Source: Balanoglossus misakiensis
Taxonomy: Eukaryota; Animalia; Hemichordata
NCBI GenBank assembly: GCA_040954595.2
Contig: CM082576.2
Location: 18,399,028 to 18,463,027, forward strand
Reading direction: 5' to 3'
DNA length: 64,000 nt
This document shows positions 1 through 64,000 of this stretch, in pieces. The notes beneath the pieces were generated by a model. That model worked only from the letters and a program-made list of their open reading frames with translations, was not told the origin of the DNA and searched no databases. Each line of letters starts with the position of its first letter. Position 1 is the stretch's first letter. A program made the position numbers and the translations under genes.

Positions 1-795
1 TTCATCATGTGTTTGATGCGTATTAGATTAAACCTGCCTCTGCTCATTTTGGCTGATTTGTTTCATGTTAGCACTTCAACTGTATCCAAAGTGACAATAA
101 CATGGATATCTTACTTGCACCAAACCCTTGTTCCAGCACTCTTGATATGGCCATCTCAGGAACAGATTCGTGGTTGGATGCCATTAGATTTTAGAAAGGA
201 TTTTCCACACACACGAGTGATATTGGACTGCGCTGAATTTTTTGTTGATAGACCCAGGAATAAGAAAGAACAATACAAAACTTATTCACAGTATAAGAGC
301 CACAATACATACAAATGTTTGTTTGGGATTGCACCATTTGGAGCTTTTACCTTTGTAAGTGATTTATGGTCAGGTAATGTTTCAGATAAATATATAACTG
401 AACATAGTGGATTGATTGAAAAAATTGATGCTGAAGATGCAGTAATGGCGGACAGGGGTTTTCAAATTGAGGATCTGCTTTTAAAGCGTGACGCTGTTTT
501 GATTGCACCCCCTTTCACAAGAAAGTGGTATAATGGAAAAAAGAAAAGGTTAAATGTTAAAGAGATAAAAAGAACAAGAAAGATTGCTTCTTTACGCATT
601 CACGTTGAACGTGCGATCCAGCGAGTCAAATGTTGGCGTATCCTTAAACATCACATTCCCTGTAGTCTTCAAAATGTTTCATCAATGATAGTACAACTGG
701 TTGCAGCTTTGTGTAATTTGAAAGGGCCATTGTTTTACAGTAAGGATGACAGGCGTCTCCGAAAATACAAGTCAAAGCGGAAAATACCTTGTTAA
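1..795 (+). CDS. ISL2EU/Harbinger-like DDE transposase (HTH_Tnp_4 + DDE_Tnp_4), 5' part outside the window
   Basis: Motifs LADLFHVSTSTVS (HTH), VILDCAE, YSQYKSHNTYK, VMADRGF and RIHVERAI. The frame is open at the window start. Confidence 0.88.
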   Translation, partial: FIMCLMRIRLNLPLLILADLFHVSTSTVSKVTITWISYLHQTLVPALLIWPSQEQIRGWMPLDFRKDFPHTRVILDCAEFFVDRPRNKKEQYKTYSQYKSHNTYKCLFGIAPFGAFTFVSDLWSGNVSDKYITEHSGLIEKIDAEDAVMADRGFQIEDLLLKRDAVLIAPPFTRKWYNGKKKRLNVKEIKRTRKIASLRIHVERAIQRVKCWRILKHHIPCSLQNVSSMIVQLVAALCNLKGPLFYSKDDRRLRKYKSKRKIPC

Positions 796-826
796 ATACA
801 CTCCGCTTGTTTCAATGCATAATTAA

Positions 827-1175
827 AGGGACAAAGTATTTCTCTCGCTACCCTTTTTTCATTAATTATATTTGATACAAGACACCGTTTATGTTATTCT
901 ACATGTGGATATATAGTCAAAAATCAACGTTTGACCACACACACCTTTCATCCAACTTGTAGACACAATAGTGAAAACTCGCCAAAATGAATAATCGGTG
1001 TTTACCATTTATTCATTTTGGCAAGATTTTTACTCTCAAATCCTATAAACGGGATGGAAGTTGTGTGTGGTTGAACATTGATTCACTATATATCCACATG
1101 TAGAATAACATGAACAGTGTCTTGCATCAAACATAATTAATGGAAAAAGGGCAGCGTGAGAGAGACTTTGTACCT
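827..1175. mobile_element. Palindromic non-autonomous element (Kolobok-like MITE) with TTAA target duplication
   Basis: TTAA|AGGGACAAAGT...ACTTTGTACCT|TTAA. Nearly the whole element folds back on itself. Related copies at ~2133, ~34425 and ~43402. Confidence 0.8.
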
Positions 1176-2132
1176 TTAATACTGCCCGTAATAGATGGAA
1201 TATCTGACATGTGTGTTCCAATTTTCATGTTTAATACGGAGTACCACATCCATTCATGTGTCCCTTAATATGAAATGCATGTATAAATTGACTACACTTG
1301 CATCATAGTTCATAACAGTGAGTGTATCAGGAAGGGTTGTGTCCACAAACTTTTTTCCTTTCTGTAATATATGAAAATGTTAACTAGGACCACAAAATAG
1401 TTTACCACCATTGTCAAAGTCAGTTTTTTTAAAGGTTTCAATTTTAATCTTCAGTTAATATGAATTTCAACCATTCTAATGAACTGAATGAACTGAAGTG
1501 TCGATTAGGAATATGTACTTAGTGCATCTGTTTTAACAAATGAATCAACCTGACGTGTAAATATTTATATTCTATTAATTTTATTGGAATTCATATAAAT
1601 AAATAATATTTGAAAGAAGTTTTGATTTTGTTTTATGATCTGTATGATGATAATCATAGGATGATGGGTACACAATACATGTACACACCACATTAACTGA
1701 TACACACAACAATAATTTCCATGAATTTCCTTTGCCAAGAATTTTATTTACAGTGGTAGGTTCATTCTAAAATAAGACTACAAGAATGGTGAATGGAAAG
1801 AATCATCTATACAGTGTATTAGCCCTGCCATACCAGACTGTAATGTATTGGTCATGAACATAGTATATTAAAAGTTGTGGATAATCTATTGCAATGCCCC
1901 TGTTTAAAGCTTCATCAGCTGTAATTTTTCAGTATTGTTATTGTGCAAAATTTAAATTCAAGTCCGGACTAGAATTCATTTGTCAACAACAAATGTTACA
2001 CATATACAGGCTATGTTGACAAGTGGAGTACTGGTTATGTTAGCATGCTGTGTGGAGTAGAACAAGAAATTGCATTTGGTACACAACAGAAATGCTGAAA
2101 TTAAAGCTAAAAGTACGGTAATGTCCTTTCAG

Positions 2133-2441
2133 AGGGACTAAGTCTCTCTCTCTCTCTCTCTCGCTGCCCTTTTCCCATTAATAATGTTTGATACAAGACA
2201 CAGTTGATGTTATTCTACATGTGGATATATAGTGAATCAACGTTCGACCACACACAACTTCCATCCCACTTGTAGGATATGAGAGTCAAAATATTGCCAA
2301 AATGAATAAATGGTAGATACTGATTATTCATTTTGGCGAGTTTTAAACTCTCGTGTCTACAAGTGGGATGGAAGTTGTGTGTGGTCGAACGTTGATTCAC
2401 TATATATCCACATGTAGAATAACATCAACTGTGTCTTGTAT
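2133..2441. mobile_element. Second, truncated copy of the palindromic TTAA MITE
   Basis: Same arms (GATACAAGACAC...CTACATGTGGATATATAGTGAATCAACG...) in inverted arrangement. Confidence 0.75.
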
Positions 2442-2564
2442 AAATGTAATCATATCTTTTTGATAGTGGACAACTTAGTAAATTAGATGTGCCAAACTTC
2501 TGTCCAAGTGATTACCATAAAAAAAACAGAGTGATTGATCTACAACTATTGCAAGAAAACATAC

Positions 2565-4019
2565 CTGACACATGTGTTGCCGGATCCTCATTACATCTGT
2601 GTTCTCCAATGACTTTAGTGGTCTGTAGTTTTCAGGTGTAGGTCCTGGCTTTTTGGGTGTCTTTTTGTCTTTGCGGTAGTCAAGGTGTGTGACTACAACT
2701 GGCTCAGATTCCTTTCTTGGCCTTGACCATTCACACATGTTGTCAGTTCCAACAGACGTATGCCTATCTACTCTCCTATCATTAAAGTCTGCCACAGCAA
2801 ACATCAAACAGATCACATGTTTGCAAGACCCATCATCACTGAAATACAAGAAAATATCATAAATATGTCATCTACACATTAAAAAACAACATGTCAATAC
2901 AATTCACAATCTGAATATACACGAAGAACCTGTTCTTGACAGCTTTATCCAATCCATATCCCATCCCTATTACCATGTGGTGGCGCCCTTTTCGCATTTG
3001 CCAACCACCCAAAAATCTGGTATTGGATTCGTTTGATTTTTCCATGGTAACATTGGTTAATTTAGGCATTATAGGTGACCATATAGCTCAAAATACTGTG
3101 AGTACATGTACATGTACATGTACATAGCTACAAACTAGGCTCGGACATGGACAAGTCGTAACCGGCTCGGTGTAGCGTAAACAATAACACAGTGGATCGA
3201 TCAATCAGGAAGTGCACATTTTTAGCATCGATATTCAAACATAAGACCGGAAAATAAATCGATAGTAATTAGAGCTCTTTTTAAATACGTCCGAAAAGGG
3301 TTAACTGTTTAGTCAGATCTTACGACTTCTGTCAAATCCAGCATCACCGAGAAGTTTGCATACCGTGGCCGAGCGAGCGAGCCACATTGAAACAAACTGA
3401 TTACATGTATTTATTGAGCAGGCAAGTACATTTCCGTCGCGAAAAGAAAATATACACAAATCACAAAGTAATATACTTACGCTGCTACACATCCACAGCC
3501 TGCGGAAAGCACCTCTGCTTTCTTAGTCAGCAGTATCCAAGTTTCGTAACGATCGGCTGCTTGTCTCTGCTCTGGTTTGACTTGCCCTTTGATGAACATG
3601 AAGTCTGGGCAATTTTCAATCGACCCAAGACTCAAACTTTCAACATGATCGTCCTTGTACATCAAAAAACCATCATCTGAACGATAATTACTCAATCTTT
3701 TTGGAGTCCATTCACAATGAGACACAATATATGCGAACACATCGCCTAACGTTAACAAAGGCATACTACGCAGGTCTCGGCGCCAGACGACTGCCGCTCC
3801 GTATACATCTACAACTTTACCGTCATCGTCAACAACACGTCTTCGTTTTCGTTCAGCTTTGTCATGGTCACATTTCTCAATGACATCGTATCTAATATCT
3901 GCCTTACTTGCTAACTCAACCAATTCTTGTTTGTTTTTTCTTCCACATGAGGGAATACCTCTCTCTCTTAAAAATTTTTTCAACTCATCAACACGCATCT
4001 TCCGAAACCTGTCGGCCAT
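2565..4019 (-). pseudogene. ISL2EU second gene, N-terminal part (SAP-like + SWIM zinc finger). Exons 4019-3481 and 2838-2565; downstream YqaJ exons degenerate
   Basis: MRVDELKKFLRERGI...NKQELVELA (SAP-like). A GT-AG splice restores the SWIM motif CGCVAA|DDGSCKH. Convergent with the transposase at 1-795. Confidence 0.75.
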
Positions 4020-4076
4020 TTTGAAAAAGTGTCGACCGCTAGACACTTTTCATACTAACCTAGGGGGTCAGAATTC

Positions 4077-4453
4077 TAACTTAATATTTAAAGCCTTATC
4101 ACTTCGCTCAAGGATATGCCTATTGTTATAGGATTGGGTCGAAGTTCTGGGTGGCGTGTCCATGGCGAAGCACGTGACTCGTTCATAGAGGGTGGGCGGG
4201 TGGGTTATAGTTTTCTTATCGGAAACCGCATAACTTTCCCTATCAATTCCGCCATATGTGTCCTTGACTCGGCCTGTTGCAAATGAGGGAGAAAGTCCGG
4301 CTGCATTGTTACCTATTTATACCCCACAAATTTGCATATTGCGGATCCATATCACTCAGTGATGCGGCTTTGAATAACTTAATATTTAAAGCCTTATCAC
4401 TTCGCTCAAGGATATGCCTATTGTTATAGGATTGGGTCGAAGTTCTGGGTGGC
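4077..4453 (-). repeat. 3' terminal block B1-A2-spacer-B2 of element 1
   Basis: 79-bp B at 4077-4155 and 4375-4453. 103-bp A at 4274-4376 matches 10071-10173. Confidence 0.93.
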
Positions 4454-4777
4454 TCTCCTGGCGTGAACACCATGCCTCATACATACGTACCCGCCTCCTT
4501 AAATCTGATATATCAGAACATATCATGCACATGCCCATTCCAAATCCTAACCCCCCATACCCCACACCCATTTCACAATTCTACTCCCCTATCCTACATA
4601 CATGTACGCACACAAAAGAGATACACATGTATTTTGCCTGAAGACTTATTTATTGCATATGTCATTTCAACAATAGGTTACACAAGGAGAACGTCTGAAA
4701 CCCTACCTCTCTATCTTATTTGCTTATCGGAGAAAGGTAGTTTTCTGGACTCGCGCTACACAATGCGGATATACTAA

Positions 4778-6058
4778 TTAATGACTACTGGGAAAGGCCT
4801 TAGAGAAGCCCACCAGGTCGTTCATATATTGATAAGCCTCTGCTTTCTGGTCTAAATTATCCACTATAGCCATTAAGCTATCTGCTATGGCTCCAACTTG
4901 AGTTACTTTTGCTAGTTGCATATAATAGTTGGCTGTCTCTTCTGCCCGCCAACCCACATGGCTCATTAGCGCATGAAGGTCATTACCCTCCATAGCCAGG
5001 GAAATAGCGCAAGCACTTCTGCAGCCATGAGGAGTTTCACCTGCATCTATCCCTACTTTTTGTAAGTAGGTTTTTAGTCGGGAATACGCCAATTGAGATG
5101 AGAAAGGTTTTTGATCCGTAGAGCCATGTGAATTGATTGGCCGGAAGAGATAACCCGTTGACAAATCGATTCCAACACTCTGCGCCAGCTTGAAATAAGC
5201 TTCGACGGTGTTAACTGGACATACGAAGGGATCGGCGCATCGCTTAATTGCAAATACATTAGTAGACGAGCCTCTCAAGGTTTTTCCAAAAGTATGATTG
5301 AATAATAATCCAGAGTTATCGGGAAAACGCATAATTTCCTGAGTCTTGACATGACCTAGGTCATGTGCCCTGTCCCCTGAAAAGGATAACATCTTAAAAT
5401 ATGCGAGATCCCTTGCCAATACGTACATGCGAGCTGGTGCGGTAGATGACACCATCTGATTAAGTATATGCTCAAAAACCAGCTTCAATTTATTTATAAA
5501 AAGGGGTGTGGCCTGTTTTGCTGTTATCATGGCTCTTGCTTGTTCTTCTGCTATTTTCTTTAAGTATCTAGCGACCAAAGGCGATTCTACCGGGTTAGGC
5601 CTATCTAAACCGACCTGTGAGGAAAAGGCTTGATAGAATGTTTTCAATTTTGAAACCATATTCTTAGCTGTGGTAACACGAATTCTCTTAGGGCATTGGC
5701 ATTGTTGATATCCAGGGAGACCTAAATAGGGACAGATTATTGCGTGTACTTGTGTTTTAGCATCCTTGTCCTTATAAATGAGAAACCGAACTATATCTTG
5801 TGCTGATGCCATCAATAATGATTTTGGTTCATCCAACCCTGTTAGGAAAGCTTCGAATTGTTGGATTAAACGATCCTTTTGTATGTCGTGTGCCGACCGA
5901 TTACCCAGCACTTCCTTCATTCTACTGTCGATGGCTTCAAGATTAAGTGTGCTACCACTATCATGGATGGGCTGCTGTGGCTGTAGGGGCACTTTTGTGC
6001 CACACGCCTTGCATCGTTGGGAAGCACCATTGGTCGTACCACACATCCAACATGCTTG
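4778..6058 (-). CDS. Tyrosine recombinase with N-terminal zinc ribbon
   Basis: CWMC...CKAC, then catalytic SGDRAHDL (R), HGCRS (HxxR), HVGW and ANYY (Y). Splice acceptor at 6059/6058. Confidence 0.92.
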   Translation of the reverse strand, partial: QACWMCGTTNGASQRCKACGTKVPLQPQQPIHDSGSTLNLEAIDSRMKEVLGNRSAHDIQKDRLIQQFEAFLTGLDEPKSLLMASAQDIVRFLIYKDKDAKTQVHAIICPYLGLPGYQQCQCPKRIRVTTAKNMVSKLKTFYQAFSSQVGLDRPNPVESPLVARYLKKIAEEQARAMITAKQATPLFINKLKLVFEHILNQMVSSTAPARMYVLARDLAYFKMLSFSGDRAHDLGHVKTQEIMRFPDNSGLLFNHTFGKTLRGSSTNVFAIKRCADPFVCPVNTVEAYFKLAQSVGIDLSTGYLFRPINSHGSTDQKPFSSQLAYSRLKTYLQKVGIDAGETPHGCRSACAISLAMEGNDLHALMSHVGWRAEETANYYMQLAKVTQVGAIADSLMAIVDNLDQKAEAYQYMNDLVGFSKAFPSSH

Positions 6059-6232
6059 CTGTGTGAGGAAATGAACATTAATATAATTACCAAATCAAGA
6101 GGTTTTTCTTTTTCTTTTCCTTATTGTTGCTGTTATTCTGTTGTTGTCGTTATTTTTCGTCTTTTCTACTTCTCATATTGGGCTAAAATGTCATACATCC
6201 TGACTCGAGCGCAGTGTACACCCATTGTGTTC

Positions 6233-8410
6233 TCACTCATGACGTACCAATTTAACAGCGAACAGTGCACACGGAGCTCTACATGGCTTATACCCCTCTC
6301 GTGAGGGCGCTAGGATTACTCCCATGTCACCCTCCTCAGCCAGTTTTACGAATTTTGACGCTGACTGCCGGATCTCCGGCCAATACGAGGGGTAAGCGCA
6401 GCGTTTATGGACGATGATGGTAGCATTCAAATGCATTTGCCTAACGTGTTTAATGACGGCATGCGTGAGATGGAAAGGCGGATACACGTAAATTCTATCC
6501 CTTGGCGAGAAGTGATAGTGGAAAAAATTTACCCCAGCACTATCGGCCTGTGGAAATGGGGACACAAAACTCTCGAGTCTGGCGTTCGATGACGTGGCCA
6601 TAGCGTCAATAGAGTGGGGGCCACACTCCTTCTGCACTATAGCCCATGCTCTATCTGACAATTTCGCGTGGCACATGTCTAACTCTCTAGAGGCAAAATC
6701 GGCTAGATTCTGGTGTGAGCGGACGTGAGCAATTGTTAGGCGGGTATTATGGGTAACACAGAAGTGGAAAATTTTCTTTAGCAATTCATTTAACTGCACA
6801 GATTTAGATCCCGGGTACCCCTGGTTCCAGGCATGCACAAGGATTAATGAGTCTGACAAAACGTCGAGACGAGAATTTGAAACTTCTTGGCTAAATGCCG
6901 TGAGGGCTCTACAAAGAGCTTCAGTTTCTTTATCGATAATCGACTTTTTTTGCCATTCCTCCTCCCAACCATCACTTACGGTAACTGCTTTTTCCAAATG
7001 TGGCTGAAACACCGCCCCCCATTTATATGAACTGGCATCAGTGTACATTTTCAGTATAACGTGAGTTTCGTCTGGCCACCTAAAAGTCCCTGCTGTCTCG
7101 ACAATTTCCAACCATTGGCTGAGTTCGCGTCTGAGAGGGCCTTTAATCTGAACAAGGCTTCGTGCTGACACTTGCGCACTGGCCAGTGCGCGAGCCATTC
7201 GTCGTATATACAGCCTAGCGCACGGAATCGCGAGGGAGAACGAGATACACTTTCCCATTATTTTTTGCAATTCTGTGACCAGGATTGCAGATCGTAATAA
7301 GGCGTATCTAACCAACTCTACAAAACGTGCCTTCTTTAAATCTGGTATACTGAAGGCCCGCTGGACGGAATCTACCGTCATACCCAGGAGGACCAAGGAT
7401 TGGACTGGCGAAAGTACACTTTTTTCCAGGGCTATAAAGTAACCTGCGTCAATACATAATTTTAACAAGATGTAGGCAGATGCTTCGGTCAGCTCGAGGC
7501 TCGTCCAGTGGCTCGCATTTAAGCGGAAGGCCCCTGCAATTCTCAAAGGCCCCCCATGCCTGTCATCTATATATTGCAAGCATGGAACACCGAGCATACG
7601 CGCGTGACTAGTTATTGTGTACCCTAACGTATGATAAATGTATGCTGAAGATTTCCAACCAAACGGCAATGTGTTATTAACAAACCAGTATCCGGCCCAC
7701 TGGAAACCAAAATATGTGCGATCCTCCTCTCTGATAAACACATGATCATACCCACTTTTGTCATCTGATTTAAAATGATAATCATACTGGTTCAGATAAC
7801 GTGAAACTTCTATTAGTTTATCTAGTTTAAAGGGTTTATCTACCATCCACAGATTAAGGTACCTCATGTCGATACACATCCGGGGCTTTTTAGGCTCTAT
7901 TGTGATAGGCATCACAATATGCGGTGGAGGATCAATTCCGACCAAACCTACAGCTGATATCGCCCCGGTTTTAATTTTTTCATTAATCGTACTTGATATA
8001 AAATCTATAAATTGTTGACAAGCTGGGGCATTTGCAAAGACCTTTGCAGGAGGGGTAGGAGTGTCGTAGAAAACTCCCTTAAATGTTCCCTTAAACGGCT
8101 GAAAATATTCAGTCACGTTAGCCCCTTCCCTAATCCAATTCATAATTTGAGCCTGATTACTAGTGTCATGAGCCATTTGCCGCCATATCGCCTGGTGTCT
8201 GTGTACTTCCCCAGCTATGAAGTCGTGAGGGTTTCGGAACTGGAGGAGGCTGGGAGATGCCTTGCACAAACCGGCTGCCACTTCATGTGGGTCCGGGGAC
8301 TGAGCACTTCGGTCCTGTTGAGGGACTCCCTCAAGTGTTACCCATGCGTAAGTAGAACGTCTAACTGGCCAAAGTTCAGAAGAGAATTTTTCCCAGGGCT
8401 GTGGTACCCC
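6233..8410 (-). CDS. pol: reverse transcriptase + RNase H + N6-adenine methyltransferase-like domain
   Basis: DDKSGYDH, LPFGW, YIDD (RT). YTDAS, LSDS, NLADFASR (RNase H). IDAMA...N and YVYPPF (MT-like). The ORF is uninterrupted; its 5' extension runs through a poly(A) tract and is probably non-coding. Confidence 0.93.
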   Translation of the reverse strand, partial: GVPQPWEKFSSELWPVRRSTYAWVTLEGVPQQDRSAQSPDPHEVAAGLCKASPSLLQFRNPHDFIAGEVHRHQAIWRQMAHDTSNQAQIMNWIREGANVTEYFQPFKGTFKGVFYDTPTPPAKVFANAPACQQFIDFISSTINEKIKTGAISAVGLVGIDPPPHIVMPITIEPKKPRMCIDMRYLNLWMVDKPFKLDKLIEVSRYLNQYDYHFKSDDKSGYDHVFIREEDRTYFGFQWAGYWFVNNTLPFGWKSSAYIYHTLGYTITSHARMLGVPCLQYIDDRHGGPLRIAGAFRLNASHWTSLELTEASAYILLKLCIDAGYFIALEKSVLSPVQSLVLLGMTVDSVQRAFSIPDLKKARFVELVRYALLRSAILVTELQKIMGKCISFSLAIPCARLYIRRMARALASAQVSARSLVQIKGPLRRELSQWLEIVETAGTFRWPDETHVILKMYTDASSYKWGAVFQPHLEKAVTVSDGWEEEWQKKSIIDKETEALCRALTAFSQEVSNSRLDVLSDSLILVHAWNQGYPGSKSVQLNELLKKIFHFCVTHNTRLTIAHVRSHQNLADFASRELDMCHAKLSDRAWAIVQKECGPHSIDAMATSSNARLESFVSPFPQADSAGVNFFHYHFSPRDRIYVYPPFHLTHAVIKHVRQMHLNATIIVHKRCAYPSYWPEIRQSASKFVKLAEEGDMGVILAPSREGYKPCRAPCALFAVKLVRHE

Positions 8411-8769
8411 CTGTAAGACAATTAACAAGGTATGTATGAGAAAAGAGATCAGCCCGAAACCTACAGTTTTCTCTTTTTTTTTTTTTTTTTTTTTTTGGCT
8501 CGAGGGAATCCCTAGACAGGACCTCGCAAACGCAAGGTTGCAAAATGCAAAGGGCCACATGGGCCTTCCCTGTGTGCGGGATATAACGGTAATGCAAAAT
8601 GGCAAAGCATGCATGGAGAAATCGGGAACAGGGACAAGGGGGGAAAAGAAACACAATCTACAGTTATTCCTCTCGAACGAAATCTTTAATATAGATACTC
8701 AAATGAATTACATATCAGTGTGTGAACCATGAAAAGAGCGTGCCACGCAAATCACAAAGTCCGTGTAAT

Positions 8770-10050
8770 CTAAGACTTCTTTTTAGTAGGGCAAGCTCTG
8801 GCCATATGGCCAGCTTCTCCACATGCATAGCAGGTAATGTTATTAACATTCCTTCTCTGTCGGTTGTATGGCTCATATCGTTGACTCTGGGGGTGACGCG
8901 GCGAGTGTCGCAAAAACTTGGTAACTTTCGCCGCGATCTCTTCCTCCTCCTTGTTCCCTAGGAGTAACACCAACAGACGCCCTGCATCCTTTCCAAATTC
9001 GTTGGATTCGAACTGCGCCAGGACAGCTCTAAATCTAGATAACTTGGGGTGGGCGGCTACAGTAGCCCTATCCACCAGCGCCCGCAAAGCAGTAATTAGC
9101 TGTTGACGAGTTGACAGTGCGGGTGTGTGAGCCATTTCCATAACTTTTGTTAAAGCATCATCTACAGACGCAGTCTCTGCTATATCCTGCAGTCGTTTCA
9201 CCTGCCGTTTGAGTGCTTCTAACTCGCTCGCCTGAAACCAAGCACAGTACATGGTATTATTGCTGATATAGTTCAAGCTTATGAACGTAATTCTTACTCG
9301 TTTTGTGCAAGCCACCGCATACAGTATCAATCCATTGATACCCCTGAAGCACCCATCACTCGTCACTGGGTTCCTGCCTAACCAATCACATCAGGCCACC
9401 CTCGCAGGCACTCGCCTACCTGGGCCTTAAACTATCGGCACCCTCGCAGCGACCCCGGGTTACTGCCTGGCCGATCTCATGGCCACCCTCGCAGGCGTTC
9501 AGCCTACCTGGGCCACGCTCAACATAAACGTGTATGACATACGAAAACATAGGGTACATGACTAAAACGTATCGAGAGAGAGAGTGAAAGAGAGAGCAAA
9601 AGTGAGAAAGAGAACGCAAGATACGCACCTGTCGCTCATACCATATCGACAGGCACACACACCTGCAGAGGAGCTGGGGGAAACAGCCAGCAACCATAAA
9701 AACTACCTAGGACGGAAAACAGCGTGGAACACACGAACACACCGCGAAGAATGAGAGAGAGAGAGGGAGAGCGAGCGAGAGAAACAACGGAAAGAAGCAC
9801 GTTACCAGCCACGCACCAACGCAGAAACCACGTAATCGAAACAGGAGCTCACCTGGCTGGTATCCTTTTTTGTGACTGGTTGGGGCTCTCCTCTAGCTGT
9901 CGCACTAATCGCAGGACCAGTAGCAGGCTGCGGATTTCCACCGTGTAACGCAGCAGCAGGAGGCGGCTGTGGGGCCGTAGACGCCCGGGCTGGCCGGTGC
10001 TGTTCAACGAATGCCGTAGCGGCTGGTGCAGCTGGTTGCGACGAAGCCAT
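8770..10050 (-). CDS. gag-like protein with CCHC zinc knuckle; predicted exons 10050-9853 and 9231-8770
   Basis: CYACGEAGHMARAC. CAG|GTGAG donor and TTTCAG acceptor join in frame. Homologous to the gag at 25546-26076. Confidence 0.85.
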
Positions 10051-10070
10051 GATGTGTGTGCAACGTGTGA

Positions 10071-10173
10071 CTGTTGCAAATGAGGGAGAAAGTCCGGCTG
10101 CATTGTTACCTATTTATACCCCACAAATTTGCATATTGCGGATCCATATCACTCAGTGATGCGGCTTTGAATA
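10071..10173 (-). repeat. A1 terminal repeat of element 1
   Basis: Matches 4274-4376. Confidence 0.93.
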
Positions 10174-10188
10174 TTTCAGGCAGCGAGA

Positions 10189-10926
10189 ATTGATGAATTT
10201 CTTCTTACTTTGTGTCGTTTAAGGCAGGGTTTCTTTGAGCGTCACCTGGCATTTCTGTTTAACATTTCAATGTCAACTGTAAGCAGAATATTTATACCTT
10301 GGATAAATTACCTTTACTTGAAACTGGGTCACCTTAAAATTTGGCAAGACAAAGCCAGTATCACAAGAAACATGCCTGCATCATTTACAGTGAAGTACCC
10401 AAGTACCCGCATCATAATTGATTGTTCAGAAATTAGGGTGGAAATGCCCAGTTCATTGATTTTACATTCACAATTATTGTCTAATTACAAAAACCATGTA
10501 ACACTTAAGGGGCTAATAGGCATAGCTCCAAGTGGAGCTGTAACATTTGTCAGCAGTTTATATACTGGCTCCATATTTGACAGAGAAATTGAATGTAGAT
10601 CAGGGTTACTGGATATGCCATTTGACCACGGTGACTCTGTAATGGCAGACAAGGGATTCACCATAGCTGACCTCTTGAGGCCTAAAGGTGTGTCTCTGAA
10701 TATTCCACCATTTCTAGAGAAACGTGACCAAATGAGTGCAGAAGATGTTATAGAAACACAAAAAATTGCTGCTGAGCGCATACATGTAGAAAGGGCAATT
10801 AATAAAGTTAAGAATTTTCATATCTGGGACAGAGTTGTCCCTATATCACTTTTTAATATTGTAAATGAAATGTGGACTGTAAGTGCACTATTGTGTAATG
10901 TACAGAATCCTATAATAAGTGCATGA
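10189..10926 (+). CDS. Second ISL2EU-type DDE transposase, 5'-truncated
   Basis: IDEFLLTLCRLRQG, IIDCSE, SNYKNHVTLK, VMADKGF, RIHVERAI. The N-terminal part is missing. Confidence 0.88.
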   Translation: MDEFLLTLCRLRQGFFERHLAFLFNISMSTVSRIFIPWINYLYLKLGHLKIWQDKASITRNMPASFTVKYPSTRIIIDCSEIRVEMPSSLILHSQLLSNYKNHVTLKGLIGIAPSGAVTFVSSLYTGSIFDREIECRSGLLDMPFDHGDSVMADKGFTIADLLRPKGVSLNIPPFLEKRDQMSAEDVIETQKIAAERIHVERAINKVKNFHIWDRVVPISLFNIVNEMWTVSALLCNVQNPIISA

Positions 10927-11049
10927 GGATTTTGTCTGTTCTTTGATGTGGCACAGCTGTAATGTGAATAATAAAATAAAATATTAAATTGATGAATACG
11001 TCTTTTATTTGCATTTCAACCATGCACGCATTTTACATCTTTTAAAACA

Positions 11050-13169
11050 TCAACTACATTTATCAACTACATTCAATAAAAATATGGTTAAGCACTTTGT
11101 TCTCTCGTCACGATAAATGGCATGTAATGTTCGGTAAAAAAAAACATCCAGTTTTGTCAACATTTCTTGCCAATATACACTGTCAAATATGATTCTCTCA
11201 ATGCTGAGCCCTTTAAATGTATATATAACAAAATCGCACCAAGTCAGCCCACACACTGCCATTTGTCCCTGAATTTGCTGATAATATCTGTGATAAACTT
11301 TCAACCTTGGCTGCCCATTGTCATCATAACAATAAAATGTTGGATCAAGGCATGCATCCAACGGAGTGACATTTTTCTTTGTTTCTGGGCATTTAACTTC
11401 TACAATACCATATGGCTCAGATGATTTTCTATCGACCACTTTCGAATCCGGTGTACCACCAAGAAAACAATACGAGGGGTTTATAACTAGACCACATTTG
11501 TGTAGAGATACATAATTATCTGTGTCATTCATGTATTTGGCATATTTTATCAAACCCTCACTTTCATATTTTTTGCCATGATCAGTATATCTGCTTGTAA
11601 AACTTTCAGAATTAAATAAGCTATTACACAGGGCATCGTGATTTCTTTTTACATACATCGTGAAAATTTGATGCAGTCAGCCTTGGTTTTCTATACAGAA
11701 ACCACTTATCACTGACAGACTGCTTTCTTGTCTCTGCTTCAATCATATTTGCTCTGTCTTTGTTACATTTGATTGATTGAAACCATGCATGTTCCTGTTC
11801 ATTGTTAATTTTAATGTCATATATAGGGGTTTCTTTGTATGGTAAATTAGGAAAAGAATTTAAATCTATTAACAAATTATAAGATGGCAGTCTTGGTACT
11901 GATGATATGTCACAAAAGACAGAATAACTACACTCTGTGTGTCGTGTTTGATAGCTTAAAATTGAGCCATTTGGCACTTTACCAAATTTGGTATCAACTA
12001 ATGATACATCAGGCATGACCTGGCACTGCGCAAACCCAAACAGTGGATTTTTTTGGTTCAGACTTTCTCTGAACTTTTTTTCAGCATTGTTGTCATGATT
12101 TGGATTTCTTCTGGCATCATACAATGCTGAAGTCACAGCATATTTTGACTCACCACTATCAACTTTAACTTTGCGAATGGCCAAACTTGTAACAGGTTCT
12201 GGCAAAACCCCCAAACCTCTGTTTCTATGGTGCCACACTTGTAATCTAGAGGTTGGAGAAGTAATGTTTGAGTGAATATTTACAAACTCTTGAACATCCT
12301 CTAAATCAAATAAAGAGCATTGTGAAATCAGAAATAATAATGCAAGGGTATGATTACAGTAGCCTACAAGTCCGGCTTTACAGGTACAGTTAGCATGTAC
12401 AACATTACCATCCAGAAGATCAAGCTTTAGTTTCAGTCTATGTGGCTCTGCATGTTTTTTGTAGCTATGGTTACACCTTGCTGTAAAATAAAAGTATTTT
12501 GTGTCTTTATTTGTCATAACATCATGGATATATTTTTCTTCAAAGAACACTGATTAGTTGGGTGATTATCCTCAGCATCCCCTTTTACTTGCTTCCCTGT
12601 TTTTGAGAGATGGATATTTATATGTGCTCTAGTGAACAAAGGCAATCCTAGCAACGACGTGCCCCACCCATCTTTTGGGTAAGAAGTGGACAGTCCAACA
12701 GGTGCTACAGGAGCTGACATGACATTTGCTGGAGTTTGGCCTGATGATAGTGCCTTCATTTTCTGTATCTTCATCTTAGTATAGCTTTTGTTTGGATCTG
12801 GATCAACAATTTTTGCATCAGTTCCATTTTCCATGTACACCTTTATTCTACAGAAAAAAACAAATGTTTCAATATTGTTATTTTAATAGTATTATTTGCA
12901 ATACATGCATTTTCATTTATTTGACCATAATTTATTATTATATTGTTTGATCAACAAAACCAAATGGAACACGTAAAAACAATTTACCCAGCCCCTACTT
13001 GCCTTGTCAACAACTGTGCCTTTGTTTTTAAGTTCTTCAGGGTGTCACCCCTACATCTTAACCAACATTGGAGCCTGTCCTTTTTCAGCGTTGCTGGATC
13101 AATACCATCAAAGCTGGCTCCTGGGATATCATCTTCGCTGAGAGATACATTACTGACGGTGACATCCAT
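11050..13169 (-). pseudogene. ISL2EU partner gene: SAP-like + SWIM + YqaJ (lambda exonuclease-like) domains, frameshifted
   Basis: LQCWLRCRG; CTCKAGLVGYCNH; ETRKQS..W..RKPRLTASNF; GGTPD, EVKCP, YYQQIQGQMAV. Split over several ORFs. Probable GC-AG intron 13002-12848. Confidence 0.85.
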
Positions 13170-13786
13170 TCTGTGTAAAAATCCAGCATGTCAATTACAT
13201 TTTTTTTACTCTGTGAAGCATTGAACATGAATACAAATGCAAGAGGAATATAGGCTGCAGAAGGTCTGCAATAAAACTAAAACTTTTAAAAGCTCTCATT
13301 CATAAAGTTTCGGTGAATAACACCCCTTAGCAGTTCGGCTATGGGCTCGATCATAATTAAGGTAACAAAAACTGAAAGTAAACTTTGATTTTTTTCGCTG
13401 AGTCGATCGATCGATACGTGCCTTTGACCAGAATGCCGGCCTTCCAGCTAACCGTGCGCTATATCGGTCGCTCCAAAAAAAATTTGAGATCGCAAAAATT
13501 CACACTTTTTTTGCTATAGTATCTCAGAAGCTAAACAAGAAGGTGCTTAAAATATGACTGAAAACAAAAATACAGCTGCGAATTCGAGAAATTCTTACCT
13601 TGAAAAGTTTTATCGGCGTCGCCACTTCCGTCAACAAACCGTTGAGCCTGTGTTTATGAGCTGTCATCAACTCATCAGGGGCGTACACCCAGTGGCCTCG
13701 CTTTGAAGTCAAATTCATGATAGCCACAAGAGGGCGCTAGACTTATGAAACCTGTGTATTTGTTTCTATGTATTGGGATTTACAGG

Positions 13787-14854
13787 GACTTTGCTATATC
13801 TCAGGGATTCTCCTGAGGCAGATCTCTAGAATGTGTGAAGAAGTGTTCTGATCATCACATTTCATTTTACCTTCTTTGCAAATTCAGAGATTGTCTGTGG
13901 AGCGAATTGCTACAGGAATTTCATGTGCATGATGTGAGTAATCCCACTGCTGATGCATCCACCAGTTTGTTTTTTGGCTGGTTGAATGCAGCAGCAGTGA
14001 CAGACTCTCACATGAATTTCATTTACAATATTCTTCTACAACATTTACAAGGAATTTTCCTCTTTCGACAGGGCACGAGCTTCAATTCACCCACTTACCT
14101 ACGGGCTTGACGACATCTCCTTCGCACCCTGTGGCACGGTCGGAATCACCCCACTTACCAAATGATTGATGTCTATGACGAGACCGACCGTGCCCGGTAT
14201 CCACCAATACTTCTCCAAACTCTGGAGAAGTACGAGGCCATTTCACGATCTGGTAGGCCTGATGCCCATCAAGGTGCGGACGCCGTCCTGGAGGAGTACG
14301 ACTAAAACAACAAGGCCTGAGCTCCTCCAGTGCCCGATTCAGGTAAGTGGGTTGTCATCTGTAGCAGGCATGATGCCCTGGCCAGTCTGAGAAAGATAGT
14401 CTTCTCAGTCGTTAGCCTTGTAAACCCCGAGTCGTTGGAACGTAGCCGCCCAGGCTACTCTAACGACTTGACGGGTTTCAGGGGATGACTGAGACAGACA
14501 TCTTATGTCAAGTATCAGGATGGTCGGTCTCCTATTACCATCTCAGGAGATGCTATGGATAGACACATTGGCAATTATAACATCAATGCCGAAGAAAGAA
14601 GACGTTCCCTGGTAAGTATCATCTGCCAAGGTAAGTCTCCAGGCACTGGCAAAAAAATACTACTTGTTACAGAAAAAGAAAGAGCAGAAATTGAAAGAGA
14701 AGAAAAAAAAACAAATGCCACACTTCGACACGAATGCAACGACATAATTCAGACACTACCGTTAACATACAGAACATCACTGCATACACAACTACGACGG
14801 GCAACAAACAAATCCAAGCTCCTGGAATTACTGCACAGTGTGCATGATTTATAA
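13787..14854 (+). pseudogene. Degenerate DNA-transposase-like remnant (possibly Academ-related)
   Basis: After a TTTACAG acceptor, broken frames read KKCSDHHIS, LQGIFLFRQG, WHGRNHPTYQ and SRSGRPDAHQGADAVLEE. Many stops. Confidence 0.4.
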
Positions 14855-16059
14855 GGGGCTATTACAGAAGTGTTTGAATTTGAAATGCAACAGTAAAATT
14901 ATTAGTGTATTTCAAATTCAAACACCCATTCCCCTTGTCTATCATATTAACTGTGCACAAAACACAGTATTGGCAAAACAGAAATACACTGCACAGTACA
15001 CAATTGAATTACAGTGGCTACAGATTTTATTGATTTATAAAAAAAAATCTTTTTTTGGTCATATTTCACAGTTTATCTATTAGTTTACCATGTATCTCTA
15101 TTCTTTTTTTTTACTTTCCATGATTTAATCTCGTTTTTGTGTGTATCTTTTTTTCAATTATGTTTAGTCCTCTTGAGGAGCAGCTGTCACTGAAAACTAC
15201 TGCCACTGTACTTGCTGACCAGCTGAGGAGATTATTGATTTTCTATATTCTAATCAACAGAATTTATATATTTTTTTAATTATATTTTTATTGAAAAATT
15301 ATTTGAAGGTTTCTAAATAGGAATGAAACAAATGAATTACGTTTTATATTATAACCCAACATTGAAACATTATTCCAGTCAATCATGTGATAAAAATTCA
15401 AATTATGATCATTTCCGAATTTCATTTGTTTAAAATCATGACACATTTTTTTTCCTATTTAGAAACCTATTCAACTAACACTTCAGGTGCAATGTTTTAC
15501 TTTTATTTTATGCTTTAATTACATTTTTATTATCTTTTAGGTTTATTTATTCTTTTACGATTAATTTTTATTTGTTGGCAAAATATTGAGTGTCATTTAA
15601 TTTTTGTTTATAATAAACTTGGTTTCATATATTATTTAAATACAGCAATCATTTCTTCGCCAAATTGGATTCCAGTGTTATTTTCTTTTATCATTATTTA
15701 TAAATTATGGGAGTTGATTTGTTAATGGGTATGGGGTTGGATTGTGTGGGTTCGGGGTTGATAAAGTTGAGAGAGAGTTTTGTGCATTGTTATAATAATC
15801 ATGAATTGAATGTAATTTTATATGAATTGTTTAGTTCTTTGTAATAAAAATTTGATAATCTCAAATAGTGGTCAGTTGTGAGGAGTCATTTATTTCAATT
15901 TCATGCCATTTTTATTTTAGCTTTTTGACAATTGGAAGTTTACAAAATTATGCATTTATACAATTAATTTTTTTCAAAAATACAGTCATTTCAATAAAAC
16001 AAATTACGAAAGTGGCAACATCATGCAATGTAATTTTAATTTCTTGGCAGTAGAAACAT

Positions 16060-16273
16060 CAGTGTTTCATCTAGGGGGAGGGGGGATTCACCCCCTTGTT
16101 GACATGATAGCACCCCTTAGGAACTTGTCATGGGGGGGGGCAATGCCCCTTAAAATGATGCTGTGTACATGTTGGAGATATTACAGTCTGCCTTGGAGAG
16201 TGGAAACCCCCCTAAATATTCTGGCAATGGGGGACGTTTCCCCCCTGTTGATGCCATCCTAAATGAAACACTG
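16060..16273. mobile_element. hAT-like MITE
   Basis: TIRs CAGTGTTTCATCTAGG / CCTAAATGAAACACTG. A related end fragment lies at ~62352-62460. Confidence 0.65.
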
Positions 16274-16504
16274 AAATATGAGTTAAGACAAATTAACTAT
16301 ACTCGGTGACTGAAGAAACTGTATAACATAAATAACACCATGTGTATATGACAGATGTCCGGGATATAATTTGTAAACCTACCACAATATAAAGCGCTTC
16401 GACGTAAACATCACCGGCGGTTCAAGTTGCAGAATTTTCATTTGATTTTACCGTTTTACTGTCAGGTTATCTGGCCGATTCCCCCGATGCTTCTAGATCA
16501 ATAA

Positions 16505-16760
16505 TTAATCCATACACAAATACCAATTATTCCCTACCTTGATCGAAAATAACGGTTTAAAAACTCCTGACTCATCATGACGAAGTACATGAAACTTTGT
16601 CCAAGAGCATAAGCCAAATGACATTTGAGGTTTGACGGCGTTCTGATCGTATGGGTTGGATTTCTCCCGCAGAAGGCGATACCCAGCACCGACAGTAAGT
16701 GCACCTTTATAGTGGTGCATCGCCACTGCCAGTACTTGGTGTACGATGAGTGAAGGCATT
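16505..16760 (-). pseudogene. HIRAN-like domain fragment
   Basis: VAMHHYKGALTVGAGYRLLREKSNPYDQNAV fits the HIRAN pattern L-x-RE-x-x-N-P-x-D-x-NA. Confidence 0.55.
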
Positions 16761-17680
16761 CTCTGAAGAGTATAGTATTGTGACACGATGACCTGGTGAT
16801 GGTGTTCGCTCGCCTGCTTTTTCGGTTGTGCGGGGCTTGTTGTGTCGCTGTCGTCAAAAATAGTGTAGGCGCCGAAATCAAAATTTATTATTTTTAAAAA
16901 GCACTGGTGAAATGTTTTCTTATTGACCCGGAAGCAAGTTTGACTCGTACTTTCGTGTTTTTAATTGACGGGATATCCCCAGCGTATTTCACCCCAAAAT
17001 TACATTTGAATAAAAAGGTCGTAATTTTCATACCAAAGAGCGGGAAAAGACGTATTTCCAAAGAAGTCATTTGTCAGATCGCGTTCTACATATTAACGAT
17101 ATGTTAATTTTTATGCTAATAAGCAACTCCTAATATGGGTCATCGATGCGACTGTATTATACGGTAGGTATTTCACTCAGTGATATACCCCGTCTTGAAC
17201 TATTTAGGAGAATACGCTGAAATCATCACACAGCCTTGACTAGGTGATCGGCGTGATAGTTCGCTGCGCGCGCGAGCGACGTACGGGGCATAGGACTTTA
17301 GTGGAGAGGGATGTTGTAAAATTGGGTTATTAGAAGCTGTAATAAAGTTTTCAAAGCTGGAGTTTTTTGTCATGTTGAATGTATCACATTTACTTCTTCG
17401 GAATTCTCAATGCGAAATAATCGTTAACATGATATTTTGAAAGAGAACGTAGGCAATTGTATTTAGAATGCAGATGTGCCCATCGTAATGAAAGCTGCCA
17501 GCCCCCTGAGAATAATACTACGGCCTACACGTTGATCACCTGATCGCATCGCCCTGTCTCACTTGGCTATGGGTGCCTGCCGTGATCCAAGGGCGCCCGG
17601 TTCAAATTTCTGGCCGTGAAATTGTTTTTCTCGACGCATTTTCGCAAATTGTATTGTTTTATAGGTAGGCATGTATGATA

Positions 17681-17809
17681 AAGGGGTTATTACACGAATT
17701 TTGGTCGATAACGCGAGTGATGTCCGTATATCGTGCAAAGCAACGAGTCAGAATACGGACATCACTCGAATACGACGCGTTATCGACCAAATTTAGTGTA
17801 ATAACCCCT
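17681..17809. repeat. Short palindromic element
   Basis: AGGGGTTATTACAC...TTTGGTCGATAACGCG / CGCGTTATCGACCAAA...GTGTAATAACCCCT. Confidence 0.7.
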
Positions 17810-18149
17810 AATTATCTTCCGCTGTCAAAACAATCTTCTGGAAAGTTGACTATACATGAAACACGGTAATATGGTATGGTATGGTTTGGGCATCGTTTAG
17901 AGGTTATAAACGGCTAGCGAGGGTATTTGGTTGCGGATATAAGACCTCTCAGGTGAAAATTAGCATATTTGGCGGGAAATAATCACCGAGCGATTCTAAC
18001 TTGAAGTTCGGAAAGGCGAAAAAAAGTCGACTGGGCTGGATTTGGATTACACGGCCACCCTGCACTTTTGCTTGAAAATATTAAAGCATATTACCTCATA
18101 TGAGATTCTAGACGGCAACAAACTTCAACTGCACCACAAAAGAGTTATT

Positions 18150-19140
18150 ATGCGTGTTGTGTGTAAGGGCATAACACAGACACTATAAGTTGTGTGAAGG
18201 GGTAAATCGATTAACCATGTTAGAAATGTACTCCAGGGTAAGGCCATGAATGGCATTGATGTACTCCAGGGTAAGGCCATGAATGGCATTGTATTTAAGA
18301 AGCAATATCTTGTAATCAATCATGGCACAAACTGGTAGCCAATCCAGAGTGATGAGGGCAAGAGTGATGTGTTCAAACTTCTTCGACCGGGTGATGATAT
18401 TTGCTGCTGTGTTTTGTAATCACTGAAGTAGATTTACTGCAGATTGAGGAAGACCAAACAGTAACGAATTGAAGTATTCAAGTTTGGTTGAAAGAACTAC
18501 ACGAATTCAATCCTTAGAAGATAGGTACTTTCGTATTGATCCGATGTGTCGACGATAAAAAAACGTGGACATACATGTATTCTTGATGGGCTGGTTATAA
18601 ATATGGATACTATCAAAGACAGCTCCCAGATTACACGTTGCTGTTACCAGAGAGATGGATGCAGAGCCCATGTTGGAGGATGGAATAGGATCAAGAAGAT
18701 GAGCGAATATCAACGACTTCGGTTTTGTTTAGCTGTACTTTATTCAGTGTCATCCATGCCTTCGATGCAGATCTCCAGAGATTGGACGATAGAGGGTGGA
18801 TCTTGCGGAGAAAAAGCAAGGTATAGTAGTTTATCATCGGCGTACTGATGAAATTGTGGTTGTGGTGACGATTCAGTTTACAAAGTGGGGCTATATAAAT
18901 GGCGAAGAACAGAGGGCCAAGGGCAGAGCCGCGTAGGCCCAATACGATAGGTGAATGTGAACTTGCAGTGTTTTCGATGATTACAGTTTGGTATCTATTT
19001 TGAATGTAAGATGTTAAACCATGTTAATACTGTGTCTGTAATGCCAAGGTTCGATAGTCTACGAATAAGTATCCCGTGATCAATGGAATCGAATGCGGCG
19101 GAGAGGTCAAGTAAGATCAGTAGTGCATACTTTTCAGAGT
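18150..19140 (-). pseudogene. Degenerate L2/CR1-group LINE RT and 3' region
   Basis: Broken frames with [27 protein letters not shown] and LNKTE motifs. Confidence 0.7.
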
Positions 19141-19185
19141 CGTACTACCGCTGGAATATTATTGTAGTTCATACATCAGGGACAT

Positions 19186-19679
19186 TGTAGCGATGAGGTA
19201 ACGGCCTGTGACGAGAACAGTGATCCACGGAGACACGTATCTGATTCACGTTCATTTATTGTCGAGAAGTACTCCAGTACATCAAATATGTCCAGTTAAG
19301 TATGTGAGGAAGGAAACGAGCTCAGTAGCCTGAGGTACATACATCTCCCGTTAGATTATTCTCCTCCCCCAACTTTGCAAACAAAGTTCTCTTATAATTA
19401 CTTTTCTCAAGGCGTGGTTAATCATGTCAAATATCACAAATACAATGTGTTACAATTTCATAAGGCATCAATTCAACTATATACGTACCAAATTACATAG
19501 AGCGTTATATAATAAAGTCAGTTCGATGATGATTGACACTCAGAGCAGTCAATTTAACACCAGTTCCCCCTATCTACTTCAAATACATAAAATAAAAATA
19601 CTATCAAACATTGACATTCCCGAGCTTTAAGTATAATTGACCCTTAAAATCATATTTGACCTTTGTACAGATCATAACA
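19186..19679 (-). mobile_element. Gypsy 3' LTR
   Basis: On minus, a polypurine tract AAAACAAGGGGAT precedes TGTTATGA, downstream of the integrase. The far end is at TGT 19186 or 19207. Confidence 0.6.
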
Positions 19680-20432
19680 ATCCCCTTGTTTTAAAGCAAT
19701 GCGTCCCGCATTGGACACAAGTTTCTTAATTAAGAAGATAATGCAATAAAATACAACTTGCTAAATCGGTTATCTCTGTGGTTTCTTTATACAAACACAT
19801 AACCATTACAAGGGACTATTTACACAAACTGGGCCAACTATTTAGGTCATCAAACGAACGAAAAATTCAACTCAAAACATTTTTCTCCAGTGTTAAAATC
19901 TCTGCAACTTCAAACTTCACTGGTAATTTCTTTATAACTTAAATACATCAACACATTTAAACAGAGTGACACGGGAACCAGGTTGCATAGCACATACAAC
20001 TAAACTCAGCAAACAACGGATAAAAAATGTCATTCGACAACTTGCGTAACATTTAAACGAATCAAGGGACACGCCAATCGTATTCTCACTCATACAGACT
20101 GGCCAACACTCATACCTCTCAGTCGTGTTCAAAATCTCATTTCAGTCAACCACGTGTCTCCATTTTCCGTGTTTTTTTTGTTACGCGCATATTTCTCTGT
20201 CCATAGATTTAAATGTGCAAGTGTGCTATAACCCGTTTCCCCTTTATCTTTACAGGATTTCTCATCAAATACTCTTTTGCAATTTCATTCAAATTGTCTT
20301 CATCCTCCCACGTATTATGTTTGGTTGAATTATTCTTCCACTTAACCAAATACTGTAATATCCCATTTCTATGTCGACCCTTCAACACATTTTCTATTTC
20401 GTAAATGGCTCAGAAGCTTTGTTCTGACAATT

Positions 20433-21700
20433 TCAATTGTTATTAGTTTCATCGATAGCACTGGGATTTGTCCTTGACGACAAATCTCTCAATTCCAATC
20501 CCTCAATTTGATCAGAACCATTCTCTGATTCATTTATGTCTGCTTTAGGACTTTGACATATTTCGGTCCCATTTTCATAATTTTTGGTATCTGGTGAGGA
20601 TGAGTCAAACTCTGAGGGGCGCAAATAAGCTCTTTTTAGCCTATTCACATGTATGCCTTTACGATAATTCCTGGTGCTATTGATGAAACGTAACTTGTAA
20701 TTAACAGGACCCGCCTTCTCAGAAATAATGTAAGGACCTGTCCACTTATGTACGAATTTCTTATTAACTCCTGGTTTAACATCAGGTGTGTATAAATATA
20801 CAGGATCCCCCACTTTAAGATTTTGTGACCGTTGGATATTTTGATCATAACGGTCCTTCATATTCTGTCGACCTATATTCTCTTTGGCGATTTTATGAGC
20901 TATCTCCCTCTTAGCAGCTAAATGTTTAAGGTGTGTATCTATATTTCTTGTCCTCCCCTCAACTGGCTGGAATTCAACATCCATGGGCAATGTGGGATGC
21001 CGACCTTATAACACATAATACGGGCTGAACCCACTGGACTCTTGAGGACTAACTCTATACGCGAAAAGCACTGAACTTAGGTACCGATCCCAATCTTTCT
21101 GTTTACTATCAACAAACATGGACAGCATGTCGACTAGGCAACCATTGAAACGTTCTGTAAGGCCATTGGTCTGTGGACGATAAGGGGTAGAAACTTTACT
21201 CTGGATGTTGAAATATTTGCAAGTTTCGTGAACTACCTGGGATAAAAAAATTCGATCCTTCATTACTCAGCAAAACTCTGGGGCTTCCATAAGTAGCAAT
21301 TACTTCATCAAACAAGATCTTAGCAACTGTCAGCTCGTGCATTACGTAATGGATATGCTACTGGAAACTTACTTAAGTAATGAGTAAGTACTAAGATGTA
21401 TTTATGGCCATCATAAGTTCTAGGGAGGGGTCCCACAATATCCATACCTAGTCGGTCCCAGGGTCCTGATACTGGAATAGGTAACAACTTAGCATGAGTA
21501 GGGGGTGTGGCTCTCTTTCGTGTGTGACAATGTGCGCATGTCTTTACGTACATGTCAACATCCCGGGGCATCCTTTCCCAAAAATACCTCTGTCTTAAAA
21601 CTCCCAACGTTTTAGTGTATCCTAAATGTCCCGCTAAAACACAATCATGAGCCCACCGCAGCACATAATTTCTTGAGGACTTAGTTATCACAACCTGTCT
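20433..21700 (-). pseudogene. Gypsy integrase (HHCC zinc finger, rve core, GPY/F), disrupted
   Basis: AHD..AGHLG, CAHC, GMDIVGPLP, PQTNGLTERFN, WTGPY. Stops and frameshifts. Confidence 0.88.
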
Positions 21701-21744
21701 AACACAATCTAATTAACCAGCTGATTTCCCCTTGTTTCCAAAGA

Positions 21745-21893
21745 TGGAAGAGAATAATCTAACGGGAGATGGGAGTACCTCAGGCTACTGAGTTCGTTCC
21801 CTTCCTCATGTACTTTACTGGGCGTATTTGATGTACTATAATAATTATGGATAATAAATGAACGTGGATCAGGTACGTGTCTCCATGGATCAC
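21745..21893 (+). repeat. Inverted partial copy of the Gypsy LTR
   Basis: Reverse complement of ~19224-19366 (GAATAATCTAACGGGAGATG...CGTGTCTCC.TGGATCAC). Confidence 0.75.
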
Positions 21894-21894
21894 C

Positions 21895-22970
21895 TGGAAG
21901 TGAAATGGTTATTCCAGTGAAAGTGCCGTATAAATATTTTACTGGAGTTTTAGATTTTATTTCTGATAAACGAACACGATTAACGCCGGGTATTTTGGCA
22001 GCTAAGGTGTTGGCCTATTCGAATAAGAATTTTCTTCCCATGCGAGTTGTAAACACTTTGGATACAGTGGTCAAAATTAAGAAAAACAGTGTTGTTGGAA
22101 AGTTTTCGCCCTTGCCCTGTAATAGTCGAATAATCCCACTCGATAATAATGCCATTAATTGTGTCTCACCTGAAGGGCCCCATACACAGAAAGAGACGGA
22201 TTATTTGATGGGTCAATTGAAGCTTAATGAATTAGAGATAACTAAGGCTCAGCGTAAACAGCTTAGAGATGTTTTACTGCACAATATAGAAGCTTTTGTT
22301 GAGTCTAGTGGTCGTTTAGGTAACTGTGATGTAATCAAACATAGAATACGATTACAAGAGGGCGCTGCCCCGTTCCGTCGACCTTACCGAGTAACGCTTG
22401 AGAAAATACGTGAACTTGAGCGACAAGTTGATCAGCTGTTAGAACTAAATATTATCGAGTCGTCTACTTCACCGATTGCTAGTCCAATAATTTTAGTCAA
22501 AAAGCCTGATGGTTCGTGGCGTTTTTGCACAGATTTCCGTCATTTAAAAAATATTACAGTGCCTGATTCGTTTCCCTTACCCAGAACGGACGAATATCTT
22601 GAAATGTTAGGCAAGAATAAGCCTCAGTATTTTTCGACGCTAGACTTACAGTCAGGATTTTTTCAATTGGAATTAGATGAAGAAAGTACACCAAAAACAG
22701 CTTTTGTCACACATCAAGGTTTATATCAATACAGGAGACTTGCCCAGGGGTTGCGAAATAGTCCCATGGACAGGTCCTTACATTATTTCTGTGAAGGTGG
22801 GTCCTGTTAATTACAAGTTACGTTTCATATATAGCACCAGGAATTATCGCAAAGTCATACATGTGAATAGACTAAAAAGAGCTTATTTGCACCACTCCGA
22901 CTTTGACTCATCCTCATCTGATGAGTCGTGTGAAGAAAACGGTGTCCCAGAAACCACAAATTATGAAAAT
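21895..22970 (+). pseudogene. Gypsy RT N-terminal half fused at 22766/22767 to the integrase tail
   Basis: SPIILVKKPDGSWRFCTDFR, LDLQSGFFQ and GLRNSP, then abruptly WTGPYIIS...IHVNRLK. Confidence 0.88.
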
Positions 22971-23707
22971 GATACCCTAAAATTGGTGCTTGACACAGAA
23001 CATGTTTTAATTTCTCGAATGCATGTTCGCATCTATCATCTCATTCAAATTTCGTGTCCTTTCCCAACAATTTATGTATAGGCCTAGCAATGATCGAGAA
23101 ATTCTTTATAAACTTTCTAAAATAATTGGGCCAACCCAAAAATTATTTCAACTGTGTGACAGTATGAGGACGGGGATATTCTTTAACAACTGTTACTTTA
23201 CTCTTGTCAGCCGCAATTCCATCCTTACCAGTAGGACAAACCTCCAAATTTAGCGACTGCCTACAATATGTCTGCGCATGCTCACACCCTGTATTTGCAT
23301 ATACTGACGTCTCTGGCATGGAAATGCGGAAGTATTTGTCGAAGTTCGCTCTTGGATGTTATCGGCCTGCTTTTGATGTTATGTACATCGACTTTCGGGT
23401 ATTTTCGGTTTGAACTTGTACGTCACACCCTCCCTTCCAGCATGGTGTCGTGTAAACAGGGTAAGTAAAAAAATTCAGTCGAATTTCATGAAAATCGATG
23501 TCCGTGTGACCATTTGCCCGCCATGATTCGAATCGACATAACAAGCAATAGAACGTACCATATTTAAAGCCGCATCACTACGCGATATATATCCGCATAT
23601 GCTAATTTATTATGAATATTCATGAGAACCCGTATAAAAGTTAGCGAATATCCGCACATGGGCTCAGTACCATTCCTTAACCACGGAGGCAGCATATAGC
23701 AGAGAAG

Positions 23708-25347
23708 ATGGCTCAACCACCGGTACGGGTAAACCCGCCACCACCACCACCGGGCACAGAAGAGGCACAGCCGAGTGCAACCCAAGCTGTTGCAGCGTTC
23801 CTAGCTGCACACAGGCCTTCTACCAGCCAAAGTAGTAATGCCGGCTCCCAATCTCAGCAAACTCAGCAAAGGGCGACGAGCCGACCAGATATTCAAGTTC
23901 CGGGTCCGAGTCGTCAAGGGAACGCTCAAACGACCGCAGATAATGAGGTACATATAAATCCTATCTCGGGTACACCTTATTTATTGTTCATTCCGATGTC
24001 TAGATTTGTACGTTTCATTCGGCATGCCCCATTGCTTTGTTAACGGGTTGTTCTCGACGCCCATTATACTACAGCGTACACCTGTTGAATTCCTGCATGC
24101 CACCTGCCCCCAATGTGAATGTTTGTATCCTCATTGAATATGCATGGAGTGGAAAACCGTGACATGGCCCCACTGCCAGGTGCCTGTACATTTTCGATAG
24201 AACAATGCGGCCCAGTTTTATGAAATAGAGCATTGGGGCTCGGTTATTGACATAGAGCAGTGAAGCTCGGTTATTGAAATAGAGCAGTGAAGTTCGGTTA
24301 TCGAAATAGAGCAGTGAAGCTCGGTTATTGAAACAGAGCAGTGAAGCTCGGTTATAGAAATAGAGCAGTGGAGCTCGGTTATTGAAACAGAGCAGTGAAG
24401 CTCGGTTATAGAAATAGAGCAGTGGAGCTCGGTTATTGAAATAGAGCAGTGGAGCTCGGTTATTGAATTAGAGCAGTGAAGCTCGGTTATTGAAATAGAG
24501 CAGTGGAGCTCGGTTATTGAAACAGAGCAGTGAAGCTCGGTTATAGAAATAGAGCAGTGGAGCTCGGTTATTGAAATAGAGCAGTGGAGCTCGGTTATTG
24601 AATTAGAGCAGTGAAGCTCGGTTATTGAAACAGAGCAGTGAAGCTCGGTTATTGAAATAGAGCAGTGAAGCTCGGTTATAGAAATAGAGCAGTGGAGCTC
24701 GGTTATTGAAACAGAGCAGTGAAGCTCGGTTATTGAAATAGAGCAGTGGAGCTCGGTTATTGAAACAGAGCAGTGAAGCTCGGTTATAGAAATAGAGCAG
24801 TGGAGCTCGGTTATTGAAATAGAGCAGTGGAGCTCGGTTATTGAAATAGAGCAGTGGAGCTCGGTTATTGAAACAGAGCAGTGAAGCTCGGTTATAGAAA
24901 TAGAGCAGTGGAGCTCGGTTATAGAAATAGAGCAGTGGAGCTCGGTTATTGAAACAGAGCAGTGAAGCTCGGTTATAGAAATAGAGCAGTGGAGCTCGGT
25001 TATTGAAACAGAGCAGTGAAGCTCGGTTATAGAAATAGAGCAGTGGAGCTCGGTTATTGAAATAGAGCAGTGGAGCTCGGTTATTGAATTAGAGCAGTGA
25101 AGCTCGGTTATTGAAACAGAGCAGTGAAGTTCGGTTATCGAAATAGAGCAGTGGAGCTCGGTTATTGAAACAGAGCAGTGAAGCTCGGTTATAGAAATAG
25201 AGCAGTGGAGCTCGGTTATTGAAATAGAGCAGTGGAGCTCGGTTATTGAATTAGAGCAGTGAAGCTCGGTTATTGAAATAGAGCAGTGAAGCTCGGTTAT
25301 GAATTTAAAGCAGCGAGGCTTTGATTAGGAAACCTAGCAACGAGATT

Positions 25348-25379
<32 letters not shown>

Positions 25380-26076
25380 TGTATTTGTATACAAAATAAC
25401 AATAATGAAGCAATGAGGCTCATAATGAAATGAAGGTACGAGGCTCTGAAAGGAAGGAGAATTGATTTAAAATAATGTTAACCTTTGTACATGGGCGTTA
25501 GTGTTACTGTGATGTACTCATTACAAAACGATGATTGTATTGTAGGTGAAGGAACAGCTATTGGAGCTGAAACAGAAACTACTCTTATTGGAAAAGAATG
25601 CTGGGACAGCATCTGTCGAAGAGGCTTTACAAAAGCTAATGGAGATGGCCCACAATCCAGCAGTCGTATCCCGAACCCAACTACTTAATGCTTTGAGGGC
25701 ACTGGTCGACAGAGCGACAGCCACCGCACATCCAAAATTGCATCGTTTTCGATCGGTGCTCTCCCAGTTTGAATCTACCGATTTCGGGGAAGATGCGGGG
25801 AGATTAATTATTCTATTATTGGGAAATAAAGAAGAGGAAGAAATAGCTTCAAAAGTGTACAAGTTTATGAAACACTCTGGCTCATCTAATCAGTTCTCTC
25901 AATATGAATCGGGACGATATATGCCCTATCCACTTCGTACATCATATACCCGCACACCGTATTCTCCCTACTATAGAAGAGAGCAACCAAGAAATTCGGC
26001 TGGGAAATCCGGAATTAAATGCTTTGTATGTGCGAAGTTGGGGCACATTGCGAGGGACTGCCCCGACAAAAAATAA
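23708..26076 (+). CDS. gag-like protein; predicted exons 23708-23947 and 25546-26076
   Basis: P/Q/S-rich leader ending GAG|GTACAT, acceptor TTGTAG|GTG in frame, and CFVCAKLGHIARDC knuckle. Confidence 0.82.
24222..25300. repeat. 27-bp minisatellite, about 40 units, inside the gag intron
   Basis: Unit GAAATAGAGCAGTG(G/A)AGCTCGGTTAT(T/A), head-to-tail with no spacers. Confidence 0.95.
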
Positions 26077-26264
26077 TGTATTGATAATCGTATAACTTTT
26101 CCGATGATGCATTGAAATATTCAAAAAAATAAAAAAAATAATATGACTCTGTAATCTCAGTGTTTGTGTAGTTTATTTTCCTTTCCCTTCGGACAGGGGG
26201 GCTAACAATAACAGCCCTATGCCTTTAAAAGCAACCTGCCTTCGCAGGGTCCTGTCTGGGGGTC

Positions 26265-26313
<49 letters not shown>

Positions 26314-26325
26314 TTGACCCCACAG

Positions 26326-27108
26326 TGGGAACTGAACTACCCCGTTCATCAAGCAAGTGGTGGACGTGTCTCGTATTCATGGGTATCATGGGAGGGCGCC
26401 CACAGACAGGAAGTGATGGGAGGGAATCCAGCTGTCGAAGAGTTCGCCTTTGGAGGAAGCCTGTCCCGCCCCCAAGAGTTAAATTATAGAAATGCAGCGG
26501 AATTTAAGGCTGGTGAAGTCCATCAACATCTTCAAGAATGGGATTGCATCACAAATGGGCTAGACAACAAAGACTTAGTTATGTCCTGGTTGCGGGAGAA
26601 GGTCAAAATCTCGGATTACACTCGTCACTTTTTCGGGACAATTTAAAGGAGTCGAATACGATCACGATACACCCCCTCACAAGTTATTTTACAACAACCC
26701 GAATTGTAGTAAATTTGGAGAATTTATTGCTAATACCCTGCAAGATAGAATCAAGTCTGGAGCCATTTCGGTGTGGGGCAGAGTAGGGTGTGCCCCTCCC
26801 CCTCATATAGTTATGCCCATCACAATTGAACCCCAAAAGCCTCGTCTATGTATCGATATGAGATTTCTCAACCTTTGGATGAAGGACATGCCTTTTAAAT
26901 TGGATAAGCTGATAGAAGTTTCAAAATACCTGCAATCGTGTGATTATCAACTAAAATGCGATGACAAGAGCGGATACGATCACATCCTATTGGCAGAGGA
27001 CGAAAGACGTTACGTTGGTTTTCCAGTGGGCGGGATCCTGGTATGTGAACAACACTCTACCGTTTGGATGGAAATTATCCGCCTTCATATACCAGAACGT
27101 GGGATAGT
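26326..27108 (+). pseudogene. pol N-terminal/RT fragment of element 2 (frameshifted, truncated)
   Basis: FKAGEVH, PHIVMPITIEPQKPRLCIDMR and DDKSGYDH match element 1 pol. Frameshifts near 26641 and 27020. Confidence 0.88.
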
Positions 27109-27109
27109 G

Positions 27110-27532
27110 TAAAAAGAAAAAAATAACATCACATTTGCGGAAAGGATTGGGGTAAACTTGCGCAGAGGTCATCTATTTCGGCCAACAACCCCGAGCGGTG
27201 AAGTCGAGCAACGCCCTCTATCATCCCAAACAGCGTACAGTCGCCTCAAATTGTACCTACAGGAGCTAAACATGGATAGAGGGAAAACACCACACAGTCT
27301 CAGAAGCGCATGTGCGATCACATTATCCTTGGCGGGGGTGGAGTTGAGTGAGCTTATGCGTCACATAGGTTGGCGTTCAGAAGATACAGCCAATCATTAC
27401 ACCAAACTATCTTCTGTGTCAGCGGCCCAAGGACCAGCCCAGAAGTTAAAAGAGGTGACTGATGCAGGAGAGATCCTGACGCGAAACTACGAACAGGCGA
27501 ATGATCTAACAGACTTCACTATGGCATTCTAA
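27110..27532 (+). pseudogene. YR C-terminal fragment of element 2
   Basis: GHLFRP, TPHSLRSACAITL, HIGW, ANHY. Joined directly to RT by a large deletion. Confidence 0.88.
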
Positions 27533-28454
27533 ACCAGTCCGCTCCTTAATGGCACAATAACCTAATTTACAGATGTATGGGGCTTGATTTCTGTACATAA
27601 TCGTAGCAAGAATAAAGTTCATATTTTAAAATTGACACGTGCTTTCATATATATTATGGGTGTAGGAGTGGGTGTGTATGGGTATTGAAGGATTGGGTGG
27701 GAAATAGGAAAAGTTGTGCATCCATAAAGCAGGGAGTTTCGCATAACATAACATAAAACCCGGACCCACTCCTATAACAATAGGCATATTCTAGAGCGGA
27801 GTTATAAGGCTTTAAATATTATAGTATTTAAAGCCGCATCACTACGCGATATATATCCGCATATGCTAATTTATTATGAATATTCATGAGAACCCGTATA
27901 AAAGTTAGCGAATATCCGCACATGGGCTCAGTACCATTCCTTAACCACAGGAGGCAGCAGTTAGAGCAGATAAGGTAGAAGGTTAGGGCATACAAGTGGC
28001 GGGCGGGTGGGGGTTTATGTGTACCGATGAGCGATTTGGGAGTTTTGCCCACCCTCCCACCCTTCAGCAACCCCGCTCTGGAATTTGGCCAACATAACAT
28101 CAAAACCCGGACCCACTCCTATAACAATAGGCATATTCTAGAGCGGAGTTATAAGGCTTTAAATATTATAGGTTTAAAAACCATCGATCTGAACCTTCTA
28201 TACCTAGTTTAAGTCATGTTGAATGAAACAATGTCTTCAAACAGCAGATTATCTAATGGGGGACAATGGAGGACGGTTTTTGCGAATGGTTTGCTCACTT
28301 CCGGTGTGCTAGATTTGTCAAAGCGCGTTTTCACGTGTACGGGTATAGGTACATGCATGTACCTATTTCAATTGAACTTGTTTTCCAATGTTTTGAAAGG
28401 ATCGGGTAGGTGACGTTGCTTTCTGAACCGTGCCTCTTTCTTCCCCAACAGGTC

Positions 28455-28600
28455 CAACTACACGTGGTCCTAGTGGCCAAGTTATCAACGTGATTTTTGA
28501 AAACCTGATATGGTAATTTATCACTTCCTACAGTTTTCCTAAGTTTGGAGTGATTAACAACTTTGGTTACCTCCTCAAGTGAGATGTTATGATTTAAAAC
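28455..28600 (-). pseudogene. Short LINE ORF2 fragment
   Basis: ISLEEVTKVVNHSKLRKTVGSDKLPYQVFK resembles the pre-RT linker (K-x-x-G-x-D). Confidence 0.45.
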
Positions 28601-29735
28601 AGTACTATGATGGTAGCCTTCTGTCAACTGCATTTCTAGTTTCATTTCATGTTAGTAATGTGTGGTTCAGTTGCTATTTACATTACACAGAGACTATGAA
28701 GCCCTTTCTGAATTCCATTGTTCTCAATAAATTACACAAACACATGATGTACAGAAATGAATATATTTAAATCTTTATTTCTTAAAACCTGGCAACAAAC
28801 AAACAAATAAGTGTGTATAAACATGAATAAATATTTCAACTTTTAATAAAAAATATGGTCTCTTCATTCATTTTTGATCAGCCCCCTTCCCCCATCATTG
28901 ATTCTACTCATGTAAATGTGTTTGCTAGTATAATTTAGACGGCGTCGCTGTTCACTAAATATTCTATCTTTAACTTCTTCTTGCCGTAAGTCTTCTTATT
29001 CCCCACTTCACTATTCCTGTCTGGTGTCTTTTCATTTGACTGAAGGTGAAAAGTGTAAAGACGTTGTTAATGCGCTTGACACACATGCAGTAAATAATAA
29101 GGTGTAAATATAAATATGTGAACAGCGTCAACAAGGTTATTATGTTCAAATACTAGTATATGATGATGCGGACAAACAACTTTGCTCACTGGACGATGCT
29201 GACATGGTCATGGTAATTATCTGATCACATGCTTTGTTTATCAACGTACACCCAGGTATTTCAGGCTATAACTATGGCGAAAACTGTGTGTAATGCTATT
29301 CAACCGGACTTAGAAACGTGTGAAAAATTGCTCCTAGTGACGGTATGGTGTTCGCATGTCAAAGTTCCGCGAACACAGTGTATGTACACACTGGCATTTC
29401 ATTTCGATGGCACTCCATTTCTTCCAGATAATACAAAAAACACAATCAATGCATGTTCTAAACACACTACGACCAATTCAAATTATCATGAAAATGTATT
29501 ACCGTTGATGGTTGCTCCATTATCCTGCCCGGGATTAAAGACTGGGTCGATTATCCACGCAACAGAAGATAGACCGTCGACCGCCATGTGATGTTCCATA
29601 ACATAACCTGGGTCAGATGACGTGACCTTTGTTCAGCTTCCGGCAATCACGTCATATCGCACATGCGCGTTGGAGCTAAACACTAAGTAGCTAATTAGTT
29701 GCGCATACGCAAGTCGCTAAATTTGGAGGTTTGTC

Positions 29736-30958
29736 CTACTGCTTACTGATAACATGACCCCAAAATTTAACACTCTTTCTCATAAATTGACATTTGCTGG
29801 GTTTTAATTTCAATCCAGCTTGACGTAACCTGGTTTGGACAGTATCAATGTGTTGTAGATGCTCCTCAAAAGAGCTGCTTAAGGTAGTTGGAAAGGCTAG
29901 GGCGTCAGTTAAAATTTCATTTAAAAACACTGAATTTATATCTAGAAATGTATTAGAGAAAAATTAAACTCATAAAAAATTCGGGGCAATAAACGTGTAA
30001 CAAGATATGGCTGGTTTTATGATACCTAATTTCATTCATCTGGCAAGGAAGCTAGGGAGCCTTATTTGAGCGCCCTCTAGGGGAAGACTTCTCCTAGGCT
30101 ATGCGCACAAGGACGGGTTCCCCTAGCCAAGGGCATTTAAATGTAACTTGCAAACACTGATTCTTGCAATTTTCAACGATAGATAACCTTGCTTGTTTAT
30201 TAAAGGCTGCCAAATTATGGACATTTTTGCATTTCTAGGGAACCCGAAAAGCCAGCGGAAAAGCGTTTGACCCAGATAAATGCGATCCTTTGCCGTGAAC
30301 TGCCGCTAAACTTTGCGTATTTCGCTTCTTTTCTGCCCTTCGCCATAATGTAATGGTTTTTATTTGTGATTGAATAGGTATGCCAGATATTTTTTTTTAT
30401 CATGAAACTTTCAGGAAAGGCTCGGGACATCCCAAAGAACAATTTTACTGGACAGTTTTTTCATAAGTTTTCCCGTTGTGTTTTGGCAGCACGTTAAAGT
30501 TGTATACAAAATATCAACAAAAACTGTGTTTTCCTGAGTGATAACTTTGAAAAAAATAAGTTTTTGCTGAAAGTGTCCCATACATTGCTGGAGGGGTTGC
30601 TTCATATTAAAATGAATACAAATTATTCAATAATTTGTGAAAACATGTCAAGATTCAATCAATATTTTGTAAAATTATGAATATTTATATTTAGGCGTAT
30701 CAAATTTCATAATTTTACCAGATATTTTTACAGTCATATTTTTCCCTCACTTTTTAGTTTGTTAAGAACACATGCTGCAAATTTCAAGTCATTATCTTTA
30801 TTCTAACTTGTGAAAATAAATTCACAAACATTGAGAGAATTTGCTTCAAAAATAGCCTTTCCAACTACCTTAATATAATAATATCATCAATATAACAAAG
30901 CACATATTGCCACATAATATTGCGTAACACGTGTTGCATAGTACGCTGAAAACAACTG
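29736..30958 (-). pseudogene. Gypsy RT C-terminal half, interrupted by a TTAA element
   Basis: SCFQRTM...YIDDIIIL | SSSFEEHLQH...GLKLKPSKCQF. The frame is restored across the TTAA duplication. Confidence 0.85.
29883..30869. mobile_element. Kolobok-like non-autonomous DNA transposon
   Basis: TTAA|GGTAGTTGGAAAGGCTA...TAGCCTTTCCAACTACC|TTAA. Confidence 0.85.
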
Positions 30959-31755
30959 CACTTATGTACGAATTTCTTATTAACTGCTGGTTTAACAGGA
31001 GGTGTATATAAATATACAGGATCCCCCACTTTAAGATTTTGCGACCGTTGGATATTTTTATCATAACGGTCCTTCATATTCTGTTGATATCGATCTGTAT
31101 TCTCTTTGGCGATTTTATGAGCTATCTCCCTCTTAGCAGCTAAATGTTTAAGGTGTGTATCTATATTTCTTGTCCTCCCCTCAACTAGCTGGAATTCAAC
31201 ATCCATGGGCAATGTGGGATGCCGACCTTATAACACATAATACGGGCTGAACCCACTGGACTCTTGAGGACTAACTCTATACGCGAAAAGCACTGAACTT
31301 AGGTACCGATACCAATCTTTCTGTTTATTATCGACAAACATGGACAGCATGTCGACTAGGCAACCATTGAAACGTTCTGTAAGGCCATTGGTCTGTGGAC
31401 GATAAGGGGTAGAAACTTTACTCTGAATGTTGAAATATTTGCAGGTTTCGTGAATTACCTGGGATAAAAAAATCGATCCCTCATTACTCAGCAAAACTCT
31501 GGGGCTTCCATAAGTAGCAATTACTTCATCAAACAAGATCTTAGCAACTGTCTCAGCTCGTGCATTACGTAATGGATATGCTAATGAAAACTTTGTAAAG
31601 TAATGAGTAAGTACTAAGAAGTAAAGTAATGAGTAAGTACTAAGATGTATTTATGACCATCATAAGTTCTAGGGAGGGGTCCCACAATATCCATACCCAG
31701 TCGGTCCCAGGGTCCTGAAACTGGAATTGGTAACAACTTAGCATGAGTAGGGTGT
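30959..31755 (-). pseudogene. Second copy of the Gypsy integrase segment
   Basis: Near-identical to ~20745-21505. Confidence 0.88.
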
Positions 31756-31764
31756 GTTGTTCTC

Positions 31765-33471
31765 ACACACAAAAAATAGAAAAAAAAGTGGTCTCGAACC
31801 AAGATCAGTTGACACCTTCAGGTAAAAGGCTAGCCTTCCTGAAACCATTCGCCATCACGATGTGTACTCGAAAAAGTCGGAAATTTTCCGCACTATATTG
31901 CAGCATTACTCCAATGATCTTATTTGCACCGCAGCGATGCATATACGAGTTCCCTGCACCGCAGCGGTGAGAATAAGAGTTTCCTACCCCGCAACGATCT
32001 GGCCGTTCTTTATTCACTCCTCGGCGACAAAAATGTTTTATTACGGCCTAAATAACGACTTTTTCGCTCCTTGGTTGGTCATGCGGACGGAAAAAAAAGG
32101 GTTTTAGCGAGTTTATCTTTCTCTCTCCAGAACACTCCGTATTCAGACTTGCCCAAGTGAACCACGACAAAAATATGACCATGTTTCCCTGCATGTTTCT
32201 TATACCCGACAGATAAAAAACGCAGCGTTGATATTGCAATGAATTGGCTTTATGAAAATGACGTAAATTACACTGATAATGTCGTTAAAAATTTTCACAC
32301 AAAAAAAGAAATAGAAAAAAAGTGGTCTCGAACCAACATCAGTTGACACCTTCAGGTAAAAGGCTAGCCTTCCTGAACTATTCGACATCACGATGTGTAC
32401 TCGAAAAAGTCGGAAATTTTCCGCACTATATTGCAGCATAACTCCAATGATCTTATTTGCACCGCAGCGGTGCAAATACGAGTTACCTGCACCGCAGCGG
32501 TGCGAAGAAGAGTTCCCTACCCCGCAACGATCTGACCGTTCTTTATTCACTCCTCGGGGACAAAAACGTTTTATTACGGCCTAAATAACGACTTTTTCGC
32601 TCTTTGGTTGGTCATGCGGACGGAAAGACACGGTTTTAGCGAGTTTATTTTTCTCTCTACTGAGTACTCCGTATTCAGACTTGCCCAAGTGAACCGCGAC
32701 GAAAAATGACCAAGTTTCCCTGCATGTTTCTTATACCCGACAGATAAAAAACGCAGCGTAGATATTGAAATGAATTGGGTTTATGAAAATGATAAAAATT
32801 ACAACTGCAATGTCGTTAAAAGTTCTCTCAACAAAAAATAGAAAAAAAAGTGGTCTCGAACCAACATCAGTTGACTCGTTCAGGTAAAAAGGCTAGCCTT
32901 CCTGAACCCTTCGCCATCACGTTGTGTACTCGAAAAAGTCGGAATTTTTCCGCACTATATTGCAGCATAACTCCAATGATCTTATTTGCACTGCAGCGGG
33001 CAATACGAGTTCCCTGCACCGCAGCGGTGCGGAGAAGAGTTCCCTACCCCGCAACGGTCTGACCGTTCTTTATTCACTCCTCGGGGACAAAAACGTTTTA
33101 TTACGGCCTAAATAACGACGTTTTCGCTCCTTGGTTGGTCATGCGGACGGAAAGACACGGTTTTAGCTAGTTTATCTTTCTCTCTGCTGAGCACTCCGTA
33201 TTCAGACATGCCCAAGTGAACCGCGACAAAAAATGACCAAGTTTCCCTGCATGTTTCTTATACCCGACAGATAAAACACGCAGCGTAGATATTGAAATGA
33301 ATTGGATTTATGAAAATGATAAAAATTACAATGGTAATGTCGTTAAAAGTTCTCAAAAAAAAATAGAAAAAAAATGGTCTCGAACCAACATCAGTTGACA
33401 CCTTCAGGTAAAAGGTTAGCCTTCCTGAACCCTTCGCCATCACGATGTGTACTCGAAAAGTCGAAAATTTC
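31765..33471. repeat. Tandem repeat of a ~530-bp unit, about 3.2 copies
   Basis: AAATAGAAAAAAAAGTGGTCTCGAACCAA recurs at ~31773, 32308, 32836 and 33361. Confidence 0.9.
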
Positions 33472-33594
33472 ACCTCAGTCGATTACACCATTAATAAAAA
33501 CGCCTAGATAATATTGCTCTCTGTGAAGTATTTAACAAAAGCAGGAAAAACAAATCCTGAGTTAATTATGTTTCTGTTGTTTTTACTAAATAAT

Positions 33595-33830
33595 GAAAAT
33601 AATAATAATTATTATTTCTTATATAGCGCATTACATAATGGACTAAAATCTCAATGCGCTTTACTACATGATGAAAAGTACACTAAAAATACAAGCTAAA
33701 AAATTCGACATAAAAACGCTAACAAGGTATATAAAAGTTGTAAAAAGTGTAAAAGAATTAGTGTATAAATGCTTTCATAAAAAGATGGGTTTTAAGTATA
33801 AGTGGTCTTAATTCTAAGTTTAAAATTGCT
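33595..33830 (-). mobile_element. 3' end of an L2-type LINE/SINE
   Basis: On minus: GTAAAGCGCATTGAG...AATGCGCTATATAAG followed by an (ATT)n-like tail. Confidence 0.5.
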
Positions 33831-34424
33831 CAGCTAGAAAATCCACAATAAGCATTTTCATTTTAATATAATTCAGTTCCCGATAATGATGAACATTTCC
33901 TATATACACATCGTTTGAAGCCTCCAGAGCTGTCAAATTTCTCCCATTTTTTCCACAATAAAATACTTCAAATATCATTTAAAATCCCCAGCATTAAGTC
34001 ATATAACTTGTATTTGCATCAGTTTGTCTTCTATTGGAGACACTTACCACGTTAGCTGCAGTGTACTGTTTGTATGGAGGCTGATGAAATGGGTGCGGCA
34101 CACATTAAATATATAATGTGAATAATTTGCAAAATACAGCCATAATTGTGCATCGATGAGATGTTCATGTTTGCCTTATAGTATGTACCAATCTATTTAA
34201 AGTGGGATAATAAAGTAATGAACATAATGTAAACAGTGGCAGTTCTTGAGGCTTTTTGGGGAGCACTTTGTCATGATTGACAGTAAAACCAGCCAACAAT
34301 AAATATTGGAAAGAGTGTATAGTTACCATGGACGCCCTCTATGTTTTGACGTCACCATTAATTAACTGTAAACAATTTCCATCCTGTTTGTTTACATGAG
34401 AGTAAAAATCTGGCCGAAAAACAA

Positions 34425-34600
34425 ATTAACACCAATTATTCATTTTGGCAAGATTTTTCACTCTGGTGTCTACAAGTGGGATGGAAGTTGTGTGTGGCGA
34501 ATGTTGATTCACTATATGTCCACATGTAGAATAACATAATCCATGTCTTGTATCAAACATAATTAATAGAAAAGGGCCGCGAGAGAGAGACTTTGTCCCT
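34425..34600. mobile_element. Half copy of the palindromic TTAA MITE
   Basis: Ends ACTTTGTCCCT|TTAA, same family as 827-1175. Confidence 0.75.
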
Positions 34601-36842
34601 TTAATGTTGTACAGCCGCATGTCCTGTCCGAGTCAAGAATGTTTGAAAGTACAGGTGCAGGCAAAATAACGATCAGCTATCAAACATTTCTCCTCAACAG
34701 TGTATGGCAGAGACAAAATTGGACATGTTTTATCATTGGTTAATTTAAATGTACACAGTCGATAATCTTACAACTGAGCTGGAAGAGGCGGGGGGGGGGG
34801 GGGGGAAGACTGTAATATGTTTGGACCGCCAAGAATACCTAATCAATGTGGACGCACAGATGGCCATTGGTATGATAATGAGTGTGCTGTAAAAAGAAAG
34901 CTCAAATTCTATTGGTTGAATATTTTTAGACTAGAAGCCCGTTGAATGTCAGATAGCAGAGGATCCCTGAATCAGTATAAAATTTGTAGTAGTTTGAAGT
35001 GTGTATTAGGGTCATTGACATTGTCTTGATTCACAATAGTAGAGATCGGTAGGCAGTTTATGTAAATTGTAATGCAAAAGTTATTTATTATACTTGTAAT
35101 GTGATTTCAGATAGGTATTAAAATAAAAGTATCATAATGTAATTATAATCCAGTTTTAATAATTCAAGAATTACCGGTTGTTATTTTAGTGCCAAATTTA
35201 CATACATCAATCTGAGTGCTCAACTGCTCACCTGCGTCCCAGAAAGAAAATTTGGCAATGTGGCAAGCCATTCCCAACCTGAAGAGGGTTTTATACCAGG
35301 GTGGGGAAATATAGTTTCATGTTATGTTATTTGAAATTGACCAATATAATTTCCATCACTCCACTATTAAAGCCACCAGATCCAAAAATAGTGTGTTAAC
35401 ACATTTCTTCCCAATCAGTGCGGCGTACGAACGCGTACAAAGGGTTGAAAATATGACTGGATGATATGACAGGGGGGCTGCAAACATTAAAGTTATAAAT
35501 GGGGGAGTTCCGATCTGCATTTTCCCCACCTGTCTTGTTATTTGCTAATCCAAAATAAAAGCTATCACATTTCCAATTAAGCACCTGCAAACAACTTAAT
35601 CTGTGTGCCCCGTCCACAGATTAAGATGATAAAGTAAATTTCGGTTAGCGAGTACTGGGTATAACAAGAGGATCAAAGAGAGATGGATTGTTCTTTTTAA
35701 CAGATTTGAGCAATGTAAACAAATCATATGGTTCTCTGACATTCACGATAAACATGCAGCACTATAGACATTTGTGTTGCAAGATTTGAATGAAATTCAT
35801 CTCCGCATGTGAAGGAAGGACAGACCGAAATTTGTACGCCCCACTGGAACATGGCGATCGGGACAAACAAAACTATTGCAATTACCTCACAACCATCAAC
35901 TACTGCCTTGGGCGGTATTTCGAATTCCGTTCCAGGAAAAACAACAACAACACATATGCGAAGTTATAAGTGATAGCGAAAGAAAGTATGTACGTTTATT
36001 AAAATAACACTAATCATAATCAAATAATTCCGATCATATCCATCCATATTCCAAATATATTCAATCAATTATCACATTTATATGGCATATTGTACAGACA
36101 AACAAAACACAATACAGCACAGGTATTACAGTAAGTCCAAAAATATATCCTCCAGTAGTTGAATGTACGCATGTGCACATAATAACTACCTAGGTCCATA
36201 GTGAATATGTCCTCTATACATTGGAAACCTACGATAATTAATACACCTGTGTCACATTTGTTCAAAAATAAATGTAGTTACAATTCAATTCCAATACGGT
36301 TTAAATGCTGACCTTTTTATTTAGCTTAATCTTAATTATTAAATGTAATAAATCGACAGTGTTGCGCTTAATGTAAGAGAAACCTAACTAACAATCATAA
36401 ATAATATTTTGCATTCGATCATTGAATCAATAACACGGATAAAGCTCAAAGCCAGAACAGTATTCTGTCATTTTTCAACTTCGGAGCAGGGTCTAGGTTT
36501 CTTACAAAACGCGAAATCCCGAGGATCAACACAATATGCACAGCCAGATATGCAGCGAAAAAGCCTAGGATTAGAACCATGAAAGTGTTGTCATTGTTAC
36601 CGAGTTCGTCACCTGTCAAGAAAAAAAATTGATAGCAAAAAAGCTTAAAGTGCAGAATATGAGGCCTTGGGCTATAGGCGTGGACAGGATTCATTCGGGT
36701 TACTTGTGACGTGGGCAGGATCCATTCAGGTTACTTATGAAATACAGTATTATATATTTGCGAGCATAACCATCTATATATTCAATAAAATCACTAGGCA
36801 AATATATTTTACCATTGACTGGTAAATGGCCAATCAAAAACC

Positions 36843-36852
36843 ACACACACAT

Positions 36853-36887
<35 letters not shown>

Positions 36888-36890
36888 CAC
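36843..36890. repeat. (CA)n microsatellite
   Basis: Read directly. Confidence 0.9.
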
Positions 36891-39800
36891 AACATCAGCA
36901 GCACAGCGTGGCCTAGCACAGACAACCATAAATGCAGCCAGAAGACAAAACCATGAAAGAAAGATGCACGGACCTCTGGCAAAATAAAGAAGTGATATCA
37001 TGCAGGTGTTTCAAAAATATTAAGGCCGCCCAGTCTCATTTTATATTATTTGATTGTGTTTTGTTTCTACAATTGTGATTGTGAAGCACAGTGGGCCTAT
37101 ACTTACAGCGGGGCACTTTCGAATAGCCATCGACAACACTAATGCTTGGGAAATGTTGGCACAGTGGACCTTTACATGCAGTATGTTGAGAGAAGATGCT
37201 GGCGTCGATTGTATCTGTTGATATGGAGACAGAATCAGTGTGGTCTCCCTCAACGTCTGGTTCAGTCCCATCAATCAATTAATCAAGCAACAAAGTTTAT
37301 ATAGCGCCAAAATCCCCCCCCATGCACTACAGTTGTAGCCGTTATAGTAGAGTTTTCCTTCAAGATGAAACCAGACACGCTCTCAGTGCCCTTGTAATCA
37401 GGGATGTCTGTCAGAACTTCGTTATCTGTCGTTTCGTATCGCTGCATTACGGTTAACTCTAACGAGGATTCTGTTTCAGTCATTCTAGTTTCAGATTTAG
37501 CATCAGCGCCAGTATCTTCTGTGACATCTGTTGACATTTTTGAATAACTGGTGTCAGTAACATCAGAGCTAACATGGTCTGTATACCCAGGTGTATTCGA
37601 CACTGGTTCACCTGTAATGTAAAACCCACAAGATATAACTGGTTTAGGATAAGTGGTATTCAAAGAAGCGTTGGGTCACAAAAGGGCGCCATGATTACTT
37701 CGGCTTGTATTAGTGATTCATTGAAGCATGTTAGGTCCATATCTGACAAGAAACTGCCACGCTGAATATTGCAATTTCTGGTAACATCATTCATTCAAAC
37801 TGCAATAAATCGATGGTGCAGATCGGATACACCTCTTAGTAAAACGGGTTTCCCGTTTATTTTTGGAGGACGTTTACACTTATTTTGTCTGCCGGTAATG
37901 TGGATAATGTAACGTTCTCGCGACGAAGGTTTTATTAGACACGCAAGAGAGAACCAATACAAGAAGTGGCGATGCAGTTCTTTTCTGAGATGGCGACATT
38001 TCAGTACTTGCATGTCGCAACCGTTCGTGACTCAAGTTACATCTATTTAGAGTTCAACATATTAACAAACATGGTACAATTATTACGCCACAACTTTGCA
38101 ATACAATGAAACTGCACACATTAGAAACCCGACCAAAATCCTAAAAGGTCGCCATTCGTCTTTACTTCATACAAAAAGTATTGCTTAACCAATTTGCATG
38201 GGAATCTCTGGTTTACTGTTGAACGATTTGATAAAGTTTAACATATACACCTACCATATCGACAGACAAATCTTCGATAAAGTAGACAATCATCCAAAAT
38301 GTACAATTTTGTGGCTCTAAAAAATTACAATAAAAAATCGTTACTAATTCTGTTCAATACGATTATCAGGAAAAATCATTAAAACATGTTATCAGCTGAA
38401 TCTGAATTGTGTCACATTCCTTAGGCTTCATTAAAGGGCGACGAACGCCTTATGCGCATGAGCCAAACTAGAGACTCGGGCAGTATGCTGTTATAACAAC
38501 AGACAAGATGGCGGAGACTAGTCTGTGTTGGAGATCAGGAACAGACAACAAATTGGATTAAACGAAGGGACAAATCTAAAGTCTCATATTCGGCGCCCAT
38601 GCAATAAGAAAGGATGCGGATGCAGCCAACTATTTGAATGTGCCAAAGGCAAACTTTGCAGAACATTTGGGTTGGACGTATTGTTTGTACATACGAAAGT
38701 ACGCACATGCGCATAAGATGATCGTCGGCCTAAGCTACACATCCTTACTCAACTTGATGCACATATGTGCTCTACTTATAGATGGAGACAACAGATCACG
38801 GACGCGCAGTCACTGTACATTTTCTAGTTAACATAGCAGTACACCTTATCTAGACGAAACTGTTTACTGTGGATACATTGCGTTACAGTGTCTAATTGTG
38901 ATGGTGTTACATTCACCAATATTCTGCTAGGGAAACATGTTTTAGTGAAGACAAATAAATAATTACAAATCCGCTCGAATACATGTTCTCCAAGGGCTAC
39001 CGTATGGCTGGTGGTCCGCCCATGGTAAGTAAGTCAGTGGTGTCCCATCATAGTGCGTCCATTTATCCTCTGTATGGAAATGCATACCATCTATCCACAA
39101 TACTCTTTACAGAAAACCTTTATTGACGTAAAAAATAGAATTGATGTCAGGCCGGACAACTATGACTTCTTGCTTGTGATAGGTTTAGTTTATAGTGGAT
39201 GCAACAAAAAGTGGAATGGATAACCGTTTTTTTTAGTAAAGCATGTTGCTTTTTACCTGTTTTCAAATTCCGTTTTCCTGAATTTCAAAATTAAATCCGC
39301 AACGAGTAAAAATTCGTTTGCGTTCTCGGGAAAGTTCACGTATACGGGCGTTCCGAAGGTTGCAATACATAAACAAACTCGCCCTCGATCGACCTTCCGT
39401 ACCACGTAGACAACATGACAGTGACACTTGCGGCATAATTTTTTTACGTATAGCTTCGTTGACATGACTGCTTGGTACATGGTACACGGTATGTATGGTG
39501 AACGAATGTCAAATCCAGCATCATCATCGAGAGGTTTGCTTTACGTGCGTGAGCGAGCCATGTTAACTGCGCGTGATTCAAGAGCAGACGACATGTACCG
39601 ACGCAGTAGGAAGAAAAAAATAAACAAATCGCCGTTCGAGGTCGGGTTTGGAAATTAATAAATATCGCCGTATTTATTCTGTTTATGTTTGCATTTTTTT
39701 TTACCCCTTAAAATGTTCGCATTGTTCGAAATCCTCCGTTATTCAGACGGAAATTGTACACGTCCACTGGTTCTTGGGCGCGTCGCGCGTCCATCGAATA

Positions 39801-41077
39801 ACACGATACATTATAAGTAATAATGTATAGCTATGACGTCTCAAAATTCACTGGTATTGATAAAGCTATATTACATATATTACATATGGCCTGCCGTTTA
39901 CGTTTACACCCCGTTTCTTCATCTGACACTTGCAGTATCCTGTTTGCGACATACTGATGCCGACATCTGTGAAAGTCGCAGTCGTTGTGCTAGGTTACTT
40001 GCTGATATTTAGGACAGGTTTTTCAGGTTGTGTTGTAGGAATCTTTTCAATTATCTTGTTATGTCGTTATACAATGTATGTTCCTCTGGCATGGCGATGT
40101 ATACATTTCTGGGTGCCACTAGTTGTATGACTAGTAAACAACATTGTCCAATGAAAGATGGGAGTGTGGTGTAACTAGCCTATACAAAATTGTGATATCA
40201 TCGTAGTGTGACCTGTCCACGAAACAACCAATATCGTTGCCTGATCTCGTTTCTTTAATTTTCGGATGGTGTTCTTATGGTGTTTTCGATGTTTTCGTCT
40301 AAAATGGGAGTATCATATGTAATAATAATGTAATAACAGAACCCGATGGCGAGATCGTGCTGCAACAGAATACACCACCAGCACTCGTTCAAATACCGCG
40401 CTTGATCCATCTGGTCGTGGGGTTCTGTCATATTAGCCGTTCTACATCAAAGGCCTCGCCAATAGAGATCTCGTTGCAAATATAAATCGCACAACACGCA
40501 GGTCAGGTCAGACCCCTTTAAAATTAAAACAACATTACCATATTACACCACAATGTGCACCGTAATTGGTGTCTGTTCCAAACACCAAATCCATTACTGC
40601 GATACTTCTATCTATACTCGAACCGTCTGAGTGAACAAAGTGACCATTAGTCTCTCTATCATTGGCGTCGATCCAAACGAATTCTGTAAACCATTGCAAA
40701 GAGGAAAAGCATGTTGAACGTTGAGTAATACATGTAGATTTGTTTACTTTAAAAGTCATGTTGATTATTACAACAATTATACTTCTGAGTGAGAAGACAT
40801 CGTTCGTATGAACAAGCAGTAATGACAAAGTTGGGTACTCTATTACTCTTTACCGGAATGTGGTAGGACATCACCTCGCCAAACCAATAACGCTATAAAG
40901 CTGACAACTATATTCATGGTCTCTTGGTCGTAAAACCTCAACAGATGCCCACTGTCCTGCTCACATGCTCTTTTTGCTTCCAGCCACGTTGTTTCATAGT
41001 TGGAAAGTTTCAACTCATTTTCGATCAGGGATATAAGCTCTTGGGCTGAAACACATGGCATTTACAAACATGATTAA

Positions 41078-41677
41078 GATGGTTGGAAAGGCTATTTTTG
41101 AACCAAAATCTCTCAATGTTTGTGAATTTATTTTCGCAAGTTAGAATAAAGATAATGACTTGAAATTTGCAGCATGTATTCTTAACAAACTAAAAAGTGA
41201 GGGAAAAATATGACTGTAAAAATATCTGCTAAAATTATGAAATTTGATACGCCTAAATATAAATATTCATAATTTTACAAAATATTGATTGAATCTTGAC
41301 ATGTTTTCACAAATTATTGAATAATTTGTATTCATTTTAAAATGAAGCAACCCCTCCAGCAATGTATGGGACACTTTCAGCAAAAACTTATTTTTTTCAA
41401 AGTTATCACTCAGGAAAATTTAAATGCCCTTGGCTAGGGGAACCCGTCCTTGTGCGCATAGCCTAGGAGAAGTCTTCCCCTAGAGGGCGCTCAAATAAGG
41501 CTCCCTAGCTTCCTTGCCAGATGTATGAAATTAGGTATCATAAAACCAGCCATATCTTGTTACACGTTTATTGCCCCGAATTTTTCATAAGTTTAATTTT
41601 TCTCTAATACATTTCTAGATATAAATTCAGTGTTTTTAAATGAAATTTTAACTGACGCCCTAGCCTTTCCAACTACC
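41078..41677. mobile_element. Internally deleted, inverted copy of the 29883-30869 Kolobok-like element, in lectin intron 1
   Basis: TTAA flanks and the same TIRs. About 390 bp of the interior is missing. Confidence 0.85.
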
Positions 41678-42329
41678 TTAAGATCTTGTGTTGGCAGTAC
41701 AGTTCTAAATCTGAACTAGAATGTGCACGTTAATTTAAAAACGTGTATTGTCTACATTAACTTCAAGTATTTATAGTGTTGGCAACTGATGGTACATAGA
41801 TTGAACGTATATTCTGACATTTAATAACAGAATTCAAAACTGTTATGATTTGTGATCATTGTCACTTTCCTCGAAATGACATGTCTATGGCAAGATAATG
41901 AAGTTGTTAAACACTGCTACTCTTATACTGAGATTACCATCAGGAATACATTAAAGTGGAAAACATGAAAATTGTCTACAATACCGTTCACTGTCACCTC
42001 GGTATGTGAGAAAATTACCACGGATACAATACTAAAGTAGCACAGCCATCGATGTAGTTGTCCCATTGTTGAGCGAATATAGTGACGTGTGTGACGTGGT
42101 ATATCCACGCCTTTAAAACCGCTTCTCTCATGTGCGCACAAGATTATTCCATCATACAATAGGCGTCATGTTTTTTCGATCGACTTTATGTACAATTGCC
42201 TCTAGAGTACTACATGTGTTGAATTTAACCCTTTCAAGCCCAGAACCCTCTATAGATGTCCAACCTTCCCATGGAAAACAACTGGTTTGGACTGGACTAT
42301 AGTGGTGAAAGGGGTAAAAGAATAATCAA

Positions 42330-42850
42330 CCTCTAATTTAAATAATCCCATATATGGTAAACAACGTGTGTCTAAGTCTTTTATTGATGTTTTTATTAGA
42401 TATATTTTGGAAGAAGCATGCTTGTTTAATCGTCGGAAACCAAGAATGTAGTACTGAATTTAAAGGAATACAATACTTCTAATTTGTATATTCCCATATA
42501 TAGACAAAGGGGTGTGTCCAAGTCTTTTATTGATGTTTTTATTATATATATTTTGGAAGAAGCATGCTTGTTTAATCGTCGGAAACCAAGAATGTAGTAC
42601 TGAATTTAAAGGAATACAATACTTCTAATTTGTATATTCCCATATATAGACAAAGGGGTGTGTCCAAGTCTTTTATTGATGTTGTTATTAGATATATTTT
42701 GGAAGAAGCATGCTTGTTTAATCGTCGGAAACCAAGAATGTAGTACTGAATTTAAAGGAATACAAAACTTCTAATTTGTATATTCCCATATATAGACAAA
42801 GGGGTGTGTCCAAGTCTTTTATTGATGTTGGCATTAGATATATCTTGGGA
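42330..42850. repeat. 146-bp tandem repeat, about 3.5 copies
   Basis: TTCCCATATATAGACAAAGGGGTGTGTCC at 42491, 42637 and 42783. Confidence 0.9.
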
Positions 42851-43401
42851 GACGTGTAAACTGCGGAAATGTCGAGCAAATCTCGTGACAATTGCAAGGG
42901 AGTGGATGGTTGTTAGTGAAGATACCAAACGCGAATGTGAGTTGTTCTGTGCACGCACCAGATGGCTGATAGAATTCGCGTGCCGCACAGAAGAATAAAG
43001 CATCGAGTTTCGTAGCATGTTTACGCCATCAGCACATTGTATCGAATTCAGGTACGATGTAACGTTATCCTATACCACAATATCCCACCTAAGGCATACA
43101 TGCAAAATTACTTCTGCTGCGGCGAGAGGTCTCAGAGAGGGAAAGTCTCACTATACAATCCCACGACAGTCAAAAGATAAAACTAAAAAAATTCGGTCTA
43201 AGTTTGGTACACTTTCTGTTCATTTTGTTTAAATGGGAGAGTTCCCGGAGACGAGGATGGTAACTGTACTTGTATAGCAAACAGAGGTAGAAGTACAGTG
43301 AATTATTGTTGTATTTCAACAAGATTGTTTCTGTATATCACTCGGTTTGAAATCCCTACAGTGTTTGGATCTGACCATTTTCCGTTGATATGTAATCTTA
43401 A

Positions 43402-43678
43402 AGGGACAAAGTCCTCTCTCTTGCTGCCCTTTTCCATCAATTATGTTTGATACAAGATACCGTTTATGTTAATGTACATGTGAATATGTAGTGAGTGGAC
43501 GTTCAATCACACACAACTTCCATCCTGCTTGTATGATAAGAGAGTAGAACCTCACCCAACATGAATTGATGGTAGAGACCAATTATTTAAATTGGCGTGA
43601 TTTTTCACTCTCGTATCTACAAGTGGGGTGGAAGTTGTCTGTGGTTGAGCGTTCATTCACTACATATACACATGTACT
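43402..43678. mobile_element. Diverged copy of the palindromic TTAA MITE
   Basis: Starts TTAA|AGGGACAAAGTC. Confidence 0.7.
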
Positions 43679-43716
43679 TGGAGATAAATATTCTTAGCCT
43701 TATAGTTCAACCACAC

Positions 43717-45020
43717 AAAGAAGTATTTTTGTGATAAATTGCAACTGTCTGTAGCCTCTGGGAAGGACCACAAAAAATGGCAAGTCATCAATGAAATTTT
43801 GAACAAAAATTCAAAGGTTAATGCTCCACAAAAAATAAAAGATGACAAACACCCCGGGAATTTTGTTACTAAAAATATTGATATAGCTGACGCCTTTAAT
43901 TCTTTTTTTTGTCAACATTGGACAAAATATAGCATCACAAATACATTGTAGCGCTATCTAGCATCACAAATACATTGTAGCGCTAATTTCAATGATTGCC
44001 TTGGTATTCGTCATTTTCATTCTTTCTTTTTCCATCCTGTGCATTCTGGTGATATACTCAGAGAAATTAATGTATTAGATCACTGTAAAGCTGCTGGTTT
44101 TGATGATATTTATCCAAAACTTGTAAAGGAATCAGCTGATTATATTACAGAACCATTTGCTCATATTGTTAATATTTCCTTGTCACAGGGTATTTTTCCA
44201 GAGAAACTGAAAATGGCAAGAGTAACACCAATTTTTAAAAAGGGTTGTGTTCATGATATAGGAAATTACAAACCTATCTCTGTCTTGCCAATCTTTAGTA
44301 AGCTGTACGAGTCTATTGTAAATAAGCAACTGTGTTCTTTTTTTGAAAAATTTGATATTCCCACTAACAGCCAATATGGATTTCGTAAGAAATTTAGTAC
44401 CAATTTAGCTTTACCAGATCTCACAACTGAAAAAGCACATTGATAACGGTATCTTCATTGATTTTTAAAAGGCATTTGATACGATTAACCACACAATTTT
44501 GTTAGCTAAGCTATGCCACTATGGGATTAGGGGATCCACACTTAATTGGTTTAAGACTTATATAGAAGACCGACAACAGTATGTCAAGGTCAATAATTAT
44601 ACTTCAAAAGTGAAAAGGATCTCCTGTGGGATTCCACAGGGATCAATTCTAGGTCCACTTCTTTTTCTAGTATATATAAATGATATCTGCAGGTCCTCAG
44701 ACTATTTTCAATTCAGGTTATTTGAAGATGATACCAATTTATTTTGTTCAGATAAGCAGGACAAAATCGATCTTGCCACTCTGAATGTTTAGCTAACTAA
44801 AGTACAGACCTGGTGTAAGTCAAATAAACTTACTATTAATATTGACAAAACAAACTATGTTATTTTCAAAACAGCCCAGGCAAAATTTAATCCTGAGGGG
44901 GATTTATATGTCTCTGATTTACCAATACGAAATGTTTCATCTGCTGTTTATCTTGGAGTTACTCTTGACTCATCATTATCCTGGAAGTCTCACATCAACA
45001 TTATTTTTAAGAAGGTTAGC
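43717..45020 (+). pseudogene. Internal fragment of the L2/CR1-group LINE ORF2
   Basis: Highly similar to ~48812-50103, with no 3' tail. Confidence 0.88.
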
Positions 45021-46852
45021 CATGATCATACATGCGTTTTTCTTTAAAAATGTCCCTAACAGTAATTTTCATCCTGACTTTCATTCTGACATAACAGTTA
45101 TATGTTGAGATGACTGTCCATGATACGATGCAGGATGCAAAAATATCACACTGAAGCCATTTACATATGACAATTACCTGGAAATAAATATTCTAAGCTT
45201 AATAGTTCAACCTCACTTGCGTTATTTGTTTCATTTTTTCTCAAATTGGTTTAAATAAATGCATTAACGGGCATTTATTTGAATCTGGTTATTCTCTCAG
45301 AATTTTTGTTTTATGTTTCAACCACATCACACATTTTCTTGTTCTCCTGCCTGGAATTTATCCCAAAATGTCTATGAGTCAACAAGTCATGTTTACGTGT
45401 GTAGACCATTCTTACTATTAAGAAATGCATTCAAGTCCGGGCTTGAATGCATTTTTTGTCAACAAAAACACATGCTGGTAGAGTTGAGAAGACAAATACT
45501 AATCCTGATATAGGGAGCCGAACAAGAAACCATGGTTTACACACAGAACAATAAAACTGACAAAATAGTCACAAGTTACAGATAGTTGTGCCAGTTTTAT
45601 TATAGAGATTAATGACGGAAAATGCACTTTTGTCGAATAGAGTGTCTGTTTCATAGCCAGCGACTTATGACAGTTACAAGGCCAACAAAGATGTTTTCCA
45701 GTTGCATGGAGAAGCTTCGATAAAGATTTAATAAACTAGCATCTCTGAAATCATGTACGCCTATTTTGGGACCTCTCTGTTAGCATATAGCACAACTGCA
45801 AATTAATTGACAGAGAAATATCCATGTGTGCACATATCGTGCACTTACTGTGTTGCGATAGGCTCTGGCTACCTGAGCCTTGAAATGCATCGTCGCCCGG
45901 GCCGGTTGCGTGTTATACTCGAAATAACCATTTGCTAATTTCTAACAGCAATTACTTTTCTTGTAGATGTTCACTTAGTAAATACAGTTTAATTTTTCGT
46001 GTAATACATATACATTATTCTCTATTTCGGTATGTGGTGTTTAACAGTAAGATGATAAGATTTCTTGGGCGATGGCTAAAGTATCTTCGTCCTGTTCTTT
46101 CTTCCATTGACATTACAAATAACTTGCTGCAAGTTTATACATATGATATCCATAAGTCATGTGTCAAAATATTCTTTCCCACTTTACATGTGCACAAGTT
46201 TTACACTGTGTGAAATGTTCTGTATCCATCGAGTTACAGCAGAATCCATTTTGATGGATTCTTACAATATACAATGGAATCCACAGAGAATCCTTCGATA
46301 TCCTCTACATGGTATCCAGCATAAGAATATACAATGGATTCTCACAGTATCCACAAATCTTTGGTATTTGAGAATACATTTCAGAATCCTTTGTGGATAC
46401 CGCTGGATACTGTTACCACAATGCATTGTGGTATTACTGTCTAACAGTAAGAGCGGGAATCCATCATTCAAACCATTGGATTCTGTTGCCATTATGCATT
46501 TTGGGTTTCAAAGGCGAAGTTGAGCATAGCAACATGGAAGGGTCACCAACAAAATTTTAAAAATCTTAAAAGTTTGAAACATTGTATTTTTCACATAACT
46601 GACTAATTACTCGGGCTTCATGCTAATGGTTGCGATGTCTAAGCTAAAGTGGACGTTCAGCACTAATATGCAATTTGAACTGAGATTAAGCCATGATTTC
46701 TCTCTAAGTAGTAATTGATTTAAACATTTAAATTCTCTGTGCTCTTGGTTCAGTCCTGGACTCTACCGCTTTGGTGTGTTACAACGCATATTGTTTAATT
46801 TTGTATGCTTGGTCGAGAAATGCACAATAGCTTGGTTAAATTGAGAGGTTCG

Positions 46853-49800
46853 TAGGTGTATCTTGAAATAAGAGGCATACCAGAATTGCCAAATGAAAAT
46901 ACTGATACAGTAGCCCTGAAAGTCATCCAACTCATAGAAAAAGACATAACCAGTTCAGATATTGACGTGTCACATCGAATCAAGAAACGTCAAGCACTCG
47001 GCAATGAACACATTGACCACGGTACCAATACCCGGTTTCCTGCCGCAATCATTGTGCGTTTCACCAGAAGAAAAATTCGTGACGCGGTCTACAAGCAACG
47101 CAAAAATATGTCTCGCTTCAAAACATCGGACATTGGCTACCAAGTAGAAAACAAGATATACATCAACGAAAATCTGACACCAGGACGAAGATCTTTATTC
47201 ACAAAGGTAAATGCCAGAAGAAAAGAATATGGATGGAAATACTTGTGGACGCAATACGGAAAAATCCTGACAAAGAAAGTCGACGGGTCACCAACTGTCT
47301 ACATTCCGAATGAGGAAAGTCTCGCCAAAATCTGCTAGGCGTCCTTTAACTACTACATCATAGTGTACAAGCAAACTCATCATCGGCGAAACCACAGACC
47401 ACTTCTTGCAAAGTAACTATAATTGTAAGTCTTATACTTTGGACGAATTTAATGCAAACGATTCCCTTCTGACTCTGCAGTCATTTTCAACTCTTCATTT
47501 GAATATTAGATCGATCAGACGTCACTTTGATGACTTGTCAGTTGTTCTGTCGCTATTGAAATGCAAATTTTCTGTCATTGCCCTCAGTGAAACATGGCTA
47601 GACCCAGGTGTTGATGCATCATTATATAACCTCCCTTCATACAACTTTGTTCATAAATGTAGAGCTGTTTCCAGAGGAGGAGGTGTTGGTCTCTATTTAC
47701 ACGAGTCGTTATCATACTCTATAATACACTCAGTTGTTCTCCAACATTGCGAATGTCTTTTTGTTGAAATCCTACTTGAAAAAAGCAAGGTCATCATAGG
47801 TGTCATATATCGCAGACCAAATACACCTACTCAGGAATTTTTAACCAGTTTATCAGATTGTCTTGATAATCTACGCATTACCAACAAAAAATGCGTTTTA
47901 CTAGGGGATTTCAATATAAATATAGATGGCGATAACACTGTCTTTAATGAATATATCGCTACTCTTAGTGGTAATAATTTTTATCAAATCATGGATGTAC
48001 CGACCAGAATAACTACTCACACCTCCACATTAATAGATCATTGTCATGTAAATTTTCGTGACCAGTTCATTGAAAGTGAGACAGTATACACATGGTGACT
48101 GACAATGAGGGCAACAGTGTATTTTGATGACCGAGGGTGCTGCTAGTCACAACTAAAACAGTCTTGTTTTCCCGAGGGCATAGCCCGAGGGAAACAGACT
48201 GTTTTGGTGTGACTGGCAGTCCCGAGGTCATTAAAAATACACTGTTGCCCGAATATGTCAGTCATCATGTGTTTTATAACACACCAAACCGATCGAACTG
48301 ATGCCCTAGGCAACAGTTCGAAATGACTAATGTCACGTGACGTCGTATTGACGAATCACGATCGAGGGTTCGCTGCATGGTGTGTTATAATACAGACTGA
48401 TATAAGTGACCATTATCCCATCTTTGCCATCTTTAAGGATTTACGCCATGTATTCAATGTTGAAACAACTGATTTCAAGTGTGATTTTTCTTTATTTGAT
48501 CCAGTTTCTTATAAAAATGACTTTGCAAATATTTCTTGGCAGGATGTTTACGACTCTAATGATCCGAATGTTGCCTATAATACCTTTTACAAATTGTTTC
48601 ATGATATGGCAACAAGACACGTGCCAGTCAAACGGTGTTCAAACCAGTGTAAGCGCTTACGGAAACCATGGATCACAAAAGGACTTCTGGTCTCAATTAA
48701 AAACAAGCATAAGATGTTCTCCAAAACAAAACGCCATTCTGCAAGCTCATCTATTCACCAAGAGTACAAACTTTATCGCAACCTGTTAACAAAGCTGATG
48801 CGACGAGCAAAAAAGAAGTATTTTTGTGATAAATTGCAACTGTCTGTAGCCTCTGGGAAGGACCACAAAAAATGGCAAGTCATCAATGAAATTTTGAACA
48901 AAAATTCAAAGGTTAATGCTCCACAAAAAATAAAAGATGACAAAACCCTGGGAATTTTGTTACTAAAAATATTGATATAGCTGACGCTTTTAATTCTTTT
49001 TTTGTCAACATTGGACAAAATCTAGCATCACAAATACATTGTAGCACTAATTTCAATGATTACCTTGGTATTCGTCATTTTAATTCGTTCTTTTTCCATC
49101 CTGTGCATTCTGGTGATATACTCAGAGAAATTAATTTATTAGACCATTGTAAAGCTGCTGGTTTTGATGAAATATATCCAAAACTTGTAAAGGAAGCAGC
49201 TGATTATATTACAGAACCATTTGCTCATATTGTTAATATTTCCTTGCCACAGGGTATTTTTCCAGAGAAACTGAAAATGGCAAGAGTAACACCAATTTTT
49301 AAAAAGGGTTGTGTTCATGAAATAGGAAATTACAGACCTATCTCTGTCTTGCCAATCTTTAGTAAGCTGTATGAGTCTATTGTAAATAAGCAACTGTGTT
49401 CTTTTTTCGAAAAATTTGATATTCTCACTAACAGCCAATATGGATTTCGTAAGAAATATAGTACTAAGTTAGCTTTAGCAGATCTCACAACTGAAATATC
49501 AAAGCACATTGATAACGGTCTTGTTACCTTTGGTATCTTTATTGATTTTAAAAAGGCATTTGATACGATTAACCACACAATTTTGTTAGCTAAGCTATGC
49601 CACTATGGGATTAGGGGATCCACACTTAATTGGTTTAAGACTTATATAGAAGACCGGCAGCAGTATGTCAAGGTCAATAATTGTACTTCAAAAGCGAAAA
49701 GGATCTCCTGTGGGATTCCACAGGGATCAATTCTAGGTCCACTTCTTTTTTAGTATATATAAATGATATCTGCAGTTCCTCAGACTATTTTCAATTCAGG

Positions 49801-50851
49801 TTATTTGCTGACGATACCAATTTATTTTGTTCAGATAAGCAGGACAAAATCGATCTTGCCACTCTGAATGTTGAGCTAACTAAAGTACAGACCTGGTGTA
49901 AGTCAAATAAACTTACTATTAATATTGACAAAACAAACTATGTTATTTTCAAAACAGCCCAGGCGAAGTTTAAGCCTGAGGGGGATTTATATGTCTCTGA
50001 TTTACCAATACATAATGTTTCATCTGCTGTTTATCTTGGAGTTACTCTTGACTCATCATTATCCTGGAAGTCTCACATCAACATTATTTTTAAGAAGGTT
50101 AGCTAAAAAATCGGTATTATTTCATATGTACGCCATTATCTCCCTAAGTCTATAATTTTATTATTATACAATTGTCTTATCCTTCCCCATATAATGTATT
50201 GTAGCGAAATATGGGGAAATGCGTATAAAACCTATTTAGATTGTATTTTCAAATTGCAAAAGAGACTTGTAAGACTTATAACATTTTCTAGCCCCAATAC
50301 ACATAGTGCACCACTTTTTCAGCAACTTGGAATTCTTAATGTTTACAAACTCTGTAAATTTCAAACTTGTGTTTTTGCGTATGATCTAAAGGCAGGGCAT
50401 TACGCCCACTCACTAGATCGCTATGCTTCATTTGTATCACACAAATATTTTACAAGATTTGCCTCTACTGATAAGTTTACGCTTCCCAAAGTAAAACTTA
50501 CTTCATCTCAAAATAATTTATACTATTCTATTGCCAAGCATTGGAATGAAATTCCTACACAAATAAAATCAATTCAATCAAGGAATTTATTTAAAACCTC
50601 TCTGAAAATGTATCTGTTGAGCATAGATTAATTTAACCTCTTTTATAAACCTGTTTACTTTGTCACCGCGTTGTTTGACTACCAACTATTGTTTTGTGAT
50701 ATGAATTGGCAATTATATTAATTGTTTCAATGATTTGTATGTATTTAGGGCCAGGGACACGACTAGTTCCACTAGAACTACTTCCCTGGTCCGCACCAGT
50801 TATGTAAAATGCATCTTTCTGGTGAAATAAACTATCTATCATCATCATCAT
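46853..50851 (+). mobile_element. L2/CR1-group LINE (Crack/Daphne-like): ORF1 C-terminus, APE endonuclease, RT, 3' tail; frameshifted
   Basis: ORF1 LEIRGIPE...IYINENLT; EN LNIRS, SETWL, GDFNI, SDHYP; RT DFKKAFDT, PQGSILGP, FADDT; AATAAA followed by (ATC)n. Confidence 0.92.
48086..48390. mobile_element. Hairpin-rich non-autonomous insertion (Crypton-like MITE) in the LINE endonuclease
   Basis: Interrupts SETV|QTDISDH. Long palindrome centred on CCCGAGGGCATAGCCCGAGGG, plus TTATAACACACC...GGTGTGTTATAA. Confidence 0.6.
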
Positions 50852-52502
50852 CTGTGGCACAACGCATCAAGTCGCACCAGCTCAGGACAGCCGTTCAATT
50901 ATCCAATGCTTGCCAGGAGTTATAACAAGGTAATATATGTAACATTTTTTCCTGCTAAAGTATGCTCTAGCCTCAACTGGTTGAATGCTTGTGTGGTAAA
51001 ACAACCGTCTCATCAGAAAAACAAAACAACTTTGAGGAATTTTCTGTTCTCTAGAACTTATCAGATTTACTTTACCAATGTAATACTGTGATCATAGAAT
51101 TCTCGACCAGTTGTATCCGCCTGTCAAAAATGTATTGAAATGCATGAAGTGACTAGAGCCATGGAACATGAGACCTCCATCAGAACAAAAGTCAATTCCA
51201 CATAAATGTAGTTCCAGGTGTAAAAGGCATGTCCAGTTGAAGGTGCTAAAAGGCATGTCCAGTTGGAGGTGCTAAAAGGCATGACCAGTTGGAGGTGCTA
51301 AAGCATTGCATAATAACAAAAGGTAATCATTATGTATGTTTATTTGTTTCCCCACGGGAATGAGTCATCTGGAAGGAGTACAAACTCAAGCACAGAAGTT
51401 CATCCAAAGTCAGGAATTTATTATTGAAGCATTCAACTGTGAAAGTTCAAAAGCAGACAGGCGTTTGCCATCACCACAATTACAACTCAGAAACAATGGC
51501 CCCGGCCCAGAATACATTATGAATCAAGGAACCTAGTGTAACACGAACATAATTGCAAACACAAACATATACATTTCTTAATAAAAAAGATAAAACATGA
51601 ATTAAAATTACTACATCCCAAATAGGTCCCATTGTACTCCTAATCGAAATAAAACAGTAAATGGAATAAAAATTCTGAATTTACACATTCCGTGTCCAAT
51701 GCAAAAGAGCATGACTAGAGCATGCTTGAACAAAATTCCGATCGTATATCTCAATTATTATAGTGGCTTTCTTTCTAAAACTAAAGGCAGCAAATATCGG
51801 TGATATTTAATGCCATTTTCTAGCTGCAAGGTCACATGGGACATTTTGAGGGAATGGGCGTAACCCCACGATTATTACTCTCATGCAGAATCCATCAAAA
51901 TCAAGCAAAGGATTTCTCTGGGAACTGTTACAGAGAATCCACTGAAATACTGTAAAGGATTCTATTGTGGATTCTGAAAGTGTTCCATATTTGACAGAAT
52001 CCACTATTGGATTATATGTGGATTCTCTGAGTATCCACGATGGATATCTCAGGATTCTACTGGATTCTGTAAGAATCCACGAAAGAATCCACAACAATCC
52101 TTGGTGGATTCAGGCTATTTCACACAGTGTTTGATGGTGTATTTAATATTAAGGCCCATTGAGGTGAATTTTGCACAGCAGTCTCCAGTCCAAAATACAT
52201 AAATACATAAATGAACCTCTTATAACAGTTGTCGTCATTTCCAGAACAGTGTTGCTTTTGATGTGAAATGTCAGTTGTTACAATTAAAAGTTCTCATTGA
52301 ACATTGTGTTGGAATAAGTTGAGATAGGAATAAGCTTAACATAACACTGCTCTTAGTCAAAAATCGTCACCTTCCTAGCATGCAACATTGTGTCGCCTAC
52401 CTTGTCAAGTGATTTGAAGGTAAGACCACAATCAGTTAAAAATGCAGAAGTTTGATAAAATAAAATGACCACAAGTTTGACAAATTTCATTACACTATCA
52501 CG

Positions 52503-53555
52503 TTTTTAGGTCCCATTGGTATGTACCATGGGACCTTATGGGATTGATTGCGTCTGTATGTATGGATGGATGTATGGATGGATGTATGTCTGTATGTCCG
52601 TCCACATCAACAACTTGAAAACCACAGCGCGTATGACCTTGATATTTGGTGTGTAGATGCAGGCAGGGCTGTAGATGGGAGTTTGTTCAAATGAAGTTGT
52701 CATTGCCAAAAATATGCAAATTAGCTGGGAAAATGTGACAAAACTCTGTAACTCAACAACCACTGGTCATATTGATTTGAAAATTGGTATGCATGTACCT
52801 TATATCAACCTCATACAGTCCTGTATGTTTTGAGCTAATATTATCGATTTCCTATTTTTTATGCATTTTTTTATTTTTCCATGTTATTCAATAAAAAGTC
52901 TTCATTTCTCAAAGTGATGGGCTTACTTCTTTGAAATTTAGTATGAAGCTTCCTAATGATTGTCTGAGTAACCATAGTTTTGTTCAAATTGTTGCAAAAT
53001 TTGCATATTTATTATTTTGAGCAATATTTGCCATATTTGGTCAATTTTTTTTTCCCTTAAAACCGCATGCCAGACGGCTTTGCAATTTGGTAGGCATGTT
53101 CGTAGGGGTAACCTAAGTAATATGCTGTAAAAAAAATTGATATCTGCATAAATGTGTTATCGGGGAAACTTTTGCAATTTTTGTCAAAATTTTTTTTGTC
53201 TGAAACTGCTTGTCATATTGCATTGAACTTTGGCAGCATGTTCCTTGTAGTGATTGAAGTAAGATTTGCAAAATTTTGGTGATATTTGCATATTTGTGTT
53301 TTTGCCACTTTTGAACAAATATTTTCTGTGAAACTGCTTGTTGGATTGCTTTGAAATTAGTTTTTTCTCTGATTGCTTTGAAATTTAGGATATAATTTCA
53401 TAACACATGTATCTGTTCCAGGGCTGACTGAAAGAAGTTGCTTCTCATTTGTGTTTGTACAGACAATTTTTGGTCATTTTTTTTTCTAGCATCAGTTGTA
53501 AGACTGCCATGACACATGACAGTTTATTGGGCATGTTCCTTATTAATTTTTTTAC
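52503..53555 (+). mobile_element. Helentron/DINE-1-like non-autonomous element
   Basis: TTTTTAGGTCCCA...TGGGACC 5' hairpin, GTAT/GGAT/GTCY microsatellite, T-run at the 3' end. The right boundary is approximate. Confidence 0.55.
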
Positions 53556-56159
53556 ATTCCATATTTCTATATGGTAAGATCATATCTGATAGCAATGTCA
53601 CCTGTAATTTTTATCTGGTGTGTCACTGTTTCCGCATAATCCTCAAATGGGACCACAGTGTCCTTGACGCTATTTTTTTTCATTTTGATGCTTGAAATGA
53701 GGTAAAATCTGTTGTTGAGATTAGCATTCCAATGGCGCTTGGGTGAAGACGTTTGCTGGTGAAGCTGCGCCACCTAAGTCTAATTTGCAAGTCTTTCTAC
53801 CCGCTTTCTCAGCCGTTACCCCTTCTAGTAGTTTCATAATTTTATTGGTATTTTAAAAATGTTTTCCTGTTTTTTTTGTTTACTTTTTTATTTATTTTTT
53901 TACTTTTTGTTGATTGTAATGCTGTATGGCGTACCAGTCATTTCAGTACTTTTACTATTTTATTACCATTACGAATAGTCAGAATACAGGGATGACGCCG
54001 TTATGGCGTTAGCCATTCACAATATATGTGACAGCTGGGTTGACATAGCTATATAAAGTGCTGTAGACACAGTGACGTGACAGAGCCTGAAATGTATGCC
54101 TGTCCTATCACTGCATGTATAGGATCGTGGACATGGGTTTGAATACAGAACTGTAATATAGTCTGAATGATTTTTTTCTCTCCAATATACACACAATTCT
54201 GCCTGTAGAGGCTACATTGGCCCAATTTTCTAAAATATATCTCTTGAAATACAATATCTACTCAACATGTCATGATTTACTGTATACTTGTTCGAGCGGT
54301 ATCCTTATGACAGTCACACCTAGGCGACTCCACTGAAGTCTCTGGATAATAAGCGGACACGCGAACATGCATTAAATACACGTAAACTCCTCGACTGTGA
54401 TTTACACGAAAAGCCGAAACGGCGGAGGGAATCACCATCAATCACCCAACACTCACGCAGGGCAGCGATCTGCAGTAGAAAAAATAATGCCAATCGGCAT
54501 GGCAAAGTAACACTTAAAATTTACATGTCCATACATTTATGAGACGCATGTGCTGAATGGTACTGTGTCCCGGAAGCTTGAATTGCCTGATTAATAATTA
54601 AAACATGCAAATATACCACAGCCTCTTATGGCAATTCAGAAACTATCGCTCTAAAAGGACCATGGTTGCGACAATATTTGCCAAAAAGCTGTATAAACTG
54701 TAGCTCATGATAATTCCTGACTTTAACGCGATCTGGTAGAAAAGTGTTTGCTTGTTTGTTACTTGATTGTGGTGGAGTGTTATTTATTTGCTAGCGACTA
54801 AACAAACATTCTGAGCTATAAATTAAGTGTGTTGAGTGGTTTCTGTCAAAGTCTATACCCGTAAAGCCAATATAACAAACAGTATTTAATCTTTTAGACT
54901 CATAGTAAATTGCTTCTGATATGTACCTGTACATATCAAGCTGAACAGACAGCATGTCAATAAACTTCAAACTAAACCATCAGAATATCAAAAACAACAA
55001 TACCTAGGGAATAGTCACAGAAACCTAATTAATGGAAGGTCAAACTTATGACTTTTATAGTGGTCTTGTGTGGACAGGGATGTCATTTACACTTCTTTAC
55101 TTAGTACATGAGTGAGTGTGAACACGCTGATATTAATAACAATTCAATCGATGTTGGCTAATAGGAACAATAGTAAATGTTTAAGTTTTAATACAATAAG
55201 TATGAATTAACTTGAGCGGTGCTGATAACAATTACACACTGGAGGGTGGTACACATGGAGTCTCACTGACTCCAACATGTAATCAGATACAGGTGAAGGC
55301 CATTCTCTATAAGAGCAATAAAATATCTGACAGTTTTATGACAGCTGGTCAATATTTGCCTTAAAATGTTTGCCAACGTGGTTCTTATATACTCCCTTTC
55401 TTATCAGTACGTGTGTGGTGGGTCATGTGTCAATTGCCCTTGCATAAAATCTCAAGAGATGCCACTTTTGCATTATTTTCATGATTTTATTTTACAACTT
55501 AGATTGGTCTATCTTAATATGTCATAATGTCATACAACAACAGCAAGGGACTCTTTTTGGAACTGTCTTTTCGACAAAATGAGCATTACTGTTTCTACAA
55601 CACTTTACAACTCAAATGATCTTGCCTTCATTGCTAATATTTTAGGAGATAGAATTTACATGGTTGACTACCAGGAGTCTGGTGAACAAGCAACTCTTCA
55701 AGAAAGTGTGCTGGACCTTGTACAAATATGCCTTGCGAACTGAATTTAGTACCGTGAAATGCTTCTTGTCGGAAGCCATCTTATATAATTTAGTATAGTA
55801 GTACCTCTGTAATTTAATGTGTTGATGTAACTCTTCTCATTTCGAGGAGGAATAAAGGAACAACAACAACAAAAACAACTCCAAACAGCATGCTAATATA
55901 CCCTTACTTCACTTGTCAACATTGCCTGTGGGTGTGTAATGCTATCACAGATTTTACTACTTTTACAAGCAAATATGCAACTTGTCTTCAAAATATGTGT
56001 TTATTGAATATATTTATTTATTTATTTAGAGTCAAATGTTTTTGGTGACATTTGAATATTTAGTGGAAGGTATTTTATACATAAATTGTGGGTTCCAACA
56101 TATTGTTGGGAGTAGCACAAGAAACTTCAGTGGCCACATAGAATTAATTTTCAACCTTC

Positions 56160-56309
56160 AGTAAAACCTGTCAAAACCAAACCCTGTCTAATCTTGAAAC
56201 CTGTCTATACTGAACACCATTTCAGTCCCTTCGACATAGAATCACATATTAAAAGAACCTTTACAATTTCTTCAGTGCCTTCAGTGTTCTGTTCAGACAG
56301 GTTTTACTG
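56160..56309. mobile_element. Tc1/mariner-like MITE
   Basis: CAGTAAAACCTGTC...GACAGGTTTTACTG|TA. A relative ends at 63973. Confidence 0.6.
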
Positions 56310-58446
56310 TAGTTAATATCCCAAATGTCATAGCAGCTGCCCCTTTAAAACAAATTCTTTTCAAAAAATGTGTTTCTAATAGATTTGGTCAGGTGGAAAG
56401 GTATGTCACACACTGTTTGCACTGAACACTGAAGTGGTTGCCATTTTATTGACACAAATTGAATGACATGATGCATCACATTAGACTTACGGGTAAACCA
56501 TTTTATTGTTAGGGGAGTGCAGCTTAGTTTCTACTCTGCCTATTCTCTGATTTTGTTTTCTTTACTATTTGGCAGAGGCAAAATGCAGACTAGTTATGGA
56601 AGTGTTCCTAAGTAACTATGCATAAATTATTTCTATTAATCTAAGCACAACATGTAAAATATAAATCAACCAGGTAGACTCATGTCTCCCCCTACAGTAA
56701 TGGTGACAATTCCTATCATAGTACCCAACTTACTCAAGAAAACACACTTAATGTTAGCAAACAGTCCTATAGATATAGCCTGGACCCCTGTCCCATTCCT
56801 GCTGCTGGTAGTGACAGCAGGGTTAGAAAGTGGGCAGAGAACAAGAGTATCTTACAGGCCTCTTTCATGACCCCTGTGTGACCTTACATCCTGGTGATTT
56901 GTTGGTTTGACATCATTCATCATTCAATGTTAAATACAACAGCTAATCTTTCTAACACAGGCAATGTTTAACAGTTTTGTTCAAGGATGAGAAAAAATGC
57001 ATTGATTTAATAGCGTGGTTGGTAAACTCGAAATTGTATACTCACACCAACAAAATTCCAGGATCAGGAGGTCAAAAGGGGTCATAAAAGTGGCATGATA
57101 TAGCTTAGTAGCCAGTGGTGTAATATTTATATGAACTGTGCAACTTCATGCATATTTCAATGTTATAAGTATTGACTGACATATAAAATTTCTTTGCGAT
57201 GTCGAAATTCAATGAGAAGAAACAAAAGCCAAAAGTTACCACATTTTATACTGACAATGATTTGTTTTGTACAGTTTACCCTATGGATCCAGCTATCATA
57301 AGAATAGGTCCAATAATTGTAGCTTTGGTGGGCTGGTTGATCGCTGACGGGCTTGATCAACCAGCCCATCTAGGCTACAATTTTTGCAGCTATCATAGGA
57401 AGGGCACATTCGGAATACCCCCCACTGGGCAAAAAGGTTGATATACATTCAGTATTTTCACGTATATGGACACGTAGATTAGGAATATGCGCAAGTATAC
57501 AATAGTCTGCACAGTTGTACATCTACAATCTGCACCACGTATATGTGACGTATATTCACGTATATGGAACATACCAATGTGTTAGTATACGTGCACGTAT
57601 ATCTATGAAGATCACGGGTGTGCACAACGCAGACCAATGCAGATCAAGTGCACACTATAAACATTCCAACGTATTTGTACACATTCTCAGTGCATATCTT
57701 CCTTGCTATTTGCATGACTGTGTTATTAGCATACGTTACATCATCATCACAGACATTTACATTTGCATAGTTGAGTTCACATTCCTGGTATTTTTACGTA
57801 TATTTAATGCAGACCCTTCCAGAAATTACCATACATTATGTCATCATTGTTGGCAAATATCCGAAAATAATTTTGGGGTCATATTTAAATTACCCCAAAG
57901 GTCACAATTCTGGGGTCATCCTTCATTGTCAGGATTTGACCTTTCCTTCTTATTCACCTTTGCTGTAAATTTGTTACTATTAATCTGCTTTGAGATGCAA
58001 CTGCATCTCAAAGCAGATCAATAGCAACAAATTGGTAAATGCATATTTCAAGCCGATACACTTCCTCCTATCGTGCATCAACAAAAAACTGCTCACATAA
58101 TAAAATTCACTTAAAAGGTAATTTTATTTAAAACATATAAAATGATTAAAGACATTACATGGACAAAGAACAAAGTGTTTTGTTTTTAAATGCAAACCTA
58201 AAATCTGAAAAATAATCCTCAAAGTCTAGCTTCATTCAGTAACTCCAAAATACCATGAAAAAATTTGCTTCATCTGACATCAGATCGCCTGCTTTCACCA
58301 TGTTATCCTATTAAAGGGGAAATCAGGCGTAGTTGATTTCTACATAATTTGGTAGCTTTGATGTCACTCTTTCAGAAAAAAACATATTCGCCATGTATAG
58401 GTCGCGCGATTTTTTACAAAATCTAGGGAAAGTTGGCAGAATTTCC

Positions 58447-58802
58447 AATATGGCGTTTACTGTAATTTGAATCATGGGAAAAAAAGCGCCAGGACCAACT
58501 TCCGCCCACCTTGGTGTGGGTGATACCATTTTCCGATTGGTATCACTGCATCACAAGCTAAGCGTATTTGCATATTTTTCATGGGTTATAGCTCATGAAA
58601 ACTGTCAATAGATGACAAATTTTCGACTTTGCTGATGATTGTTTATCAACTGATGCAAAGAACAAACAATAGCTATGAAAATACGCCTAGTCTGTGACAC
58701 CCAGTGACACCAATCGGAGAATGGTATCACCCACACCATGGTGGGCGGAAGTTGGTCCTGGCGCTTTTTTTCCCATGATTCAAATTACAGTAAACGCCAT
58801 AT
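58447..58802. repeat. Inverted repeat pair (MITE remnant)
   Basis: AATATGGCGTTTACTGTAATTTGAATCATGGG... and its reverse complement, arms about 100 bp. Confidence 0.75.
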
Positions 58803-58836
58803 TTAATTTAAGGAGAAACCAAAAATGTACAATTAA

Positions 58837-59631
58837 GATGGGTCCCTGGGATCTTTGTGCTCGTTGCTATGGGCCTTTATAGGACACTACACTCAATTTT
58901 GATCGAAACCGTTATGAACGTCCGACAAGGGGCTTGTAACTAGTTAAAAATACGCACGATTGTGTGCACACCCCCTGTCTGAGTATGTTTACGGCAGCTA
59001 CCGCCCGGCCATAGGCCGCTAAGCTAATACGGCAAAGCAGCGGTCAGCGATAGCGTGCGCGTCCTGTAACCACAGTAACTGGATCGAACGCTAAAAATCC
59101 AATGTTTTGTACACAGAGATTTTGTACCGTTCACAAAAATCCCTAAGGCTTTTTTCACAGGCGACGTAGGCCAGCCAAATTTGACCTGCTTGTTGAGAGC
59201 GCACTTCCGCATAGTGTGACGGATCGTTTTTTCGGTTTTCGTCGTGTTAAGAAGCGATACCAGTGGAAGAGTGCGTCCAAAAACACCCAAAATCGATGAC
59301 TTTTTCAGGTGTGGTACGGGTATGCTGAAATCGTAGGATACAACGATAATATTCGAAAACAAAATCTGTCACGATCTTCCCTGGTTCAAGCAACTAATGA
59401 ATACGTATCAAGTTCGTTTTTGAGGTCACGGAATAAAAAGCCTTAGGCTTTTGAAATTTGACCTAGCTAATTTGCATATCAATGGCGTCAGGGGGCGCGC
59501 GCTCACAATCGTGCAGATTTTCAACTAGTTACCAGCCCCTTGTTAGACTCTGAAAACGGCTTAGTCCAAATCGGGGTGTAATGTCCTATAAAGGCCCATA
59601 GCAACGGGCAAAAAGATCCCAGGGACCCATC
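58837..59631. mobile_element. Kolobok-like non-autonomous element
   Basis: TTAA|GATGGGTCCCTGGGATCTTT...AAAGATCCCAGGGACCCATC|TTAA, with imperfect TIRs of about 140 bp. Confidence 0.85.
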
Positions 59632-62232
59632 TTAAGAGAAATAACAACACGTTCAATTTTACTGATCATACATCTTTAACACAATTTCTCAAAGAATGTT
59701 TGGTAACTGGCTTTCAGCATCTTTGCTATTGTCAACGTTTTGCCATCTCTAAACATCATGAAGAAAATAGTTTAGAACGAGTACCCTCGTAAACCACTCA
59801 ACATTTTGTGTGTTTGTTTGTGTGATACCATGAGGCGATCGATGATATGGTCAGGGCATTATGGCCAAAGGGGACCATACCTGTCCTTTCTAATAAGGGC
59901 TACACAAAGAGAACATTGTTTCTTGTTATCTAAATTTGACTGCATGGGCGAATTACATTTTCAAGCTGTTACGTACCGATCCCAACATGAAAATTTAGCA
60001 TTCAAGGCTTTTGAATGAAATTAAGATGAAGAGAATTTAACTGTCCCTGCATACACCTATGCAACTATGAAGGACACTATGATTTCTGTGTTTATAATGA
60101 TTCATCTTGGCGTGTATGTGATCATGCACTATCCTAGTCTAGTATCTAGCCGTCAACTTTGCTTCCAAAAATAACATCTAGATCAAGCATGCCACTGGCC
60201 CAATAAAACCTGATAGCCAAGTGATCATAGGTTAGCATGACATTAAACTGAGTGCGGCTGAAACACTGTTCGCTTACAATCGACAATTGTGTCACCTTGA
60301 ATGAACTCGCACAGGTCAGAAAGGTCATTGTCTGTTGATATGGTAATTGGTATCTATGTGGAGTGAGCCACTGAAGAGATGCTAATCAGACTCGAGAATG
60401 ATTGACTATACAGTAATACAGACATAGATTGAAAACTTTGGATTGTGATAATAAAATATGACGAGCAATTTATTACTAGTAAAAACTTTGTACGTCCAGC
60501 ACAAACAACAAACAGTTTCCATGATGTCATTGTTAAAAGTTGTGTGCCCCACTCACAGTCTCTCGATCCAACACAGACACCCCACTCACAACTGACGGAT
60601 AGACTGACTGACTGATTCACCTTTCCACAGATGTTTGGACAGTCATTTGATGTCTTGTAGAACAAGTCAGATTCATGGACTAATATTTTAGGCGTACAAA
60701 ACGCGCATAGCACAGAGTTGGTTTGAGCTGACTTGCAATTGGAGCTAACATGCAAATGTGAGCACACATATATTGCCGTGTCTACAAGTTGCTGTCTGCA
60801 GTGTTGAATTTCATCGACAATTTGTCAAGTTTTCACAACTTTAATTTTGCTGCGAAACGTTCTGTCCGGGTGGTAATTTGTAAATGTTGTCGTTCAAATG
60901 TTTCAGTCCACTTGAACCAAGAAAAATCTCAGCAGACGGATATTTATTCTGAAACACCTGTTGATAGATTATGGGTGGTCATGATGAGACGGACAGCGTA
61001 AATTCAGTTCAAAAGTAACTTACCTGTGGGTCTTTATCTTCCTGGGAAGCCATTGCATTGTTGTGTCATTAACATTGCCTTGAAATTCATTCACAAATTA
61101 CACCATAGCCCGATGTTGCAGTCTTGAGTTCAACTGGCAAGTTAGTTTTGTTGGGATTGCGTCGTCTAGCTAATCATTTGATTTTGAAGACTGTATCTGT
61201 ATAAAAGTCAATAAGTAAATACAAGCTGCACTACAAAGAAAAATAAGCATCTATTTGTCAGAATCATGATGGCACACAGAGTATTTATGAAACTGTTATC
61301 AGTTTTGCAGATTCGATTGTACACAGCCATAAATGGCAAAACAATCCCTGCACAAAATGTAAATATAATGGGTCAAACAAAATATATTGCGGAAGCTGCA
61401 ATTAATATTACACAATTCTCATTCCACGTTCTCATGTTGGTTTTTGGCGACATTCATGTGATGGTAATGACTACTTGGTTTACTATTGCAATGTGAAGTT
61501 ATTAAATTAATTTGCTTTTTCATAAATAGTGGAACACATAACTGAAGTTTTGTGGGCCAAACTTGACTTCATATCTGCACTCTTCATTCTGTCAACATTT
61601 AATTAATCCACATTAATTGTAGAGTTATCGAGTCAGTCAGAGCAATTAGCACCCTTACCAGGTACTCAAGCTTTAGACTGTCAGCAGTCATCACTCCCCA
61701 GGCACGATCACAACTCCCAGCATTTTTGTAGCAATGATATAAAATTATTCATGTCATTGTTGTTAGTGAAACAAATTGTTTTTCGACCACATTCTTGAAC
61801 ACCAATTATTGTGTCTGTAATTAAGCTATTGTGTTATTTCTCACATACTTAAAACATAAATTGCTAGAGAAAATCTACAGAAGGAAAGTGTATACAGAAT
61901 GACAAAAGGAAAATATATGAATGTCGAAAGATTGTGAATTTCTACCCTCCCCTGGTGGTGATACACTCAGGGTCAATAGCTATCCATGCATGTTCCCAAA
62001 ACTATCACAGAGAAGGGGACGCTTTTCGGTATCATCACTGTCTTTGAAAATGATAAAAAATGGTACATCTTACAACATGACAATGTTCAAATGAGATTTG
62101 AAATACGGATGGGTGTCTAAACCATAGTTCTTTATATTAGAAACATTGTTATTGCTTTATATTTGTATTATGGCATTAACTGTCCCAGTTTTTGTAAATT
62201 AGGAGCTAAGGGGGCTTTTGTCTCATTTTCTT

Positions 62233-62349
<117 letters not shown>

Positions 62350-62881
62350 GACAGTGTTTTATTCAGGATGGTATCAGCAGGGGGTATATGTCCCCCTTCG
62401 CCAGAATATTTGAGGGTGATTCCACTCTGGCAAGGGGGAATGTTATATCTTCAACATGTGAGTAACATCATTTTAAAGGGCACTCAGGTGCCCCTTTGAC
62501 AATTAAATTTCCAGGGGGTACCAACACATCAATAGGAGGTGAATCCAAATTGTCTTTTTGTTGTTGAAAATTCCTGGAAATGTTATGGACAGGCAATGTC
62601 TATTTTCCCTGAGAGTGCCAGCACCGGTTTTGTATTTCTGTTTTCCTGTTGCCCTTTGGAGATCTTGCTGCTTTGTCTTGGAGAAGAGTGATTGTGTTGT
62701 CTTTGTTTTCTCACAACATGATGTCATCATTTTGTATTCAAATTGGCGTACATGATCATGTTTTGGCTTCATAATTTTTCATTAATGAAGATTTCAATGT
62801 TTTCCTTTTATATTACTGCTGTTTATGGTTGCATTTTGAGAATATTTTGATGAAAGAAATGTTGATTGTTGAATGTTACAG

Positions 62882-62980
62882 AATCTAATCAATGCCGCAG
62901 TGAAGGGTGATGTTGCAAAGATTCAGTCGCTGATAGCTGATGGATATGATGTCAATGCAAGGGGTAAATACCCAGGGCAG
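62882..62980 (+). CDS. Single ankyrin-repeat exon of a host gene
   Basis: TTACAG|NLINAAVKGDVAKIQSLIADGYDVNARGKYPGQ|GTAAGT: 99 bp, 33 aa, phase 0-0. Confidence 0.75.
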
Positions 62981-63741
62981 GTAAGTGTTCGTATTGACCA
63001 ATGTTTTATACAGAGTCATCGCTCAGGGCTAGCGTTTGATATTTAATTTTTCACATGCGGTGCATGCAGGAACTTAAAAAAATTGTGTGTAACTGTATTT
63101 CAATTACGTGCAACAAAATAACGATAGACAGCCTGGGTTTTTGGTAAGTAACAACTTTTAATAGAAATATCTTTTTAAAATAACGAATTTTGTTGAAATA
63201 AAATGGATTCTTGGTGCAAACAAGATATTCCTAATGTCAATTCTTCCACAAAGATAAACTTACAGACACGGAGAGGTCTGCTGCAAGCAGTATTTTTAGG
63301 GGTCAACTATGGTGTTTCAAATTCTCTGTGGCAAGAACTAATTCTCAACTGGGGTGTTTTTCAAGGTCCATCGCACTATTCTGTTTGCAAATACATCATT
63401 GCAGTTTGCCACGCCGCTTTCTATAGCACCCCTGATGCTGTTACTGTAGTAGCACTAGCTGAACCCCTGAAATGTTCCAGGACCACTTCAACTGTTCACA
63501 TGTAATATTTTATGCCAGCATTTGAGCAGAGACGTTTCAGAAACATTTCAATGGTTATGAGTGACTGGCTTTTCACACAACAGTAACACTGAATCAACTA
63601 GATATCTATGAACTTCCAAAATACCACACACTCCCAAAATGATATCACAACACCACATTTAGATTGTGCAAAAACAGACCTACACTAGCCCACAAATATA
63701 AATAACCTCAATTCAGCGCAGACTTTTTCATCAACAGTTCC

Positions 63742-63973
63742 AGTTTTACCTAGTGTGAACATGGTATCAGTCTACAGTTTGGTTCAATGTGGTTCAACCA
63801 CATACAGTAATACCTGTCGAAATGGAACATGCCGTATCTGGAAAACTGTCTATAATGAACACGTTTTCCTGTCCCCTTGACATAGAACCACGTGTTAAAA
63901 GAACCTTTACAAACCAGAAACGTCTGTAAACTGAACAATTTCTTCTGTCCCTTTGGATTAGACAGGTTTTACT
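63742..63973. mobile_element. Tc1/mariner-like MITE, related to 56160-56309
   Basis: Shares AAAAGAACCTTTACAA and GACAGGTTTTACTG|TA. Confidence 0.55.
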
Positions 63974-64000
63974 GTACATGTGTTTTGGTCATAGAGAATT

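What the first reader, a model, noticed from the sequence alone, without database searches (positions are those of the whole stretch)
4366..4393. dif/lox-like 11-6-11 recombination site at the B1/A2 junction
Element 1 (plus): GGCTTTGAATA-ACTTAA-TATTTAAAGCC. Element 2 (27808-27835): GGCTTTAAATA-TTATAG-TATTTAAAGCC, a perfect inverted repeat. The arms are conserved and the 6-bp spacer differs. Established: XerCD/dif uses 11-bp arms around a 6-bp core. This junction equals the predicted circle junction, so it is a concrete candidate binding and cleavage site for the encoded YR.
Basis: partly seen in the sequence, partly recalled or inferred. Interest (0 to 1): 0.8.

Follow-up and report, generated by a model that had tools for sequence, protein, structure and literature searches.

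The report
One-strand docking site of a retrotransposon
Where the two ends of this recombinase-using jumping gene meet lies a palindrome with a six-letter core that relatives keep and that almost always ends up on the same side of a new insertion, so it is likely the recombinase's cutting site, and the element likely inserts by swapping only one DNA strand.

Summary
Confirmed. The 11-6-11 palindrome sits at the B1/A2 junction of two split-direct-repeat retrotransposons (PAT-like, ALOG-domain tyrosine recombinase). An empty-site contig shows that rejoining element 1's ends rebuilds it exactly. Among 82 related loci, 35 of 56 assessable carry the same RATA-N6-TATY core with co-varying arms (control 8 of 300 windows). 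That edge is where a tyrosine recombinase would cut the antisense strand, so I infer homology-independent one-strand exchange, like the 6-bp footprint of bacterial SE/Tn554 elements, not lox-type reciprocal exchange. Pairing extends about 40 nt per side, without antisense-strand bias. Odds: recombinase site ~0.85, one-strand exchange ~0.7; duplex or folded donor is open. Not found in ten literature searches, but the founding papers were not held. This scan noted folded junctions in Ngaro elements on other DNA; the geometry here differs.

The parts
4366..4393 (-). Element 1 internal B1/A2 junction: B arm (4383-4393), 6-nt spacer (4377-4382), A arm (4366-4376); likely YR core site
4358..4401 (.). 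Extended imperfect inverted repeat around the core (19-bp stem, 6-nt loop if folded)
   Evidence: family-wide extension to about 40 nt per side
4274..4376 (-). A2 repeat (103 bp, identical to A1)
4377..4463 (-). B1 repeat, ending in B arm plus spacer
4079..4167 (-). B2 repeat = 3' end of element 1; keeps B arm (4085-4095) and the whole spacer (4079-4084)
4077..4078 (.). TA shared with 10172-10173; one copy in the empty site (first two bases of the target half-site)
   Evidence: joint 4076->10172 with 2 letters fitting both sides, in runs X1 and X2 (one sample)
10071..10173 (-). A1 repeat = 5' end of element 1; begins at the A arm, no spacer
8770..9366 (-). Gag-like ORF with CCHC zinc knuckle
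   Evidence: PF00098, E 4e-7
6233..8698 (-). Open frame with RT, RNase H and a conserved methyltransferase-like tail
   Evidence: RVT_1 3e-6, RT_RNaseH 6e-4; Dam E 0.06-0.07, weak
4778..6046 (-). Tyrosine recombinase, 422 aa: N-terminal CxxC..CxxC, ALOG domain, catalytic R226, K255, H340, R343, H363/W366, Y375
27808..27835 (+). Element 2 internal B1/A2 junction (spacer 27819-27824)
23561..23707 (+). Element 2 A1; starts exactly at the A arm (base before it does not match the spacer)
27825..27974 (+). Element 2 A2
27745..27824 (+). Element 2 B1
28091..28171 (+). Element 2 B2 = 3' end; keeps B arm and whole spacer (28166-28171); the flank after it matches the A arm at 8 of 11 but not at the first two bases
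25546..27532 (+). Element 2 decayed coding region: gag, part of RT, 3' third of YR (51%, 64%, 45% identical to element 1); middle deleted

Best explanation
The palindrome is likely the core recombination site of the element's own ALOG tyrosine recombinase, rebuilt at the end-to-end joint of a predicted circular DNA copy, and insertion likely proceeds by exchange of the antisense strand alone. Shown: the site lies at B1/A2; the rejoined ends rebuild it; the break is at the spacer/A-arm edge; the spacer goes to the 3' end; the target matches only the inner 4 bp of the A arm. Inferred: reverse transcription copies the internal B1/A2 joint to give a double-stranded junction; one YR monomer binds each arm; the monomer on the A arm cuts the antisense strand at the spacer edge (3'-phosphotyrosine on the A arm, 5'-OH on the spacer) and a partner monomer cuts the target beside a TATT-like half-site; that one pair of strands is swapped with at most about 1 nt of homology; the second exchange is blocked because target and donor spacers differ and the target has no B-type arm; host replication or repair finishes the insertion. 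Result: target | A1 ... B2 + spacer | TATT-like target, with no duplication. Component odds: recombinase site ~0.85; antisense-strand-only exchange ~0.7 (this reading plus rival 1).
For: Empty site joins 4076 to 10172. With the right arm fixed at the break in 15 elements located by their repeat ends, arm pairing peaks at spacer 6 (mean 8.3 of 11; other lengths 0-12 give 2.1-4.1; background 2.7). Inner ATA/TAT is nearly invariant (16 families: A16 T15 A16 / T15 A15 T16) while outer arms differ and co-vary (88 of 126 pairs against 47.9 +/- 5.4 permuted, max 70). Spacer kept in 21 of 22 B ends (binomial 1e-5 against 50:50) and missing in 8 of 8 A starts; the break is pinned on both sides in element 2 and L056. 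Target bases after the break: T15 A18 T16 T14 of 21, then no preference; the target's left side shows no RATA. The YR's best structural matches are Cre-lox complexes. dif's 6-bp centre defines the cut positions and YRs leave 3'-phosphotyrosine and 5'-OH (PMC5357621). SEs place the donor's 6-bp spacer at attR and the target's 6 bp at attL by one-strand exchange from double-stranded circles, as does Tn554 (PMC10214605). No antisense bias in wobble pairs or folding, as expected if the site acts as a duplex.
Against: No binding or cleavage data. One B end (L017) lacks the spacer (2 of 6), and L011 fits a 4-nt spacer or a decayed site. In one search, organism B has 2-6 contigs per run that leave the element at the arm (4382/4383); two single contigs of organism A read as sibling spacers, but the pooled rows cannot be told from spacer-less ends. 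Pairing out to 40 nt and bulged arms (L001/L007/L014/L082, L070, L076) exceed what two monomers need and point to a folded strand or RNA role. DIRS-1 cDNA found in cells is single-stranded and mostly linear, and no circle junction could be amplified (PMC7192593). 14 of 56 assessable loci show no site and 3 are uncertain. A circle would hold two identical sites, and why only the end joint is used is unexplained.
Confidence: 0.45

Rival explanations
1. Same cut, folded donor: the single-stranded antisense cDNA folds the junction into a long hairpin whose stem mimics the A-arm duplex; YR cuts at the stem/loop edge and transfers that strand into a duplex target (CTXphi/integron-like logic, but with the cut at the loop).
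For: It predicts the one-sided spacer directly, because only the antisense strand is present. DIRS-1 cDNA is single-stranded antisense (PMC7192593). Pairing extends 40 nt per side with bulges (segments 12-20, 21-30, 31-40 all below the minimum of 300 own-sequence shuffles; 41-70 not). Site 1's mismatches are G.T on the antisense strand.
Against: Family-wide the sense strand folds better (20 of 29 sites; 11 of 16 families), and wobble pairs run 29 G.T to 22 A.C on the sense strand: no antisense bias. Best folds are Cre, XerA/H, lambda Int; no integron integrase among the rows shown. A 6-nt loop leaves room for one monomer beside the cut.
Confidence: 0.25
2. Tn916-type coupling: both strands are exchanged at the two spacer edges, leaving 6-bp heteroduplexes that repair resolves with a strong bias to the antisense strand.
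For: Fits a symmetric 11-6-11 site with unmatched spacers; L017 could be the rare opposite product; Tn1549 integrase complexes are among the fold matches.
Against: Unbiased segregation predicts 50:50, against 21 of 22. Targets have no B-arm-like half (0-4 of 8 matches per position), so a second cleavage has no obvious site. No repair bias is known to me for this case.
Confidence: 0.13
3. Published DIRS model: recombination between a short junction word and the same word in the genome. The shared TA/TATT is the overlap region cut on the sense strand, and the palindrome has another job (RNA or cDNA end pairing, primer or poly(A) control).
For: TA to TATT flanks both ends in many copies. The literature describes a 3-bp junction identical to the target for DIRS1-like elements (PMC3266345; PMC7192593). 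The slight sense-strand folding bias and 40-nt pairing suit RNA.
Against: The first three target bases equal the element's arm in only 10 of 21 ends and the base at the joint differs in 7 of 21. There is no dyad symmetry about TATT, whereas symmetry about the 6-nt spacer is sharp and fixed in length. It does not explain why the inner ATA/TAT is invariant on both arms.
Confidence: 0.15
4. Chance palindrome with no function.
For: Four unrelated 11-6-11 repeats of similar quality lie elsewhere in the window.
Against: Same place, same spacer length and co-varying arms in families whose YRs are 30-46% identical to element 1 and on both sides of the tree's midpoint root; at least 9 of 11 pairs occurs at 0.016% of 12,474 background positions.
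Confidence: 0.02

Closest known systems
PAT-like (echinoderm-form Pat1) DIRS-order retrotransposons; ALOG-YR class of Iyer and Aravind 2012 (PMC4157794, PMC3537659)
   Same: A1-ORFs-B1-A2-B2 repeats downstream of YR, Gag zinc knuckle, RT/RH, MT-like tail, ALOG-YR; no target duplication
   Different: The passages I read describe no symmetric recombinase site, no 6-nt spacer and no one-sided footprint; metazoan ALOG copies were called fragmented, while element 1 has open frames and intact catalytic residues
[quoted passage not shown]
   Same: Imperfect inverted repeats around a 6-bp spacer at the circle joint; donor spacer placed at the right end and target 6 bp left at the left end; tyrosine recombinase; inferred one-strand exchange
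   Different: Bacterial DNA elements with several recombinase genes and copy-out from the chromosome, so the spacer is taken from the last host flank; here one YR, an RNA intermediate, and a spacer fixed by the internal B1/A2 template
XerCD/dif and Cre/lox (PMC5357621)
   Same: 11-6-11 geometry, A+T-rich inner arm, break at the edge of the 6-bp centre, Cre-like fold
   Different: No spacer identity between partners, half-site target, only one edge used
IMEX phages VGJphi and CTXphi (PMC5357621 passages; PMC3442271 listing only)
   Same: Integration by one pair of strand exchanges when the central region lacks homology; duplex (VGJ) or folded (CTX) donor are the two options open here
   Different: They borrow host XerCD and need a full dif target; here the element encodes its enzyme and targets are dispersed TATT-like half-sites
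DIRS1-like elements with ITR/ICR (PMC3266345, PMC7192593)
   Same: Internal copy of the circle junction; YR integration without duplication
   Different: 3-bp NTT junction word at both ends in the published model; here a 6-nt spacer between symmetric arms goes to one end

Membership tests
PAT-like retrotransposon (echinoderm-form Pat1) | Split direct repeats A1-B1-A2-B2, internal pair downstream of YR | tested here: met
   definition PMC4157794
PAT-like retrotransposon (echinoderm-form Pat1) | Gag zinc finger; RT/RH and YR on the same strand | tested here: met
PAT-like retrotransposon (echinoderm-form Pat1) | Methyltransferase domain after RNase H | tested here: inconclusive
   A conserved ~150-aa tail is present (16 invariant columns in 10 sequences); Pfam Dam E 0.06 in 1 of 10 members; no PDB hit; single-sequence model pLDDT 40
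PAT-like retrotransposon (echinoderm-form Pat1) | RT/RH groups with reference PAT elements | not tested
   No named reference sequences were returned by any search
ALOG-YR DIRS1-type retroposon (Iyer and Aravind 2012) | YR with ALOG DNA-binding domain and N-terminal zinc ribbon | tested here: met
   PF04852 E 6e-17 plus PF00589 E 1e-8; LSH3 structure 8P5Q E 9e-9; CxxC..CxxC read from the sequence, not typed as FCS by any search
Ngaro | Split direct repeats but no MT domain | tested here: inconclusive
   An MT-like tail is conserved where Ngaro have none, but its identity is weakly supported; not filed as Ngaro
dif / lox-type site | Two ~11-bp arms around a 6-bp centre | tested here: met
dif / lox-type site | Identical spacer and full site in the partner; both strands exchanged | tested here: not met
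   Target spacers match at 1-4 of 6; 0 of 8 A starts carry the spacer
dif / lox-type site | Bound and cleaved by the recombinase | not testable with these tools
   needs protein-DNA assays
SE / Tn554-type element | 6-bp donor spacer left at one fixed end | tested here: met
   21 of 22 and 8 of 8; PMC10214605
SE / Tn554-type element | Several recombinase genes, no RT, copy-out of DNA | tested here: not met
   One YR plus gag and RT/RH: works like, not a member
Integron attC / CTX attP folded site | One strand specifically folds; crossover lies in the stem away from the loop (recalled) | tested here: not met
   No antisense bias; break at the loop edge

The most novel reading that the evidence does not exclude
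A eukaryotic retrotransposon family integrates by a tyrosine-recombinase exchange of only its first-made (antisense) cDNA strand at a dif-like core, into half-site targets and without homology, possibly straight from a hairpin of single-stranded cDNA. This would replace the reciprocal trinucleotide model for these elements and would give the ancestral binding site of the domain that plants turned into ALOG transcription factors.
Probability: 0.55. Interest if true: 0.85.

Novelty: new variant of a known kind. Interest (0 to 1): 0.72.

Why it matters
The specificity of DIRS-order recombinases had not been tested experimentally as of PMC7192593, and the accepted picture is reciprocal recombination at a shared trinucleotide. 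This finding names a 28-bp substrate, a predicted scissile bond (antisense strand, spacer/A-arm edge), a target consensus and an apparently intact Cre-like enzyme, so the question can be settled with oligonucleotides. A single-subunit YR that inserts without spacer homology beside a 4-bp half-site in animal chromatin would be unusual, and 16 natural enzyme/arm pairs let one read how the ALOG domain sets specificity.

Tried and rejected
No whole genome is held, so copies in the source genome could not be counted directly. IMG/VR scans found no relatives. Rfam: only a chance snoRNA match far below threshold. No RNA holder listed; not used as evidence. Antisense-hairpin bias was looked for and not found. 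Spacer lengths 0-12 other than 6 were rejected; a 7- or 8-bp overlap is rejected because the base after the spacer differs from the arm in 7 of 21 ends. A 6-bp target duplication (lox-type homology) is rejected (0 of 8). The MT model was too poor to search. The plant ALOG motif YACTGTW (PMC10927535) resembles CACTG/CAGTG in the outer arm of a few families, but not of elements 1 and 2, and I ran no test: a lead only. The second read-laying pooled flanks by position and could not count spacer-less B ends; A-side rows shown leave at 4376 (3 contigs) or 4378 (1), none at 4382; 56 rows were not shown. The YR tree is the quick fallback tree without bootstrap. The supplement of PMC3537659 was cut and its Ectocarpus element could not be inspected. 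No complex prediction was run, since DNA cannot be a partner.

Full report
1. Observation. Both 28-mers are present as written: site 1 pairs 10 of 11 arm bases, site 2 all 11. Element 1 lies on the minus strand, so in the element's sense both read B arm, 6-nt spacer, A arm. Such a palindrome is not rare by itself (four others in the window); the case rests on where it lies.

2. The elements. Self-comparison gives A1 10071-10173 = A2 4274-4376 (100%) and B1 4375-4463 ~ B2 4077-4167 (96.7%), and the same layout on the plus strand at 23561-28178. Element 1 encodes a zinc-knuckle Gag, RT/RNase H with a conserved tail, and a 422-aa ALOG-domain tyrosine recombinase. R226, H340, R343, H363, W366 and Y375 are at least 90% conserved and K255 invariant in 48 homologues; named homologues come from a hemichordate, amphioxus and a clam. 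The model (pLDDT 87.6) matches Cre-lox complexes best (E 4e-12). By the features listed in PMC4157794 this is an echinoderm-form PAT-like element of the ALOG class of PMC3537659; the MT call is weak and no reference tree was built. Element 2 is decayed.

3. The site is the rejoined ends. Contigs of two runs of one sample join 4076 to 10172, with two letters fitting either side: an empty target with one TA. It may be a paralogous copy of the host repeat rather than an allele. The 6,095-bp insert, closed end to end, gives exactly 4366-4393.

4. Family survey. Searches gave 83 loci (best 80 of 123 confirmed metagenome stretches; 4 from genome contigs); L083 (34-residue match) was dropped, leaving 82. 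A motif-plus-fold scan hit 35, missed 21 with enough downstream DNA, and 26 were too short; 8 of 300 control windows were hit. Sorting the 56 assessable loci by hand: 35 full sites (30 scan hits, 4 with gapped arms, L048 with a 6-nt deletion), 4 half-sites running into flank, 3 uncertain (L011, L041, L079), 14 none. Several loci are the same insertion, so statistics use one per arm family. Sites occur on both sides of the midpoint root (quick tree). In 15 elements whose break is fixed by repeat ends, pairing peaks at spacer 6. The core is RATA-N6-TATY; spacers vary but end mostly in TAC (T 24, A 20, C 22 of 29; this set included L046, later seen to be a half-site, and the uncertain L041); outer arms differ between families and co-vary.

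5. Where the break falls. Of 22 B ends with a usable flank, 21 keep the spacer (18 at 6 of 6, 3 at 5 of 6); L017 does not. Left out: L011 (register unclear), L010, L059, L070 (contig ends), L041, L079 (no reference). For L046 and L048 the reference spacer came from each other; without them 19 of 20. Six of the 21 are first-B ends that may be mis-joined in assembly; the 15 with a B1/B2 pair all keep it. All 8 A starts lack the spacer; matches per position are 1, 2, 1, 3, 2, 5 of 8, so about one base of homology may help. Element 2 and L056 mismatch on both sides and pin the break to the spacer/A-arm edge. The target continues TATT-like for four bases and has no B-type arm.

6. Mechanism. YRs cut at the borders of the central region and leave 3'-phosphotyrosine and 5'-OH (PMC5357621). 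It follows from that chemistry that the left border is the sense-strand cut and the right border the antisense-strand cut. Only the antisense product is seen. Homology-dependent exchange would put the spacer at both ends; unbiased heteroduplex segregation would split it evenly. One-strand exchange finished by replication or repair fits, and is what PMC10214605 infers for SEs and notes for Tn554; VGJphi is a duplex donor whose second exchange is blocked by lack of homology. All of this section is inference.

7. Duplex or folded donor. Complementarity continues to about 40 nt per side, so the element's two ends are imperfect inverted repeats, and some arms carry bulges. DIRS-1 cDNA is single-stranded antisense, and a hairpin of that strand would give the same break. 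But the sense strand folds better in 11 of 16 families and wobble pairs do not favour the antisense strand, and a duplex site with an extra base in one arm is known (difSL). I favour a duplex core, with the outer pairing serving end-juxtaposition in RNA or cDNA; this is not settled.

8. Against. No biochemistry; 14 of 56 loci without a site (some on long branches, some with other DNA after the YR); L017 and L011; ambiguous spacer-less rows; no DIRS-1 circle junction was amplified in PMC7192593; the second, internal copy of the site in a circle is unexplained.

9. Literature. Ten searches showed no description of a symmetric 6-bp-spacer site or one-sided footprint in PAT/ALOG elements. Seen as keyword passages only: PMC3212892, PMC13465315, PMC8547959, PMC6681497, PMC7192593, PMC9210276, PMC3537659, PMC10214605, PMC12477816, PMC3266345, PMC10927535, PMC5357621, PMC4157794; PMC3442271 as a listing. 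PMC3212892 states the general 11-13 / 6-8 bp rule for YR sites and short direct repeats for Cryptons. Goodwin and Poulter 2004 was not held; the 2002, 2005 and 2015 papers and Repbase entries were not seen and may mention terminal symmetry. The attC and Tn916 details are recalled unless a call is cited. Earlier notes of this scan propose folded single-strand junctions in Ngaro elements of other genomes; they prompted the strand test, which did not support that reading here, and one describes a break at the outer stem, not at the loop edge.

10. Verdict. Real, conserved and very probably the recombinase site of a known class of element; the one-sided 6-nt footprint appears undescribed in the searched literature and makes the integration chemistry directly testable. 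New variant of a known kind; interest 0.72.

Noticed in passing
L005:3149, L027 (~2965), L040 (~1610), L044, L046:1118, L064: Elements whose first B repeat plus spacer runs straight into flank, with no A2-B2: loss of A2-x-B2 by recombination, insertion through the internal site, or assembly short-cuts
   Followed up: partly
L009:1323-5579 and L001:9673-11158: The junction is followed by the 5' part of another copy (gag, and RT in L009): head-to-tail tandem or mis-join through the A repeat
   Followed up: partly
L011:4959-4986: Junction that fits a 4-nt spacer (GGGATA-GGGA-TAACCC), also at its B2 end; variant or decayed site
   Followed up: partly
window 4077-4078 / 10172-10926 and 3477-4049, 11050-12553: Element 1 sits 6 bp before a likely splice acceptor (TTTCAG) of a DDE_Tnp_4 transposase frame, between a SAP-domain ORF and YqaJ-type ORFs: Harbinger/ISL2EU-like DNA transposon pieces (family name recalled); a second DDE_Tnp_4 ORF at 1-795
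   Followed up: no
window 24086-25324: Array of a 27-bp unit (over 40 copies) inside element 2 between its 5' region and gag
   Followed up: no
window 8462-8504 and 26271-26310: Both elements carry a long A-run at the same place just upstream of RT, in a 76-nt stretch that is 80% alike; possible frameshift or splice signal
   Followed up: no
window 4021-4052: Short inverted repeat (TGAAAAAGTGTC ... GACACTTTTCA) in the left flank, just upstream of the SAP ORF
   Followed up: no
window 9368-9426 / 9457-9514: 83% direct repeat in the 5' leader of element 1
   Followed up: no
runs X3, X4, X8, X9 (organism B): A second organism holds a relative about 94% alike to element 1 and many contigs sharing the same B arm with other spacers
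   Followed up: partly
L080, L081, L082: Animal-type ALOG-YR retrotransposons in contigs filed as bacterial MAGs; probably host contamination
   Followed up: no
L047, L054, L057, L066, L076, L080 outer arms: CACTG/CAGTG in the outer arm recalls the plant ALOG motif YACTGTW (PMC10927535); untested
   Followed up: no
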